Shown: positions 1 to 64,000 of the stretch, in pieces
Position numbering within the stretch: the first letter of the stretch is position 1
Layout: every line of letters begins with the position of its first letter
DNA from: Patescibacteria group bacterium
GTDB lineage: Bacteria; Patescibacteriota; Gracilibacteria; UBA1369; UBA12470
NCBI GenBank assembly: GCA_018816885.1
Contig: JAHIUS010000001.1
Span: forward strand, 8,028-72,027
Reading direction: 5' to 3'
Length of the DNA: 64,000 nucleotides
Translations under genes and position numbers: made by a program
Notes under the pieces: model-generated
What the model saw: the letters and a program-made list of their open reading frames with translations, nothing else
Databases searched by the model: none
What the model was told of the DNA's origin: nothing

Positions 1-9145: not shown

Positions 9146-9529
9146 TTAGTATATTTCGCAGAGTAGTTCTCCTCCGACATTTTCTTTTCGGGCCTCATTA
9201 TCGGTCATTAATCCTTTTGGGGTTGATATTATCGCTATCCCGAGACCGTTAAGGATCCTTGGTATTTCACTTCTTTTTACATATATTCTTTGTCCGGGTT
9301 TTGAAATTCTTTTTAAATGTAATTTTTCTGCAGTTTTTGGAAGGGTAAGTGATATTTGTCGGAATTTACCGATTTTTTCTATCTTGATATCTTGTATGTA
9401 CCCTGTTTTCTTCATGATTTTTACAATCTCATTTTTCATGTTTGAATATGGGATCGATACGCTTTCCTTTGATGCGATGGAGGCGTTTCTTATCCTTGTT
9501 AGAAGGTCTGATATTGGATCTGTGTTCAT
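9146..9529 (-). CDS. rpsH: 30S ribosomal protein S8
   Basis: 127 aa, DPISDLLTRIRNA. Confidence 0.95.
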   Translation of the reverse strand: MNTDPISDLLTRIRNASIASKESVSIPYSNMKNEIVKIMKKTGYIQDIKIEKIGKFRQISLTLPKTAEKLHLKRISKPGQRIYVKRSEIPRILNGLGIAIISTPKGLMTDNEARKENVGGELLCEIY

Positions 9530-9558
9530 TATTTAGTGGTAGTTAGTTGTAGTTGTGT

Positions 9559-9783
9559 TTACCAAGATGATTTTCTGACGCCCATTATTTCTCCTTTTTG
9601 AGCCAGTTCCCGGAAACAAATTCTGCATACTTCGAATCTTCTCATATATCCTTTTGGTCTTCCGCAGAGTTTGCATCTGTTGTAGACCCTTGTTGGCATT
9701 GTCGGTTTTTTACCTGCATTAAATGCTCTGTCGGCCGCCTTTTGCTTTTTATTACATTTTACTACTAGAGATGTTTTTGCCAT
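9559..9783 (-). CDS. rpsN: 30S ribosomal protein S14, zinc-binding (type Z-like)
   Basis: 74 aa with [23 protein letters not shown]. Confidence 0.9.
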
Positions 9784-9815
9784 TTGAATTATTTAGTTAG
9801 GGCGTAAGGTATGCA

Positions 9816-10391
9816 TTATTTTGTTGGTGGTTTAATTTCATCCTTGAAAGGGAAGCCAAGCTCTTTTAGTAGCAGATATCCTTCGTATGGAGTTTTTGCC
9901 GAGGTGTTTACCGTGATTTGAATTCCGTGTATCTTTTCCGTGTTTTCCAGGTTTACTTCAGGGAATATACTTACATCATTCATTCCAATATTGTAGTTTC
10001 CATTCTTGTCGAATCCTTTTGTGCTTATTCCTCGGAAATCTCTCATTCTTGGCATTACGACGTTTACCAGTTTGTTGATAAAGTCATACATTCTTTTTTT
10101 TCTCAGGGTGACGGTTAGTCCCACTGGCATTCCCTCTCTGAGCTTGAAGTTTGATATCGCTTTTTTCGATTTGTTTGTAATAGGTTTTTGCCCGGTGATG
10201 TCCTGCAGATTGTCTATGATAGGCTGAAAATCTTTATTTCCACTTCTGATCCAGCTACCTATACCTATGTTGATTTTAACTTTTTCCAGTTTTGGTATTG
10301 CGTGAACATTTTTTCGATTTAATTCAGTTTGAAGTTTTTTAACAACTTCTTTTTCGTATTGATCTTGTAATGTGGATTTTTTGCTAGTCAT
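9816..10391 (-). CDS. rplE: 50S ribosomal protein L5
   Basis: 191 aa, L5-like throughout. Confidence 0.95.
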   Translation of the reverse strand: MTSKKSTLQDQYEKEVVKKLQTELNRKNVHAIPKLEKVKINIGIGSWIRSGNKDFQPIIDNLQDITGQKPITNKSKKAISNFKLREGMPVGLTVTLRKKRMYDFINKLVNVVMPRMRDFRGISTKGFDKNGNYNIGMNDVSIFPEVNLENTEKIHGIQITVNTSAKTPYEGYLLLKELGFPFKDEIKPPTK

Positions 10392-10440
10392 TGTTGTGAG
10401 TTAGTGGGGCATAGAGCATGCGGCCTTCGGCCTCTCTGGA

Positions 10441-10782
10441 TTATTTTTTCTTTTTAGATTTGGCTTCTGTCGGTTTGTCGATTGATTCGTTACATTTCTT
10501 ACAGACTCTTCTTTTTTTGCCGTCTTTCGGGATTACATATCCTACTCTTGCCGGTTTTTTGCAGTGAGGGCAGAGGACTTTCACATTTGATACATCGATC
10601 GGGGCTTCAAATTGAATGATTTCTCCTGCTCTTGTTGTGGTTTTTTTGATGTGTTTTTTCTTAATATTAACTTTTTCGACCACGATCGCGTTTCTTTTTT
10701 TCATAATACGCATGACCTTTCCGGTTTTACCCTTATCTTTTCCTGTGATTACCGCCACATTGTCACCTGATTTAATTTTCAT
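10441..10782 (-). CDS. rplX: 50S ribosomal protein L24 with C-terminal CxxC...CxxC extension
   Basis: 113 aa, KOW core ([22 protein letters not shown]) plus CPHCKK...CKKC. Confidence 0.9.
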
Positions 10783-11147
10783 AATACATCTGGAGCTAAT
10801 GAGATAATTTTTTGAAACCCTTTGTCTCGAAGTTCTCTTCCTACCGGGCCGAATACACGCGTTCCTTTGGGTTGACCTTCTTTATTTATGATTACTACTG
10901 CGTTATCATCGAACCTGATAGCTGAGCCGTCTTTGCGGCTGAGTTCTTTCCTGGTTCTTACAACAACAGCTCTTTCTATCGCTTTTTTCTTAACTACTCC
11001 TTTTGGAGCAGCTTTTTTGACTGCAACAGTTATTATATCTCCCAATGAGGCATATCGTCTTTTTGAACCTCCGAGGACTTTAATACACATTACCTCTTTG
11101 GCTCCGGTGTTGTCTGCGACTTGTAGTAGTGTTTGTACTTGTATCAT
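10779..11147 (-). CDS. rplN: 50S ribosomal protein L14
   Basis: 122 aa, [27 protein letters not shown]; ATGA overlap with rplX. Confidence 0.95.
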
Positions 11148-11161
11148 GGTTTAATTCATTG

Positions 11162-11401
11162 TTATTTTGTAGCTTCTTCCGGGTTTACGGTTGTCCATCT
11201 CTTGAGTTTCGAAAGTGGTCTGGATTCGTAGATTGTTACCTTGTCTCCTTCTTTCAGTTTGTTTCCTGCGTCGTGTGCGTGATGCTTCTTTGATACTCGG
11301 TATCTCTTCTTGTATTTCGGGTGTCTTTTATATGCATGAACTGTGACGACGACAGTGTCTTTCATTTTGGTGCTTGTGACTATTCCGGTTTTTGTTCGCA
11401 T
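11162..11401 (-). CDS. rpsQ: 30S ribosomal protein S17
   Basis: 79 aa, position and sequence. Confidence 0.9.
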   Translation of the reverse strand: MRTKTGIVTSTKMKDTVVVTVHAYKRHPKYKKRYRVSKKHHAHDAGNKLKEGDKVTIYESRPLSKLKRWTTVNPEEATK

Positions 11402-11414
11402 TTTAATCTAGGAT

Positions 11415-11621
11415 TTAAGATGTAGTGGTTTGGTTTGTTGTCTCGTTTTTTACTGTCAGAATTTGTGCGCAGTATCGCTTGTATGTTGATGCCAGATGAG
11501 ATTTCTTGTCTTGATTAGCTTTTAAATCCAATCGAGACTGCATAAGCTTTATTCGGGCTTTTTCAAGCTCTTTCCGGAGTTCTTCGGTACTAAGTTTTCG
11601 CAGTTCTTTTATTGTCAGCAT
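11415..11621 (-). CDS. rpmC: 50S ribosomal protein L29
   Basis: 68 aa, position between rplP and rpsQ. Confidence 0.9.
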   Translation of the reverse strand: MLTIKELRKLSTEELRKELEKARIKLMQSRLDLKANQDKKSHLASTYKRYCAQILTVKNETTNQTTTS

Positions 11622-11622
11622 T

Positions 11623-12045
11623 TTAATTTATTTCGTGAGATGATATGAATTTAGTTTTGACAGGTAATTTGTGGCTTGCGAGTCTCATTGCTTCTCGTGC
11701 GACGCTTTCTTCCACGCCCTCCATTTCGAATATAATTGCTCCCGGTTTGACCATTGTTACATATTTCTCAACATTACCCTTACCGCTGCCCATAGGTACT
11801 TCCGCAGCTTTTTGTGTTACAGGTTTGTGAGGGAATACTCTGATCCAAATTTTCCCGCCTCTTTTGACATATCTTGTCATTGCTCGTCTTGCCGCTTCGA
11901 TTTGACGCGATGTTACTTCATGCAGAGATTGGGCTTTGAGGGCATATGATCCGAATGCGATTTTGGTATTGCCTTTGGATTTACCTTGGAATGAACCTCT
12001 TAATCTATGTGATTTCCTGTATTTTTGCTTCTTAGGTAGTAACAT
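11623..12045 (-). CDS. rplP: 50S ribosomal protein L16
   Basis: 140 aa, [16 protein letters not shown]. Confidence 0.95.
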
Positions 12046-12083
12046 TATTTAGTTGTAGTTAGTAGTGGTAACGGTAGTGGTAG

Positions 12084-12785
12084 TTAAGCAGCTTTTTGGG
12101 CAGTGTTTTTTTCCGCTATTGATCTTGAATGCGGATTGACGGTTGTGCTTAAATCTTTTTTGAAGATTTCTCCTTTGTAAATCCAAACTTTTATTCCTAT
12201 TATCCCATATGTTGTATTTGCTTCAGCAAGTGCATAATCAATATCCGCCCTGAATGTGTGAAGAGGAATTTTCCCTTCTGAATAAAATTCGCTTCTTGAG
12301 ATTTCGACACCGTTTAATCTTCCCGAAACCAGTACTTTTGCTCCGATTGCCCCTGCTTCAATGGCTTTCTGAATAGCCATTTTTGACGCTCTTCTGTATG
12401 AGATTCTTCTTTCTACTTGTTTTGCTATTGAGTCTGCAAGCAGAGTCGCGTCTATATCCGGTTTCTGAATTTCCGAAATATTGATATGGAATCTGCTGCC
12501 GAACTTTTTTTCCAGTTTTTCTCGGAATCTGTCAATATCCTCACCTTGTCTTCCTATTATAACTCCAGGTTTGGAGCTGTATATATTGATGGTTGTTTCG
12601 CTGGTGCTCCTTAATATTTGGATTAGTCCGATGCCGCAGTCAGGCAGAGATTTTAAGATGAATTTTCTGATTGCTATGTCTTGATGAAATAAGCCGGCGT
12701 ACTTTTTTTTCGAGGCGTACCAACTTGAGTCCCATCCCTTGATGATTCCTATTCTCTGGATTTTCGGATTAACTTTTTGTCCCAT
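12084..12785 (-). CDS. rpsC: 30S ribosomal protein S3
   Basis: 233 aa, MGQKVNPKIQRIGI. Confidence 0.95.
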   Translation of the reverse strand: MGQKVNPKIQRIGIIKGWDSSWYASKKKYAGLFHQDIAIRKFILKSLPDCGIGLIQILRSTSETTINIYSSKPGVIIGRQGEDIDRFREKLEKKFGSRFHINISEIQKPDIDATLLADSIAKQVERRISYRRASKMAIQKAIEAGAIGAKVLVSGRLNGVEISRSEFYSEGKIPLHTFRADIDYALAEANTTYGIIGIKVWIYKGEIFKKDLSTTVNPHSRSIAEKNTAQKAA

Positions 12786-12790
12786 TGTTT

Positions 12791-13150
12791 TTAGTTAGTA
12801 GTTTCAGTTGTAGTTTCTTCCGGAGTTTTTACATCGAGTTTTACTGTGATGTGTGAGTTTCTTTTTAAAATCGGGTGAGATCTCCCTCTGGAACAAGGCA
12901 TTGATCTTTTGTATGTTGTTCCTTCATTTACGATTACTTCTTTTATATAAAGCTGATTTCGTTCTTGCTTGAAGTTGTTTTCGGCATTTGCCGCTGCTGA
13001 TGCTATTATTTTGTACAGTATTTTTGCACCTTTTTTCGGAGTAAAGCGTAGATCCGTAAGGGCATCTTCCACTTTTTTACCTCGGACTAATCCGGCGACC
13101 AAATTCGCTTTTTTCGGTGAGATGCTGACTTGTCTTAGTATTGCTTGCAT
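12791..13150 (-). CDS. rplV: 50S ribosomal protein L22
   Basis: 119 aa, L22-like. Confidence 0.95.
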   Translation of the reverse strand: MQAILRQVSISPKKANLVAGLVRGKKVEDALTDLRFTPKKGAKILYKIIASAAANAENNFKQERNQLYIKEVIVNEGTTYKRSMPCSRGRSHPILKRNSHITVKLDVKTPEETTTETTN

Positions 13151-13180
13151 ATTTTATTTAGTTGCAGAAGTAGTTTTAGT

Positions 13181-13444
13181 TTATTTTGCCAATTTTCCTC
13201 CGTGACCTTTGAATTTCCTCGTGAAGGCGAATTCGCCCAGTCTATGTCCTACCATGTTTTCCGATACGAATACAGGTATGTGTTCTTTTCCGTTGTGGAC
13301 TGCAAATGTGTGGCCCACGAACTCAGGGGCTATTACCGAGGCTCTTGCCCAGGTTTTGATCACTTGCTTGTTTCCACCCATCGCCTGTACTTTTTTAAGA
13401 AGTTTGGGTTCTACGTATGGTCCTTTTTTTGATGATCGTGACAT
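13181..13444 (-). CDS. rpsS: 30S ribosomal protein S19
   Basis: 87 aa, [10 protein letters not shown]...HNGKEHIPV. Confidence 0.95.
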
Positions 13445-13502
13445 GATTTAGTGTGTTAGTGGGGCATAGGGCACGGGGTATGCGGGCTTCGCCCTCGGTG
13501 GA

Positions 13503-14351
13503 TTATTTGTTGACTTGGCGGCCTTTGCGATCTCTTACGCGGTATTTGTTGGTTAACTTGTTTTTTCTGGTTTTGAAGCCGAGTGCCGGTAGCCCCCAAG
13601 GAGTTTTCGGATGCTTCATACCAATTGAAGTTGCACCTTCACCACCTCCGTGCGGGTGATCGCAGGGGTTCATAGCTTTACCTCTTACTTGAGGTCTTTT
13701 CCCCATCCATCTTTTCCTTCCGGCTTTACCTATTTTCAGGTTGCTGTGTTCGATGTTGCTTACAACGCCGATAGTAGCGAAACACTCTTTGGATACCAGG
13801 CGAACTTCTTTTGAAGGAAGCTCAATGTGAGCCATTTTCCCTTCCAGTGATGCCAGCTTTGCTCCTCCGCCCGCGCTTCTGCAAAGCTGTCCTCCGCGAC
13901 CTTCAAACATTTCAATGTTGCAAATTGAAAATCCCGGAGGGATGTTTTTGATTTTTAATCTATTGCCTTTTTTGATCTTGGCTTTTTCTGCACAAAGCAG
14001 TTTATCTCCTTCGAGAATCCCTTCCGGAGCAAGATGGTATCTTTTGTCACCGTCTTTGTAAGTTACGAGCATTATGTAAGCCGTTCTGTTCGGATCGTAT
14101 TCGATTGAGGTTACAGTTCCTTCAATGTTGAGCTTGGCTATTCTGCTGAAATCAACCTTCCTTAGACGTTTTTTGTGACCTCCGCCCCTGTGACGAACCG
14201 TAAGTTTTCCCTGGGAATTTCTTCCTGCTTTCTCTTTCTTTTTGGTAAGGAGTCTTTTTTCAGGACTTTTGCCTTTGGTCAGCTCTTCGAAAGTGTACTT
14301 CGAGTAGTTTCTTCTTGCGTTTGATATAGGTTTTACTTTTTTGACTGCCAT
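13503..14351 (-). CDS. rplB: 50S ribosomal protein L2
   Basis: 282 aa, GKAMNPCDHPHGGGEG. Confidence 0.95.
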   Translation of the reverse strand: MAVKKVKPISNARRNYSKYTFEELTKGKSPEKRLLTKKKEKAGRNSQGKLTVRHRGGGHKKRLRKVDFSRIAKLNIEGTVTSIEYDPNRTAYIMLVTYKDGDKRYHLAPEGILEGDKLLCAEKAKIKKGNRLKIKNIPPGFSICNIEMFEGRGGQLCRSAGGGAKLASLEGKMAHIELPSKEVRLVSKECFATIGVVSNIEHSNLKIGKAGRKRWMGKRPQVRGKAMNPCDHPHGGGEGATSIGMKHPKTPWGLPALGFKTRKNKLTNKYRVRDRKGRQVNK

Positions 14352-14355
14352 AGAA

Positions 14356-14658
14356 TTATTTCTTTGTAGATTTAATGTCTTTTTTCAGATCCAGTTTTTG
14401 GTTCGGGGCAAGCGTTATTATTGCTTTCTTTGCCTGATTTCTTTTCTGGACAACCGATTTTTTGTGTCCCCATTTCGTTTTTGGTTTAATGGCGACTATG
14501 TTAACTTTCGCTACTTTTAGTCCATATATGATTTGAAATTCACGCTTGATATCTATCTTTGTTGCTCTTGGGTCAACGATGAAACTGTGCTTGTTCGATT
14601 CTTGCGCTGTAGCGCTTTTTTCTGTGATCACTTGTTTTTTGAGTAGTGTAGAGGGCAT
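14356..14658 (-). CDS. rplW: 50S ribosomal protein L23
   Basis: 100 aa, position and sequence. Confidence 0.9.
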   Translation of the reverse strand: MPSTLLKKQVITEKSATAQESNKHSFIVDPRATKIDIKREFQIIYGLKVAKVNIVAIKPKTKWGHKKSVVQKRNQAKKAIITLAPNQKLDLKKDIKSTKK

Positions 14659-14666
14659 GGGATTTG

Positions 14667-15329
14667 TTAATTTGTGGTAATGCTTTCTTCTTGTTCGACA
14701 GGTGTTTTCTTTAGGAAAGTTTCTTCTAAGATTTTGAAAGCTTCTTGTAAAAAGAGAAGGTCATTGTTTTTCAGTACCTTCTCTACATTTAAGTTTCTTG
14801 CTTCGATTGTGTCGACGAACTTGAGGTTTTTTGCAGCGCGGAAAATTATTTCGTTTTTCCCGTCAGTTACTATTAGCAAGGTCTTTTTTACAGGTAGCTT
14901 GGAAATGGTTTCCGCTATTAATTTGGTTTTGGGCTCTTTATTGTAATCTTCCAGTGCCAATATGTTTCCGTCTTTTGCTTTTGCTGACAATAGAGAGAAT
15001 AAAGCTTTTCTTTGCTGTTTCTTCGGCATTGATTTCGAAAAATTTCTATCGTTTCTTGGGCCGAAAATTGCGTATCCACCTCTGTGATGTCCGCTTTTAC
15101 TAGATCCTTGCCGTGCGCGACCCGTTCCTTTCTGCCTATGGGGTTTCGCTCCGGTTACGCTGATCTCGCCTCTTTTTTTGGCATGAGCGATTGGAGTACG
15201 CTTATTGGCTTGGATCATTACGAGTGCTTGATGTATTAATCCTTCGTTTGGCTTGATTCCGAATATGTCTTTATTCAGTGTTATTTCTCCTTTAGATTCG
15301 CCGTTCTGATTATATAGTTTTGCTTTCAT
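14667..15329 (-). CDS. rplD: 50S ribosomal protein L4
   Basis: Start set at MKAKLYNQNG (ATG 15329). The upstream ATG at 15344 lies in an ATGCCCA repeat unit and may be spurious. Confidence 0.9.
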   Translation of the reverse strand: MKAKLYNQNGESKGEITLNKDIFGIKPNEGLIHQALVMIQANKRTPIAHAKKRGEISVTGAKPHRQKGTGRARQGSSKSGHHRGGYAIFGPRNDRNFSKSMPKKQQRKALFSLLSAKAKDGNILALEDYNKEPKTKLIAETISKLPVKKTLLIVTDGKNEIIFRAAKNLKFVDTIEARNLNVEKVLKNNDLLFLQEAFKILEETFLKKTPVEQEESITTN

Positions 15330-15377
15330 GTGATGCGTGGGCATTGGGCATGCGGGCTTTGCCCTCTGTGGAATTAA

Positions 15378-15962
15378 TTATATTAGCTTGCGGATTATTA
15401 CCAATGAATTTTTCGCGCCCGGGATTGGGCCTTTGATTCCGATTAGATTTTCCTCTTGGTTTAGGTATGCGATTATAGCTCTCTTGATTGTAACTGTATC
15501 ATTTCCCATTCGACCGGCCATTTTCTTCCCTTTGTGGACTCTTCCGGGCTTGGCACAGGCTCCGATTGACCCGGGCTCTCTCTTGTGGTGTGAGCCGTGA
15601 GACATTGGTCCGCAGCTGAAATTGTGCCTCTTGATTGTTCCTTGAGTTCCTTTACCTTTTGAAACTCCTGTTACTTTCACCACTTCTTCTTCTTCGAAAA
15701 TATCTACTTTTATTTGTTCTCCTTTTTTTGGAGCTTCATCTTCTTCCCAACGGAACTCTCTCAGGTTGTGAAATTTCTTGTTTTTCGTCGGGTTTTTATA
15801 CTGGTTAAATCCCAGGACTACCGCCGGATATCCGTCCTTGCCAGCTGTTTTTACTTGAACCACTTCATTCGGTTCACATTTTACAACTGTTAGGGGGATC
15901 ACACGACCGTCATCTTGAATGATGCGAGTCATACCGATTTTTGTGCCTAAGATTCCAGGCAT
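15378..15962 (-). CDS. rplC: 50S ribosomal protein L3
   Basis: 194 aa, GILGTKIGMTRI. Confidence 0.95.
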   Translation of the reverse strand: MPGILGTKIGMTRIIQDDGRVIPLTVVKCEPNEVVQVKTAGKDGYPAVVLGFNQYKNPTKNKKFHNLREFRWEEDEAPKKGEQIKVDIFEEEEVVKVTGVSKGKGTQGTIKRHNFSCGPMSHGSHHKREPGSIGACAKPGRVHKGKKMAGRMGNDTVTIKRAIIAYLNQEENLIGIKGPIPGAKNSLVIIRKLI

Positions 15963-16101
15963 GATTGTATAGGTTAGGGCATTGGGCAGAGGACATAGGG
16001 CATGTGGCCGTTGGCCTCTGTGGATAGGAGATTGGTCTTTTGAGTCCGCGTGGGAGCCTTACTCCTGTTCTAACTTGCAAATTTTAAACTTGCGGGGGTA
16101 C

Positions 16102-16128
16102 TTTATAGATTTGGCCGGTATTAGTCAA
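16102..16128 (-). promoter_or_regulatory. Candidate promoter for the rplC operon
   Basis: Minus-sense TTGACT, 15 nt, TATAAA (or 17 nt to TAAAGT), about 140 nt upstream of the rplC ATG. Confidence 0.4.
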
Positions 16129-16150
16129 GGGAAAAATTTCGCACAGGGCA

Positions 16151-16894
16151 TTACAGAAATTTGAAGCTATCAGCGACATCTTGGTCATATGGGGTGAAAT
16201 CATCGCCACTCTTGTAGTAAAGCACATAATCTTGTCCAACTCCCCAGGTTACGGCTTTGTTTGCTTCCGGGTAGTACTTTAAGAATGTAATCCCGTTGAT
16301 GAAGCAGTTGGGGAATCCGTATTCGTTTTCTCCTTCTCCTGATAGTTGTACGTTATAGACTTCTGCTTGGTTTCCTTCTTCAAGTTCGATTTTCGTACAA
16401 GTTTCTCCGTATTTGTTTGCTCCGAATGCAAGCAGTTCAGCTTCGTTGTTAACTTCTGCTACTTCTATTTTCCAAGGTATAGCATAAGTTGTTGCCTCGA
16501 GTGATGATAGGGTCGCGTTCGGATCATTTGTTATATATACATAATTTTTCCCAGTGTTTTCTATTACTTCGATAGGGTATAGGAAGTTTTGTGCCTGAGG
16601 TCCTTGTTTTGTGCTTTCTTTCGGCAGCTCTATTGAGAATCCCAGGTCATAGTTTGTATAGAGGTTCCAGGTGTTGTTTAGTGAAGTTAAATTTGACCCC
16701 GCGGGTATTGTTTCCGTCATTTCTTCCGGTACTACTTCTGTTTTTTCATTGTCGGTCGAGGTTTCATCAGGGCTGACTGTTTTGTTGGCGTAATAGTATC
16801 CGCCGTAAGCGGCCAAGGCTACAATCAGGGCTCCGATAATCAAGTGTGAAAAGATTTTGCAGCTACATTTGCATTGGCAATTTTCGTTGTTCAT
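16151..16894 (-). CDS. Hypothetical membrane-anchored protein (Cys-rich N-terminus, one TM helix, extracytoplasmic domain)
   Basis: 247 aa: MNNENCQCKCSCK, then TM HLIIGALIVALAAYGGYYY, then an acidic/aromatic domain. I recognise no family. Confidence 0.6.
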   Translation of the reverse strand: MNNENCQCKCSCKIFSHLIIGALIVALAAYGGYYYANKTVSPDETSTDNEKTEVVPEEMTETIPAGSNLTSLNNTWNLYTNYDLGFSIELPKESTKQGPQAQNFLYPIEVIENTGKNYVYITNDPNATLSSLEATTYAIPWKIEVAEVNNEAELLAFGANKYGETCTKIELEEGNQAEVYNVQLSGEGENEYGFPNCFINGITFLKYYPEANKAVTWGVGQDYVLYYKSGDDFTPYDQDVADSFKFL

Positions 16895-16914
16895 TTGATA
16901 AAGGTTATTTGGTT

Positions 16915-17250
16915 TTATTCCGGTTTAGGATCTTCTGTGATCATTTTTATCGATATATCTACTCCCGCAGGCAGGGATAGACTTGAAAGTTGTTCGATTG
17001 TTTTTGGAGTTGTTTCCCGAAGGTCAATTAGTCGTTTGTGTGTTCGGATTTCGTATTGATCCCTGGAATCTTTGTTTACAAACGTTGATTTGTTTACTGT
17101 AAATTTTTCGATTTTCATTGGAAGTGGGATCGGTCCTGCGATTCTTGCGCCGGTCCTTTCAGCCGTATCGATTATCAGCTTGGTTGCTTCGTCGATGACT
17201 TTGTGGTCGAAAGATTTAATCTTGATTCGAATTTTCTGTGCGGAGGCCAT
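16915..17250 (-). CDS. rpsJ: 30S ribosomal protein S10
   Basis: 111 aa, KIRIKIKSFDHKVID... Confidence 0.95.
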   Translation of the reverse strand: MASAQKIRIKIKSFDHKVIDEATKLIIDTAERTGARIAGPIPLPMKIEKFTVNKSTFVNKDSRDQYEIRTHKRLIDLRETTPKTIEQLSSLSLPAGVDISIKMITEDPKPE

Positions 17251-17451
17251 TTTGATACGGGTTAGGATATAGTGGATAGTGAATATGCCGGGAGGGAATC
17301 CCGGAGCTTTTTGGCTACCATTTTAATTTAGTGGGATTTCCCTGTGGGGGGCCAAAACATTAAAAGCAATGCTTTGGACTTTATTCTTTCGGGCTTTAAA
17401 GCCCGGGTAAGTGTGGGGATTTTACCCGGGCAATTGAAACCAAAAAGTTTA

Positions 17452-18642
17452 TTATTCTACAATCTTAGTAACTACTCCGGCTCCCACTGTTCGTCCACCT
17501 TCGCGGATTGCAAAGCGGGTTCCTTCGTCCAGAGCGATAGGAGCTCCGAGGACTACATCCATTTTGACATTGTCTCCGGGCATAACCATCTCAACTCCTG
17601 CAGGAAGCTCGATAGCTCCTGTTACATCAGTTGTTCTGATGTAGAACTGAGGTTTGTAACCCTTGAAGAAAGGAGTGTGTCGTCCACCTTCTTCCTTGGT
17701 TAGTACATACACTTCACACTCGAATTTTGTGTGTGGAGTGATTGAACCGGGGGCGGCAAGTACTTGGCCCCTTTCGATTTCTTCACGCTCGATTCCTCTT
17801 AACAGTACACCTACATTGTCTCCGGCTTGACCTTGGTCAAGAAGTTTCTTGAACATTTCAACACCCGTAACAACAACTTTCCTTGTATCTTTAACGCCTA
17901 CGATTTCCACTTCTTCATTTATTTTCACAATACCTTGGTCGATACGCCCTGTAGCAACGGTACCACGTCCTTTAATTGAGAATACATCCTCGATAGGCAT
18001 CAGGAACGGTTTGTCCAAAACTCTTTCCGGTGTCGGGATATATTCGTCGAGAGCTTTTAAAAGTTCAAGTATTGGTTCTGCATCAGGTCCGTCCGGATTT
18101 TCAAGAGCTTTTAGTGCTGAACCCTTGATGACAGGAGTGTCATCTCCGGGGAACTCATATTTAGATAAAAGTTCGCGTACTTCCATCTCGGAAAGTTCTG
18201 CGATTTCCGGGTCGGCGATATCCATCTTGTTAAGAAAGACGATGACATAAGGCACATTAACTTGCCTTGCAAGAAGGATGTGCTCTCTTGTTTGAGGCAT
18301 TGGTCCGTCTGCCGCAGATACTACCAAGATAGCTCCGTCCATTTGGGCCGCACCAGTAATCATGTTTTTGACATAATCGGCGTGTCCCGGACAGTCTACA
18401 TGAGCGTAGTGCCTGTTCTCGGTTTCGTATTCCTGATGAGAAGTTGCGATTGTGATACCGCGATCCCTTTCTTCAGGTGCGTTGTCGATTTGGTCGAAAG
18501 CAACGACTTTATTATTTCCGCCGAATTTTGTAGCGGCTACTGTTGTGATTGCAGCGGTAAGAGTTGTTTTACCATGGTCAACGTGTCCGATTGTACCTAC
18601 GTTAACGTGAGGTTTGCTGCGATCAAATTTTCCATCTGCCAT
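17452..18642 (-). CDS. tuf: Elongation factor Tu
   Basis: 396 aa, [18 protein letters not shown]. Confidence 0.98.
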
Positions 18643-18704
18643 AATTTTTATGGGTTACAGTTAGTAAAAAAGGATATTTGAAATTTTTGCATTAAGCGCG
18701 GAAA

Positions 18705-18733
18705 ATTTTAGGGTAAAGGGCTTTTTAATGCAA
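18705..18733 (-). promoter_or_regulatory. Sigma-70-type promoter for tuf
   Basis: Minus-sense TTGCAT, 17 nt, TAAAAT. Confidence 0.5.
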
Positions 18734-18807
18734 GGGGAAATTCGGAGGATAAATTCAGGACACAGTGATTAGTGAGTGTATATGGCATGAAGATTATTCT
18801 TTGTTTT

Positions 18808-20895
18808 TTACGCAGATCCTCTATCTTCCTTGATTTTATCAGCGATGTTGACAGGGACTTTGGCATAATGTTCGAACTCCATTGTGTAGCCGGCGCGTCC
18901 TTGAGACATCGAGCGAAGATCTGTTGCGTACCCGAACATCTCCGACAGAGGGACGAGAGCTCGGATGAATTTTACCAATCCTCGATCTCCCATTTCTTGG
19001 ATTTGACCTCGGCGTGAATTCAGATCTCCCATTACATCTCCCATATATTCTTCAGGAGTGATGGCTTCTACCTGCATGACAGGTTCAAGCAGTACGGGAC
19101 TGGCTTGTTTTGCCGCTTTCTGAAAAGCCATTGATCCGGCGATTTTGAATGCCATTTCAGACGAATCAACATCATGGTAGGAACCGTCATAAAGTTCCAC
19201 TTTGATGTCTACCACCGGATATCCCGCCATAACACCGCGGGTCATAGCTTCCTGAATACCTTTGTTTACTGCAGGAATGTACTCTTTCGGGATCTTGCCC
19301 CCGGTTACGGCATCTACAAATTCGTATCCTTTCCCCGGTTCTTGAGGACTGACTTTCATTAGAACGTGACCGTATTGACCGCGTCCACCGGTTTGTTTCG
19401 CGTATTTTTCTTCTACATCTACTTCTTTTTGGATTGTTTCGCGATACGCGACTTGCGGTTTACCGACATTGGCTTCCACTTTAAATTCGCGTTTCATGCG
19501 ATCAACGATAATATCGAGATGAAGTTCTCCCATGCCTGCGATAATTGTTTGTCCTGTTTCGTCGTCAGTATGGACTTGGAATGTCGGATCTTCTTCCGCA
19601 AGTTTTTGAAGAGCAATACCCATCTTTTCTTGATCGGCTTTTGTTTTCGGTTCGATCGCGATAGAAATAACAGGTTCAGGGAAGTCGATTGATTCCAGGA
19701 TGATTTGATTTTTTTCGTCACAGAGAGTGTTGCCCGTCAGGGTGTTTTTTAAACCTACAACCGCGGCGATATCTCCCGCTTGAACTTGCTTAATCTCTTC
19801 TCGGTGATTTGCGTGCATTTGGACTAATCGTCCAACTCTTTCTTTTTTCTCTGTTACTGAATTGTAAACGTAACTTCCGGCATCAAGAGTTCCCGAGTAT
19901 ACGCGGATGAATGTTAGTCGTCCGATAAACGGGTCTGTTGCGATTTTGAATGCGAGTGCTGAGAAAGGTGCTTTAAAATTAGGCTCTCTTATTTCTTTTA
20001 CTTCAGATCTTGGTTTGGTTCCTTCCATCGGAGGAACATCTAGGGGGGAAGGCAAGTATTTCACAACGGCATCGATTACCGGTTGAGTACCTTTGTTTTG
20101 TAAGGCTGTTCCGCACATTACAGGGTAAAGGTGTGTTCCGATTGTTCCGATGCGGACTCCTTTTTCGATTTGCTCAGGTGTCAGCTCGCCGTTTTCCAGG
20201 TATGCGTCCATGAGTTCTTCGTCGTTTTCCGACACTTTTTCCATAAGTTTTCCGCGGTATTCTTTTACTTTATCGTTCATGTCTGCAGGGATCTCGATTT
20301 CAACTACGGTTTCTCCTTTGTCTCCTTCGAATTTGTAAGCTTTTTGGTGTATCAGATCGATTACTCCTTCGAAAGTCGATTCTGCTCCGATTGGGAGCTG
20401 AATGGCGATTGCGTCCGGAGAAAGTCTTTTTAAAATTGATTCTAAACTCATGTAAAAATCCGCACCTATCTTATCCATTTTATTGATGAAGGCTATTCGA
20501 GGAACTTTGTATTTGTCAGCTTGACGCCAGACGGTTTCAGACTGAGGTTCTACGCCTTGTGCTCCATCGAAAACCGCAACACCTCCATCTAGCACTCGAA
20601 GCGAACGTTCTACTTCGGCTGTAAAGTCAACATGTCCCGGAGTATCGATAATATTGATTCTGTGTTGGTCGTTTGTGCCCGCTATTGTCCAAAAACAGGT
20701 TGTGGCGGCGGATGTTATCGTGATTCCTCTTTCTCTTTCCTGCTCCATCCAGTCCATTTGAGATTCTCCGTCATGAGTTTCACCGATTTTATGAGTCTTT
20801 CCCGTGTAGAAAAGAATTCTTTCTGTAACTGTTGTTTTACCAGCGTCGATGTGGGCGATAATTCCGATATTTCGAAGTTTTGTTAGGTCGGTCAT
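18808..20895 (-). CDS. fusA: Elongation factor G
   Basis: 695 aa, AHIDAGKTT, full EF-G architecture. Confidence 0.98.
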
Positions 20896-20973
20896 TTTAG
20901 TTGATAGTTAGTTGTTGTTTGAGGCATAGGGCAGAGGGCATGGGGCATGCGGAAAATCCCTGAATGCGGGAGT

Positions 20974-21001
20974 ATTATAGGGATGTTCGAGGGAAAATCA
21001 A
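20974..21001 (-). promoter_or_regulatory. Sigma-70-type promoter for fusA
   Basis: Minus-sense TTGATT, 16 nt, TATAAT. Confidence 0.5.
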
Positions 21002-21006
21002 GAGAA

Positions 21007-21456
21007 TTACACTGCTTTCAGTGGGCAGTTGTTGTTTGCTAATTTCTTGAGCTTGCTAGCTTCGCCTAATAACTTTCCTAATATATTGGAGTTTTGTAAA
21101 GCTGTCAGCAGTTGGCATCTGAAGAGCGAAATTTCTCCTATTATTTCGCCTTCGCGAAGAGGGAATGAAATTTTATTTAATTCTGTTTTTAGTGCTTCGC
21201 TATCTATGCTGGGATTGCCGCGTACAATTTTTCTTAATTCCAAAATTAATGTCTCAAATGATATTGAGACTTCTTGGGGTGATTGGTATTGTTCCAGGTC
21301 AACTTCTCCTCCTAATTGGAATAAAGCACATGTACGAGGTGTTCTATCTTCTAAATATGTGCCTTGGTTATGTATGACTTCTTCTTTTGTGCCACAATGA
21401 GTTTCTGTATCAATTGTGGCTTCTTTTCCCCCGGGTAATTCTGCTCGATGAATCAT
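21007..21456 (-). CDS. Hypothetical cytoplasmic protein
   Basis: 149 aa ORF with its own near-consensus promoter; no family recognised. Confidence 0.55.
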   Translation of the reverse strand: MIHRAELPGGKEATIDTETHCGTKEEVIHNQGTYLEDRTPRTCALFQLGGEVDLEQYQSPQEVSISFETLILELRKIVRGNPSIDSEALKTELNKISFPLREGEIIGEISLFRCQLLTALQNSNILGKLLGEASKLKKLANNNCPLKAV

Positions 21457-21484
21457 TATTGTGTTTTATTAAAAACAAGAGCTT

Positions 21485-21512
21485 ATTTTATCTTCTATTT
21501 CTCTTTTGTCAA
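21485..21512 (-). promoter_or_regulatory. Near-consensus promoter for ORF 21007-21456
   Basis: Minus-sense TTGACA, 16 nt, TAAAAT. Confidence 0.55.
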
Positions 21513-21532
21513 ATATCCTGAATTAACTTTTG

Positions 21533-22057
21533 CTAGATATAACTTTCCAGTATATCAACAAGTGTGTTGTTTGATTCGATGAAGGTGTTGTATGCGTCGT
21601 AGATTGTCGTGTCGTGTTCGGTTACGAGGCTGAGATCTTCCAGGTATAAGCCTGTTTTGTAATACTCGATCATTGCCAGATATTTTGCCAGGTATTCTTC
21701 TCCAAGAGAGATATAGTTTTGAAATTCCACTCTTACTTCTGTTTGCTGGGCCTCGTCTTTACTGCTTAGTTCCAAGATGCTTGCTGAGTTACTGATTATT
21801 TCTTTTGCCAAGTCGTAAGATGTTTCCATGTCTGTTGTGTCTATTTCAGACTCTTCGGTAACCAGGTCGGGGATGCTTATATCGTATACGAGAATGGTGT
21901 TTTCTATTGTTTCCGAGGTTTGATTCAGGGATTCTACAACTTTGTTGTTGTATTGGATAGGAGATAGTTTTTCAAAAAACTCCATATTGCATCCGGCTAG
22001 CAATATAAAGGAAATTGTTATGATCACTCCGATTAGTGAAACTATTATTTTTTTCAT
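21533..22057 (-). CDS. Putative lipoprotein
   Basis: 174 aa, signal peptide with lipobox LLAGC, acidic mature part. Confidence 0.65.
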   Translation of the reverse strand: MKKIIVSLIGVIITISFILLAGCNMEFFEKLSPIQYNNKVVESLNQTSETIENTILVYDISIPDLVTEESEIDTTDMETSYDLAKEIISNSASILELSSKDEAQQTEVRVEFQNYISLGEEYLAKYLAMIEYYKTGLYLEDLSLVTEHDTTIYDAYNTFIESNNTLVDILESYI

Positions 22058-22125
22058 TTATTTTTGTTTAAAAAAACCACTTGAATCGTAACGCATGGGC
22101 TTTTAGAAATCAAGCTTTGGAAAGC

Positions 22126-22572
22126 CTAAAACCTTGCATAGTGAGCGAATGCTTTATTGGCTGCGGCCATCTTGTGGGTATCCTCTTTCTTTTTCATTGC
22201 GGTACCTGTTTGGTTAGCTGCATCAAGTAGTTCCTGGGCCAGTCTTTTGTAGATCGGAGAGCCTTTTTTGTCTCTTGCCGCCAATAAAATCCAACGGAAT
22301 GCGAGCATGAGCTGCCTTTTTGGAGTTACTTCGATTGGGATTTGGTAAACTCCTCCTCCGATTCTTTTTGGTCTGACTTCCATGTTTGGCTTAATGTTTT
22401 CGATTGCCCTCTCAAATACCTGTATCGGATCTTTACTCCCTGTGTTTGCGAGTTCTTTCAAAGTGTCTGCGAAAATCTTGCGTGCGATGGTTTTCTTGCC
22501 ATCCAGCATTATGTAGTTGATGAATTTCTCTTGCAAAGGTGTTGAGTTTTGGGGAATGTATGTTGTTGGCAT
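22126..22572 (-). CDS. rpsG: 30S ribosomal protein S7
   Basis: 148 aa, S7-like. Confidence 0.95.
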   Translation of the reverse strand: MPTTYIPQNSTPLQEKFINYIMLDGKKTIARKIFADTLKELANTGSKDPIQVFERAIENIKPNMEVRPKRIGGGVYQIPIEVTPKRQLMLAFRWILLAARDKKGSPIYKRLAQELLDAANQTGTAMKKKEDTHKMAAANKAFAHYARF

Positions 22573-22639
22573 GTGGCTTATGGCTTATAGCGTATGGTGT
22601 GGGCATGGGGCAGAGGGCATGGGGCCTCTGTGGATTTTT

Positions 22640-23053
22640 TTATTCTTTTGGTCTTTTGGCACCGTAGAGAGAGCGGCTTTGTTTGCGGCCTTCTACTCCT
22701 TGGGTATCCATTGTACCTCTGATTATGTGATATTTAACACCAGGTAGATCTTTTACTCTTCCTCCTCGGATTGTTACTACCGAGTGTTCTTGAAGGTTGT
22801 GGCCTTCTCCCGGGATGTAAGCATTAACTTCTTCACCGTTGGTGAGTCGAACTCTTGCTACTTTACGAAGGGCTGAGTTAGGTTTCTTCGGTGTTTTGGT
22901 TGTTACTTTGGTACAAACTCCTCTTTTTTGCGGGCATGCAAGTCTGCTTGAGCTGTTTTTGATCGTGTTGGCGATCAGCTGCATAGCCGGAGATTTACTC
23001 TTGCGGACTTTCTTCTTTCGTCCTTTTCTGATGATTTGGTTTATTGTTGGCAT
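22640..23053 (-). CDS. rpsL: 30S ribosomal protein S12
   Basis: 137 aa, [12 protein letters not shown]...[10 protein letters not shown]. Confidence 0.97.
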
Positions 23054-23123
23054 GAGGCATAGGGCTTAGGGCATGGATGCTGGCGCAGTTTATAACAGTT
23101 TTACTGCCTGTGCAAGAGAATTT

Positions 23124-26100
23124 TTATTCTTGTTCGGCTATTCCGGCTCGTCGTCTGTAAACTTCACCGGCGGGGATTAGTTTACCGATAATGACATTTT
23201 CTTTCAGGCCTTTGAGTTCGTCTACTCTCTTAGTTGTTGCTGCTTCGACCAGTACTCTTATTGTTTCCTGGAATGATGCTGCTGAAAGCCAGCTTGGAGT
23301 GTGAAGCGAAATCCTAGTTAGTCCGAGGAGCAGTCTTTCGGTTTCGGCAGCTTCCTTACCTTCTTTTTTTGCCTCGGTATTAGCTTTTTCTATTCCAATC
23401 GCATCGGCGACTTCTCCCGGCAGATATTTGGTGTCGCCCGAGTTGACAATGCGAGCTTTTGAGAACATCTGTCTGACAATAATCTCGATATGTTTGTCGT
23501 TGATTGTTTGTCCTTGTGAGGCGTAGATGCTTTGGACTTCGGTCATGATGTATTTCTGAACCGCGTATCTGTCCGCCATTTTCAGAAGTTCGCGTAAGTT
23601 GCTGTGTCCCGCCGTCAATGGTGATCCGACTGCCACAAGGTCCCCGGTTTTTACTTTTAGTGTTCTGTTTAGAGGGATTTCGTAAACTTTTTCGACACTT
23701 TCGTCTGTTAGCACGACTATTGTGTTTTTTGTAATCTTTTTGACGGTTCCTTTTGTTTCGACGTTTATAATCTGTTTCTTGGTTTTCCCTTTAGCCAGGA
23801 TGTCGTCTACTTTTACTTTGTCGCCCACCTTGACTTTTATTTCATGTCCTTTTGCGAGGTGGTAGGTTTCTTCAATAGGATTGTCGCTTAGTATGGTGAT
23901 CTTGTTTGAAGAGGTTCCTTGTCGAAGTTTTGCTTTTCCGTTTAGCTCCGAGAGGATTGCAGGTGCTTTCGGAGGTCTTGCTTCAAAAAGTTCTTCTACT
24001 CGAGTAAGACCTTGCGTGATGTCCGATTCATCGGCGACACCACCCATGTGGAATGTACGCATGGTGAGCTGTGTTCCCGGTTCTCCGATCGATTGCGCAG
24101 CTATAATTCCGACCGCTGTTCCGCGTTGTACCGTTTTGTTTGTTCCGAGGTCTTTTCCATAACATTTTTGACAAATACCTCCTTCTGTCTGACATGTCAT
24201 TATGGATCTTACTGCTACGGTATCTATGTCTTTGTTCATGATATCTCTTACTTGTGAGTTTTCGAGTTGTGTTCCTTTTTTTATTAGGATTTCTCCGGTT
24301 TGCGGGTCTACCAGATTTTCAGCCAAGGTTCGTCCGAATATTCTGTGTTCGAAAGCTTCTCCGATTTTTTCGCTTTCTTCGGCTGTGATGTAGTGACTGT
24401 GATTGTTGCCGCAGTCATCTTCTTTAATTACAACATCCTGTACCGCATCAACCAGACGCCTTGTCAGGTAACCGGCTTCAGCAGTTTTCAAAGCTGTATC
24501 GGATTTACCTTTACGGCCTCCATGTGTTGCAATGAAGTACTCAAGAATAGTGAACCCTTCTTTCAGGTTGGATTTAATTGGAAGCTCGATTGTTCGTCCG
24601 GCCGGATTTGCAACCAGTCCTTTCATTCCGCAGAGCTGAGTGACCTGTCCCCAGTTACCACGAGCTCCCGAATCGATCATGTACAGAATGTCGTTTTCAG
24701 GGCTGAAGTTCTTGATCATGAAGGTTGCGAGATCTGATTTGGCGCGTGACCAGATTTTGATAGTTTGCGTGTATCTTTCATCATCTGTTACGAGGCCTTT
24801 CCAGTATTGATTGTTGATGTTTTTTACGATTTCCGTTGCTTTTTCTACTATTTCCGCTTTTTCCGCCGGAACTTCCATGTCTGATCCCGCTATCGAAAGT
24901 CCGGATAGTGTTGCGTATGTGAATCCGATTTTCTTGATTGCGTCTGAAAGTTTTACGCTTGTTTCGGAATCGGTTTTTTCTATTGATTCGGTTATGAGAT
25001 TTTTCAGGTCATTTTTTTTCATGACGTTGTTTTTGTATCTCAACTCTTCAGGAAGTATCTGATTGAATAAAACTCTACCTACTGAAGTTTCTGTTAATTC
25101 TCCGTTGATTCTTACCTTTATTTTTGCTTGAAGGTGTATATTTCCGAGTTCATGGGCGAGGATGGCTTCTTTTTCGTCGCTGAATATCATGCCTTCACCT
25201 TTTTTCTTGTCGTGGACTTGGGTTAGGTAGTAGCAACCCAGCACCATATCTTGACTGGCTGTGATAATAGGCATACCTGCCGATGGTTTCAGAAGGTTGC
25301 TTGTTGATGCCATTAGTTTTTTGGCTTCTTCCTGAGCTCTTTTTGATAAAGGTATATGAACGGCCATTTGATCTCCATCGAAGTCGGCGTTGAAGGCCGC
25401 ACATACCAACGGGTGGATTTGAATGGCTTTACCTTCTACCAGAACAGGTTGGAAAGCTTGGATCCCAAGTCTGTGGAGGGTAGGCGCTCTGTTTAGAAGC
25501 ACATAATGGCCCTGAGTGACTTCTTCCAGGATGTCCCATACTTCTTTTTTGCCCAGTGTTATTAGTTTTTCCGCGTTTTTGATGTTGTGGGCGTATCCGT
25601 TTTTGATCAATTTTCCTATTACGAAAGGCTTGAAAAGTTCAAGCGCCATCGCTTTTGGCAGTCCGCATTGGTTCAGTTTAAGTTTTGGGCCGACTACGAT
25701 TACACTTCGACCGGAATAGTCCACACGCTTACCGAGTAGGTTTTGTCGGAATCGTCCTTGTTTACCTTTCAACATATCCGATAGTGAGCGAAGTTTTCTT
25801 TTGTCTCCCGTGTTGAAAACCGTTCTGTTTTGACGAGCAGAGTTGTTTAATAAAGTGTCTACAGCTTCCTGCATCATTCTTTTTTCGTTCCTTGTGATTA
25901 CTTCCGGAGCACCGATTGCTATGAGCTTTTTCAGTCGGTTGTTTCTGTTGATTACTCTTCTGTAAAGATCGTTCAGGTCGGAAGCTGCGAAACGCCCTCC
26001 GTCAAGCTGAACCATCGGTCTTAAGTCCGGCGGAATTACCGGTAATATTTTCATGATCATCCATTCCGGCTTGATGCCCGCTTTTAGCGAAGATCCGATA

Positions 26101-26963
26101 AGTTTAATTCTTTTTATTAGTTTTTTCTTCTTTTGTCCGGTTGCTTTAACGCAATCTATTTCGAGTTGGTCTCGCAGCTCTTCGAGGTTCATGTTTTTTA
26201 TGATTTCCCGGAGTGCTTCCGCTCCTGTTCCGGCCTTGAAGATGTGTCCGAATTTCATAGAGATGTCCCGGTATTGGATCTCTGAAAGAACTGTTCCGGT
26301 TTTCAGTGCGGAAAGGTCGTCTTTTGCTTTTTGGTGTTGTTCGACGAGCTCTTCTATTTTCAGGGCGCTTTCCTTTTCGATTTCGGAAAGGAGTTTTTCC
26401 TTCTCTTTTTCAGGAATTCCTTTGTTTTTCTCGATTTCTTTAGTTTTTTCTTTGTGTTCTTTTGTGAGGTTTTTTTTGTAATTTTGAAACTCATCTTTCA
26501 ATTGTTCTTGCGCTTCTTCCCGTGCTTTTGCATCAACATTTGTAACTATGTACGCCGCGAAGTAAACCACTTGCTCGAGAGTTTTTACAGGCAAATCAAG
26601 CAGCAGTCCGATACGACTTGGTGTTGATCTCAAAAACCAGATGTGTGTTACCGGTACAGCGAGTTTTATGTGCGCCATCCTTTCTCTTCTGACGATTGAC
26701 CGGGTTACTTCGACTCCGCATTTTTCACAGACCACCCCTTTGTATCTGACTCTTTTGTATTTCCCGCAACAACATTCCCAGTTTTTTGTAGGGCCGAAAA
26801 TTCTTTCACAGAAAAGACCGTCTTTTTCCGGTTTTTGGGTTCTGTAGTTTATGGTTTCCGGTTTTTTTACTTCGCCGTGAGACCAGGCCAAAATGTCTTC
26901 AGGTGAAGCTACGGAGATGGCTACTGAATCGAATGTTACCGGAGCTTTTTTGTTGTTTTGCAT
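23124..26963 (-). CDS. rpoC: DNA-directed RNA polymerase subunit beta-prime
   Basis: 1279 aa, zinc motif [20 protein letters not shown], catalytic NADFDGD. Confidence 0.98.
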
Positions 26964-26993
26964 TTGGAGTGTTTAATTAAAGTTGTAAATTGT

Positions 26994-27086
26994 GGGGTAT
27001 AGGGCATAGGGCATGCGGCATAGGGCATGCGGCATAGGGCATGCGGCATAGGGCATGCGGGCCTGATGGCCCTCGGTGGAGTGGGT
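26994..27086 (+). repeat. Heptamer/14-mer array (GCATAGG GCATGCG x4) plus stop-proximal hairpin
   Basis: Direct reading: tagggcatgcggca repeated four times at 14-bp period, then GGGCC-TGAT-GGCCC hairpin and CTCGGTGGA flank. Confidence 0.9.
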
Positions 27087-28052
27087 TTAAGAGAAGATTA
27101 ATTCTTTTAGGAAATAAAAATATACTAGGAGATAGAGACCTCCTTCGAAAAGAGAGATATGCTTGCTTAGGCTTGAGAAGACAAGGAATGCAGTTGCGGT
27201 TATCAAGAAAACTACTCCGACCGAAAGCATTATATCCGGTATGATTAATGTTCCGAAAAGTCCCGAAACCCCCATTACCATTGTGCTGTTGAAAATATTT
27301 GATCCGAATATATTACCGAGAACCATCCCTGCTTGTTTTTTTCTTGCTGCCTGGATTGATACTACCAATTCCGGCAGGGAAGTTCCTATCGCTATAACGC
27401 TTCCGGCGACTACGGCGGTTCCGATATTCAGTATTTGAGAGATTTTTACGACAGATTCTACTGTCCAGTTCGCGCTTATTGCTATGAATATGGTTGATAT
27501 TAGAATAATAACAGGGATGTGCCAGTGTAGTTTTTTCTTTGGTATATCTTTTGTCGTTTGTTTTACCCGGGCTTCGAGGTTTTTTTCAGATTTGTGGCTG
27601 TGGATTAGATAAGCAATATATATGATATAAGCCAATATCATTATGATGGCTTCTACCAGCGTGAAAACTCCGTCTCTAACCGATATGAATAAAATTGCCG
27701 TTATGCATACAAGTATTGGTATGTCGAGGTTTTCGCTTAACTTTCTGTTATAAAGAGAGTTTCCCGATGCAAGTGCGGCAAGTCCTACTACAAGAAGTAT
27801 GTTTGTGATATTTGATCCTATTACATCTCCACTTACTATTTCGCTGTGTCCTTGAATTACTGCTATTATTGAAGTTATAAGTTCAGGCATTGATGTTCCT
27901 AAACTTACTATCGTTGCGCCGATAATAAATTGAGAGACACCAAGAGCTACTCCGGCTTTTTCTGAATATGCCGTAAAATAGTCGGCAGACTTGACCAGTA
28001 CGGCCAGGCTGATAAGCATTATCAGGGTCCAAATTATTAATTCGTGAGACAT
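27087..28052 (-). CDS. Ca2+/Na+ antiporter (CaCA/YrbG family)
   Basis: Polytopic membrane protein with two alpha-repeat motifs (GTSMPEL, GTSLPEL). Start trimmed to MSHELIIW; the upstream extension is repeat-derived. Confidence 0.8.
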   Translation of the reverse strand: MSHELIIWTLIMLISLAVLVKSADYFTAYSEKAGVALGVSQFIIGATIVSLGTSMPELITSIIAVIQGHSEIVSGDVIGSNITNILLVVGLAALASGNSLYNRKLSENLDIPILVCITAILFISVRDGVFTLVEAIIMILAYIIYIAYLIHSHKSEKNLEARVKQTTKDIPKKKLHWHIPVIILISTIFIAISANWTVESVVKISQILNIGTAVVAGSVIAIGTSLPELVVSIQAARKKQAGMVLGNIFGSNIFNSTMVMGVSGLFGTLIIPDIMLSVGVVFLITATAFLVFSSLSKHISLFEGGLYLLVYFYFLKELIFS

Positions 28053-28125
28053 AGGGTGTGGGGCATTGGGTATTGGGCATGTGGGCCTGACGGCCATCTA
28101 TGGGTGGCCCCGCCTTGGCGGGGCC
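28053..28125 (+). repeat. GGGNNNN array, hairpin and 9-bp-stem palindrome GGCCCCGCC-TT-GGCGGGGCC
   Basis: Five G-tracts 28054-28085; GGCC-TGAC-GGCC hairpin; palindrome 28106-28125. Confidence 0.9.
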
Positions 28126-28134
28126 GGTTGATTG

Positions 28135-28704
28135 TTATAGTCCGAGATCCATGTCGATGTCGGCTTTGTCGTCTTCTTCTTTCTCTTCTTTCTCTTCTTT
28201 CTCTGTTTTTTTCTCTTCAGAAGCATCCTCTTCTATTGGTTCTTCGACTGGAGTTTCTTCGGCGACTTCTTCTTTTTCTGTTTTTTCCTCTGTTTCTTCT
28301 TCAGGTGCTTCAATAGAGGCGTTTTCGATCATTGGTTGTTCGGTTGCTGGGATATAATCGTCTTCGTCTTGGCCGCGTTTTTCAAGCATTATCAGGTCTT
28401 GAACGATTACTTCCGTTTTGAATTTTTTGACTCCTTCGGGAGTATCCCAGCTGCGAGTTTTCAAGTATCCTTCTATGTATAGAAGTTTCCCTTTTCGGAC
28501 ATATTTTTCACAGATGTCCGATAGGCGTGACCAGGCTACAAGTTCGTGGAATTCGGCCATGTTGTGTTTTTCTCCGTTTGAGGTTATCCATTGCCGGTTT
28601 GTTGCAAGTCCGAATGTGCAGACCGCTTGGCCGCTTCCGGTTTGTCGTACTTCGGGGTCCCTTGTTACATTCCCTATCAGTACTACTTTGTTTACACTTC
28701 TCAT
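28135..28704 (-). CDS. ssb: Single-stranded DNA-binding protein
   Basis: OB fold (NKVVLIGNVTRDPEVRQT...) with a long acidic tail; start trimmed to MRSVNKV. Confidence 0.9.
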   Translation of the reverse strand: MRSVNKVVLIGNVTRDPEVRQTGSGQAVCTFGLATNRQWITSNGEKHNMAEFHELVAWSRLSDICEKYVRKGKLLYIEGYLKTRSWDTPEGVKKFKTEVIVQDLIMLEKRGQDEDDYIPATEQPMIENASIEAPEEETEEKTEKEEVAEETPVEEPIEEDASEEKKTEKEEKEEKEEDDKADIDMDLGL

Positions 28705-28732
28705 GTTTTTATGGTTAAGATGTAGAGTTTTC

Positions 28733-31700
28733 TTATTTATCAATTATGATTTCTTCTTCTTCAATGATTTCTTCTCTTCCGTAAGTTTCTTCTTCCTCTT
28801 CTTCAAGAGCTTTTCCTTGTTTGGTTTGCATGAGTTCGACGCTTAGGCCGAGACTTTGCAGCTCTTTTACGAGTACATTGAAACTTTCCGGTGTTCTTGG
28901 TTTTCTGATCGGTTCATCTTTTACTATAGATTCGTAGGCTTTTGCGCGGCCGTATACATCATCGGATTTGATTGTTAGCATTTCCTGAAGTGTGTGAGCT
29001 GCTCCGTAAGCTTCGAGCGCCCATACTTCCATCTCTCCGAATCTTTGTCCTCCATGTTGTGCTTTACCTCCCAGAGGCTGCTGCGTGACGAGAGAGTAAG
29101 GTCCTACCGATCTTGCGTGAATTTTGTCTTCAATCAAGTGGTTCAGTTTCATTATGTATGTAATTCCGACTGTTGTTTCGTGGTCGAAAGGTTCACCGGT
29201 GCGGCCGTCATAAAGCTGAATTTTCCCTGATGCAGGGAGATTGGCTTCATCTAACAGCTCTAAGGTTTGCTTGTTGGTTACGCCATCCAGGGCAGGTGTT
29301 GCGATTTTGAAGCCCAGTTCTTTGGCCGCCCATCCCAGATGGGTTTCCAGGATCTGCCCGATATTCATACGACTGGTTACGCCGAGAGGGTTAAGTATGA
29401 TGTCAACAGGGCGTCCGTCCGGCAAATGAGGCATATCTTCGACAGGTACGATGATGGAGATGACACCTTTGTTGCCGTGTCGTCCCGCTACTTTGTCTCC
29501 GACCGATACTCTTCTTGTTTGTGCGACATTTACTTTGATTTGTTGGTTTACGCCGGTTGGGAGTTCATCGCCTTCTTTTCTGTCAAAAACCTGGATGTTT
29601 ACAACTTTTCCTCCTTCTCCTCCAGGCAGTCTTAATGAGGCGTCTTTTACATCGCGGGCTTTTTCTCCGAAAATCGATCTGAGCAGACGCTCTTCCGCAG
29701 TTAGTTCAGTTTCTCCTTTCGGTGTGATTTTACCTACCAAAATGTCTCCTTCACGAACTGCAGCTCCGATTCGCACAATGCCTTTTTCGTCGAGGTCTTT
29801 CAGTTTTGCTTCACCCACATTCGGGATATCGCGAGTGATAACCTCCGGTCCGAGCTTGGTATCGCGGATGTCGACTGTAAATGTCTCGATGTGTACCGAG
29901 CTGTATGTGTCTTTGTGAACGAGTTTTTCCGATAAAATTACGGCATCTTCGAAGTTGTATCCCTGCCAGCTCATATAGGCTACAAGCAAGTTTTGGCCCA
30001 AAGCGAGTTCGCCGTCTTCCGTTGCCGCTCCGTCCGCGAGGACATCGCCTTTTTTAACTTCCTGACCTTTTACGCAAGTTGCTCTTTGATGGAAGCAGGT
30101 TGCTTGGTTTGATCTTTCGTAAACTCTCAGGTTGTAAGTCTTCTTTTTGCCGTTTGAATACATCACTGTGATTTCGTCGGCGTCTACATAACGGACTGTT
30201 CCGCCCCCTTCGGCCAAGATGACTTGTCCGGAACTTTCAGCCGTGATTTTTTCCATACCCGTTCCTACTACAGGTGAGTGAGGTTTTAAAAGTGGGACAG
30301 CTTGACGCTGCATGTTCGATCCCATCGATGCTCGAGTATTATCGTCGTGCTCAAGAAACGGGATCAAAGATGTTGTTACGGAAATGATCTGTTTCGGGGA
30401 TACGTCGATGTGTGTGAGATCTTTGTGATGTGTAAGGACAGCTTCACTTCCCAGTCGAGAGGCGACACGGTTTTGGGTAAATTCCCCTTTTTCGGTAAGT
30501 TCGGAGTTTGCTTGCGCGATCGCCAGTTCCATTTCGTCTTCGGCATCGTAATATGTAACTTCGTTTGTGACATAAGTTCTTACAGGCACTACCTTGAGAT
30601 CTTTAATTTTCGTTAATTTTTCCGCGATCTCTTTTGTGATTTTGATTCCGGATTTGACGATAGATTTATTCCCGTCCTTAATTTCTCCTGCGGCTGTTCG
30701 GTTGACCAGGTCTTTTATTGTATTTGGACATTCTCTTGAAACTTTTTGAAAAGGAGTTTCGATGAATCCGTATTTGTTGATTTTGGCATAAGTTGCGAGA
30801 TGGACAACAAGTCCGATATTCGGCCCTTCCGGTGTGGCGATAGGACAAATTCTTCCATAGTGAGAGGTGTGTACATCGCGAACATCGAATGATGCTCTTT
30901 CTCTTGATAGTCCACCCGGCCCCATTGCAGACAGACGTCTTTTGTGAGCGAGTTCTGCAAGCGGGTTGGTTTGATCCATGAATTGCGATAGTTGCGAGCT
31001 TGCGTAAAACTCTCTAAGCGCGGCTGTGATCGGTCTTGAGTTGATAAGTTGTGTCGGAGTGATCGCATCCAGTTCCATTACCGTCATTCGATCTTTTGCG
31101 ATACGATCTGTTCTTAGTAGTCCGACTCGGAATTTGTTTTGTACGAGTTCGCCGACTGTTCTGATTCTTCTGTTTGCAAGATGATCGATGTCGTCCGGTT
31201 TTCCATTGCCGTTGTTTAGATTGATTAGGTGGCGGAGGATGAGGATCATGTCCTCTACCTGGAATGTGTGGTATTTTTTATTGTTTGGGGTATCGAGTTC
31301 GAATCTGCGGTTTAGTTTGTAGCGGGCGACTTCTCCCATGTCGTATTTTTTGTAGTCAAAAAACATCGATTCGATAAGTGCTTTTGCGTTTTCCGGTGTC
31401 GCGAGGTCTCCCGGGCGGATTTTCTTGTAGATGCTTTTGTAAGCTTCGTCGACGGTTTTTGCCGTGTCTTTTTGAAGCGTTAGGAAGATGTAGTCGTTTA
31501 TCGGGTCTTTCGTGATGTCTTTGAAAAGATCCATAATTTTTTTATCCGTGTCGTATCCGAAAACTCTGAGCAGGGAAGTAATATGGATTTTGCGTTTGCG
31601 GTCGATTTTTACCGTGATGATACCTTTTTTGTCGGTTTCCACTTCGAGCCATGCGCCTCTTTTTGGAATGATTTTTGCGTTGTGCAGTCCGGGTGCTGCG

Positions 31701-32152
31701 GAATTTTTTGAGAAAAATACTCCCGGTGATCTTACGAGCTGACTAACTACAACTCTTTCGATACCGTTAATAATGAAAGTTCCCGCGTCTGTCATTAGAG
31801 GGATGCTGCCTAAAAAGACATCCTGTTCTTTGATTTCGCCGCTTTCTTTGTTGATAAGTTGTACATGGACTTTTAAAGGGGCTTCGTAGGTTAAGTTTTT
31901 CTCCCTGCATTGTGCCGGTGAGTATTTGGCTTCACCGGTTTCATGATTTAAGAGATGAAGTTCCAATTTTTTACCTGAAAAGTCTGTGATTGGAGAAACC
32001 TCATCGAGAAGTTCGCGAATTCCGTTCTTGAGGAACTCTTCATAGCTGTTGAGTTGAATCTCGATAAGGTTTGGTAGAGGATAAACAAAAGGATCCTCCT
32101 TTAAAAAGACTCTTCCATTTGAGCCTCTTGCGGGTGTTTTTGTGTTAGGCAT
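28733..32152 (-). CDS. rpoB: DNA-directed RNA polymerase subunit beta
   Basis: About 1139 aa from MPNTKTPARG; full beta subunit. Confidence 0.98.
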   Translation of the reverse strand: MPNTKTPARGSNGRVFLKEDPFVYPLPNLIEIQLNSYEEFLKNGIRELLDEVSPITDFSGKKLELHLLNHETGEAKYSPAQCREKNLTYEAPLKVHVQLINKESGEIKEQDVFLGSIPLMTDAGTFIINGIERVVVSQLVRSPGVFFSKNSAAPGLHNAKIIPKRGAWLEVETDKKGIITVKIDRKRKIHITSLLRVFGYDTDKKIMDLFKDITKDPINDYIFLTLQKDTAKTVDEAYKSIYKKIRPGDLATPENAKALIESMFFDYKKYDMGEVARYKLNRRFELDTPNNKKYHTFQVEDMILILRHLINLNNGNGKPDDIDHLANRRIRTVGELVQNKFRVGLLRTDRIAKDRMTVMELDAITPTQLINSRPITAALREFYASSQLSQFMDQTNPLAELAHKRRLSAMGPGGLSRERASFDVRDVHTSHYGRICPIATPEGPNIGLVVHLATYAKINKYGFIETPFQKVSRECPNTIKDLVNRTAAGEIKDGNKSIVKSGIKITKEIAEKLTKIKDLKVVPVRTYVTNEVTYYDAEDEMELAIAQANSELTEKGEFTQNRVASRLGSEAVLTHHKDLTHIDVSPKQIISVTTSLIPFLEHDDNTRASMGSNMQRQAVPLLKPHSPVVGTGMEKITAESSGQVILAEGGGTVRYVDADEITVMYSNGKKKTYNLRVYERSNQATCFHQRATCVKGQEVKKGDVLADGAATEDGELALGQNLLVAYMSWQGYNFEDAVILSEKLVHKDTYSSVHIETFTVDIRDTKLGPEVITRDIPNVGEAKLKDLDEKGIVRIGAAVREGDILVGKITPKGETELTAEERLLRSIFGEKARDVKDASLRLPGGEGGKVVNIQVFDRKEGDELPTGVNQQIKVNVAQTRRVSVGDKVAGRHGNKGVISIIVPVEDMPHLPDGRPVDIILNPLGVTSRMNIGQILETHLGWAAKELGFKIATPALDGVTNKQTLELLDEANLPASGKIQLYDGRTGEPFDHETTVGITYIMKLNHLIEDKIHARSVGPYSLVTQQPLGGKAQHGGQRFGEMEVWALEAYGAAHTLQEMLTIKSDDVYGRAKAYESIVKDEPIRKPRTPESFNVLVKELQSLGLSVELMQTKQGKALEEEEEETYGREEIIEEEEIIIDK

Positions 32153-32271
32153 GTGAATAGTTGTTAGTTGTAAGTGAGTGTGGAGTTTCAAGCACCCAGT
32201 GCCAAGTGAGTGGGGTTTCGCCTGGTGGCGAAACGGCTTGATTGGTAGTGGAGTCGCTTTCGCGGCCAGGC

Positions 32272-32310
32272 AATAAAAAACAGTAAAAGCATGGTTTGTT
32301 TGCTTTTACT
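32272..32310 (-). terminator. Intrinsic terminator or attenuator in the rpoB upstream region
   Basis: Minus-sense AGTAAAAGCA, 9-nt loop, TGCTTTTACT, followed by GTTTTTTATT. Confidence 0.6.
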
Positions 32311-32366
32311 ATCTTCAATAACTCATCCGGTGCCCTCTTCAGGGGCGTTCTGATAGTACCGCGAGG

Positions 32367-32394
32367 ATTATAAGGTGCGTTACCTGAAAGTCAA
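32367..32394 (-). promoter_or_regulatory. Near-consensus promoter immediately after the TIM-barrel gene stop
   Basis: Minus-sense TTGACT, 16 nt, TATAAT. Confidence 0.55.
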
Positions 32395-32401
32395 GCGGTT
32401 T

Positions 32402-33148
32402 TTACGCTTTCGCAAATTTTTCTATAAATTCTTTGGATTCTTTCAGGAGTTTAAACATTTCTGCCCGGTCTCTTACCTTTAGATAGTTCGGTTTGATTTT
32501 AATGGATAATGCTCCTTTGAATCCGTCTGATGCCAGTTTGCTGATGAAGCTTTCCAGAGGGAGGTTTCCTTTTGTTAGAACTTGGTAGCCTTTGTTTCTG
32601 TAAAAGTTGGAAATGTGTACATGGACGAGGAATTTTTGAAGGCTTCCATATGCGTACATGAGGTCCTCTTTCTTCTCGGCGACCCTGGCTGTATCGAGGC
32701 AAGCGTGTTTGAATCTTTTGAGTTCCGACAGATTGTTCATTGCTCTCTCCGGAATGAATCCGAGCCACATTTTGTTTGGGGCGTTTTCGAGTGCTATTGA
32801 GATGTTTTCTTTTTTTCTGATGTTTGGAACCTCTTTTTTGAGCCAGGCCGCATATTTTCTGTCTAAAATTTTCGGTGGTTGGATCACTATAACTTTTGCA
32901 TTTACTTTTTTGGCCATTGTTACCGCTTCTTCGAGGTCTTTTTCTTTTGCATTGTCCAGAGCCTGAACAGCCAGGACGGGTATTTCAGTGGTTGATGAAA
33001 GTTTGGCGATATATTCCGGGTCCAGTGTGTCCAGGTCATTTTTGTCGAGTACGAGGTCGATTCCGTCAAACCCGAGCTCTTTGGCAAACTCGAAAATACG
33101 GTTGAGGCCGTAGCCTTTTAATGAGTCTGTAGTCAGGGTGATTTTCAT
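32402..33148 (-). CDS. Sugar phosphate isomerase/epimerase-like TIM-barrel protein (xylose isomerase-like fold)
   Basis: 248 aa; general resemblance to AP endonuclease 2 / xylose isomerase-like TIM barrels. No search done. Confidence 0.55.
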   Translation of the reverse strand: MKITLTTDSLKGYGLNRIFEFAKELGFDGIDLVLDKNDLDTLDPEYIAKLSSTTEIPVLAVQALDNAKEKDLEEAVTMAKKVNAKVIVIQPPKILDRKYAAWLKKEVPNIRKKENISIALENAPNKMWLGFIPERAMNNLSELKRFKHACLDTARVAEKKEDLMYAYGSLQKFLVHVHISNFYRNKGYQVLTKGNLPLESFISKLASDGFKGALSIKIKPNYLKVRDRAEMFKLLKESKEFIEKFAKA

Positions 33149-33244
33149 TTTTGGTGTTTGTTAGGGCATGGGGCATTGGGCATGTGGCACTGCGAGCCTC
33201 TGCGGGGTTCCGCTGTGCGGAACGGTTTCATTGTAGTTGATTTT

Positions 33245-34546
33245 TTATCTTGGATCTATTGTTTTTTTGTTGCCCATGTATTTCTGCAGGACTTCCGGGA
33301 CCGCTATTGAGCCGTCTTTTTGCTGGTAGATTTCCAGGATTGGGATTAGGACTCTCGGTGATGCTATGCAGGTGTTGTTCAATGTGTAGCAGAATTTGAT
33401 TTTGCCTTCATTGTCTTTATATCTTAGGTTTAATCTTCTGGCTTGAAAGTCCAAGAAGTTCGAACATGAATGGGTTTCGCCGTAAGATTCTCTGCTTGGC
33501 ATCCAAGTTTCTATGTCGTTTTTGTAATATTGGCCTTGTCCCATGTCTCCGGTGCAGACTGCGACAACGCGGTAGGGGAGATTCAAGTCTTGCAGAACTT
33601 CTTCGGCGTTTTTCAGGAGTAAATCATGCATTTCTTGGCTTTTTTCCATGTTTGCTTCACACACGATTACTTGTTCGATTTTTTGGAATTGATGGACGCG
33701 GTAAAGGCCGTGTGTGTCTTTCCCGTAAGTTCCGGCTTCACGGCGGTAACAGGTTGACCATCCGCAAGATTTTAAAGGTAAATCTTCCTGCGAAAGAATT
33801 TCGTCCGAGCGGTATGAGGTCAGGGCTACTTCGGCTGTTCCGGCCAGGTATTTGTTGTCAGATTCCACTCCTTCTCCTCGTACTCTTTCTACTCCGACTG
33901 CATAGGCTTGTTCTTCGCCACCCGGGAAGTAAGAGGTTCCCATCATCGGCTGATAATTGACGATGTTTGGGACGATCATTGGGGTGAAGCCTTTTTCTAT
34001 GAGTTTGTCCCAGGTGTACATGAGGAGGGCAACTTCGAGCTGGGCTCCTTCGTTTTTCAGGTAATATGAGCGGGTTCCGGCGACTTTTGCGCCTCTTGGC
34101 ATGTCGACAAGGTCGCATTTTTCCGCCAGGGTGACGTGGTCGAGAGGCTGAAAGTCGAATTTCGGTAGTTCTCCCCAGGTTCTTAGCTCGACATTTTCGG
34201 TATCGTCTTTTCCTTCGGGTGTCTCTTTCGATTGCGGGGTTGGAACCAGTAAAGCCAGGCTTAAGAATTCCGCTTCGAGTTCTTGCAGTTTTGGGATGAG
34301 CTTTTTCTCTTCTTCGGAGACTTTTTGCATCTCTGCGATTGCGGATTTTTTCTCTTCGCCGTCTAATTGCGCGATTTTTTCCGATGCTTTGTTCTTTTCC
34401 GCTTTTAAAGCTTCCACTTGTTTGAGGATTTCTCGTTTTTCTTCATCTATTTGCAAAAGTTTATCGACGTCGAGTTTTATTCCTTTCTGCTTGCAGGTTT
34501 TTTTGATTAAATCGGGGTTTTCGCGGATTAGTTTGGGATCTAACAT
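33245..34546 (-). CDS. serS: Seryl-tRNA synthetase
   Basis: Start trimmed to MLDPKLIRENP; coiled-coil N-arm and class II core. Confidence 0.95.
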   Translation of the reverse strand: MLDPKLIRENPDLIKKTCKQKGIKLDVDKLLQIDEEKREILKQVEALKAEKNKASEKIAQLDGEEKKSAIAEMQKVSEEEKKLIPKLQELEAEFLSLALLVPTPQSKETPEGKDDTENVELRTWGELPKFDFQPLDHVTLAEKCDLVDMPRGAKVAGTRSYYLKNEGAQLEVALLMYTWDKLIEKGFTPMIVPNIVNYQPMMGTSYFPGGEEQAYAVGVERVRGEGVESDNKYLAGTAEVALTSYRSDEILSQEDLPLKSCGWSTCYRREAGTYGKDTHGLYRVHQFQKIEQVIVCEANMEKSQEMHDLLLKNAEEVLQDLNLPYRVVAVCTGDMGQGQYYKNDIETWMPSRESYGETHSCSNFLDFQARRLNLRYKDNEGKIKFCYTLNNTCIASPRVLIPILEIYQQKDGSIAVPEVLQKYMGNKKTIDPR

Positions 34547-34655
34547 AATGATAGGGTTTAGTAGGGCATGGGGCATTGGGCATTGTAGCTGAAAGTTTGC
34601 TTGAGTAAAAGATGGAGGCGTGTTTTAATTGGGATCTTTTTTAAAAAAAATAATT

Positions 34656-35303
34656 ATGAGTTTAGAAGAAAATGAATTGGGACTTGCAGAGAAATTGGTC
34701 GCTTCTTATAAGAGGAATAAAGCGATAGTTGAGTTATCCCGGAAATCTCTTTCGGCTGAAGGGAAAAGACTTTTTTACTTGCTAGATGTTGCAGGTTCAA
34801 ATATTGATAACGATGCGAGCTTATTATCATGGATTGTTGATCATTTGGAGCATTTTGCTGATCCCAATAGGTTTGACATACGAATGCTTGAAGAGGCTTA
34901 CGTTGTTTTGTCTCAGATGCCTTGTACTGAGTCGGTTGCTGATTTACTGAGAGGCGTTATTTTATGTCGTCATGGTCTTGTTCGGCTGGGAATTTTGGAA
35001 GATGGTGATGATGTGGAAATCATTGGTTGGAATCCTGAGGTTGGTCATCGTATTATGATTAAGTCCGGCCAGTTTTTAAGAACTGTTGATATAGAGTTAG
35101 TTCGAGGTGGTTATGCTTTTTTCAGCTTACCCAATGGTTTGGCCAGAATCCCTATTGAGAATTTAATGCTTCGTAAAAACTTGCAGTTACCAGGAGGCGT
35201 ATCAGTTGGTCCCGGATGGGAAATTGCGAATCAAGAAAAGGTTCGATGGCTTGGGGAAGAGGAGACTGCGCGGCTTGCGGATGAGGGGATTATCTTTGAG
35301 TAA
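34656..35303 (+). CDS. Hypothetical protein
   Basis: 215 aa from MSLEENELG; A-rich leader typical of plus-strand genes here; no family recognised. Confidence 0.55.
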   Translation: MSLEENELGLAEKLVASYKRNKAIVELSRKSLSAEGKRLFYLLDVAGSNIDNDASLLSWIVDHLEHFADPNRFDIRMLEEAYVVLSQMPCTESVADLLRGVILCRHGLVRLGILEDGDDVEIIGWNPEVGHRIMIKSGQFLRTVDIELVRGGYAFFSLPNGLARIPIENLMLRKNLQLPGGVSVGPGWEIANQEKVRWLGEEETARLADEGIIFE

Positions 35304-35805
35304 TCTGTTGGAATTTTTGGAGATCTATAGTCTCTAGCGTGTTTGGTTTTTTCCCTTTTCCCTTGGGGTTAATTTCGAAACCTAGGGTTCTCATAAAAAT
35401 TCTTATTTGTTCACCTGTTAGGTTGAGTTCTTTGCCGATATTTATTATTGAGTCTGCAGTTTTTTGGCTGCTTGGGTTTTCAAAAAAAGATTCACTTAAT
35501 AAATGAAGTTCCGGCATCTTGTCTCTTATTTTCACAACTAATTCGACTAGTGGGTGGTCGCGGTTTTGAGCGATTAAAGAGGCTGTTTCTATGTAGTAGG
35601 AGTCTAATTGTTCGAGACTGTTACGAATAGCTCTGTATAGTTCAGATATGTCATCTTCCTTTACTTTTTCGATTCGGCCGTCTGTATAGAGGCTTTGTAC
35701 AAAAACTATATTATTGAAAATTTGATCACTTACTGCTGCAAATCCCCATCGATATAATCCTCGTATGAGGTCTTTATCGGATTCTTGGCGGGGTGTGTTC
35801 TCCAT
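35290..35805 (-). CDS. Hypothetical protein, paralogous C-terminus with ORF 35837-36343
   Basis: 171 aa; C-terminal HTH-like segment and tail ...QQITQR. Confidence 0.55.
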   Translation of the reverse strand: MENTPRQESDKDLIRGLYRWGFAAVSDQIFNNIVFVQSLYTDGRIEKVKEDDISELYRAIRNSLEQLDSYYIETASLIAQNRDHPLVELVVKIRDKMPELHLLSESFFENPSSQKTADSIINIGKELNLTGEQIRIFMRTLGFEINPKGKGKKPNTLETIDLQKFQQITQR

Positions 35806-35836
35806 GAAGATTTGTATAAAGGCAGGTATAAAGGGG

Positions 35837-36343
35837 TTATCGCTTAGTAATCTGAGTAACCCAAGTTTTTAGTGGGTCGCGGGTTTTTCCCTGTTTTTCC
35901 ATGGCTTTGTCTAAGGCGCGAGGGCTGTCTCCCATTTTATCTGCTATTGCGGACTGTTTTGTTTCTGTGCAGATGGCGATCCAGTTGCCGATGTTTCTTT
36001 CGAGTACATCTGGATGTAGTCCCCAAAGTTCTTCGAGGATTTTTTTGGCTTTTTCGTGTCTTGATTGTCTTTCCGGTGAGGTTTCCCGAGGTGTAAAGGC
36101 TCCGGTTCCAGTATTTCTTTGCATTTGCCAGCTTGATGGGTTAGGCGGCATATCTTCTATTCTGGCGAGTTTATGAACGGGTTGTTTTCTTGCGAAAGCT
36201 TTTTTGAGTGCTCTGCCAGCTGTGTTAATTGTGTCCATAATTGTACTGCTTTGGCGGTTGTTTGCTTCTTCATGAACTGTTCTGGCGTATTCATATGGGG
36301 TTAAGTCGCCGTCTGGGTCAACTTCTGTTTCGTATGTTGGCAT
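35837..36343 (-). CDS. Hypothetical protein, paralogous C-terminus with ORF 35290-35805
   Basis: 168 aa; tail ...TQITKR. The 3-prime DNA ends of the two genes align (ttatc.nt.agtaatctg). Confidence 0.55.
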   Translation of the reverse strand: MPTYETEVDPDGDLTPYEYARTVHEEANNRQSSTIMDTINTAGRALKKAFARKQPVHKLARIEDMPPNPSSWQMQRNTGTGAFTPRETSPERQSRHEKAKKILEELWGLHPDVLERNIGNWIAICTETKQSAIADKMGDSPRALDKAMEKQGKTRDPLKTWVTQITKR

Positions 36344-36380
36344 AGGTGTTGATAGTTAATAATTGGCTTTATTATGCCAT

Positions 36381-36423
36381 CAAACGAGAAAAAGTCACGA
36401 AAATCCCCGGGGATTTTCGTGAC
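36381..36423 (-). terminator. Strong intrinsic terminator after dnaK
   Basis: Perfect 15-bp-arm palindrome GTCACGAAAATCCCC/GGGGATTTTCGTGAC followed in minus sense by TTTTTCTCGTTT. Confidence 0.8.
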
Positions 36424-36449
36424 AATTGTTTGCAATTATTGCGCGATAG

Positions 36450-38387
36450 CTATTCTTTTTTCTCCTCGTCTTCTTCAACTACTTCTCCTTCAACAACGTC
36501 CTCTTTTTCTTCCTCGTCTTTTTCGTAGACGCGGACATCTTCGTCGTCTTCAGGCTTCGCACCTGGAGCGCCTGCGGCTTCGTACATTGCGGCTCCGACT
36601 TTTTGGATTAGTTCTGATAGGGCGTCGGAAGCTTCTTTGATTTTTCCATTCTCGGCATTTTCGTCTTCGAGAAGTTTTTTGAGTTCGTCGATTTTTTCTT
36701 GGATTGGCTTTTTGGTGTCTTCGTCGACTTTGTCTCCGGCGTCTTTGAGAGTGCGCTCACAGGTTGAGATTAGCCCTTCGGCGTTGATGCGGGTTTCGAC
36801 TTTCTCTTTCTTTTTCTTGTCTTCGTCGGCGTGGATTTCGGCCTCTTTTCTGAGTTTTTCCACCTCTTCATCGGACATTCCGCTAGATCCGGTTATTGTG
36901 ATGTGTTGTACTTTGTTGGTTCCTTTGTCGAGAGCTTTTACATTCAGGATTCCGTTAGCGTCGATGTCGAATGTTACTTCGATTTGCGGGACTCCGCGCG
37001 GTGCGGGTGGGATTCCATCCAGGATGAATCTGCCGAGCGATTTATTGTCGGCGGCCATTGGTCTTTCTCCTTGAAGTACATGAATTTCTACCGATGGTTG
37101 GTTGGCTGCTGCTGTTGAAAAAACTTGGGATTTGCTTGTTGGGATTGTCGAATTTCTTTCGATAAGAGGTGTCCTGACAGCTCCCATTGTTTCTATCCCC
37201 AGGGTTAAAGGTGTGACATCGAGAAGGAGGACTCCTTTAACATCTCCTTGTAAAACTCCACCTTGAATTGCGGCTCCGAGAGCTACAACTTCGTCGGGGT
37301 TGAGTCCGCTGTGCGGTTCTTTTCCGAAAATTTCTTCAACTTTCTTTTGTACACAAGGCATTCTGGTCATTCCTCCTACCAAAATGATTTCGTCCAGGTC
37401 TGATGAGTAGGTTTTGGCGTCGTCCATGGCTTTTCTGCAAGGGTCCATTGTTTTTTCCAGAAGGTCTGCGATTAAATCTTCAAGTTTTGAGCGGCTTAGT
37501 TTTAGGTTTAAGTGCTTAGGCCCGGATGCGTCCGCTGTTATAAATGGCAGGTTGATGTCTGTTTCGTGGGTTGATGAAAGCTCGATCTTGGCTTTTTCCG
37601 CGGCTTCTTTTAGCCTTTGAAGAGCCATTTTGTCTTTTGTCAGGTCGATCCCTTGATCTTTTTTGAACTCTTTAACCAGCCAGTCGATAATTTTTTCATC
37701 AAAATCATCACCTCCGAGTTGAGTATCGCCATTGGTCGAAAGGACTTCGAATTGCTTCTCGCCGTCGACATCGGCAAGTTCGAGGATGGAGACATCAAAA
37801 GTCCCTCCTCCGAGATCGAATACGGCAACTTTTTTGTCTTCTCCTTTTTTGTCCAGTCCGTATGCGAGTGCAGCGGCTGTTGGTTCGTTGATGATTCTTT
37901 TAACCTCAAGTCCGGCGATTTTCCCGGCGTCTTTGGTGGCTTGGCGTTGTGCGTCGTTGAAGTAGGCGGGGACGGTGATGACAGCTTCCGTAACGGGTTC
38001 ATCGAGGTATTTTTCCGCGTCTGCTTTGAGTTTCTGGAGAATCATTGCGGCGATTTCCGCCGGTCTGTGCTGTTTGCCGTTTAGGACGATTTCCACCTCT
38101 TTGTTTTTGCCTTCAGCTGTTTTGAAAGGCATTCGGTCACAGTCTTTTTTTGCTTCTTTATAGGTGTGGCCGATGAATCTTTTGGCCGAGAAAATTGTGT
38201 TCTCGGGATTGGTGACGGATTGACGCTTGGCGATTATTCCGACAAGGCGTTCTTTATCTTTCATCGCGACTATTGAAGGCGTGGTTCTTTGACCTTCAGA
38301 GTTTGTGATAACTGTTGGTTCGCCTCCTTCCATTACTGCAACGCAGCAGTTTGTGGTTCCGAGGTCGATTCCGATGATTCTAGACAT
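36450..38387 (-). CDS. dnaK: Chaperone DnaK (Hsp70)
   Basis: 645 aa, [17 protein letters not shown]. Confidence 0.98.
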
Positions 38388-38513
38388 GTTAGTGTGTAGT
38401 TAAGTAGTAAAGTAGTGAAGTAGTATGTGGTGTTTTGCCTGGCGGCAAAACGGCTTTTTGTAGTTTTTTGGCGCGGGAATCGCTTCGCTTTCTCGCGCTG
38501 TTGTAGGTTAAAC

Positions 38514-38540
38514 TTAGCACGCGACATTATAGAGTGCTAA
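38514..38540. promoter_or_regulatory. CIRCE operator (HrcA binding site)
   Basis: TTAGCACGC, N9, GAGTGCTAA versus consensus TTAGCACTC-N9-GAGTGCTAA (17 of 18). Confidence 0.85.
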
Positions 38541-38554
38541 TTTGTAAGGGTCAA
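38526..38554 (-). promoter_or_regulatory. dnaK promoter overlapped by CIRCE
   Basis: Minus-sense TTGACC, 17 nt, TATAAT. The -35 overlaps the stop codon of the upstream gene. Confidence 0.7.
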
Positions 38555-39603
38555 GAGTTTTTTTGGGTTTTGGGGCAGAGGGTATGGGGCATGAAGTTTT
38601 TCTCCAGTATCTCCATGGTTTCTCCTCCAGCCTTTTTGAACCCGACTTTTTCGTAGCAGCGGATGGCTCTTTTGTTCTCGGGGGAGACTGTTAGGGAGAT
38701 TTTCGAGAGTTTTAATTCTTGAAAGCAATATTTTAAAGCTTCACGGATTGCGGTTGTGCCGTATCCTTTGTCCCAGTAGGATTTTTCGCCGATTATTATG
38801 CCGAGAGAAGGGTCTTTGTCTAAATTGTGGATTCCGATGTTGCCTATGTGGGCGTTTGTTTTTTTGTCGATTATTGCTAGGAGTTTTTCTGTTTTTTTGT
38901 TTAAATTTTCTTCAAACCACTTCTGTTCTTCTTCAAAAGTTTCCGGGAAGGGGCCTGCCATGTGACGGGTGACTTCGGGATCGTTTATCCATTTCCAGCA
39001 TATATCGATGTCGGAGTGGCGGATTGGGCGGAGTAGGATTGAGGGGATAGCAATCTCTTCTAAAAGCTTTTCGAATTTTGTATATCCTGCTTTTTCATTG
39101 AAGTGTCCGGCTCCTCTTATGATATTAACTTTTGTATTTAGGGGTTTAGCGAGATCTTCCGCCAGTTCTAATGGGAAATAGGGGTCATTGTCTGAATGAT
39201 ATATCTGGAAATTTTTGCAGTTTTCTTTGATTTTCTTCCAGTTGAAAGGTTTGGCTACAAATGTTTTTACTAATTCATACCATTCGTTGGTTTTGGGCAG
39301 TGTTTCCGGATTGTATCCGGCTACGAAATAGGCTGATGCAACAGATTTATTTTCGAGGATTGTAAGCAGAAACGGTACCCCGAGGCTGTGTCCGATTACA
39401 ATGGAGTCTTCGTTCAAGAATTCTTCATGTTTTTTGAATACTTTGAGCCAATTTTCGAGTGTATTTCCTTCCGGGGTTGGGAATTTTGGTACAAAAACTT
39501 TGCGACCTCTTTTTTCAAGTTCGTTTTTTAGCCAAGGGAACCAGTTTTCTTCCGGGTGGCCGTATGCACCGTGAATTATGAATATATTAGCTTCCATCTC
39601 CAA
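38551..39603 (-). CDS. Fusion protein: alpha/beta serine hydrolase (YdeN/RBBP9-like) plus GNAT N-acetyltransferase
   Basis: N-terminal half has IIHGAYGHPEENWFPWL...GHSLG...; C-terminal half is RimJ/RimL-like GNAT (WDKGYGTTAIREAL). Confidence 0.7.
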   Translation of the reverse strand: MEMEANIFIIHGAYGHPEENWFPWLKNELEKRGRKVFVPKFPTPEGNTLENWLKVFKKHEEFLNEDSIVIGHSLGVPFLLTILENKSVASAYFVAGYNPETLPKTNEWYELVKTFVAKPFNWKKIKENCKNFQIYHSDNDPYFPLELAEDLAKPLNTKVNIIRGAGHFNEKAGYTKFEKLLEEIAIPSILLRPIRHSDIDICWKWINDPEVTRHMAGPFPETFEEEQKWFEENLNKKTEKLLAIIDKKTNAHIGNIGIHNLDKDPSLGIIIGEKSYWDKGYGTTAIREALKYCFQELKLSKISLTVSPENKRAIRCYEKVGFKKAGGETMEILEKNFMPHTLCPKTQKNS

Positions 39604-40072
39604 CTTTTACTTTTGCCGGTTTTATTGCTTTTCCTTTGAATGCGAAGCCTTTTTCGAGTTCTTCTGTTATTTCGTCTTTGGGGCCGGGGCCTTGCAGGAC
39701 GGCTTCGTGCAGTTCCGGGTTGAGTTGTTCGCCGATGGTTTTGATTTCTTCGAGTCCGAGCTGGGTTAAGGTGTCTATGAGTTGTTTTTCTATCGATTCG
39801 ATGCCTTTGACCCATTCGTTTTCCGCGAGATTTTCCGGGAGGCTTTGGAAGGCTCTTTTCAAATTATCGATTATCGGGAAAAGTGCTTCGAGAAGTTGTA
39901 CGTTTGCGAAGATCCTTAGGTCTGCTTGTTCTTCTTGTATTCTTCTTTTGAAATTCTGAAGGTCGGCGGCTGCTCGCATTGCGGTGTCTTTGAGGGTTTC
40001 GTGTTCTTCTCGGATGCGGGCGAGTTCGAGTTTGATTTCTTGGAGGTCTTGTTTGGGGTCTTTTTGGGTCAT
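39587..40072 (-). CDS. grpE: Nucleotide exchange factor GrpE
   Basis: 161 aa, GrpE-like coiled coil and beta domain. Confidence 0.9.
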   Translation of the reverse strand: MTQKDPKQDLQEIKLELARIREEHETLKDTAMRAAADLQNFKRRIQEEQADLRIFANVQLLEALFPIIDNLKRAFQSLPENLAENEWVKGIESIEKQLIDTLTQLGLEEIKTIGEQLNPELHEAVLQGPGPKDEITEELEKGFAFKGKAIKPAKVKVGDGS

Positions 40073-40083
40073 GGTTTTAGGTT

Positions 40084-40185
40084 GTTAGGGCAGAGGGCAT
40101 CCCCGCCTTGGCGGGGTTCAGGGCATGCGGGCCTTCTCGGCCCTCGGTGGATGTTCCGCTGCGCGGAACGGTTTTTTGTAGTGAG
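40084..40185 (+). repeat. Composite spacer with four module types
   Basis: GGGCAGA units, palindrome 40101-40116, GGGCC-TTCTC-GGCCC hairpin 40129-40143, GTTCCGC hairpin 40153-40169, then TTTTTTGTAGT. Confidence 0.9.
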
Positions 40186-40215
40186 GGCTGCAACCAGGAT
40201 TTTGTCCTGCTGTAG

Positions 40216-40935
40216 CTATTGTAGCATTTTGCTGACTTCTTCAAGCAAGGCTTTGTTGTAGGCGTAAGGCATTCGGATTGGGCCGAGGATTCCCATGAAT
40301 CCTTCGAATCCGTCTACGTTGTATTTGGTGACGACCAGTCCGCAGCTGTCGATTCTGTGGATCAGATTTTCTTCTCCGATGAAGATTTTTACTTCATTGT
40401 TTAGGTTTAAAGCTTCCAGGTTGTCGGCAAAGTACTCTCCTTCTTCGAGAACTTCGATGACTTGGCTGGCTTTCATTGGGTTTTCCTGAAATTCCGGTTG
40501 ACGCAGGATGCTGGAAATTCCGAGGTAGAAAGTTCTTTTTTTATCCGGGATGGTGGCGAAGCTGACGTTTGCGGTTGCTTGTGAAAGCAACGATACTGCG
40601 TCGTAAACTTTTTCTCTGGTTTTGTCTAGTTTGTATTGAGTCTGGAGTTTTTTGAGGTTTAGAAGGGCGAGTTTGCGGGCTTTTTCGAAGTCGGCAAGCT
40701 CTTCAACATACATTCTGTATCCTGCGGCTGTCGGAATTCGTCCTGCCGAAGTGTGGGGTTGGGTAATCAGACCTTCTTTCTCCAAAAAAGCCATGTCGTT
40801 ACGGATGGTTGCGGGGCTGAAGTTGAGTTTGTAACTGACTACTATGGTTTTCGACCCGACAGGTTCGGCGGATCCGACGAACTGCTTGATTATCGCTTGG
40901 AGGATTTTTTGTTTTCTGGGGTCGAGGTTTGGCAT
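40216..40935 (-). CDS. hrcA: Heat-inducible transcription repressor HrcA (short form)
   Basis: 239 aa, N-terminal winged helix (EPVGSKTIV...ATIRNDMAFLEKEGL) and C-terminal HrcA domain. Confidence 0.85.
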   Translation of the reverse strand: MPNLDPRKQKILQAIIKQFVGSAEPVGSKTIVVSYKLNFSPATIRNDMAFLEKEGLITQPHTSAGRIPTAAGYRMYVEELADFEKARKLALLNLKKLQTQYKLDKTREKVYDAVSLLSQATANVSFATIPDKKRTFYLGISSILRQPEFQENPMKASQVIEVLEEGEYFADNLEALNLNNEVKIFIGEENLIHRIDSCGLVVTKYNVDGFEGFMGILGPIRMPYAYNKALLEEVSKMLQ

Positions 40936-40977
40936 TTAGTGAAGTAACGAAGTAGTATTTAGTGAAGTAACAGGTGA

Positions 40978-41006
40978 AGTTTAATTGGTGGTGTTGTGTT
41001 TGACAA
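40978..41006 (-). promoter_or_regulatory. Candidate hrcA promoter
   Basis: Minus-sense TTGTCA, 17 nt, TAAACT. Its -35 overlaps a plus-strand TTGACA (41000-41005) that could serve ORF 41055. Confidence 0.35.
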
Positions 41007-41054
41007 GAGCTCAACCTGTTTGATATGTTGCGATCTTATTTTTTAAAAATATTT

Positions 41055-41759
41055 ATGTCACAAGAAACTCAAAAATCATCTCAAGAAATGCTTGAGAAAA
41101 TACAAGATGATGCGGCGGAGCTTATGGATCTTTTTGATATTGCTCTTAAGGAAGGGGTTTTGGGGGAAGGGAAGGGTTTTCGGGGTAAGGAGAGGTTTAA
41201 TTTGCTTTTTCCTCAAGAGGTTCCTCGTTCGACAAGAGATAGCATGGGCTTCAGGCAGGATTATGATTTTGCGGGGTTTAAATATGAAAGCGAGGTGGCA
41301 AGAATGAGAGACATGTCGAATGATCCTTCGGAGGCTTATGAGCGCAGGGGTGCTTTTTCCGAGGCGTTTAAAGTGTCTTTTGCCAAGAAAAATCGTGAAG
41401 ATGGGGTGGTTTATGATGCTGTTTTTATTGTTAGAACACCTGATGGTGAATATGATCGTTATTGTCTTGATGAGGACAGTGATTTTACTGGGGATTCTAA
41501 ATTTGTCTTGAATTATCCGGATGCGATGCGGAAGTTTGAGGAGTTCCTTTTGTTTGCTGCCGAAGTTTTGAATGAGGAGATGGAGGGTTCGCCATTCCAA
41601 GTGTTGCGAAAACAGATCAGGAATCGTCTTGGAGTTCCTTCTGTTAGTGGTATTATTGATCGGGCTCGAGAGGCGGTTTCCAGTTGTCTTTGTTACGATC
41701 AGATTGTTGCGGCGGAGGTACTTGGGATTCCGGGGAAAGGCAGTGAAGTAGCGAAGTAG
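41055..41759 (+). CDS. Hypothetical protein
   Basis: 234 aa from MSQETQKSS. The last codons (SEVAK stop) are encoded by an AGTGAAGTAGCGAAGTAG repeat word. Confidence 0.55.
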   Translation: MSQETQKSSQEMLEKIQDDAAELMDLFDIALKEGVLGEGKGFRGKERFNLLFPQEVPRSTRDSMGFRQDYDFAGFKYESEVARMRDMSNDPSEAYERRGAFSEAFKVSFAKKNREDGVVYDAVFIVRTPDGEYDRYCLDEDSDFTGDSKFVLNYPDAMRKFEEFLLFAAEVLNEEMEGSPFQVLRKQIRNRLGVPSVSGIIDRAREAVSSCLCYDQIVAAEVLGIPGKGSEVAK

Positions 41760-41860
41760 TATGTAGTGAAGTAGTGCGTGGGATTGTATTTTAAGTAAAA
41801 TTGGGAAATGGGAAAATCCCCAAAAAATAATATTGAGGCTGGAGAGTTTTTAGTTGTTGA

Positions 41861-42868
41861 TTAGGCTTCCGCTTGTCCAATATACGCAGCCAATTCAACG
41901 AGTCTCACCGAATATCCCCATTCGTTGTCGTACCAGGCGAGGACTTTTAGCATATTGCCATCTATCATCATGGTTGAAGGAGCGTCGATAATTGAGGAAA
42001 AATTGCTTTTGATGTAGTCGCTTGAGACGCAAGGTTCTTCGCAGTATTCCAAGATTCCTTTTAGTTCGCCTTGTGCGGCTTCTTTGAAGGCTTTGTTTAC
42101 TTCTTCTTCTGTTGTTTCAGTGCTTAGTTCGCAGACCAGGTCGACGATGGAGACTGTTGGGGTTGGGACTCTTATGGACATTCCGTTAAATTTGCCTTCG
42201 AGTTCCGGGATTACCATTCCGATTGCTTTTGCGGCTCCTGTTGTTGTTGGGATTAGGTTCAAAGCTCCCGCTCTAGCGCGGCGAGGGTCTTTGTGGGAGC
42301 TGTCGATTATATTTTGGTCGTTTGTGTAGGAGTGGATTGTTGTCATTAAACCTTTTACAATGCCGAATTTGTCGTTTAGGACTTTGGCGACGGGGGCGAG
42401 GCAGTTTGTTGTGCAGGATGCGTTTGAGATCAGTTTGTCGGTTTCCGGGTTAAAAGTTTTTTCGTTTACGCCAAGGACAATTGTTCGGTCCAGATCTTTA
42501 CCGGGTGCGCTGATTAGGACTCTTTTTGCTCCGGCCTTGAGGTGTTTTTCTGCGCCTTCACGGGTGCGGAATACTCCTGTTGATTCGACTGCGATATCTA
42601 TTCCGAGCTGTCCCCACGGGAGGTTTTCGGGTTCTCTGTCTCCGAAGACTTTTAATTCTTTTCCATCGATGATTATTGAATTTCCTGAGATTTGGATATC
42701 GGCTTTGAGTGGGCCGTAAACAGAATCGTATTTGAGCAGGTGTGCGAGTTGGTCGATTGGTGATGGGTCGTTGATGGCTACAACTTCAACCAGGTCTGCC
42801 ATGAGGTTTGCGCGGAAAAAAGCGCGTCCGATTCGTCCGAATCCGTTGATTGCAACTCTGGGTTTCAT
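41861..42868 (-). CDS. gap: Glyceraldehyde-3-phosphate dehydrogenase
   Basis: 335 aa, INGFGRIGR, SCTTNCLAP. Confidence 0.97.
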   Translation of the reverse strand: MKPRVAINGFGRIGRAFFRANLMADLVEVVAINDPSPIDQLAHLLKYDSVYGPLKADIQISGNSIIIDGKELKVFGDREPENLPWGQLGIDIAVESTGVFRTREGAEKHLKAGAKRVLISAPGKDLDRTIVLGVNEKTFNPETDKLISNASCTTNCLAPVAKVLNDKFGIVKGLMTTIHSYTNDQNIIDSSHKDPRRARAGALNLIPTTTGAAKAIGMVIPELEGKFNGMSIRVPTPTVSIVDLVCELSTETTEEEVNKAFKEAAQGELKGILEYCEEPCVSSDYIKSNFSSIIDAPSTMMIDGNMLKVLAWYDNEWGYSVRLVELAAYIGQAEA

Positions 42869-42875
42869 TTGGTGA

Positions 42876-42899
42876 GGGGTTAGGGTCTAGGGTTTAGGG
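42876..42899 (+). repeat. GGGG-TTA-GGG-TCTA-GGG-TTTA-GGG array in the gap leader
   Basis: Direct reading; 7-bp period, four G-tracts. Confidence 0.85.
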
Positions 42900-42995
42900 T
42901 AGAGTGGCTAGCGATGGTTATTATAGCGGAAAATTGGGATTTTGAAGGCAGTAAGTCTTGACTATTTTTCAAAACTGTTTTTTAAATATACTGCT

Positions 42996-43487
42996 ATGAA
43001 TTGGAACAAGATTTTAACAATTTTGCAAGAAGGGGGGATTATTACGCATCCAACAGATACGTGTTACGGTCTTGCGTGTGATCCTTTTAATGAAAAGGCT
43101 GCCCGGGAATTGTATGAATTAAAGGGTATGCCGCGGGAAAAACCTTTGACTTGGATGGTGGGTTCGATGGGGGAGGCAATGGCTATCAAGGATTTTTCGC
43201 AGAAAGCTGTTATGTTGGCGAGCGAATGTTGGCCGGGGGATCTTACTTTGGTGATTGATGGGCAGGGGCTCCGTGTTCCGGGGGACGACTTTACTCTTGA
43301 GCTTTTGAAAAGATGGGGAGGGCCGCTTATTACTACGAGTGCTAACTTGAGTGGGGAAGAGGCTCCTTATTCTGCGGATCAGGCTCTTTCTGGAGATTTT
43401 TTGGTGGATTTTGGGAAGATACCGAGAAATAAACCTTCGAGGGTTGTGAGGGTTGAAGGGGATAGGGTGGAGGTGCTGAGGGATTAG
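42996..43487 (+). CDS. tsaC: Threonylcarbamoyl-AMP synthase (YrdC/Sua5 family)
   Basis: 163 aa, THPTDTCYGLACD, SANLSGE. Confidence 0.85.
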   Translation: MNWNKILTILQEGGIITHPTDTCYGLACDPFNEKAARELYELKGMPREKPLTWMVGSMGEAMAIKDFSQKAVMLASECWPGDLTLVIDGQGLRVPGDDFTLELLKRWGGPLITTSANLSGEEAPYSADQALSGDFLVDFGKIPRNKPSRVVRVEGDRVEVLRD

Positions 43488-43517
43488 TGTGTTGAATGTT
43501 CAATTTTCAATTGCGGT

Positions 43518-43544
43518 GTTTTGCTTTTGCAAAACGATTTTTTT
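43518..43544 (+). terminator. Intrinsic terminator after tsaC (GTTTTGC-type hairpin)
   Basis: GTTTTGC, TTTT loop, GCAAAAC, then GATTTTTTT. Confidence 0.7.
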
Positions 43545-43620
43545 GGAAATTAAACATTGAAGATTAAACGGTTTTAAAACTACCTCTACCGTCTTTATTG
43601 CAAGATAATGGCGTGAGTTT

Positions 43621-44091
43621 TTAAAGCAACACCTGCAACCCTGAAATCACTCCTGTTACGGCTAATGTGATTAATGTCCCGCTCAGGATTAGGCCGATGG
43701 TTATCAGGCAGAGGGATTTCCAGAATTCTATTCCGAGTAGAAATGCGATTAATGCGCCGGTCCAGGCTCCGCTTCCTGGTAGTGGGACCATTACGAAGAT
43801 TATGAGGAAGATTTCGCCCCAGACTATGAATTTGTGGGCGTGCTTGGAGTGTGTTTTTTTGAAAAGTTTTTCGAAGAAGTTGTCGAACCATTTGGAGTGT
43901 TTGCGGAACAGGTTCGAGATTGGGCCGAGGAGTTTCAGAATGATGATTGCAACCAAAATATTGCCGAGGATTGCCCAGATCCAGGCGTGGTATGGGTCCA
44001 TCCCGAGTACGCCTACCGCATACGGGATTCCTCCTCTAAGTTCTGTTAGAGGGAGCATTGAGAGCAGGAATGTTAGTAGTTCGTTAGGCAT
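43621..44091 (-). CDS. Small multidrug-export-like membrane protein (COG2426-like)
   Basis: 156 aa from MPNELLTF. The upstream 34 codons of the ORF are just the 14-bp repeat read through. Confidence 0.6.
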   Translation of the reverse strand: MPNELLTFLLSMLPLTELRGGIPYAVGVLGMDPYHAWIWAILGNILVAIIILKLLGPISNLFRKHSKWFDNFFEKLFKKTHSKHAHKFIVWGEIFLIIFVMVPLPGSGAWTGALIAFLLGIEFWKSLCLITIGLILSGTLITLAVTGVISGLQVLL

Positions 44092-44101
44092 TTTTTTTGT
44101 T

Positions 44102-44240
44102 AGTACCAAGTAATGAGTACCAAGTAATGAGTACCAAGTAATGAGTACCAAGTAATGAGTACCAAGTAATGAGTACCAAGTAATGAGTACCAAGTAATGA
44201 GTACCAAGTAATGAGTACCAAGTAATGAGTACCCAGTACC
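44102..44240 (+). repeat. Tandem repeat, 14-bp unit AGTACCAAGTAATG, 9 copies plus a partial copy
   Basis: Direct reading; perfect copies 44102-44227. Confidence 0.95.
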
Positions 44241-44433
44241 TGGTGTTTGGTCAAGGTTTTTTTGTGGCTAGTGTGTGATTTGGGCGTGAAATACTATATG
44301 TTGTGTGCCGTTGAATCGAGGCCTTTGTGTATAAAATTGTTATACAATAAAAATTTTCATGTGCAAGATAATATTCAAGGTTGTTTAACGGGAGTGCAGT
44401 GGTCTTTGATTTTAGATTTTTGATCTTTCATTG

Positions 44434-44462
44434 TTGACCTGATTTTCTTTCTCGGTTAATTT
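44434..44462 (+). promoter_or_regulatory. Candidate rsmH promoter
   Basis: TTGACC, 17 nt, TAATTT. Confidence 0.35.
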
Positions 44463-44534
44463 TGATTCGCGAACTGTGCAAAAAAGTTATACACGGCTTG
44501 TACACAAGTTTTGCACAAAAGAGAACAAAAACAG

Positions 44535-45482
44535 ATGCACATACCGGTACTTAGGAAGGAGATAATCGAACTTTTACAGTTAAAAAAGGGAGACAAGGTA
44601 ATTGATGCAACGCTTGGATTGGGAGGACACAGCGAGGAGATATTGAAGGTGATAGGGAAGAGTGGACATTTGTACGCGTTTGAACAGGATGGGCGTAATC
44701 TGGAAAGAGCTAAGGAAAGGTTAAGAGAGTTTGAGTCACAAGTTACTTATTTCCATACAAATTTCGTTTCTTTGAAAACTTGCCTAGCAGCGGCGGGAAG
44801 CTCCGAAAGAGCGGTCCAGCCGCCAAGTATACGCGTTGATGCGATTTTATTCGATCTTGGGCTTTCTTCTCCTCATGTGGATGACTCTTCTCGCGGATTT
44901 TCTTTTCGAGAGGATGGGCCTCTGGATATGAGGTTTGATTCTAGAGAAGATTTGACTGCTGCCGATATTGTTAACAGGTGGCCGGAACCTGATTTGGTCG
45001 AAATTTTTTCCAAATATGGAGAGGAAAGGGCTTCCAAAAAGGTTGCTGCCGGGATAGTTGCAAGGCGTAAGGAAAAACATTTTGAGACGACTCTGGATTT
45101 GGCGGGTTTTATCAGAGAGTTGAAGCAGAAGTTTCCTTCCAAAAAGGATCACGCAACACAGGTATTTCAAGCACTGAGGATGGCTGTCAATGATGAGGTT
45201 TCTGTTCTGGAGGAGGTTTTGCCCCAAGCTATCGAGGTCCTGAAGCCGGGCGGGAGGCTGGCGGTGATTTCTTACCACTCGATTGAGGATAGGATTGTGA
45301 AAAACATCTTCAGAGATTATTCGAAAGATCTGGATGACCCGAATGAGCCTCTGATTAATAAAGTTATTAGAGAGAAACAGGTTGAAATTATCACAAAAAA
45401 ACCAATTGTTCCGACAGAAGAAGAGATTTCCGAGAATCCAAGAGCCAGAAGCGCAAAACTTCGCATAATAGGCAAGATTTAA
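44535..45482 (+). CDS. rsmH: 16S rRNA (cytosine1402-N4)-methyltransferase
   Basis: Start at MHIPVL; DATLGLGGHS motif. Confidence 0.93.
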   Translation: MHIPVLRKEIIELLQLKKGDKVIDATLGLGGHSEEILKVIGKSGHLYAFEQDGRNLERAKERLREFESQVTYFHTNFVSLKTCLAAAGSSERAVQPPSIRVDAILFDLGLSSPHVDDSSRGFSFREDGPLDMRFDSREDLTAADIVNRWPEPDLVEIFSKYGEERASKKVAAGIVARRKEKHFETTLDLAGFIRELKQKFPSKKDHATQVFQALRMAVNDEVSVLEEVLPQAIEVLKPGGRLAVISYHSIEDRIVKNIFRDYSKDLDDPNEPLINKVIREKQVEIITKKPIVPTEEEISENPRARSAKLRIIGKI

Positions 45483-45584
45483 AAAAAATTATGGACATAA
45501 AAATTTTTTCAATAACATTATCACTAATATTCCTCGTTAAAGATCTATTCTACGCAGGTCTGGAGGAGGAAGCAGAAACAACAA

Positions 45585-45950
45585 ATGAGTAAAGTTTTCA
45601 TCCCAAATAGGCGGGCAAGGAGAGGAGTTCGGACTTCTACTCTCAGGATGCAGGTTAATATCGGACTTGTTTCTTTGGTGATGGTGATGCTTGGATTGAT
45701 TACGATTATGGGGCTTGTATCTCTGACTTCGCTGAATGCTCAAGCAACTATGGGTTACGAGATTGAGCGGCTTGAGGCTGAAAGGCAGGAGTTTGTCGAG
45801 GATGGCGAGCTTAATGATATGCTGATTCTTCAGGCGAGGTCACTCGATACGATTATGGAAAGTGATGTTGTTGTCGGGATGGTAAGGGCCGATTCGAGAC
45901 ATATTGCTTATGTTGAGCCGATTGTGACGATTGCGAGTAGCGCGTATTAG
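45585..45950 (+). CDS. FtsL-like cell division protein (bitopic, coiled coil)
   Basis: 121 aa, one TM helix then a coiled-coil segment; sits directly after rsmH. Confidence 0.55.
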   Translation: MSKVFIPNRRARRGVRTSTLRMQVNIGLVSLVMVMLGLITIMGLVSLTSLNAQATMGYEIERLEAERQEFVEDGELNDMLILQARSLDTIMESDVVVGMVRADSRHIAYVEPIVTIASSAY

Positions 45951-46337
45951 AGGGGTGTAGGATTGTAGTAGTGAAGATTGAAAATTCGGGAGCTGGTTGG
46001 ATTGTGAGTGGGTCCGTTGGACTTGGTCACTATCTCATCAGCGCGCAAATCAGGATGAAATCCTAGATTTGCGTCTCAATGGGTTAGGAGGTAAATAGAT
46101 CCCAAAGGATTCCCTTTCCATTCTTGGCCGGAGAGGGGGTCTTTTGGAAGACGGTTTGGATGAATTGTTTCGCAAGCGGATGATGTTTCTCTTTCCTGCT
46201 TTGCAGAAAATTAGAAGCCCCTGTGGTGTTTTGCTCTGCAAAACGGCTTATTTGTAGTAGGCGCGGTTGCCCGCGCTGATGGTTGCTCAATAATTATTCA
46301 AACCTTAGGTTGAAATGCTTTATTTGGGATCGATTTC

Positions 46338-47183
46338 TTACTGTTCGGTTCCGTCTGTGTTATGCCATGGGCTTTGCCACATCTTGTGTTTTTTCTCGCC
46401 GAGGGATTCTATACGGATTATGTCACTTTCGTTTAAGACAATATCATTTGTTCTTGATTTAGAGGGTTTGTCGTATTCTTTGGCGTCTTGGATGAATAAG
46501 ATTTGCTCTCCTTCTTGCGACCATCCGCCTTTTGCAAATGTTACTCCGAAAATATTGTTTGCGTATGGGGTTACTGTGGTTGTTAGTCCATTTAATCGAT
46601 TTTTACATTTTTCATATCCTGCTTTCGTTATGTACATTGTTGCTCCCGGATTCTTTTTATCTATACATTTTACATCATTGAGTTCCCCCAGTTTTCTTCT
46701 TTCCTGCCATTTTGCGAGCTCGTTTTGGGCGCATATTTCTGAAGCCATGTTGATTACGGCTTTGGCAATTGTTTCATATGAAGTTTGTTTCTCTGAATCG
46801 GGGGCGTATATTTTTTGTATTGCTATCGCTAAAGCTGATCTTGTGTCTTGCATTGCAGCTCCGAACTCGGCTTTTTTAACCTTTTCGTTCCAGTTTCTAG
46901 GTTCTTTTGTTGGGTATGCTGCTTCTCCTGTTTTTTTTATTAAAAAATCCATGTCGCTTTCGACAGCACCTTCTTCTTCAATTTTAATATCGGCAGTGAG
47001 TTCTATTGCTTTTCCGAACTTTTCTCGTATTGTCCTGAGATTGTCGTTTTTGAAAAGTCTTTGTAAAGCTTGATATATAGATTTAGATTCAATTTGAGCC
47101 AGGTTTCCCAAGCTTTTGCCTCCCGGCATTAAAAGACTCTCATCCAATTCTGATGGCATTTGTTGCAGTTCTTCTGTTGTCAT
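46338..47183 (-). CDS. Hypothetical protein
   Basis: 281 aa with normal composition. The antisense 252 aa ORF is S/F/L/C-rich and judged spurious. Confidence 0.6.
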   Translation of the reverse strand: MTTEELQQMPSELDESLLMPGGKSLGNLAQIESKSIYQALQRLFKNDNLRTIREKFGKAIELTADIKIEEEGAVESDMDFLIKKTGEAAYPTKEPRNWNEKVKKAEFGAAMQDTRSALAIAIQKIYAPDSEKQTSYETIAKAVINMASEICAQNELAKWQERRKLGELNDVKCIDKKNPGATMYITKAGYEKCKNRLNGLTTTVTPYANNIFGVTFAKGGWSQEGEQILFIQDAKEYDKPSKSRTNDIVLNESDIIRIESLGEKKHKMWQSPWHNTDGTEQ

Positions 47184-47201
47184 GTTTAGGTTTGGTTAAA
47201 A

Positions 47202-47405
47202 TTATTTTGCATCTGTTTCAGCGCAGGATTGTTTGAATTTTTCGATCTTTGATGTGATTTCAGCTTCTGTTATTCCCGGTACCAAGTCTCTTATGAGTTC
47301 GGCAATGTCTGCTCGATGCGTGCTTATAAAGGCATTAGTACAGAGTTCCTCGATGGATCTTTCGGCGCGTTGAATTGTTTCTTGAGCTGTTTCTGGTTGT
47401 GGCAT
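47202..47405 (-). CDS. Hypothetical small protein
   Basis: 67 aa from MPQPETAQ; 18 nt upstream of ORF 46338-47183, probably co-transcribed. Confidence 0.45.
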   Translation of the reverse strand: MPQPETAQETIQRAERSIEELCTNAFISTHRADIAELIRDLVPGITEAEITSKIEKFKQSCAETDAK

Positions 47406-47438
47406 GGTTATTGTTTTTTTATAAATACAGAAGGCGGT

Positions 47439-47467
47439 ATTGAACCAGATTTTCCTGTCCAAGTCAA
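47439..47467 (-). promoter_or_regulatory. Candidate promoter for the 47405-46338 gene pair
   Basis: Minus-sense TTGACT, 17 nt, TTCAAT. Confidence 0.4.
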
Positions 47468-47541
47468 ATTTTTCTTCTAGCCGAGGGGCGGCTGATGCGG
47501 TATTTTTATGGTCGCAAATAAATTTTTAACCTAAAAACAAA

Positions 47542-48591
47542 ATGAACGACACCACTATTCCTGCAATTGCTAAGTTTTCTAAAGCTAATAATCCGAATGT
47601 TCGCGAGCTTGAAGGCGGATATACGTTGTCGAATTTAAAGGAGCTTCTCTCGAAGGCGAGGAAGGGCGGTTACGGGGTTGTGGCGGTGAATCAGAGGTCT
47701 CCTTACATTATTACTGCGACTCTTGAAGCTGCTTGGCAGAGCAAGTCACCGCTTATTTGCGAGATTGCGGAGAGTGAGGCGGTTTATTGCAATATGGCTC
47801 CTGAGAGGCTTTCTGACCTTCTTCATGAGGGGATTGCTAGGATGCATGAGAAGTACGGTTATTATGTTCCGGTTTGTTTGCATATGGATCATATTCAAAA
47901 AGATCTTGGTACTGTTGATCGTGCTATTGAAGCCGGTTTTTCTTCTGTTGAGTTGGATCTTTCCAAGCTTCCTGTTGAGGAAAATGCCGAGAAATGTGCG
48001 CCAATTGTTGCCAAATGTCATGCTCTTGGGGTCTCTGTTGAGGTTGAGGAGGGTGAAATCGGCGCTGCGGGAGCTCTTGCCGATCCTAATATTGATGCGA
48101 ATATTGAAAGTTACTACACTAAGACTGAGGATGCTCGGAAATTGTGCGAATTGACTCGGCCTGATGCTTTGGCGATTTTTGTTGGAAACGGTCATGGGAA
48201 ATATCTGAAAGAGCCTCGAATCGGTTTTGATCGGATTCGTGAGATTGCTGACAGTGTCGCTGATCTTGGTGTTTATGTTGTTCTTCACGGTGGTAGCGGG
48301 CTTTCTCCTGAGACTTTTAATCGGGCTATTGAAGCCGGAGCTGCAAAGGTCAATTATGCGACTACTGTTTCCGATATTTGGTTCGAGTATTTCCCTGAGG
48401 AATTGCTTGCCGAGATTGATGCGAAAGCTAAGGAGATGGGTAAGCCGAGAAGGAAGGTTCTTGATCTTTTCCAGGATAAAATTGATGCTATTCCTGCTGA
48501 TAAAATGCAGGAAGCGATTGATGATATGAGTGGGCATATTAAGATGATGATGACGGAGGGGTTTAAGAGTGCGGGGAAGGCAAATTTGTAA
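47542..48591 (+). CDS. fba: Class II fructose-bisphosphate aldolase
   Basis: 349 aa, LHMDH, LHGGSG. Confidence 0.9.
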   Translation: MNDTTIPAIAKFSKANNPNVRELEGGYTLSNLKELLSKARKGGYGVVAVNQRSPYIITATLEAAWQSKSPLICEIAESEAVYCNMAPERLSDLLHEGIARMHEKYGYYVPVCLHMDHIQKDLGTVDRAIEAGFSSVELDLSKLPVEENAEKCAPIVAKCHALGVSVEVEEGEIGAAGALADPNIDANIESYYTKTEDARKLCELTRPDALAIFVGNGHGKYLKEPRIGFDRIREIADSVADLGVYVVLHGGSGLSPETFNRAIEAGAAKVNYATTVSDIWFEYFPEELLAEIDAKAKEMGKPRRKVLDLFQDKIDAIPADKMQEAIDDMSGHIKMMMTEGFKSAGKANL

Positions 48592-48680
48592 TGTTTAATT
48601 TTCAATTACCAATTTTCAAATGAAATCTTGAAATCTGAAGCTTAAAAGGGTACATTTGTTTCCAAACTTATAATTTAACA

Positions 48681-48830
48681 ATGCCGATCATGTATGAAAT
48701 TCTGGAAGGGTCAAAAGGCGAATGGATTAAATTGGAACCTACTCCGAAATTGGGTGAAGAGGTTGATGCCAAGACGGAAAGTACTGGTGAACAGGTTAAG
48801 CAAGTTGTTTCTGAAGAAGCGGGAAAATAA
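48681..48830 (+). CDS. Candidate small acidic protein (49 aa)
   Basis: Hand-found ORF MPIMYEILEGSKGEWIKLEPTPKLGEEVDAKTESTGEQVKQVVSEEAGK; A/T-rich leader like other plus-strand genes. Confidence 0.35.
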   Translation: MPIMYEILEGSKGEWIKLEPTPKLGEEVDAKTESTGEQVKQVVSEEAGK

Positions 48831-48849
48831 ATTTTAATACTCAAAATCT

Positions 48850-50034
48850 ATGGCAAACAATATGATTATAGGTCAAAGTGGTGGCCCGACTCGCGTAATT
48901 AATCAAAGTCTCATCGCGGCTGTTAAGGAGGCGAAGAAGCATCCTGGAATCGGCAAGATTTTTGGTATGAAGCATGGGATTTTGGGAGCGATGAATGAGG
49001 ACTTTATTGATTTCTCGGAGGTCTCGGATGAGAAGCTCTCGGTTATTGCCGGAACTCCGGGTTCCGCTCTTGGAAGTTGTCGTCATAAGCCTTCTTCTGA
49101 TGACTGCGCGAAGATTTTCGAGGTTTTTAAGAAGAATGAGATCAAGTATTTCTTTTATATTGGAGGGAACGATACGGCTGAGACGGTTCATATTATTAAC
49201 GAAATTGCTGTTTTGAACGGATATGATTTGAAAGCTTTCCATATTCCCAAGACGATTGATAACGATCTGTGTGTTACTGATCATTGTCCGGGTTACGGGA
49301 GTGCTGCTAAGTATGTTGCGGAGTGTTTTTTGGGGAATGAACTTGATAATCGGGCTCTCAAAGGTGTCAAAATTGATATTGTTATGGGTCGAAATGCCGG
49401 GTGGCTGACTGCGGCCAGTGCTTTGGCTCGGTTTGAGAAGGATAGTGGTCCGCATCTTATTTATGTTCCTGAAGTTCCAAAGTCCCTGGATCAGGTTGTT
49501 GCTGAGATTGACGAGGTGGTTTCCAGGTTGGGAAGATGTGTTGTTGCGGTTTCCGAGGGGATTCGGGGTGAGGACGGTGAGCTTTTTGCGAAAAAATTCT
49601 CACAGGAAGTTGACTCTCACGGAAATGTGCAGTTGTCAGGTAGTGGGGCGCTTGGAGATATGCTTGCGAATCATGTTAAATTAAATTCTAAACACGAAGA
49701 TCTGCGGGTCAGGACTGATACTCTCGGTTATGCACAGAGGTCTTATCCTGATACTGTCTCCGAAATTGATACTCAGGAGGCTGCGGGAGTGGGACGTGCG
49801 GCTGTTAAGTTCGCTTTGGGAGATCATCGGTCGGGTTCGGTTTATATTAAGCGTTTGGCTGATGATCCTTACGCTTCCGAGGCGAAGCTTACGCAGCTCA
49901 AGAATGTGGCGAAGGTGACCAAAGAAATGCCGAGAGAGTTCATGAATGAGGCCGGGAATTTCGTTTCTGAGGAGTTTTTGAAGTATGTTAAGCCGATTGT
50001 TGGCGAGATGACGGAGGTTGGGGTGCTTTTTTAG
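48850..50034 (+). CDS. pfp: 6-phosphofructokinase, probably pyrophosphate-dependent
   Basis: 394 aa, PKTIDND. GGNDT aligns where ATP-PFKs have GGDGS, giving Asp at the position equivalent to E. coli Gly104. Confidence 0.85.
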   Translation: MANNMIIGQSGGPTRVINQSLIAAVKEAKKHPGIGKIFGMKHGILGAMNEDFIDFSEVSDEKLSVIAGTPGSALGSCRHKPSSDDCAKIFEVFKKNEIKYFFYIGGNDTAETVHIINEIAVLNGYDLKAFHIPKTIDNDLCVTDHCPGYGSAAKYVAECFLGNELDNRALKGVKIDIVMGRNAGWLTAASALARFEKDSGPHLIYVPEVPKSLDQVVAEIDEVVSRLGRCVVAVSEGIRGEDGELFAKKFSQEVDSHGNVQLSGSGALGDMLANHVKLNSKHEDLRVRTDTLGYAQRSYPDTVSEIDTQEAAGVGRAAVKFALGDHRSGSVYIKRLADDPYASEAKLTQLKNVAKVTKEMPREFMNEAGNFVSEEFLKYVKPIVGEMTEVGVLF

Positions 50035-50039
50035 ACTGT

Positions 50040-50158
50040 AGATCAAAGACTCTAGATCAAAGATCAAAGATCAAAGATCAAAGATCAAAGATCAAAGATC
50101 AAAGATCAAAGATCAAAGATCAAAGATTATAGATCAAAGATTATAGATGCTAGATTAT
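50040..50158 (+). repeat. Tandem heptamer array, 17 units in register (10 perfect AGATCAA)
   Basis: Direct reading; carries a GATC about every 7 bp across 50054-50123. Confidence 0.95.
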
Positions 50159-50201
50159 GGATTTTGAGGTTGGGGTTTGCGGGATTTTTACAGGTTGACT
50201 G

Positions 50202-50229
50202 TTGACCGCTTCCTAATCTACGCTACACT
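50202..50229 (+). promoter_or_regulatory. Candidate promoter of the sigma factor gene
   Basis: TTGACC (preceded by an overlapping TTGACT), 16 nt, TACACT. Confidence 0.3.
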
Positions 50230-50315
50230 TATGTACACTATTTTTACCTACAGCAAGCGTTTCAGTGCGGCGCCAGGCCGGCACAAAAAAACTAACCTGC
50301 CTGAAAGGCACCATT

Positions 50316-50882
50316 ATGCCTGAAGAAGATTTAAACCCAAAAGAAATAGATGCCCTTGTCAGAAAGGCGCAGGATGGGGATACCCGGGCTTTTTCACAGA
50401 TTTATGACAAATATTTCACTCCGATTTATCGCTACATCTATTACAGGGCGAATAAAGCGGATGTTGATGATATTGTGGCGCAGGTTTTTATGAATGCTTG
50501 GGATAATTTGCACAAATACCAATCGGCTCAGGGAGCCAGCTTCGGGTCTTGGGTTTTCCGAATTGCTCATAATCTTGTCGTGGATCAGTACAGAAAGCAC
50601 AGGGGTATTTCTGAGATTCCGACAGATCTAATTGATGATAGGGATGAGGTTGATCCGCGTCATCAGGCTCAACTTAAGCTTGACCAAGTTCAGCTCAAGT
50701 CGGCTTTGCAAAAACTCAAGGAATCGCATCGCCAGGTTATTGTCCTTAAATATATAAACGGCTTTTCCAATCAGGAAATTGCCGAAGTTCTCAAGAGGAA
50801 AGAGGGGAATGTTCGAATTTTGCAGTTCAGGGCTTTGAAGGAACTCAAAAAAGTGCTTAAGGAAGCGGGATATAAGCGGTAA
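50316..50882 (+). CDS. ECF-type RNA polymerase sigma factor
   Basis: 188 aa with sigma-70 regions 2 and 4 (FGSWVFRIAHNLVVDQYRK; ...FSNQEIAEVLKRKEGNVRILQFRALKEL). Confidence 0.85.
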   Translation: MPEEDLNPKEIDALVRKAQDGDTRAFSQIYDKYFTPIYRYIYYRANKADVDDIVAQVFMNAWDNLHKYQSAQGASFGSWVFRIAHNLVVDQYRKHRGISEIPTDLIDDRDEVDPRHQAQLKLDQVQLKSALQKLKESHRQVIVLKYINGFSNQEIAEVLKRKEGNVRILQFRALKELKKVLKEAGYKR

Positions 50883-50918
50883 CAAAAACCGATTTATGCC
50901 GTTGTAAACATTGATAAT

Positions 50919-52784
50919 ATGAAAAATTTAAATTCTCAAAATTCAAATACGGTTGCAGACCTGATTTCTCTGCTCGAAAACCTGAATAAGCAGAAGCTCG
51001 AGATCATGGACGAGGGGAGTGCCAAGTCTAAGATTTGGGCTAAGATAGAGCCGCATGTACGCGTCACCAGTCAGGCGCAGCTTAATATTTTGGCGAATGA
51101 GGTTGCGGCTGTATCCGTTTTGGAGCCTTCTGCAATCAAGAAGGCGCAGATTCGAGAGGTCGTTATGGAATATATAGAGAGCGTTATGGCTCCTGCGAGA
51201 TTTTTCTTTGGCAGGAGGTTTGTTGCCGCCGCGGCTTCGCTTACTGTTCTTTTCTTCGCGCTTGTGCCTAATTCCGGACTTTTCCCTGCAGTTTCCGCTG
51301 ACAAGGTGACTCACATGAGTGTTGAGCAGGGTGAGGTTGAGGTTATGCGAGGTGGGTCGGTTTTTGCCGCGGAGGATGACATGGTGCTTCTGGAAGGTGA
51401 TGTTTTGAAAGTTGCGGACGGGTCTTTGGCGCAGGTTTTCTTCATGGATGACAGTCGAATGGCTTTGGCGCCCGGGGCGGAAGTTTATTTAAAGAGATTA
51501 TATGTTGGGAATAATGATTCCGATACTCAGGTTGAGATTGAGATTGATTCGGGTAAAGCTTGGGTTCAGGTGCTTAACTTGTTTTCCGATGAGGACTATT
51601 TTTCTGTTTGGGCCAATGGAGGAGAGTTCAAGATTGATAGGGCCGGTGATTTGAATGTTGAAGTTTCCGAGGATCATACTGCCATTCAGGTTATTAGCAA
51701 TTTGATTTCTTTTAAAATTCCTTATGCCGGGTCCGAGAAGACCGGGATTTTGGGGGAAGGGACTCAGATGACTGTGAACGGCGAGCTTGTGATTGAAGGA
51801 CTTCCCGAGATGACTGAAGATGTTTGGTGGAGTTACAATTTGGCTCAAAATCATAACCATATAAGTAAAGTTACGGATTATTATATTACCGAGTCGGCCA
51901 AGAAGGTCCGGTTCATGCCGGGGGATCCTCTTTGGAGGTTAAAGCAGTTTAAAGAGACTGTTACGGAGGTTGTGAGTTTTGACACCAAGGTTGAGAAGAG
52001 TCTCAAGGCAGCAGGTAGTCGTCTTGCCGAGGCGGAGCAGCTTGTGCAGGAAGGGGATGATGTTGCGGCTCACGAGAAGCTGAATGCTTATATCGAAATA
52101 GTTGAGGAGGTTGTTACCGCCAGTGGTACTTCTTTAGATGATATGGATGCCCTTACGGCGCATATTGGGGAGGTGACGAAGGCTCTTACCATGAAAGCTG
52201 CCGATAATGAGGGTCTTGCCGTTTTGCAGGATGCTGTTAATCAGGTGGATGAGAGTGCCTCAGGGGGTCAGGGCGATAAAAGCATTACCAGGGTTAATAA
52301 CGCTTCGAATAAGCTTTCTATGGCACTTTCTTTTGTGAATGCCGGGTCTTATGATGTCGCTCTCGAATACCTGAGAGGATATAGCGATGAGCTTACGCAG
52401 GTTGTTAAAGATATTTCCGATGTTCCCGCCAATGATAGGGCCTTCGTTGTGAGTTCGATTTTGGATAGGAAGATTGAGAATTTACAGATTTTAAAAATTA
52501 TTATCGAAAAACTTGAAAATGAAGGGCTCGATTCTTCGGAAGTGGATGAGATGAAGGGTCAGGTTCTTTTTGAAATGAATGCGCTTGTGGTTTCTCTTAA
52601 AGAAAGAGCGATTACGAAGCTTACCGACTTCTTATCGGAAGTTCAGTCTGATGAAAATATCCAGGTTCAGGTGTTGTCTAATTTGAAGAAAAGTGTTCCT
52701 CTTGATTTTGATTTGATGCAGAAAATTAATGATGTTGAGGAGGTTTATTTCGATGAAGGGGAGGTGGTTTTTCTAGTGAAGTAG
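50919..52784 (+). CDS. Putative anti-sigma factor: N-terminal cytoplasmic part, one TM helix, FecR-like domain, long helical C-terminal domain
   Basis: 621 aa; TM FVAAAASLTVLFFALV; FecR-like segment VEQGEVEVMRGGSVFAAEDDMVLLEGDVLKV; adjacent to the sigma gene. Confidence 0.55.
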   Translation: MKNLNSQNSNTVADLISLLENLNKQKLEIMDEGSAKSKIWAKIEPHVRVTSQAQLNILANEVAAVSVLEPSAIKKAQIREVVMEYIESVMAPARFFFGRRFVAAAASLTVLFFALVPNSGLFPAVSADKVTHMSVEQGEVEVMRGGSVFAAEDDMVLLEGDVLKVADGSLAQVFFMDDSRMALAPGAEVYLKRLYVGNNDSDTQVEIEIDSGKAWVQVLNLFSDEDYFSVWANGGEFKIDRAGDLNVEVSEDHTAIQVISNLISFKIPYAGSEKTGILGEGTQMTVNGELVIEGLPEMTEDVWWSYNLAQNHNHISKVTDYYITESAKKVRFMPGDPLWRLKQFKETVTEVVSFDTKVEKSLKAAGSRLAEAEQLVQEGDDVAAHEKLNAYIEIVEEVVTASGTSLDDMDALTAHIGEVTKALTMKAADNEGLAVLQDAVNQVDESASGGQGDKSITRVNNASNKLSMALSFVNAGSYDVALEYLRGYSDELTQVVKDISDVPANDRAFVVSSILDRKIENLQILKIIIEKLENEGLDSSEVDEMKGQVLFEMNALVVSLKERAITKLTDFLSEVQSDENIQVQVLSNLKKSVPLDFDLMQKINDVEEVYFDEGEVVFLVK

Positions 52785-52815
52785 GTGGTTAAGAACCAAG
52801 AAGCCAAGATACAAG

Positions 52816-52847
52816 AACCAAACAAGAACCAAACCCGCCGAAGGCGG
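52816..52847 (-). terminator. Candidate terminator of ORF 52886-53188
   Basis: Minus-sense CCGCC-TTC-GGCGG followed by GTTTGGTTCTTGTTTGG. Confidence 0.4.
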
Positions 52848-52885
52848 AACAGAAATTCTTGGCGGTATCAATAAATAGTTTTTTT

Positions 52886-53188
52886 TTACAATTCTTTTGC
52901 CAAGATTTTATATAGTTTTTTCATAATTCTTTCGCCAAAGCTTGCTCTGGTTTTCTCTGGGACATCTTCAAGACGTTCTACTGGTGATTCTGTGATGGGT
53001 ACCTCTTTTTGATCATGTGGTGTTGTGACGGTAAGGATTCTTCCCGTGTTTCCAATAGGCATGCTCATTGTATTGCCTCTTTCTGTGTTGCATCCGGAGA
53101 AATGAGTTCCGTCTACCATTGTCCCTGTAAAGAGAATTGCATTTGCGGGCGAACTAACACTTTCTTCGCTAGTAGGTGTTTCTGCCAT
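52886..53188 (-). CDS. Hypothetical protein
   Basis: 100 aa, own near-consensus promoter, no family recognised. Confidence 0.5.
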   Translation of the reverse strand: MAETPTSEESVSSPANAILFTGTMVDGTHFSGCNTERGNTMSMPIGNTGRILTVTTPHDQKEVPITESPVERLEDVPEKTRASFGERIMKKLYKILAKEL

Positions 53189-53215
53189 AAGATTTATATT
53201 AAAAGATAGGTGTTT

Positions 53216-53243
53216 ATTGTAGCTGTAAGCTGATTTTTGTCAA
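53216..53243 (-). promoter_or_regulatory. Near-consensus promoter for ORF 52886-53188
   Basis: Minus-sense TTGACA, 16 nt, TACAAT. Confidence 0.55.
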
Positions 53244-53325
53244 GAGTTTTGCTGCCAAAATTTCTGTTCTTTTTGGTTTCGCCATGGCGTACAATTCATT
53301 TTTATGCGAAATCCAGCGTTAAACA

Positions 53326-54390
53326 CTACAATCCCATCCCAATTAACCCCAATATCAACCCAAATATCGCGACCATTGCTCCGATGGTCCAGAAGTGCAT
53401 GACGACTTTGTATTCGGGCCAGCCGACGGCTTCGAAGTGGTGATGGATTGGAGCTATTTTGAAGACTTTTTTGCCGTTGCGGAGTTTTTTTGAGGTGAGC
53501 TGGATTATTACGGAAAGGGTCTCGATTACGAATATGAATGCTATGAAGGGGAGAATTAGCACTGTGTTGGTCATCATGGCGATTACTCCCATTGTGGCGC
53601 CGAGAGAGAGCGCGCCTGTGTCGCCCATGAAGAATCTGGCGGGTGGAATGTTGAACCAAAGAAATGCCGTTGTGGAGCCGCAGATTACTGCGCAGAAAGC
53701 GGATAGTATAAAAAGTCCTTTGACGTAGGCGAGGGCGCCGAGAGCGCCGAAAGTTATGATGATTAAGCCGCCTGCGAGGCCGTCCAGGCCGTCTGTGATG
53801 TTTACCGAGTTGGCGGAGGCGATGATGATGAAGATGAATAGAGGGATATACCAAAGTCCCATTTGGAAGTCGCCGATTCCGGGAATATGGATTTGATCGT
53901 AGCCGAGTTTGAAGTAGAAAAAGAGTCCTCCAAGCACTGCGAACAGGGTTAGCCAGAAGAGTTTGGGTTTGATGTTGATACCTTTGCTTTTGCCCCAGCC
54001 TTTGAGGTTGAAAACATCATCGACCGCTCCGAGCAAGGCTACTGAAATCAGTGTGAATATGGGAAGATAGGTTTCGTTTCTGTTCCAGAGGGAGTGTTCG
54101 AATACTCCGCAAAGTGAGAGCAGATGCGTGATTCCGATTACGATGAGGACTGTTCCCCAGATTAAGATCCCGCCCATTGTGGGGGTCCCGGATTTTTTGA
54201 TGTGTAGTGCGGAAAAAAGTTTCGTTGCTCGTCCGTCCGGGGCTGTTTCGCGGATTTGTTTGCCGATTTTGTATTTGTGAAGTAGGGCAATGAAAGGTTT
54301 GGCTGCGAGAAGCGCGATTATGAAAGCCAGGCCGAATGAGCCGAAGATCAGGATGAGGTGGCGGACGGTGTCGGTGAGTGCGAATGGCAT
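53326..54390 (-). CDS. mraY: Phospho-N-acetylmuramoyl-pentapeptide transferase
   Basis: 354 aa polytopic; NSVNITDGLDGLA, PIHHHFE. Confidence 0.95.
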   Translation of the reverse strand: MPFALTDTVRHLILIFGSFGLAFIIALLAAKPFIALLHKYKIGKQIRETAPDGRATKLFSALHIKKSGTPTMGGILIWGTVLIVIGITHLLSLCGVFEHSLWNRNETYLPIFTLISVALLGAVDDVFNLKGWGKSKGINIKPKLFWLTLFAVLGGLFFYFKLGYDQIHIPGIGDFQMGLWYIPLFIFIIIASANSVNITDGLDGLAGGLIIITFGALGALAYVKGLFILSAFCAVICGSTTAFLWFNIPPARFFMGDTGALSLGATMGVIAMMTNTVLILPFIAFIFVIETLSVIIQLTSKKLRNGKKVFKIAPIHHHFEAVGWPEYKVVMHFWTIGAMVAIFGLILGLIGMGL

Positions 54391-54432
54391 ATGGCGGATG
54401 GCTAATGGCTAATGGCTAATGGCTAATGGCTT
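54391..54432 (+). repeat. Tandem heptamer array ATGGCTA (6 units) abutting the mraY start codon
   Basis: Direct reading: atggcgg atggcta x4 atggctt. Confidence 0.95.
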
Positions 54433-54480
54433 GTTGCGTATGGATTTTAGCTTAAAAGTATGGTTTTCGGTAGTTTTTGG

Positions 54481-54509
54481 TTGATTTTTTGGTTTGTTTG
54501 GCATATATT
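54481..54509 (+). promoter_or_regulatory. Candidate promoter for ORF 54581-55450
   Basis: TTGATT, 17 nt, TATATT. Confidence 0.45.
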
Positions 54510-54580
54510 CCATCTCCTTTAATATTAAAAATCTGAATAAACTTAAAGAAACAGCAGTAGAACCTGATGTTGTTAATGAG

Positions 54581-55450
54581 ATGCCGAGTGCGGAAGAAAT
54601 TACAGATGTTGTTTATAAAAGCCTTGAAAATATTTGTTTTAGGCTTACTAAAGATGAGTCGGGACAGGTCCGTTTGTTGCCGCATGGTGTTGAGAAGTTT
54701 CAGCGTTGGAAGAATGTGAGTACTTCGGTTGGTGTTTCTGAGCAGATACATTTGCCTTTGAGGGGCGACACCCTTCCTGAGTTGGCTGATTTGATTACTG
54801 TGATTGAGGTTGAAGTTAAGGCGGATCTTTTCAAGAGGTTCGGAGTAGTTAAGAGGGATCGTTATGTAAATGAGGTTTATGCGAGGTTGATTGAAGAGAT
54901 TGTTTCTGAATTAACTCGGCTTGATTGCAGTTATGAGTTTATGGATGGGCCGAATATTTATGCTTATGTTAGTGGAAGTTTCAGGTTTGATTTGAGGGAA
55001 ATTGATATGTTTTTGGATTTTCTTGATGAATCTGGGGATGCGCGAGATGTGTTTGCTGTTTTAAAAGAACATTATGGAGAGTTTGTGCGATTGGAAGAGG
55101 CAAGATTCCCGTCTCTTGAAGTGGTTAATTATAGACAAAGAAACATGGATCCTCTTGTGAATAAATTAGAGAGAGATTGGGACGGTTTCCGCTTTCGGCA
55201 GTATGTGGATCGAGGAGAAATTGTTTGCGAAAGATCGGGTGAGAGGTTTGAGCTTGAGGATTTTGGTGATTGGAAAATTCGTATTACTGCACCTGATGGG
55301 GCTAAGTATCAGGTTGAAGGTTATGGGCTTTTTGGTGCGATGCTTGAGATGAGTCGTGCGGATCATTTGTTTGAAGATATGAGAAAAAATATCTCCGAAG
55401 TTTTTTCTCAATTGGTTGAAAGTAATCCCGATATCAAGAGGCTCTCTTAA
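54581..55450 (+). CDS. Hypothetical protein
   Basis: 289 aa from MPSAEEITD (first in-frame ATG after the predicted promoter); no family recognised. Confidence 0.55.
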   Translation: MPSAEEITDVVYKSLENICFRLTKDESGQVRLLPHGVEKFQRWKNVSTSVGVSEQIHLPLRGDTLPELADLITVIEVEVKADLFKRFGVVKRDRYVNEVYARLIEEIVSELTRLDCSYEFMDGPNIYAYVSGSFRFDLREIDMFLDFLDESGDARDVFAVLKEHYGEFVRLEEARFPSLEVVNYRQRNMDPLVNKLERDWDGFRFRQYVDRGEIVCERSGERFELEDFGDWKIRITAPDGAKYQVEGYGLFGAMLEMSRADHLFEDMRKNISEVFSQLVESNPDIKRLS

Positions 55451-56344
55451 TTACCACTCATACGAGTTGTAAATCCAGTCCAGCATGAGTTTGGTTTCGC
55501 CGAATCTGTCATGGGAGCCGAGGATGACTGTGAGGATTTCGTGTCCGGCATGATTTTCCGCAACTGTTATTAAGCATTCTCCTGCTAAGGGGGTTTTGCC
55601 GGTTTTGAGGCCTTTTACGTTGAGGTAGGAGCCGAGGAGTTGGTTTGTTGAGGTGAGGTCGTGGGTCGGGTAGCCGAAAGCTCCTGTTATCGTGGCTTCC
55701 GGGAGGCTGGTGATTTCGCGTATGAATTCGTCTTTGAGGAGGTACATTGAGAGGTTTGCGAGGTCTTTGGTTGTTGAGTAGCCTTCATCATCCAGTCCAG
55801 ATGCGCTTGTGAAGTTGGTGTTCGTTAGTCCCAGTTGGCGGGCTTTTTGGTTCATTTTTTTGATAAAATTTTCTTCGCTTCCGGAGTTGAATTCCGCGAG
55901 GGCGACTGCGCAGTCGTTCCCGGATTGGATCAGCAGTCCGTAAAGCAGGGATTCGACTGTGATCTGTTCGCCTGTGCCGAGCCAGATTTGTGAGCCGGGG
56001 GTGTTTGCGGCTTTAGAGCTAACGGTGACAACTGAGTCTAACTCTTCTTCTTCCAGAATTATGTAGGCTGTCATCAGTTTGGTGAGGCTGGCGATTGGGA
56101 GTTTTTCGTGCTGGTTTAAAGTGTAAAGCGGTGTGTTGGATGTTAGGTCGAGGGCGTATCCGGATTCGGCGTAGATTATCGGTTCGATTTTGCCGATTTT
56201 TAAGGTTGGAATTGAGTTTATATCAATGAGTTCGCTTACTTCAAAAGGCTCTTGCTGCGCGAGTATGGGCGGCTGTTCTATCTCGGCGAGAGAGTTGGTT
56301 TGGAGGAGGGAGGTTATCAGTAGTGAGAGGAGGGCTCGGAGCAT
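55451..56344 (-). CDS. D-alanyl-D-alanine carboxypeptidase (peptidase S11)
   Basis: 297 aa with SLTK, SGN and KTG active-site motifs and a signal peptide. Confidence 0.88.
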   Translation of the reverse strand: MLRALLSLLITSLLQTNSLAEIEQPPILAQQEPFEVSELIDINSIPTLKIGKIEPIIYAESGYALDLTSNTPLYTLNQHEKLPIASLTKLMTAYIILEEEELDSVVTVSSKAANTPGSQIWLGTGEQITVESLLYGLLIQSGNDCAVALAEFNSGSEENFIKKMNQKARQLGLTNTNFTSASGLDDEGYSTTKDLANLSMYLLKDEFIREITSLPEATITGAFGYPTHDLTSTNQLLGSYLNVKGLKTGKTPLAGECLITVAENHAGHEILTVILGSHDRFGETKLMLDWIYNSYEW

Positions 56345-56379
56345 GTTAGTGACGAGTAATGAGTACCAAGTACCCAGTG

Positions 56380-56570
56380 GGTGGTGTTTCCGCTTCGCGG
56401 AAACGGCTTATTTGTAGTTTAGGGCGAGGGGATCGCTTCGCTTCCTCTCGCTGGTGGTGTTTCCGCTTCGCGGAAACGGCTTGATTTGTAGTTTAGGGCG
56501 AGGGGATCGCTTCGCTTCCTCTCGCTGGTGGTGTTTCCGCTTCGCGGAAACGGCTTGATTTGTAGTGGTA
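56380..56570 (+). repeat. Tandem repeat, 73-74 bp unit, about 2.6 copies; each unit has two hairpins joined by TTTGTAGT
   Basis: Units begin at 56380, 56453 and 56527. GTTTCCGC/GCGGAAAC hairpin, then GCGAGGGGA-TCGCTTCGCT-TCCTCTCGC hairpin. Confidence 0.95.
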
Positions 56571-56608
56571 GTTTAGCGGAAAAGCAGGGGTTTGTTTTTT
56601 TGTTGGGC

Positions 56609-56637
56609 TTGACGGGTTGGCGGATTGGGTGTATAAG
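56609..56637 (+). promoter_or_regulatory. Candidate promoter for ORF 56666-57319
   Basis: TTGACG, 17 nt, TATAAG. Confidence 0.5.
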
Positions 56638-56665
56638 ATGATCTTAAATTTTTAATCAAAAAAAC

Positions 56666-57319
56666 ATGTCTAATACGCCTGATGAGAACAATTCTCCTGT
56701 CGAGGATTCCAAAAGAGAAGTTCTTGAGAATCAATGTATGGATTGTATGGGGACTGCTGCTGATGAGACTTTGGCGAAGGTTTTGAGTTATTTTCCTGAA
56801 ACTGCACAATTGTTTATTAAGACTCAGGAGTATGCTACAAGCGTGACGGGAAAAAAGGGTTTGCAGTATGTAGTGCAACTTAAGGTTGGGGATAAGTATT
56901 TAGCAGGGGGTACGTGCAGAGTTCCTGGCTCAGAATATTTGGGGATTTCTGGTTATTCTGGTCAAAATTTAATGCAGAAAATTAAGGTGATTCGTGTTTT
57001 GAGAGGTGAATACGAATTAGGTTTATCTGCTGATGAGGTTTATGGGATTTTGGATGCAAATGATGCCGATGATAGTGATAAGGAGTATGTGCTGATTGTC
57101 AAAAAAATGCTGGAAGTTATGGGGGTTACGGATGAGGAATTAACTTTATTGAGAGAGTTCTATGATGCACATAGAAGAAGCGAGAGAATGCATCGTCAGG
57201 CAACTGATCTTGAAGATCAAGCAAAAAAACTTAGAGAGCAGGCTATAGCTATTGTGCGTGAAATAGAGACAGATAGAATAGGGGGGATATATCGAGCTCG
57301 AAAATCAACCGAAGCTTAG
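56666..57319 (+). CDS. Hypothetical protein
   Basis: 217 aa, no family recognised. Confidence 0.55.
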   Translation: MSNTPDENNSPVEDSKREVLENQCMDCMGTAADETLAKVLSYFPETAQLFIKTQEYATSVTGKKGLQYVVQLKVGDKYLAGGTCRVPGSEYLGISGYSGQNLMQKIKVIRVLRGEYELGLSADEVYGILDANDADDSDKEYVLIVKKMLEVMGVTDEELTLLREFYDAHRRSERMHRQATDLEDQAKKLREQAIAIVREIETDRIGGIYRARKSTEA

Positions 57320-58066
57320 TATCTCTTTGTCAGTCAAATGTCTGTACTGCCCTTTTTTCAGATCACCGAGTTCTATCGGACCGACTCGGAGGCGTTTTAA
57401 GTATACCACGTGATGCCCGAGGAGCCTGAAGACCTCGCGGATTTGGCGTTTGCGGCCTTCGGAGAGAGTTAGGATGAAGGAATGAGGGTTTAGGATAGAG
57501 TAGGACATTGGATTCAGGGTGTAGCTATCGAGTTGTAATGTTCCGGAGGTGAGTTTTTCGAGGGTTTCTTGGGTTGGTTCGCCTTTGACTTTTACGATGT
57601 AGTCTTTTGTTGATTCGTTGCTTGGATGTGTGATTTTTTGGATAAAATCTCCATCTGTTGACAGTATGAGCAGTCCTCTTGAATCTGCGTCCAGTCTGCC
57701 GGCGGGTTTTACCGATTTTAACTCTTCGGGGAGGAGATCTATGACGGTTCTTCTTCCGTGGGTATCTTGTGTTGTTGAAAGGTAGCCATCCGGTTTGTAC
57801 AGGGCGAGGTAGATGTGTGTTTTTGGTTTTAAAATATTGCCGTTTATTGAAATCTCGTCTTGCTGCGAGGCTGATTGTCCGATTTCGGCTTTTTCGCCAT
57901 TAACAAATACTTGTCCTTCTCGGATAAGGTCTTCTGCTTTTCTTCTGGAATAATTACTCCTCGCTGCTATCAGCTTCTGCAGTCTCTCCTTCTTCTGCTG
58001 CTTCTTCTGTTTCGGCAGGTGGGATGTATTGCCAGTAGTAGAATCTGGTTTCATTGTTTTCTTCAT
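57305..58066 (-). CDS. Pseudouridine synthase, RsuA/RluB family, with S4 domain
   Basis: AGRLDADSRGLLILSTDG motif; S4 segment ERLQKLIAARSNYSRRKAEDLI. The start codon is uncertain because it overlaps the upstream gene. Confidence 0.85.
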   Translation of the reverse strand: MKKTMKPDSTTGNTSHLPKQKKQQKKERLQKLIAARSNYSRRKAEDLIREGQVFVNGEKAEIGQSASQQDEISINGNILKPKTHIYLALYKPDGYLSTTQDTHGRRTVIDLLPEELKSVKPAGRLDADSRGLLILSTDGDFIQKITHPSNESTKDYIVKVKGEPTQETLEKLTSGTLQLDSYTLNPMSYSILNPHSFILTLSEGRKRQIREVFRLLGHHVVYLKRLRVGPIELGDLKKGQYRHLTDKEILSFG

Positions 58067-59480
58067 AATATGGGATGAAATCTTTTCCTAATTCAATGAG
58101 AAGCTGAGCTTCGGTAGGCCAGTTTTCCGGGAGGTAGTCTTCCGGAATTATTTCTGAGACTTCGGCTTCGGGGATAAGTTCCAGAAGTAGATCTAAGGTC
58201 TTCGATTCTTCTCCTGAGAGGTTAAAAATAGTTGTTTCTTCAAGTCCGAGTCTTGCGGCGTTCCCATATCTGGCGGTGTATAGGCCGTATCTGTTTAAGT
58301 AGTTTTTTGTGTCTGTTGCGAGGCCTTCATATCCCGAGCTGTTTACGACTTGGAGAGGGATGTTTTCTTTAAAAAGTCCCGGCGTGTGCAAGAAAAGCTC
58401 TGCGAAATGTTGGATCTCGGAGTAGTCGTATGAGCTTGGAACGAGTACGAAAGCTCCTCCGTAAAGTTCACGGTCCGGGGTGTATAAGAATCCTCCGGTT
58501 GCATAAGGGTCGTCGCTGAATACTTGCGACAGAATTGAGTCTTGCGAGAAGTCGTCCGCCATTTTCCCGAGCCTGGCTATTTCTGTAAATGTTAGGTTTG
58601 TTACGAAGTTAGAGGAGAACGCTTCGTAAAGGTTTTTGAGTTTTCCCGGGCTGGCGAGGACTCCGAGTGAGAAAGCTTTGTCCTTGAGGGCCGCGATGAT
58701 TTGTTGTTGCCTTAAAGCTCTGTCGAAGTCGGAAGTTGTTTTGCGGCTGCGTGCGAATTTGAGGGCATCTTCGCCGTCAAAATGGTTTTCTCCCGCATCA
58801 AGATAGAATGTTTGGTATTGGCCTGTTTCTTCGATCGGATAGTACGGATCGTAAAAATTTTCATCCAAATATACATCGATTCCTCCGAGAGCATCTACGA
58901 TATCAATGAATCCGTTGAAGTCTACGAGCGCGTAATAATGGATTTCTATGTCGAGGAGTTCCGCTATTTTTTCTTTCAACGCGCTAAGGGCGATGTCCCG
59001 GGCTTCTTCTTCGCTCCTACCCTGATTTTCGTGGTACATTTTGGTCAATTCATAGAAGCGATTGATTCTCCAATTACCTATCAGCTCATCTTCGATATAA
59101 AAATCTCTCGGTATGGAAAGCATCGGAACGAGATTGTTCTCTTTGTCGAGTGATGCGACCATTATTGTATCTGTAAGTTCCGCTCCGTCGTGGCTGCCAC
59201 CTCCCATCCCGAGTAAGAGAAAGTTTGTGTGGCCTTCTTCATCTGTTGCGAGTGAGCTGCTGATGACGGAGAGGATGATGTTTTTTACTGAAATGGAGTT
59301 TTCTGTCATGTCGAGGATTTTGGCTGCTGCGATGCACATCCCCCAGATGAATACGGCTATTATTATGAATGCTATCAGGTTGGCTTTTATGAATGCAAAA
59401 GCTCCTTTTTTGGCTTTTTCCAGGTTGTCGTGTGTTTTTATTACTCTGTCGGAGCGGATTTTTTTTGTTTGGAAATCCAT
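57954..59480 (-). CDS. LytR-CpsA-Psr (LCP) family cell-envelope transferase
   Basis: 508 aa, N-terminal TM, LCP core (NFLLLGMGGGSHDGAELTDTIMVASL...SIPRD). Confidence 0.85.
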   Translation of the reverse strand: MDFQTKKIRSDRVIKTHDNLEKAKKGAFAFIKANLIAFIIIAVFIWGMCIAAAKILDMTENSISVKNIILSVISSSLATDEEGHTNFLLLGMGGGSHDGAELTDTIMVASLDKENNLVPMLSIPRDFYIEDELIGNWRINRFYELTKMYHENQGRSEEEARDIALSALKEKIAELLDIEIHYYALVDFNGFIDIVDALGGIDVYLDENFYDPYYPIEETGQYQTFYLDAGENHFDGEDALKFARSRKTTSDFDRALRQQQIIAALKDKAFSLGVLASPGKLKNLYEAFSSNFVTNLTFTEIARLGKMADDFSQDSILSQVFSDDPYATGGFLYTPDRELYGGAFVLVPSSYDYSEIQHFAELFLHTPGLFKENIPLQVVNSSGYEGLATDTKNYLNRYGLYTARYGNAARLGLEETTIFNLSGEESKTLDLLLELIPEAEVSEIIPEDYLPENWPTEAQLLIELGKDFIPYYEENNETRFYYWQYIPPAETEEAAEEGETAEADSSEE

Positions 59481-59649
59481 GTGTTAGTGAGGAGTAATGA
59501 GTACCAAGTGCCCAGTGATTGGTGTTTCGCTGGCGCGAAACAACTTTTTGTAGTGAGGGCGCGAGAATCGCTTCGCTTTCTTGCGCTGTGGTGTTTTGCT
59601 GCGCAAAACGTCTTTTTTTATTTGAGCGGTTCCCGCTCTGTCGCCGCGT

Positions 59650-59681
59650 ATATTAGTACTTTAAGTTGTAGATTACAACTT
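59650..59681 (-). promoter_or_regulatory. Candidate LCP promoter with a palindromic operator over the -35
   Basis: Minus-sense TTGTAA, 17 nt, TAATAT; perfect inverted repeat AAGTTGTA-GAT-TACAACTT at 59663-59681. Confidence 0.45.
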
Positions 59682-59722
59682 GCAGTTTTTTTGGGTTTGC
59701 GTTGATATTTTCTATACACAAT

Positions 59723-59752
59723 TTGACTTCTTGTCGATTTCCCTGATATAAA
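59723..59752 (+). promoter_or_regulatory. Candidate promoter for the lipoprotein cluster
   Basis: TTGACT, 18 nt, TATAAA. Confidence 0.45.
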
Positions 59753-59779
59753 CCTCGTCTTATTTGTTAAAAAACTATT

Positions 59780-60016
59780 ATGGATAGATTGAGACAGGTT
59801 TTAGGGGTTTTGATGGCGGGGGTTATGGGTTTGGCGGCTGGATGTAGCGATCCTTGTGATGAGGTTGAATGTTTTTATCAGGAAGAAACAACTGGTGCTT
59901 GCGATCTTGTGATTCTGGATTGTATGGAGGCAGGGGATTGTAGTGAGGTTGCGGAGCTTGGATGTGTTAGTCAGGAATTTGCGGATGCGGTTGAAAGGTG
60001 CGTTCGATCTGATTAG
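59780..60016 (+). CDS. Small Cys-rich putative lipoprotein
   Basis: 78 aa, lipobox LAAGC, eight further Cys. Confidence 0.6.
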   Translation: MDRLRQVLGVLMAGVMGLAAGCSDPCDEVECFYQEETTGACDLVILDCMEAGDCSEVAELGCVSQEFADAVERCVRSD

Positions 60017-60068
60017 TTTGACTTTTTGGCTTACAGATGGTATTTTATGCTCTCTAAAAATATTTATC

Positions 60069-60734
60069 ATGGGAGTTGATTCATCGAGAAATATAGGCAA
60101 GGTTGTTGTGGTCGGTGCTGTTTTGGCTCTTTTCGAAGGGTGTGATCCTAATTTTGTTCTCCCGGGTTCAGGGCAGCCTGAAGTTGATATTGATGATTTT
60201 TCTGAAGATGTTGCTCATATTGTTCAGGAGATTGCGGATGGATGTGATGCTGTTCTTGAAAACCCTTCTAATTTTTGGGTGATAGAAGATGTTGATATTG
60301 ATACGGGGGAGGTATGGAGAGAGTCTACCCATGTTTTAGGGATGAAAGGTGATGATCAGGTTGATTGTGAGTGTTGGAAGAGTCTTGATGATGAGGTGCG
60401 TTTTCCTGTAATTTCCGTTAATGGCGATGAGGTTGAGTTTGACGAGAATGATCCCGTTTCCCCAACTTCGGGATGTGCTTTTTGGCTTGACCCTAATATT
60501 GATAGCGATAGCACTCATAAAACTGCTCTTATGGAAATGGATGAGTTGGGAGGGAAAGCTTGGATTGAAGAGGAGGTTGCAGATGATGAGTTTGATAGGG
60601 TTGAAGCTGTTTTGGATCAGGATGACTTAGGGTTGGGCAATGATTTTGTCAGTTATTATATGGATAGATTGGAAGATATCTCTTACGGGTCTCCTTATAC
60701 TTACGAGGAGGAGCATTTGTGGGGGTCTTTGTAG
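60069..60734 (+). CDS. Acidic putative lipoprotein
   Basis: 221 aa from MGVDSSRN, lipobox LFEGC. Confidence 0.6.
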   Translation: MGVDSSRNIGKVVVVGAVLALFEGCDPNFVLPGSGQPEVDIDDFSEDVAHIVQEIADGCDAVLENPSNFWVIEDVDIDTGEVWRESTHVLGMKGDDQVDCECWKSLDDEVRFPVISVNGDEVEFDENDPVSPTSGCAFWLDPNIDSDSTHKTALMEMDELGGKAWIEEEVADDEFDRVEAVLDQDDLGLGNDFVSYYMDRLEDISYGSPYTYEEEHLWGSL

Positions 60735-60762
60735 GATGTAGGGGATAGGGTGTAGGGAGGCG

Positions 60763-60825
60763 GCGGAGCTTGGTTGTGTCAGTGAGGAGTTTGCGGATGC
60801 GGTTGAGGCTTGTGCGATTTTGTAA
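60763..60825 (+). pseudogene. Start-less duplicate of the 3-prime end of gene 59780-60016
   Basis: About 42 of the first 50 aligned nt match 59951-60000. Reads AELGCVSEEFADAVEACAIL-stop versus AELGCVSQEFADAVERCVRSD-stop; no start codon and an in-frame TAG upstream. Confidence 0.7.
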
Positions 60826-60889
60826 TGTTTTTTCGGATTGGCAAGCTTTGGTTGTTGATGTTTTTGGGGAAGTTTGTATGATTTAATAA

Positions 60890-61735
60890 ATGAAAATTAT
60901 GAACGTAAACAAACCAAAATTATCACCTGCTATCGCATTTGCTGTTGCTGCGTTGGCGGTTTCCGGGCTTGATTGTAATGGTGATGAGGTTCCTGAGGTG
61001 GAACAGAGTGCTGATGATATAACCGCAGATAGTCATTCGAAGGTTCAGTCTGCTTTAACAGATCTTCCGGTTGCTCTTCCTGACCCTCAGCCTCTTGATG
61101 GGAAAGAATTTCCCATTCATGAAAGAGGTGATGTTGTTGGGGTCCTTGATGATGGAACACGATTGGAGTTGGTGAAAAAAGGAGAGGTTTCTATTATTCG
61201 TGCCTTTTTGGATAATAGAAGGGCGAAATTCGAAAATTTATCTGATGAGCAGTGGGGCATGGTTTATGCTGCAACATCTTTCAAAGGTCTTCAGAGGCTA
61301 ACAGAGATTTTTATTGAACAAGGCATGGAAGATATTCGTAATGGAGATTCAGATGGTGATTACATAAGTGTTTTGATTGAAGGTCAAATAGATGAGTGTC
61401 CTGAATTTAGGTATAGGCGAAGTATGATGGTTGTTCCTGAGCTTCTTAGTGTTAAAGGATCTGAATGTGTTTGGGATGAATGGGATCCTCAGTGCGCTAG
61501 TGTTGTAGGTAAAAGTTTCGCGGCTTCTACGCTTGTTAAATGGGACGCTTTTTTGGATCCTGCAACGGGAGATTTTTCTGAATATCCAGTTGTTTTTAGT
61601 CCAGCGGGAGTAAAGTTTGCTACCCCAATACCTAAAGAATGGATTGCTACTCAAGCATCTTGTCCTGATCCTAATGGTGTTGTTTCGCAGTGGACGATAG
61701 TTGATGGAGAAATAGTGCCTGTTCTTAGTGAATAA
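60890..61735 (+). CDS. Acidic secreted protein or lipoprotein
   Basis: 281 aa, N-terminal signal-like segment AIAFAVAALAVSGLDC. Confidence 0.6.
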   Translation: MKIMNVNKPKLSPAIAFAVAALAVSGLDCNGDEVPEVEQSADDITADSHSKVQSALTDLPVALPDPQPLDGKEFPIHERGDVVGVLDDGTRLELVKKGEVSIIRAFLDNRRAKFENLSDEQWGMVYAATSFKGLQRLTEIFIEQGMEDIRNGDSDGDYISVLIEGQIDECPEFRYRRSMMVVPELLSVKGSECVWDEWDPQCASVVGKSFAASTLVKWDAFLDPATGDFSEYPVVFSPAGVKFATPIPKEWIATQASCPDPNGVVSQWTIVDGEIVPVLSE

Positions 61736-61754
61736 GGTTTTGCGCAGATATTGT

Positions 61755-61785
61755 GTTTTTGCTTGCGCAAAAACACTTTTGTAGT
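61755..61785 (+). terminator. Intrinsic terminator after the lipoprotein cluster (GTTTTTGC-type hairpin)
   Basis: GTTTTTGC, TTGC loop, GCAAAAAC, then ACTTTTGTAGTTT. A second hairpin GAGCC...GGCTC plus TTTTGTG follows. Confidence 0.6.
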
Positions 61786-61885
61786 TTGAGCCTCGTTATA
61801 CTCGGCTCTTTTGTGCGCAAGCAGAATTTTATTCTGTTGCGCATATTTAATCTGGATTTAATGTCGTTGTGTTAGCATCAGGAGT

Positions 61886-64000: not shown

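Follow-up and report, generated by a model that had tools for sequence, protein, structure and literature searches.

The genes rpoB and rpoC are among the most conserved gene pairs of bacteria, and the pair is commonly regarded as near-invariant. In the genome studied here, from an ultra-small bacterium of the Candidate Phyla Radiation (CPR), Candidatus Peribacteria, the two genes are co-oriented but not directly adjacent, as 1769 nt with two genes lie between them. The locus raises the question of whether such a split belongs to one genome or to a lineage, and how the interposed genes arrived and are expressed. The answer that we consider probable, covering both history and expression, is that an intact rpoB-rpoC operon took up two passenger genes long ago and became a lineage-specific form of the operon. 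Coordinates refer to the window, that is, the whole stretch of 64,000 nucleotides that was analysed, and the features of the locus lie on its minus strand.

Gene content and order of the locus

The order on the minus strand is serS (33245-34576), a xylose-isomerase-like TIM-barrel gene (32402-33148), rpoB, ssb, a CaCA antiporter gene, rpoC, rpsL, and rpsG. The rpoB gene (28733..32152) encodes an RNA polymerase beta subunit of 1139 aa with six Rpb2 domains (best E 2e-126), and its identity to the rpoB of the order is 63-85%. The rpoC gene (23124..26963) encodes a beta-prime subunit of 1279 aa with five Rpb1 domains. Between them lie an ssb paralogue (28135..28704; 189 aa; PF00436, 2.7e-34), whose product has an OB fold and a long acidic tail, and a calcium/sodium antiporter gene of the CaCA (YrbG/NCX_Mj) type (27087..28052; 321 aa; two Na_Ca_ex repeats, 1e-56). 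The open reading frames and Pfam matches agree with the coordinates and order of these four genes in the initial annotation. Neither the gene calls nor Pfam revealed a transposase or integrase within the rpoB-rpoC interval.

Directly 3' of rpoC, rpsL and rpsG follow (22126..23053) with spacers of 70 and 67 nt, and the same rpoC-rpsL-rpsG order was found in the relative G002. On the other side, it had been pointed out that rplK-rplA-rplJ-rplL are absent upstream of rpoB, where the TIM-barrel gene and serS lie instead. This is correct, but it is not special to this genome, since across the order neither rplJL nor rplKA is linked to rpoB, and rplL is never near it. Here, rplK and rplA are located on contig C52 in an interrupted array (nusG, x, rplK, DUF5671, rplA, MBL, dut, tmk), and rplL is located on contig C18.

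Distribution of the inserted genes among relatives

For the order Candidatus Peribacteria, 61 genomes were sampled, of which 57 were evaluable and four were not. An ssb lay between rpoB and rpoC in 39 of the 57, alone in 31 genomes (three of them at contig ends) and together with CaCA in eight (one split over two contig ends). Four genomes carried CaCA alone, and 14 had no insert. CaCA was thus at this site in 12 genomes, which belong to four families; when the CaCA protein was used for a wider locus scan, just two loci came up, both in genomes already sampled.

Beyond the order, ssb was present in all 18 match-giving rpoB-rpoC gaps of 700-1830 nt fetched from nine further families of the class (f24, f28, f30, f31, f33, f35, f36, f42, and f43). 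It was not found in eight enlarged gaps fetched from other classes of the phylum. Elsewhere in the phylum, rpoB and rpoC are split by other genes or unlinked, and in families f25, f26, and f52 they are fully unlinked. In G107, the two genes are 311 kb apart, yet an ssb still follows rpoB at about 800 nt, a relic of the old arrangement. On the rpoB+rpoC tree rooted on f29, the lineages with linked ssb begin near the base, and their patchiness requires at least 13 state changes. We infer one gain and many losses for the linked ssb.

The initial annotation had called the split striking, while conceding that the same arrangement might prove the norm across the lineage. The split is real, but it is not an oddity of this genome alone: the synteny survey, with ssb as the majority state in the order and spanning the class and CaCA in four families, largely bears out the concession. 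The rpoB-rpoC split is therefore an old, inherited lineage trait and not a quirk of this genome.

The ssb paralogue

The linked ssb matched PF00436 with 117.8 bits (cut-off 26) and TIGR00621 with 142.4 bits (cut-off 53.95). Against SSBs in the PDB, E-values went down to 1.3e-30 (5.5e-23 for E. coli 1eyg), and these matches to solved structures indicate an intact OB fold. It is the third ssb paralogue of this genome. The second is rpsF-linked on contig C8 and ends in DEDLAF, and the remaining copy ends in DDLPF. The usual acidic SSB tip, D-D-D-(I/L)-P-F, recruits partner proteins. The linked ssb lacks this tip and carries ID.DLGL instead, ending in DIDMDLGL. The DLGL ending occurs in 27 of the 36 linked copies of the order and in none of the 14 rpsF-linked and seven PF-type copies, and the linked SSBs make up a defined paralogue family whose C-terminal tip is new. 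Linked copies outside the order have varied tips (DDDFF..., EPLFEEE., DDLNF). Both the status of the gene as an extra paralogue and its differing tip had been overlooked in the initial annotation.

In a tree of 74 SSBs, the linked and rpsF-linked copies were not separated, owing to the short OB domain, and only the PF-type paralogue was set apart. Because the tree mixes the two groups, a single origin of the linked ssb is allowed but not demonstrated. High-identity unlinked ssb genes in insert-free genomes were considered as relocated DLGL paralogues and rejected, as they are rpsF-adjacent and end in DDNMF, EDFNF, or similar.

The position of ssb between rpoB and rpoC is kept across the whole class, and in G107 the gene stays beside rpoB though rpoC moved. 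Together with the intact OB fold and a conserved tip missing from the other two paralogues, this would fit a functional, rather than passive, linkage, with RNA polymerase as the working partner of the SSB paralogue and possibly of the antiporter. For instance, the paralogue might have the displaced non-template strand as its ligand or play a part where transcription and replication collide, with the ID.DLGL tip docking on a polymerase subunit or another dedicated partner. We regard this as unlikely. The paralogue is missing, with no relocated DLGL copy, from 14 of the 57 evaluable genomes of the order and from many families of the class, so it is not essential for the polymerase. Moreover, the tips of the linked copies differ outside the order, and ssb also resides in the unrelated rpsF-ssb-rpsR operon, where no such functional link is assumed. 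The narrower proposal, that the linked ssb is a dedicated partner of the transcription machinery whose ID.DLGL replaces DDDIPF and redirects it to RNA polymerase or a conflict-resolving factor, is quite improbable; if true, it would add a new accessory subunit-like protein to CPR RNA polymerase.

The CaCA antiporter gene

The antiporter matched PF01699 in two stretches covering the whole protein (191.5 bits) and TIGR00367 over residues 7-314 (200.5 bits; cut-off 179.65). It matched NCX_Mj at 6e-33, and its GTSMPE and GTSLPE motifs align with the two GTSLPE repeats of that protein. The linked CaCA is accordingly predicted to be a YrbG-type Ca2+/Na+ antiporter. Its start at 28052 is consistent with orthologues. 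In an exact-protein look-up, ssb and CaCA as a 336-aa ORF form were on record, and the 321-aa CaCA form was not.

The 12 linked CaCAs form one clade (support 89/89; 90% of bootstrap trees), nested in a 100/100 clade and apart from 18 other CaCAs. This grouping is consistent with one old insertion and later losses, although the spread over four families could also come from transfer between relatives by recombination in the conserved flanks. The gene was lost with nothing in its place in G004, G005, and G007 and is therefore dispensable.

Proposed history of the insertions

In the passenger-gene history that we favor, an early ancestor of the class holding Peribacteria would have acquired an extra ssb copy between rpoB and rpoC, and this linked copy would have evolved its own tip, ID.DLGL. 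Later, within the order, a YrbG-type antiporter gene would have been inserted once between ssb and rpoC, and both passengers would then have been lost repeatedly. By hitch-hiking in this operon, they may be expressed steadily and in step with growth, in a genome that is small and has few promoters or regulators. By analogy, the same logic would apply to the widespread rpsF-ssb-rpsR operon.

Candidate promoter, leader, and spacers

The four genes would be transcribed together from a promoter before rpoB and through a leader attenuator. A sigma-70-like candidate, TTGACT-16-TATAAT (32367..32394), lies 8 nt past the TIM-barrel gene and, with 11 of 12 matches, is the best in 22000-35000. It is a candidate only, since the region-wide scan gave 14 sites against 15.5 expected from shuffled sequence; it is likely the start of the rpoB transcription unit. 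The 249-nt rpoB leader contains a 16-pair hairpin with a U-run after it (32270..32316; stem AGUAAAAGC.../...GCUUUUACU, then GUUUUUUAUU), and the leader fold (32230-32366) has a z of -3.05. The hairpin looks like an intrinsic terminator or attenuator and demonstrates that this genome has canonical terminators.

By comparison with the leader, scanning and folding detected no hairpin with a U-run on the minus strand between 23124 and 32152, in agreement with the earlier statement that the joining spacers hold no recognisable terminator. The rpoB-ssb spacer (28705..28732) has 28 nt, too short for a terminator plus a promoter; it measures 26-60 nt in most relatives checked and 115 nt in G008. The ssb-CaCA spacer has 82 nt (fold -28.1 kcal/mol, z -2.47) and includes, 10 nt 3' of the ssb stop, a GC hairpin of eight pairs without a U-run, GGCCCCGC-CAAG-GCGGGGCC (28106..28125). 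The CaCA-rpoC spacer (26964..27086) has 123 nt (fold z -3.67) and contains a GGGCC-AUCA-GGCCC hairpin and, after it, four perfect copies of GCATGCCCTATGCC at 27003-27058. TTTAAT, 16 nt before the rpoC ATG, was rejected by eye as a promoter, as it has no acceptable -35 element.

The two longer spacers do share a repeat module, as had been claimed: a small GGCC-loop-GGCC hairpin and, after it, (C/T)ATGCCC heptads. The S10, spc, and str gene arrays also have this module in their spacers, and its 14-mer had 16 matches against 0.13 expected, every one on the gene strand. Because of these modules, the 82- and 123-nt spacers are longer here than in relatives. The distance from the CaCA stop to the rpoC ATG is -1, -1, 1, and 2 nt in G060, G052, G053, and G030, respectively, and 14-26 nt in G022, G012, G001, and G002. 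Since the orthologous spacer ranges overall from -1 to 72 nt in relatives, the 123-nt length represents a secondary expansion, for which the genome's spacer repeat modules would be responsible.

Probable co-transcription of the four genes

The suggestion that the four genes are probably co-transcribed is upheld, as far as sequence allows, by the 28-nt rpoB-ssb spacer and by the -1 to 2 nt that separate the CaCA stop from the rpoC ATG in four relatives. These abutting junctions argue for co-transcription, which is the best reading, and for translational coupling, so that rpoC translation would directly follow that of the antiporter. In this genome, given the 82- and 123-nt spacers and the strong GC hairpin after ssb, there may be partial termination or RNA processing after ssb, or a weak promoter before rpoC.

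Fully separate transcription units, with the post-ssb hairpin ending an rpoB-ssb transcript and CaCA and rpoC served by weak spacer promoters, are distinctly improbable. The two spacers are long enough for signals, the GC-rich hairpin is stable, and sigma-70-like hexamers are recognisable before other genes of the array. However, the sigma-70-like scan called no site in either spacer, and orthologous junctions of -1 to 26 nt leave signals no room. The post-ssb hairpin, besides lacking a U-run, has a near-copy at 5023-5042, in an intergenic spacer of the ribosomal-protein array further downstream, and is not conserved in G001 or G006.

Assembly integrity

The locus was compared with two independent assemblies. 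At 100% identity, a Logan contig of SRR6514274 corresponds to window 34704-27031, ending at the 14-mer array of 27003-27058, and an ENA MEGAHIT contig of ERR2191545 to window 28109-24597, so the interval is not a chimera. The same gene order was found in the independent MAGs G001, G002, G003, and G006. An artefact of assembly or binning, or a recent genome-specific insertion of mobile DNA, is effectively refuted as the source of the arrangement: the genome is a MAG of 66 contigs and the CaCA-rpoC spacer holds tandem repeats, but both junctions are identical in the two other assemblies, 11 other genomes (including the single-contig genome G060) have orthologous arrangements, the linked CaCAs form one clade at 41-64% identity, and the interval is free of transposase and integrase genes.

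Comparison with known systems

The locus represents a genuine variant of the rpoBC operon that is conserved and apparently not described before, with no new mechanism shown. The arrangement was not found in literature searched for rpoB, rpoC, or ssb in Peribacteria/Peregrinibacteria, or for genes between rpoB and rpoC in general. In a locus survey preprint, the only exceptions given to the conserved layout are the separation of rplKA/rplJL and the split rpoC of cyanobacteria (10.1101/2025.04.14.645983). In one CPR branch, the rpoB-rpoC pair has been held apart very long by the same ssb paralogue, and a transporter has been threaded in so tightly that, in relatives, its stop abuts the rpoC start. 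The arrangement is a ready phylogenetic marker for Peribacteria and relatives and a natural test of how far beta/beta-prime synthesis depends on adjacency.

The canonical rplKAJL-rpoBC cluster of E. coli, B. subtilis, and most bacteria shares with this locus rpoB upstream of rpoC on one strand, and many bacteria also have rpsL-rpsG 3' of rpoC. Like the rpoB leader here, as it appears, the spacer between rplL and rpoB in E. coli contains a terminator-like attenuator. The differences are the two unrelated genes between rpoB and rpoC and the missing linkage of rplJL and rplKA to rpoB across the order. The linked CaCA has the ten-helix architecture, two Na_Ca_ex repeats, and both GTS(L/M)PE alpha-repeat signatures of the YrbG/NCX_Mj family; it differs in genomic position only and forms its own subclade within the CaCAs of the order.

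SsbB, the competence SSB of Bacillus and Streptococcus (PDB 3vdy, among the matches), is likewise a second SSB beside the main one; its OB fold is conserved and its C-terminal tail altered. The linked ssb differs from it by its RNA polymerase operon context and its ID.DLGL tip, and no competence link was evident. The rpsF-ssb-rpsR operon similarly holds ssb inside a growth-rate-linked housekeeping operon without a known functional tie to its neighbours. This operon is also present in this genome (C8), the rpoBC-linked ssb being an additional paralogue with another tip. Among other known rearrangements, rpoC is divided into rpoC1 and rpoC2 in cyanobacteria and plastids, and Helicobacter and Wolbachia have rpoB fused to rpoC. 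These rearrangements too are lineage-wide changes of rpoBC, usable as clade markers; however, they alter the genes themselves, whereas here rpoB and rpoC are intact and foreign genes are interposed.

Gene Arrangement and Assembly Support

The separation of rpoB from rpoC by ssb and a Ca2+/Na+ antiporter gene of the YrbG/NCX_Mj type (CaCA) is real and robust, and it characterizes a clade instead of being an oddity. The minus strand carries every gene between positions ~1 and 41,000 of the window, including, in transcription order, serS (33245-34576) and a xylose-isomerase-like TIM-barrel gene (32402-33148), both recognized by Pfam, rpoB (28733-32152; six Rpb2 domains), ssb (28135-28704; PF00436, TIGR00621 at 142 bits), the antiporter gene (27087-28052; two Na_Ca_ex repeats, TIGR00367 at 200.5 bits for a cut-off of 179.65), rpoC (23124-26963; five Rpb1 domains), and rpsL and rpsG (22126-23053; Pfam). 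The antiporter matched NCX_Mj at 6e-33, with both GTSxPE signatures aligned. The open reading frames (ORFs) and Pfam matches confirmed the coordinates of rpoB, ssb, CaCA, and rpoC in the initial annotation.

Two matching public assemblies, together with the synteny shared by other genomes, effectively exclude a chimeric junction, which that annotation named as refuting evidence. The first, a Logan contig of SRR6514274 with 100% identity to window 34704-27031, runs from serS through CaCA and stops within the tandem repeat of the next spacer; the second, a MEGAHIT contig of ERR2191545 with 100% identity to window 28109-24597, takes in the ssb hairpin, CaCA, the CaCA-rpoC spacer, and the adjoining 2.4 kb of rpoC.

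In the same genome (G000; 1.26 Mb, 66 contigs), two ORFs of 174 and 149 aa at 21007-22057, neither with a Pfam match, interrupt the str operon between rpsG and a putative fusA; the 695-aa and 396-aa ORFs beyond them are putative fusA and tuf, judged by size and location. The rplK and rplA genes lie away from rpoB and are interrupted in turn: the L11 operon (C52:44100-50400, locus L002) reads nusG, a 201-aa ORF, rplK, a DUF5671 protein, rplA, a metallo-beta-lactamase-fold protein, dut, tmk, and folD. No rplL was found near rpoB in any of 58 genomes of the order.

Distribution in the Order, Class, and Phylum

The four genes were located in 60 genomes (19 families) of the order Candidatus Peribacteria, and all rpoB-to-rpoC intervals were compared, with G000 included in the counts. 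Both ssb and CaCA occupy the interval in eight genomes: five of the window's own family (G000, G001, G002, G003, G006), G022, G053, and G032, in which it is split across two contig ends. Four genomes of one family (G012, G030, G052, G060) have CaCA only, and 28 genomes of 13 families have ssb only, plus three at contig ends (14 families with these). The interval holds no insert, with a gap of 215-520 nt, in 14 genomes (all sampled members of families f4, f7, and f18, plus G011, G025, G038, and G042), and four genomes (G007, G029, G055, G059) were not evaluable. The whole neighbourhood is kept within the window's family; G003 has the order serS, TIM barrel, rpoB, ssb, CaCA, rpoC, and G002 matches the window from rpoB through rpsG. 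The survey of relatives thus did not bear out the initial presentation of the arrangement as an oddity of this genome.

Among 109 further genomes of the class, many families show a 700-1000 nt rpoB-rpoC gap, and ssb was present in 18 of the 20 enlarged gaps fetched (families f24, f28, f30, f31, f33, f35, f36, f42, and f43). The G158 gap holds ssb and a 341-aa secreted protein; in G075 and G164, the gap lacks ssb and encodes different secreted or membrane proteins. In families f25 and f26, rpoB and rpoC are unlinked, lying 61-395 kb apart on single contigs or always on different contigs; ssb remains about 800 nt downstream of rpoB in G107 (f25) despite the unlinking. Across the phylum, rpoB and rpoC are wholly unlinked in three or four families (f25/f26: G107, G127, G085, G154, G108; f52/f121: G175, G202, G226, G249, G271, G292, G311), at the same distances of 61-395 kb where the contigs are closed or long and otherwise on separate contigs throughout, and a prepilin-like gene comes next after rpoB in G127.

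The great majority of 143 genomes from other classes of the phylum keep rpoB next to rpoC, and the enlarged gaps fetched contained no ssb; they encoded a 185-aa and a 508-aa membrane protein and two further proteins of 320 and 119 aa. The first, a conserved multi-pass protein with the motif HEHRQVLTHS, was found in 4/4 sampled genomes of f53, a family of another class (L165-L168; G203, G250, G176, G227). Given these other genes and the unlinked families, the rpoB-rpoC junction has been breached several times in the phylum. Among the gaps compared, only those of this class have the ssb insertion, which marks much of the class. A literature search found no paper that describes the rpoB-ssb-CaCA-rpoC arrangement; a preprint on the rplKAJL-rpoBC locus reports wide conservation and names only other exceptions (10.1101/2025.04.14.645983).

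Origin of the Inserted Genes

In a tree of 90 genomes built on rpoB and rpoC and rooted on the most divergent TGA-recoded family, the ssb-bearing lineages start near the base of the non-recoded part, and at least 13 changes of the ssb state are required. Since one gene, ssb, reappears at one position, a single early gain and many subsequent losses would be the more economical history. Two side observations concern these polymerase genes. In every f28 genome (G098, G155, G069, and others), the alignment of rpoB to the query falls into two pieces, both inside a single open frame of about 1290 aa and overlapping at query residues ~478-528, which suggests that a segment of beta was duplicated or rearranged in this lineage. 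In G100 (f42), rpoB and rpoC each contain about 80 in-frame TGA codons, yet this genome groups inside the non-recoded, ssb-bearing families on the rpoB+rpoC tree; it, too, has ssb between the two genes.

Three ssb genes occur in G000: the copy between rpoB and rpoC (linked; 28135-28704), with the C-terminal tip DIDMDLGL, an rpsF-linked copy on contig C8 (DEDLAF), and a third on contig C25 (DDLPF). The DLGL tip is present in 27/36 linked copies of the order, with ELGL or DFGL in two more, and in none of 14 rpsF-linked and 7 DDLPF-type copies; beyond the order, the tips of linked copies are acidic-hydrophobic but different. The OB fold of the linked protein is the normal SSB fold. A tree of 74 SSBs set the DDLPF type apart (100/99) and did not separate linked from rpsF-linked copies. 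Genomes without the linked ssb hold only the other two types, so it is truly absent there, not relocated. Five f4 genomes (G010, G028, G040, G051, G059) gave a single ssb match, of DDLPF type, and lack both the rpsF-linked and linked genes. The linked SSB with its own conserved tip is the one element that might hide new biology.

For CaCA, the tree comprised 12 linked and 21 unlinked copies from the same genomes. All linked copies fall into one clade (89/89; recovered in 90% of bootstrap trees), in which the four families are separate deep branches. Three unlinked copies (from G013, from G043, and a second one in G022) join it in a larger 100/100 clade; the remaining 18 are distant. The antiporter insertion is an old trait of the order, patchily retained, and the topology agrees with a single old insertion and many later losses. 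Alternatively, the linked gene may have passed from one relative to another through recombination in the conserved flanks. No CaCA was found anywhere in G004, G005, and G007; hence, the gene is dispensable. The most likely meaning of the arrangement is passive: housekeeping genes would simply be carried along in an operon that a streamlined genome transcribes constitutively.

Spacers and Expression Signals

Between rpoB and rpoC, there was no promoter call and no hairpin with a U-run, in agreement with the terminator absence annotated initially. The rpoB-ssb spacer has 28 nt, the ssb-CaCA spacer (82 nt, 28053-28134) an 8-pair GC hairpin without U-run, and the CaCA-rpoC spacer (123 nt, 26964-27086) a small hairpin and four perfect 14-mers. 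Matches to the 14-mer numbered 16, for an expectation of 0.13, and every one was on the gene strand. The annotated sharing of repeat modules also held, since the 82- and 123-nt spacers share a module that also occurs in spacers of the S10, spc, and str ribosomal-protein arrays. From this placement, always on the sense strand, it can be argued that the module tolerates read-through.

The module recurs directly 3' of stop codons as CCAC(A/C)GAGGGC-GAAG-GCCCGCATGCCC, then (C/T)(A/C)TGCCC heptads, on the minus strand at 4974-5042, 7550-7596, 10392-10430, 13440-13502, 15345-15377, 15963-16030, 20896-20960, 22573-22639, 26964-27086, 28053-28134, and 33149-33244, every copy oriented like the genes of the array. 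In several copies, CAGAGG is able to pair with a downstream CCTCTG; a role in RNA processing or stability is one possibility. Intergenic 7- or 14-nt tandem repeats are common in this genome (window 2786-2815, 44102-44238, 50040-50141, 54383-54443, and 63330-63397; C8:1-140). On C8, for example, about 20 copies of CTCCTTA immediately follow the rpsF-linked ssb, and orthologous spacers of relatives bear different heptads (CTACTAC, GCCTAA, CTAACTA).

From the CaCA stop to the rpoC ATG, the distance is -1 nt in G060 and G052, 1 nt in G053, 2 nt in G030, 14 nt in G022, and 24-26 nt in G012, G001, and G002; from the rpoB stop to the next gene, it is 11-60 nt in most relatives checked and 115 nt in G008. 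Such tight spacing strongly implies that the ancestral arrangement was co-transcribed and translationally coupled, and both are likely in this genome with its expanded spacers.

Ahead of rpoB lies a near-consensus promoter candidate, TTGACT-16-TATAAT (32394-32367), and downstream of it the 249-nt rpoB leader carries a 16-pair hairpin with a U-run (the two elements together span 32270-32394), which indicates that canonical terminators exist in this genome. The E. coli rplL-rpoB spacer carries a transcription attenuator, which the promoter candidate and U-run hairpin of this leader resemble.

What the first reader, a model, noticed from the sequence alone, without database searches (positions are those of the whole stretch)
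56380..56570. Two-hairpin composite element (GTTTYSC hairpin, TTTGTAGT, invariant-loop hairpin) duplicated in tandem and present in three long 5-prime leaders
A 73-74 bp unit is repeated about 2.6 times at 56380-56570.

Hairpin 1 (GTTTCCGC-TTC-GCGGAAAC) belongs to a 12-member family. Members start at 32215, 33207, 38432, 40153, 43518, 46228, 56386, 56459, 56533, 59524, 59593 and 61755. Their stems differ by paired substitutions: GTTTCGCC, GTTCCGC, GTTTTGCC, GTTTTGC, GTTTCCGC, GTTTCGC, GTTTTTGC. All are followed by a T-rich GGCTTnTTTGTAGT tail.

Hairpin 2 has an invariant 10-nt loop TCGCTTCGCT between 9-bp stems that differ between loci:
- GCGCGGGAA/TTCTCGCGC at 38471-38498
- GCGAGGGGA/TCCTCTCGC at 56424-56451 and 56498-56525
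- GCGCGAGAA/TTCTTGCGC at 59559-59586

Each version has exactly one G-T pair as written on the + strand. That would be G-U in + sense RNA but an A-C mismatch in minus sense.

Three copies of hairpin 1 (43518, 46228, 61755) sit after plus-strand genes and look like ordinary intrinsic terminators. The other nine sit upstream of minus-strand start codons. There the hairpin plus T-run could only terminate antisense transcription emerging from the gene body.

For dnaK, and probably LCP, the predicted promoters lie upstream of the element. It would therefore also be transcribed in reverse as part of a 130-165 nt 5-prime UTR.
Basis: partly seen in the sequence, partly recalled or inferred. Interest (0 to 1): 0.7.

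Follow-up and report, generated by a model that had tools for sequence, protein, structure and literature searches.

The report
One-way intergenic hairpin repeat family
A small groundwater bacterium (Candidatus Peregrinibacteria) carries a family of short two-hairpin DNA repeats between its genes that always point the same way along the chromosome, whichever way the neighbouring genes run; this looks like a new, strictly one-directional relative of the repeated palindromes and terminators known from other bacteria.

Summary
A 74-bp unit is repeated 2.5 times at 56380-56566. All 12 GTT..AAC hairpins (HP1) and all 4 TCGCTTCGCT-loop hairpins (HP2) sit at the stated coordinates. Nothing in Rfam matches.

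I found 27 HP1 copies at 24 loci, in this genome and in three related Peregrinibacteria. Every copy lies on the G/T-rich DNA strand:
- 16 loci are in the 5' regions of genes on the opposite strand.
- 8 loci are 20-67 nt (one 278 nt) after stop codons of same-strand genes.

Some copies are kept at orthologous sites in a species with 87% DnaK identity, with fully compensated stem changes. Other sites, such as the dnaK and hrcA leaders, gain or lose the element. Blocks of 71-75 nt recur upstream of unrelated genes, and assemblies differ in tandem copy number.

My best reading (confidence 0.4) is a REP/BIME-like modular repeat family whose HP1 unit works as a one-way terminator or insulator. The U-rich tail exists only in G-strand sense. 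The main rival is a functionless repeat copied through single-stranded DNA.

HP2's "invariant loop" rests on three distinct sequences, and a related contig has a different loop. I rate it a new variant of a known kind, of moderate interest.

The parts
56380..56566 (+). Tandem array: 2.5 head-to-tail copies of the 74-bp HP1-linker-HP2 module. It lies between the start of a Peptidase_S11 (D-Ala-D-Ala carboxypeptidase) gene (55451-56344, minus) and a hypothetical gene (56666-57319, plus).
   Evidence: Tandem Repeats Finder; sequence. The NCBI MAG copy of the same locus has 1.5 units, and Logan contigs break inside the repeat.
56386..56404 (+). HP1 copy (GTTTCCGC-ttc-GCGGAAAC). Identical copies lie at 56459-56477 and 56533-56551.
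56424..56451 (+). HP2 copy (GCGAGGGGA-TCGCTTCGCT-TCCTCTCGC). An identical copy lies at 56498-56525.
38432..38451 (+). HP1 in the dnaK 5' UTR, 45 nt from the ATG at 38387.
38471..38498 (+). HP2 in the dnaK 5' UTR, between HP1 and the CIRCE operator.
38514..38554 (-). dnaK promoter (-35 at 38554-38549, -10 at 38531-38526) overlapping the CIRCE operator TTAGCACGC-N9-GAGTGCTAA (38514-40). This places the element inside the dnaK transcript.
   Evidence: CIRCE is conserved in L004, L089, L091 and L094.
59524..59541 (+). HP1 (GTTTCGC-tggc-GCGAAAC), 44 nt upstream of the LCP (LytR_cpsA_psr) start codon at 59480.
59559..59586 (+). HP2 (GCGCGAGAA-TCGCTTCGCT-TTCTTGCGC).
59593..59638 (+). A second, diverged HP1 (GTTTTGC-tgc-GCAAAAC), a T7 run, then a further hairpin GAGCGG-ttc-CCGCTC (59624-59638). 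With the two parts above it forms an HP1-HP2-HP1 mosaic like the 56380 array.
59650..59678 (-). Candidate LCP promoter TTGTAA-17-TAATAT, upstream of the whole mosaic.
   Evidence: read from the sequence. It was not returned by the consensus scan.
32215..32234 (+). HP1 upstream of rpoB. An orthologous copy with a compensated stem is at L091 18066-18087.
33207..33223 (+). HP1 between serS and the AP_endonuc_2 (sugar-phosphate isomerase/epimerase-type) gene. An orthologous copy is at L091 16835-16853; L089 has none.
40153..40217 (+). HP1 (40153-40169) followed by a second hairpin (40186-40217), between hrcA and grpE.
43518..43535 (+). HP1 with a T7 run, 31 nt after the stop codon of the + strand Sua5/YciO/YrdC-family gene. 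This is the terminator position.
46228..46277 (+). HP1 (46228-46244) followed by a second hairpin GGCGCGG-ttgc-CCGCGCT (46260-46277), in a convergent intergenic region.
61755..61808 (+). HP1 (61755-61774), 20 nt after the stop codon of a + gene, followed by a second hairpin (61788-61808).

Best explanation
The array is 2.5 copies of a module from a lineage-specific family of intergenic palindromic units. The family resembles REP/BIME repeats and occurs in one sub-clade of Candidatus Peregrinibacteria.

**Anatomy of a module, read on the G/T-rich strand.**
- A TGGT flank.
- A 7-9 bp hairpin GTTTYSC/GSRAAAC (HP1), closed by a T.G pair.
- A tail GGYTT-(N)-ATTTGTAG.
- Often a second GC-rich hairpin (HP2) 3-7 nt further on.

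**Shown.**
- Every copy has this orientation, whatever the direction of the neighbouring genes.
- The hairpin stays perfectly paired through compensated changes, including at orthologous sites in another species.
- Only this sense has a U-rich tail.
- Copies sit either just after stop codons of G-strand genes or inside the 5' UTRs of genes on the other strand.

**Inferred.**
- HP1 acts as a one-way transcription stop. It ends G-strand genes. Placed in the 5' UTR of an opposite-strand gene, it halts RNA polymerases coming antisense through that gene before they reach its promoter.
- The sense mRNA reads through the element, because that sense has no U tract. The mRNA simply carries it as a structured leader.
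- The family grew by local duplication or slippage, which produced the 74-bp array. It probably also spread by strand-specific copying, which would fix its polarity.
For: **Polarity.** 27 copies at 24 loci lie on the G-rich strand of their contig, and none on the other:
- window, + strand: intergenic GC skew +0.26; four-fold-site skew +0.43 in + genes and -0.30 on the coding strand of - genes;
- L084 on '-' (skew -0.25), L085 on '+' (+0.13), L086 on '-' (-0.17);
- L091, L089, L094 and L095.

The flank-only search also gives 0 hits on the C-rich strand.

**Terminator anatomy in one sense only.**
- Hairpin dG is -6.4 to -15.7 kcal/mol.
- There are 6.2 U in the 12 nt after the stem in G-sense against 1.7 in C-sense.
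- The closing pair is U.G in 18/23 copies, which would be C.A in the other sense.
- All wobble pairs in HP2, and the one in L089's HP1, are G.T on the G strand.

**Position.**
- 8 loci lie 20-67 nt after stop codons of G-strand genes, one of them at 278 nt.
- 16 loci lie 12-81 nt upstream of start codons of C-strand genes, typically 42-45 nt. Where promoters can be placed (dnaK here, hrcA in L089 and L091), the element is downstream of the promoter.

**Selection on structure.**
- Orthologous copies upstream of rpoB and between serS and the isomerase gene, in a species with 87% DnaK identity, have different but fully paired stems. The rest of those spacers is unalignable.
- 92% of cells are paired and 26 cells have changes on both sides, against 8.8 in shuffles.

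**Duplicative growth.**
- Blocks of 71-75 nt are 91-94% identical upstream of unrelated genes.
- HP1-HP2-HP1 mosaics occur at two loci.
- Assemblies carry 1.5 versus 2.5 units.
Against: - There are no transcript data, so termination has not been observed.
- Most tails start with GGC and contain a conserved A (GGCTTGATTTGTAG). The stem base next to the tail is A-U rich. By E. coli rules these are weak terminators, and the tail looks more like a sequence motif than a plain U tract.
- No G-sense promoter is predicted just upstream of the 5'-UTR copies, so the antisense transcription they would stop is hypothetical.
- G.T-only wobble pairs and T-rich tails are also what the strong C-to-T bias of this strand would give without any selection.
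- The conserved TGGT flank (ACCA in the other sense, 19/25 copies) is not explained by a terminator role.
- Close relatives do without the element at the same sites: the L089 dnaK leader and serS spacer, and the window's own hrcA leader. It is therefore dispensable at any one locus.
Confidence: 0.4

Rival explanations
1. The units are selfish or neutral palindromic repeats. They are copied through single-stranded DNA on the lagging-strand template, as REPs are by a RAYT or small IS200/IS605 derivatives by TnpA. Polarity comes from the copying mechanism, and any terminator or UTR effect is incidental.
For: - The polarity relative to compositional skew is strict. That is the bias reported for IS200/IS605 elements, which excise from and insert into the lagging-strand template (PMC6006769).
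- A GTAG tetranucleotide lies 3-7 nt 5' of the second hairpin. GTAG is the REP tag (PMC3733652).
- Sub-families with alternative complementary stem residues and G.T pairs are typical of REPs.
- Presence is patchy between relatives at the dnaK, hrcA and serS spacers.
- Near-identical 71-75-nt blocks sit at unrelated loci.
- Tandem amplification occurs.
- In L091 the dnaK leader holds an unrelated MITE, so that site accepts insertions.
Against: - No transposase is seen. Ten window proteins are housekeeping or unknown. The whole genome is not available.
- HP1 stems differ between most copies, which is awkward for a sequence-specific Y1 enzyme.
- There are no inverted REP doublets; every copy is head-to-tail.
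- Copies are retained at orthologous sites with compensated changes across 87% DnaK divergence, which argues for selection.
- Placement relative to start and stop codons is regular (42-45 nt and 20-67 nt).
Confidence: 0.27
2. The functional form is the opposite-sense RNA. Inside the 5' UTRs of C-strand genes the module gives HP2', an A-rich single strand, HP1' and then ACCA. It would act as an mRNA processing or stabilising element: a 5' hairpin that protects against 5'-end-dependent decay, or a tRNA-like minihelix with an ACCA tail recognised by RNase P. The copies after G-strand genes would be by-products.
For: - 16 of 24 loci are in 5' regions of C-strand genes, at a rather constant 42-45 nt from the ATG in several cases.
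- The block that recurs at unrelated genes includes the whole leader up to about 8 nt from the ATG.
- ACCA follows the stem in 19/25 copies in this sense.
- The element lies downstream of mapped promoter/CIRCE sites.
Against: - No G-strand gene carries the module flipped in its own 5' UTR: 0 of about 12 in the window.
- 8 loci sit in the classical terminator position of G-strand genes.
- Wobble pairs become A.C mismatches in this sense, and folding is weaker in 9 of 10 loci.
- RNase P recognition is recalled from general knowledge and was not tested.
Confidence: 0.15
3. Each 5'-UTR copy is the terminator of a short cis-antisense RNA. That RNA would cover the start codon and the repeat-built leader, and could also pair in trans with other leaders built from the same heptamers.
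For: - The conserved 71-75-nt block, read in G-sense, is a G/U-rich single-stranded stretch complementary to the leaders, followed by a hairpin and a U-rich tail. That is the layout of a small RNA.
Against: - No G-sense promoter-like site lies upstream of any copy in the scans.
- The region to the left is ordinary coding sequence that differs from gene to gene.
- Copies after G-strand genes do not fit.
- There is no Rfam hit.
Confidence: 0.07
4. These are ordinary, independently evolved terminators, and the family resemblance and polarity are by-products of base composition.
For: - The + strand is T- and G-rich, so hairpin-plus-T-run matches are far more common on it, both in the real sequence and in shuffles.
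Against: - The shared flanks TGGT and GGYTT-N-ATTTGTAG, the shared GTTT/AAAC stem ends, covariance-model E-values down to 1e-12 and blocks 91-94% identical at unrelated loci are not compositional effects.
- Two thirds of the loci are not downstream of any same-sense gene.
Confidence: 0.03

Closest known systems
REP / BIME elements (GTAG-tagged repetitive extragenic palindromes; PMC3733652, PMC2817692)
   Same: - Short intergenic stem-loops, with stems of 6-13 bp.
- Sub-families that differ by complementary stem changes.
- Frequent G.T pairs.
- A GTAG motif next to a hairpin.
- Modular mosaics of two hairpin types that can be reiterated in tandem with variable copy number, as in BIME-2.
- Proposed roles in termination and mRNA stability.
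   Different: - All copies share a single orientation and are head-to-tail. REPs are mostly inverted HH/TT dimers, and head-to-tail dimers are rare.
- GTAG is 3-7 nt from HP2 and 8-14 nt from HP1, not at the foot of the stem.
- Two thirds of the loci are in 5' regions or divergent spacers. REPs sit mostly downstream of ORFs.
- No RAYT gene has been seen.
- The host is a CPR bacterium, a group not among the 8 phyla listed for tagged REPs.
Rho-independent (intrinsic) terminators
   Same: - GC-containing hairpin with a 3-4-nt loop, followed by a U-rich stretch in one sense.
- 8 loci lie 20-67 nt (one 278 nt) after stop codons of same-sense genes.
   Different: - The copies form a sequence family with conserved flanks.
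- The U tract is set back by GGC and interrupted by a conserved A.
- The base of the stem is A-U rich.
- Most copies face the wrong way for the genes around them.
IS200/IS605-family derivatives (palindrome-associated elements moved as single strands)
   Same: - Hairpin-defined units.
- Strict strand bias relative to replication-linked asymmetry (PMC6006769).
   Different: - The two hairpins are unlike each other, and stems vary between copies.
- No transposase, conserved cleavage tetranucleotide or clear element ends were found.
BOX / Correia-type modular intergenic repeats of streptococci and neisseriae (from general knowledge)
   Same: - Modular repeats with a variable number of internal units.
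- Located in UTRs, where they form stable RNA hairpins.
   Different: - No sequence similarity.
- Those repeats occur in both orientations and are longer.

Membership tests
GTAG-tagged REP | Short palindromic stem-loop (20-40 bp, stem 6-13 bp) repeated in intergenic DNA | tested here: met
   HP1 has stems of 7-9 bp and HP2 of 9 bp. All copies are intergenic.
GTAG-tagged REP | Unpaired GTAG tag directly at one end of the stem (0-2 nt away) | tested here: not met
   For HP1, GTAG lies 8-14 nt 3' of the stem. For the second hairpin it lies 3-7 nt 5' of the stem, which is borderline at best.
GTAG-tagged REP / BIME / REPIN | Units mostly paired in inverted orientation (HH or TT dimers), with both orientations present in the genome | tested here: not met
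   27 of 27 copies have one orientation relative to strand skew. Arrays are head-to-tail.
GTAG-tagged REP | Associated RAYT (Y1 HUH transposase) gene in the genome | not testable with these tools
   Only about 95 kb of this genome was seen. Ten window proteins scanned against Pfam show no transposase.
GTAG-tagged REP | High copy number (typically more than 100 per genome) | not testable with these tools
   Density is 12 copies in 32 kb of the window and none in the 32-kb ribosomal-protein operon. There is no whole genome to count.
Intrinsic terminator | Stable hairpin immediately followed by a U tract in the transcribed sense | tested here: inconclusive
   Hairpin dG is -6.4 to -15.7 kcal/mol. 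There are 3-6 U in the first 8 nt, but most tails start with GGC and carry an internal A.
Intrinsic terminator | Lies downstream of a gene or operon in the same sense | tested here: not met
   This holds for 8 of 24 loci. The other 16 are antisense to the adjacent gene's 5' region.
Intrinsic terminator | RNA 3' ends map to the U tract | not testable with these tools
   No transcriptome data are available.
Any Rfam family | Covariance-model match | tested here: not met
   No hits at gathering score. At E<=1 there were only two unrelated weak hits elsewhere in the window.
IS200/IS605-type single-strand element | Strand bias following replication asymmetry | tested here: met
   All copies lie on the G/T-rich strand. 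Which strand leads in replication is inferred, not shown.
IS200/IS605-type single-strand element | Similar subterminal hairpins at both ends, a fixed target/cleavage tetranucleotide, and a TnpA gene | tested here: not met
   HP1 and HP2 are unlike each other. HP1 often stands alone (33207, 43518). No defined ends or TnpA were seen.
CRISPR array | Identical repeats separated by unique spacers | tested here: not met
   The 55 nt between HP1 copies are the same in each unit.
parS (ParB site TGTTNCACGTGNAACA; from general knowledge) | Uninterrupted 16-bp palindrome with a central CACGTG | tested here: not met
   Only the outer TGTTT/AAACA resembles parS. The arms are separated by a 3-5-nt loop and the inner bases vary.

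The most novel reading that the evidence does not exclude
Selection, not a copying mechanism, keeps these hairpin modules pointing one way along each chromosome arm. They would then be a genome-wide system of one-way transcription insulators tied to replication direction. It would stop all transcription in one direction at gene boundaries, including antisense polymerases heading into the promoters of opposite-strand genes. That would happen in a bacterium whose ribosomal-protein, rpoBC and dnaK genes all lie on the C-rich strand. Chromosome-scale polarity of terminators has not been described as an organising principle.
Probability: 0.18. Interest if true: 0.75.

Novelty: new variant of a known kind. 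Interest (0 to 1): 0.52.

Why it matters
CPR bacteria have tiny genomes and are usually described as poor in repeats. Here a large share of the non-coding DNA is built from a small grammar of hairpins and heptamer repeats, all with the same chromosomal polarity.

If the polarity reflects function, it points to direction-specific control of transcription linked to replication. If it reflects single-strand copying, it shows REP-like elements at work in the CPR.

Either way, the family is a ready-made marker for strand and replichore in metagenome bins of this clade. It also explains why assemblies break or collapse at these spacers. Both readings can be tested with existing groundwater metagenomes and metatranscriptomes.

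Tried and rejected
**Searches that found nothing.**
- Rfam at gathering score and at E<=1 found nothing at the elements.
- A viral-contig scan with the HP1 pattern found 0 matches.
- A literature search for Peregrinibacteria repeats found nothing relevant.
- Pfam on ten unannotated or neighbouring window proteins showed no transposase or nuclease.

**Families considered and rejected.**
- CRISPR: the 'spacers' are identical.
- Integron attC: the core order is RYYYAAC...GTTRRRY, the reverse of GTT...AAC.
- parS: there is no central CACGTG and the spacing varies.
- The E. coli Chi octamer GCTGGTGG at the unit junction occurs only twice, so I treat it as coincidence.

**Ideas that did not hold up.**
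- A promoter carried inside the module: no convincing -35/-10 in either sense.
- The module as the terminator of the upstream minus-strand gene: there is no U tract in that sense, and at dnaK the promoter lies between that gene and the module.

**Look-ups that added nothing.**
- A same-strain contig (L088) is identical.
- Exact-protein look-ups for LCP, ComEC and P0002 returned nothing.
- More distant Peregrinibacteria dnaK loci (L004-L012, L030, L064, L076) contain no family members, with one sub-threshold hit (L007, 16.9 bits, E 0.39).

**A check on circularity.** The HP1 covariation statistics come from copies first found as perfect palindromes. I therefore added the flank-only search.

Full report
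**1. What is there**

The window comes from a Candidatus Peregrinibacteria/Peribacteria genome. Its DnaK is 86% identical to that of an uncultured Peribacteria MAG. The same sequence occurs in NCBI MAG GCA_043810065.1 and in a 121-kb ENA contig.

Tandem Repeats Finder reports 56380-56566 as a 74-bp unit repeated 2.5 times at 99% identity (sequence).

All twelve are intergenic. All have the same flanks on the + strand: TGGT before the stem and GGYTT-(N)-ATTTGTAG after it.

The loop TCGCTTCGCT occurs four times, on the + strand only, against 0.1 expected. It sits in 9-bp stems at the stated coordinates. Rfam has no match at gathering score or at E<=1.

A second GC-rich hairpin 3-7 nt after GTAGT is more general than reported. 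It also follows HP1 at 40153, 46228, 59593 and 61755, and in several copies from related contigs.

**2. The property that defines the family: polarity**

The window has a strong strand asymmetry that does not depend on gene direction. At four-fold degenerate sites, + strand genes show GC skew +0.43 and AT skew -0.62. Minus-strand genes show -0.30 and +0.32 on their own coding strand. Intergenic DNA has GC skew +0.26. The + strand is therefore G/T-rich throughout.

Every HP1 copy lies on that strand. I gathered more copies in five ways.
- One metagenome pattern scan gave four contigs from JGI sample Ga0180007, with seven copies.
- Contigs around exact or close DnaK homologues gave a species at 87% DnaK identity (L091-93, four copies), one at 92% (L089, one copy) and one at 85% (L094, one copy).
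- Flanks of the window in other assemblies gave two further copies.
- A covariance model built from 23 copies was searched on both strands of about 480 kb. It hit only the G-rich strand of each contig.
- A flank-only regular expression that ignores pairing gave the same copies, none on the C-rich strand, and two or three decayed ones.

In all there are 27 copies at 24 loci in one orientation. Sixteen loci lie in the 5' region of a gene on the opposite (C-rich) strand, 12-81 nt from the start codon and often 42-45 nt. Eight lie after the stop codon of a gene on the same strand, 20-67 nt away, with one at 278 nt.

Whether the G/T-rich strand is the leading strand is an inference from the usual rule. 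It is uncomfortable here, because the ribosomal-protein operon, rpoBC and dnaK all lie on the C-rich strand. Unusual strand disparities are documented in other CPR lineages (PMC7143001).

**3. Conservation and turnover**

The 87% species has HP1 at the same two spacers as the window: upstream of rpoB, and between serS and the isomerase-type gene. The stems differ but are fully paired (GTTTCGCC versus GTTTCCCGC; GTTCCGC versus GTTTCCG). The surrounding spacer does not align, apart from a separate conserved block. That argues for selection on the hairpin.

Presence is nevertheless patchy.

| Site | Window | L089 (92% DnaK) | L091 (87%) | L004 (86%) / L094 (85%) |
|---|---|---|---|---|
| dnaK leader | HP1 + HP2 | nothing; CIRCE about 30 nt from the ATG | an unrelated MITE of about 190 nt with 16-bp inverted ends | a small hairpin with a TGCTTTT-type loop |
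| hrcA leader | lost, together with CIRCE | HP1 beside CIRCE | HP1 beside CIRCE | not examined |

The table rests.

Blocks of 71-75 nt, comprising leader repeat, HP1 and tail, are 91-94% identical upstream of unrelated genes. HP1-HP2-HP1 mosaics occur at both 56380 and 59524. The NCBI MAG has 1.5 units where the window has 2.5, and short-read contigs end inside the repeat. The family therefore also grows by duplication.

**4. Structure statistics**

For HP1, 92% of cells are paired. Five of nine pairs change on both sides, and 26 such cells are seen against 8.8 in shuffles. Because the copies were first found as perfect palindromes, the independent support is the flank-only search and the orthologous pairs.

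For HP2 there are only three distinct sequences. All cells pair and two pairs change on both sides, but 60 of 500 shuffles do as well. A related contig has an HP2-like stem (GCGCGCAA) with a different loop. The loop is therefore invariant only within this genome.

The single G.T pair per HP2 stem is real. It is also what the C-to-T bias of this strand predicts.

**5. How it may work**

In G-strand sense, HP1 (dG -6.4 to -15.7 kcal/mol) is followed by 6.2 U in 12 nt on average. In the other sense the figure is 1.7. The closing pair is U.G in G-sense and C.A in the other sense. At eight loci the unit sits where a terminator should.

At dnaK, the sigma-70-type promoter and CIRCE lie upstream of the module. 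The sense mRNA therefore carries it as part of a leader of about 131 nt. A candidate LCP promoter gives about 163 nt.

The simplest single-function reading is a one-way stop for G-sense transcription. It would end G-strand genes, and it would shield the promoters of opposite-strand genes from antisense polymerases.

There are weak points. There are no transcript data. Tails begin with GGC and hold a conserved A. No antisense promoters are predicted nearby. The conserved TGGT/ACCA flank is unexplained.

The main rival is that polarity comes from single-strand copying on the lagging-strand template, as for IS200/IS605 and proposed for REPs. That reading fits the GTAG motif, the patchy presence and the amplification. 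It does not fit the variable stems, the missing inverted doublets or the orthologous conservation. A sense-RNA role in 5' UTRs and a cis-antisense RNA role are less likely, for the reasons given under the rival explanations.

**6. Comparison with known families, and verdict**

The family works most like REP/BIME repeats that double as terminators. It fails two REP membership tests: the position of the GTAG tag and the inverted pairing. It also fails the positional test for ordinary terminators at two thirds of its loci.

I file it as a new variant of a known kind: modular intergenic palindromic repeats. It is new for the CPR, and strict chromosomal polarity is its distinguishing feature. Interest is moderate (0.52). 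It would be higher if the polarity proves to be selected.

Noticed in passing
window 1-64000; L004-L012, L089, L091 compared with L015, L020, L046, L051, L082: The + strand is G/T-rich at four-fold sites whatever the gene direction. Yet the ribosomal-protein operon, rpoBC, serS and dnaK all lie on the C-rich strand. In every Peregrinibacteria dnaK locus the dnaK strand is C-rich (GC skew -0.005 to -0.24). In five other CPR phyla it is G-rich (+0.08 to +0.19). Either these core genes face the replication fork, or the skew rule is unusual in this phylum.
   Followed up: partly
window 4974-5042, 7550-7596, 10392-10440, 15345-15377, 15963-16030, 22573-22639, 26964-27086, 33149-33206, 40073-40152: There is a second hairpin family in spacers upstream of minus-strand genes. 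In mRNA sense it reads CCACAGAG-GGSC-GAA-GSCC-GC followed by (YATGCCC)n heptamer repeats. GGGCAT occurs 27:0 on the + versus - strand in intergenic DNA. The apex GCGAAGC is shared with the HP2 loop and with the HP1 copy at 56386.
   Followed up: partly
window 38388-38431, 44092-44250, 56345-56385, 59481-59523, and most spacers in 1-28000: Leaders of minus-strand genes lack a Shine-Dalgarno sequence. They are built from short tandem repeats that are G-poor in mRNA sense, such as TTTACTAC, CCACTA and CATTACTTGGTACT (9.8 copies at 44102-44238). GTAGT occurs 37:2 on the + versus - strand in intergenic DNA. Only one gene (45585) shows GGAGGAGG.
   Followed up: partly
window 32282-32400; L091 17880-18010 (minus strand): A block of about 120 nt between the isomerase-type gene and rpoB is conserved with the 87% species. 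It includes a 9-bp hairpin AGTAAAAGC/GCTTTTACT and the motifs ATAACTCAT, CTGATAGT, GAGGATTATA and GTCAA-CGG. It may be an unannotated RNA or leader. Rfam has no hit.
   Followed up: no
L091 9760-9930 (minus strand): In the 87% species the dnaK leader carries an insert of about 190 nt bounded by 16-bp inverted repeats GGACCCTCTGATAAAT. This is a MITE sitting between CIRCE and the start codon.
   Followed up: no
window 40936-41024: The window's hrcA upstream region keeps a TTGTCA-17-TAAACT promoter and the GGTGGTGTT flank. It has lost both CIRCE and HP1, which L089 and L091 have at this site. Here only dnaK retains CIRCE.
   Followed up: partly
window 47515-47541, 48823-48849, 56640-56665, 47184-47210, 53189-53215: Several genes on either strand share an AAATTTTTAAYC-like motif about 10-20 nt upstream of the ATG, oriented with the gene. 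It may be a promoter -10 element or a translation signal.
   Followed up: no
L095 16140-16221 versus L096 16140-16242 (left of the window, same genome): Another tandem repeat, the 21-nt unit TCTTTGATTTTTGATTTAGAG, differs by one unit between the ENA and NCBI assemblies. The difference runs in the opposite direction to the 74-bp array difference.
   Followed up: no
window 38551-39603 versus L089 4274-5334: The gene between grpE and dnaK is a fused Ser_hydrolase + GNAT acetyltransferase (350 aa) in the window. In the 92% relative it is two separate genes.
   Followed up: no
C-sense 3' flank of HP1, e.g. window 56382-56385, 38428-38431, 59520-59523: Read on the minus strand, HP1 is followed by ACCA in 19 of 25 copies. 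A 7-9-bp helix with a 3' ACCA resembles a tRNA acceptor minihelix, which is a possible RNase P or CCA-enzyme mimic. The E. coli Chi octamer GCTGGTGG also appears at the unit junction, probably by coincidence.
   Followed up: no
window 50040-50141, 54383-54443, 63330-63397: Further long heptamer arrays are present: (AGATCAA)x14.6, (AATGGCT)x7 and (ATCTAAA)x9.4. They lie in spacers next to PFK/sigma-factor, mraY and comEC genes.
   Followed up: no
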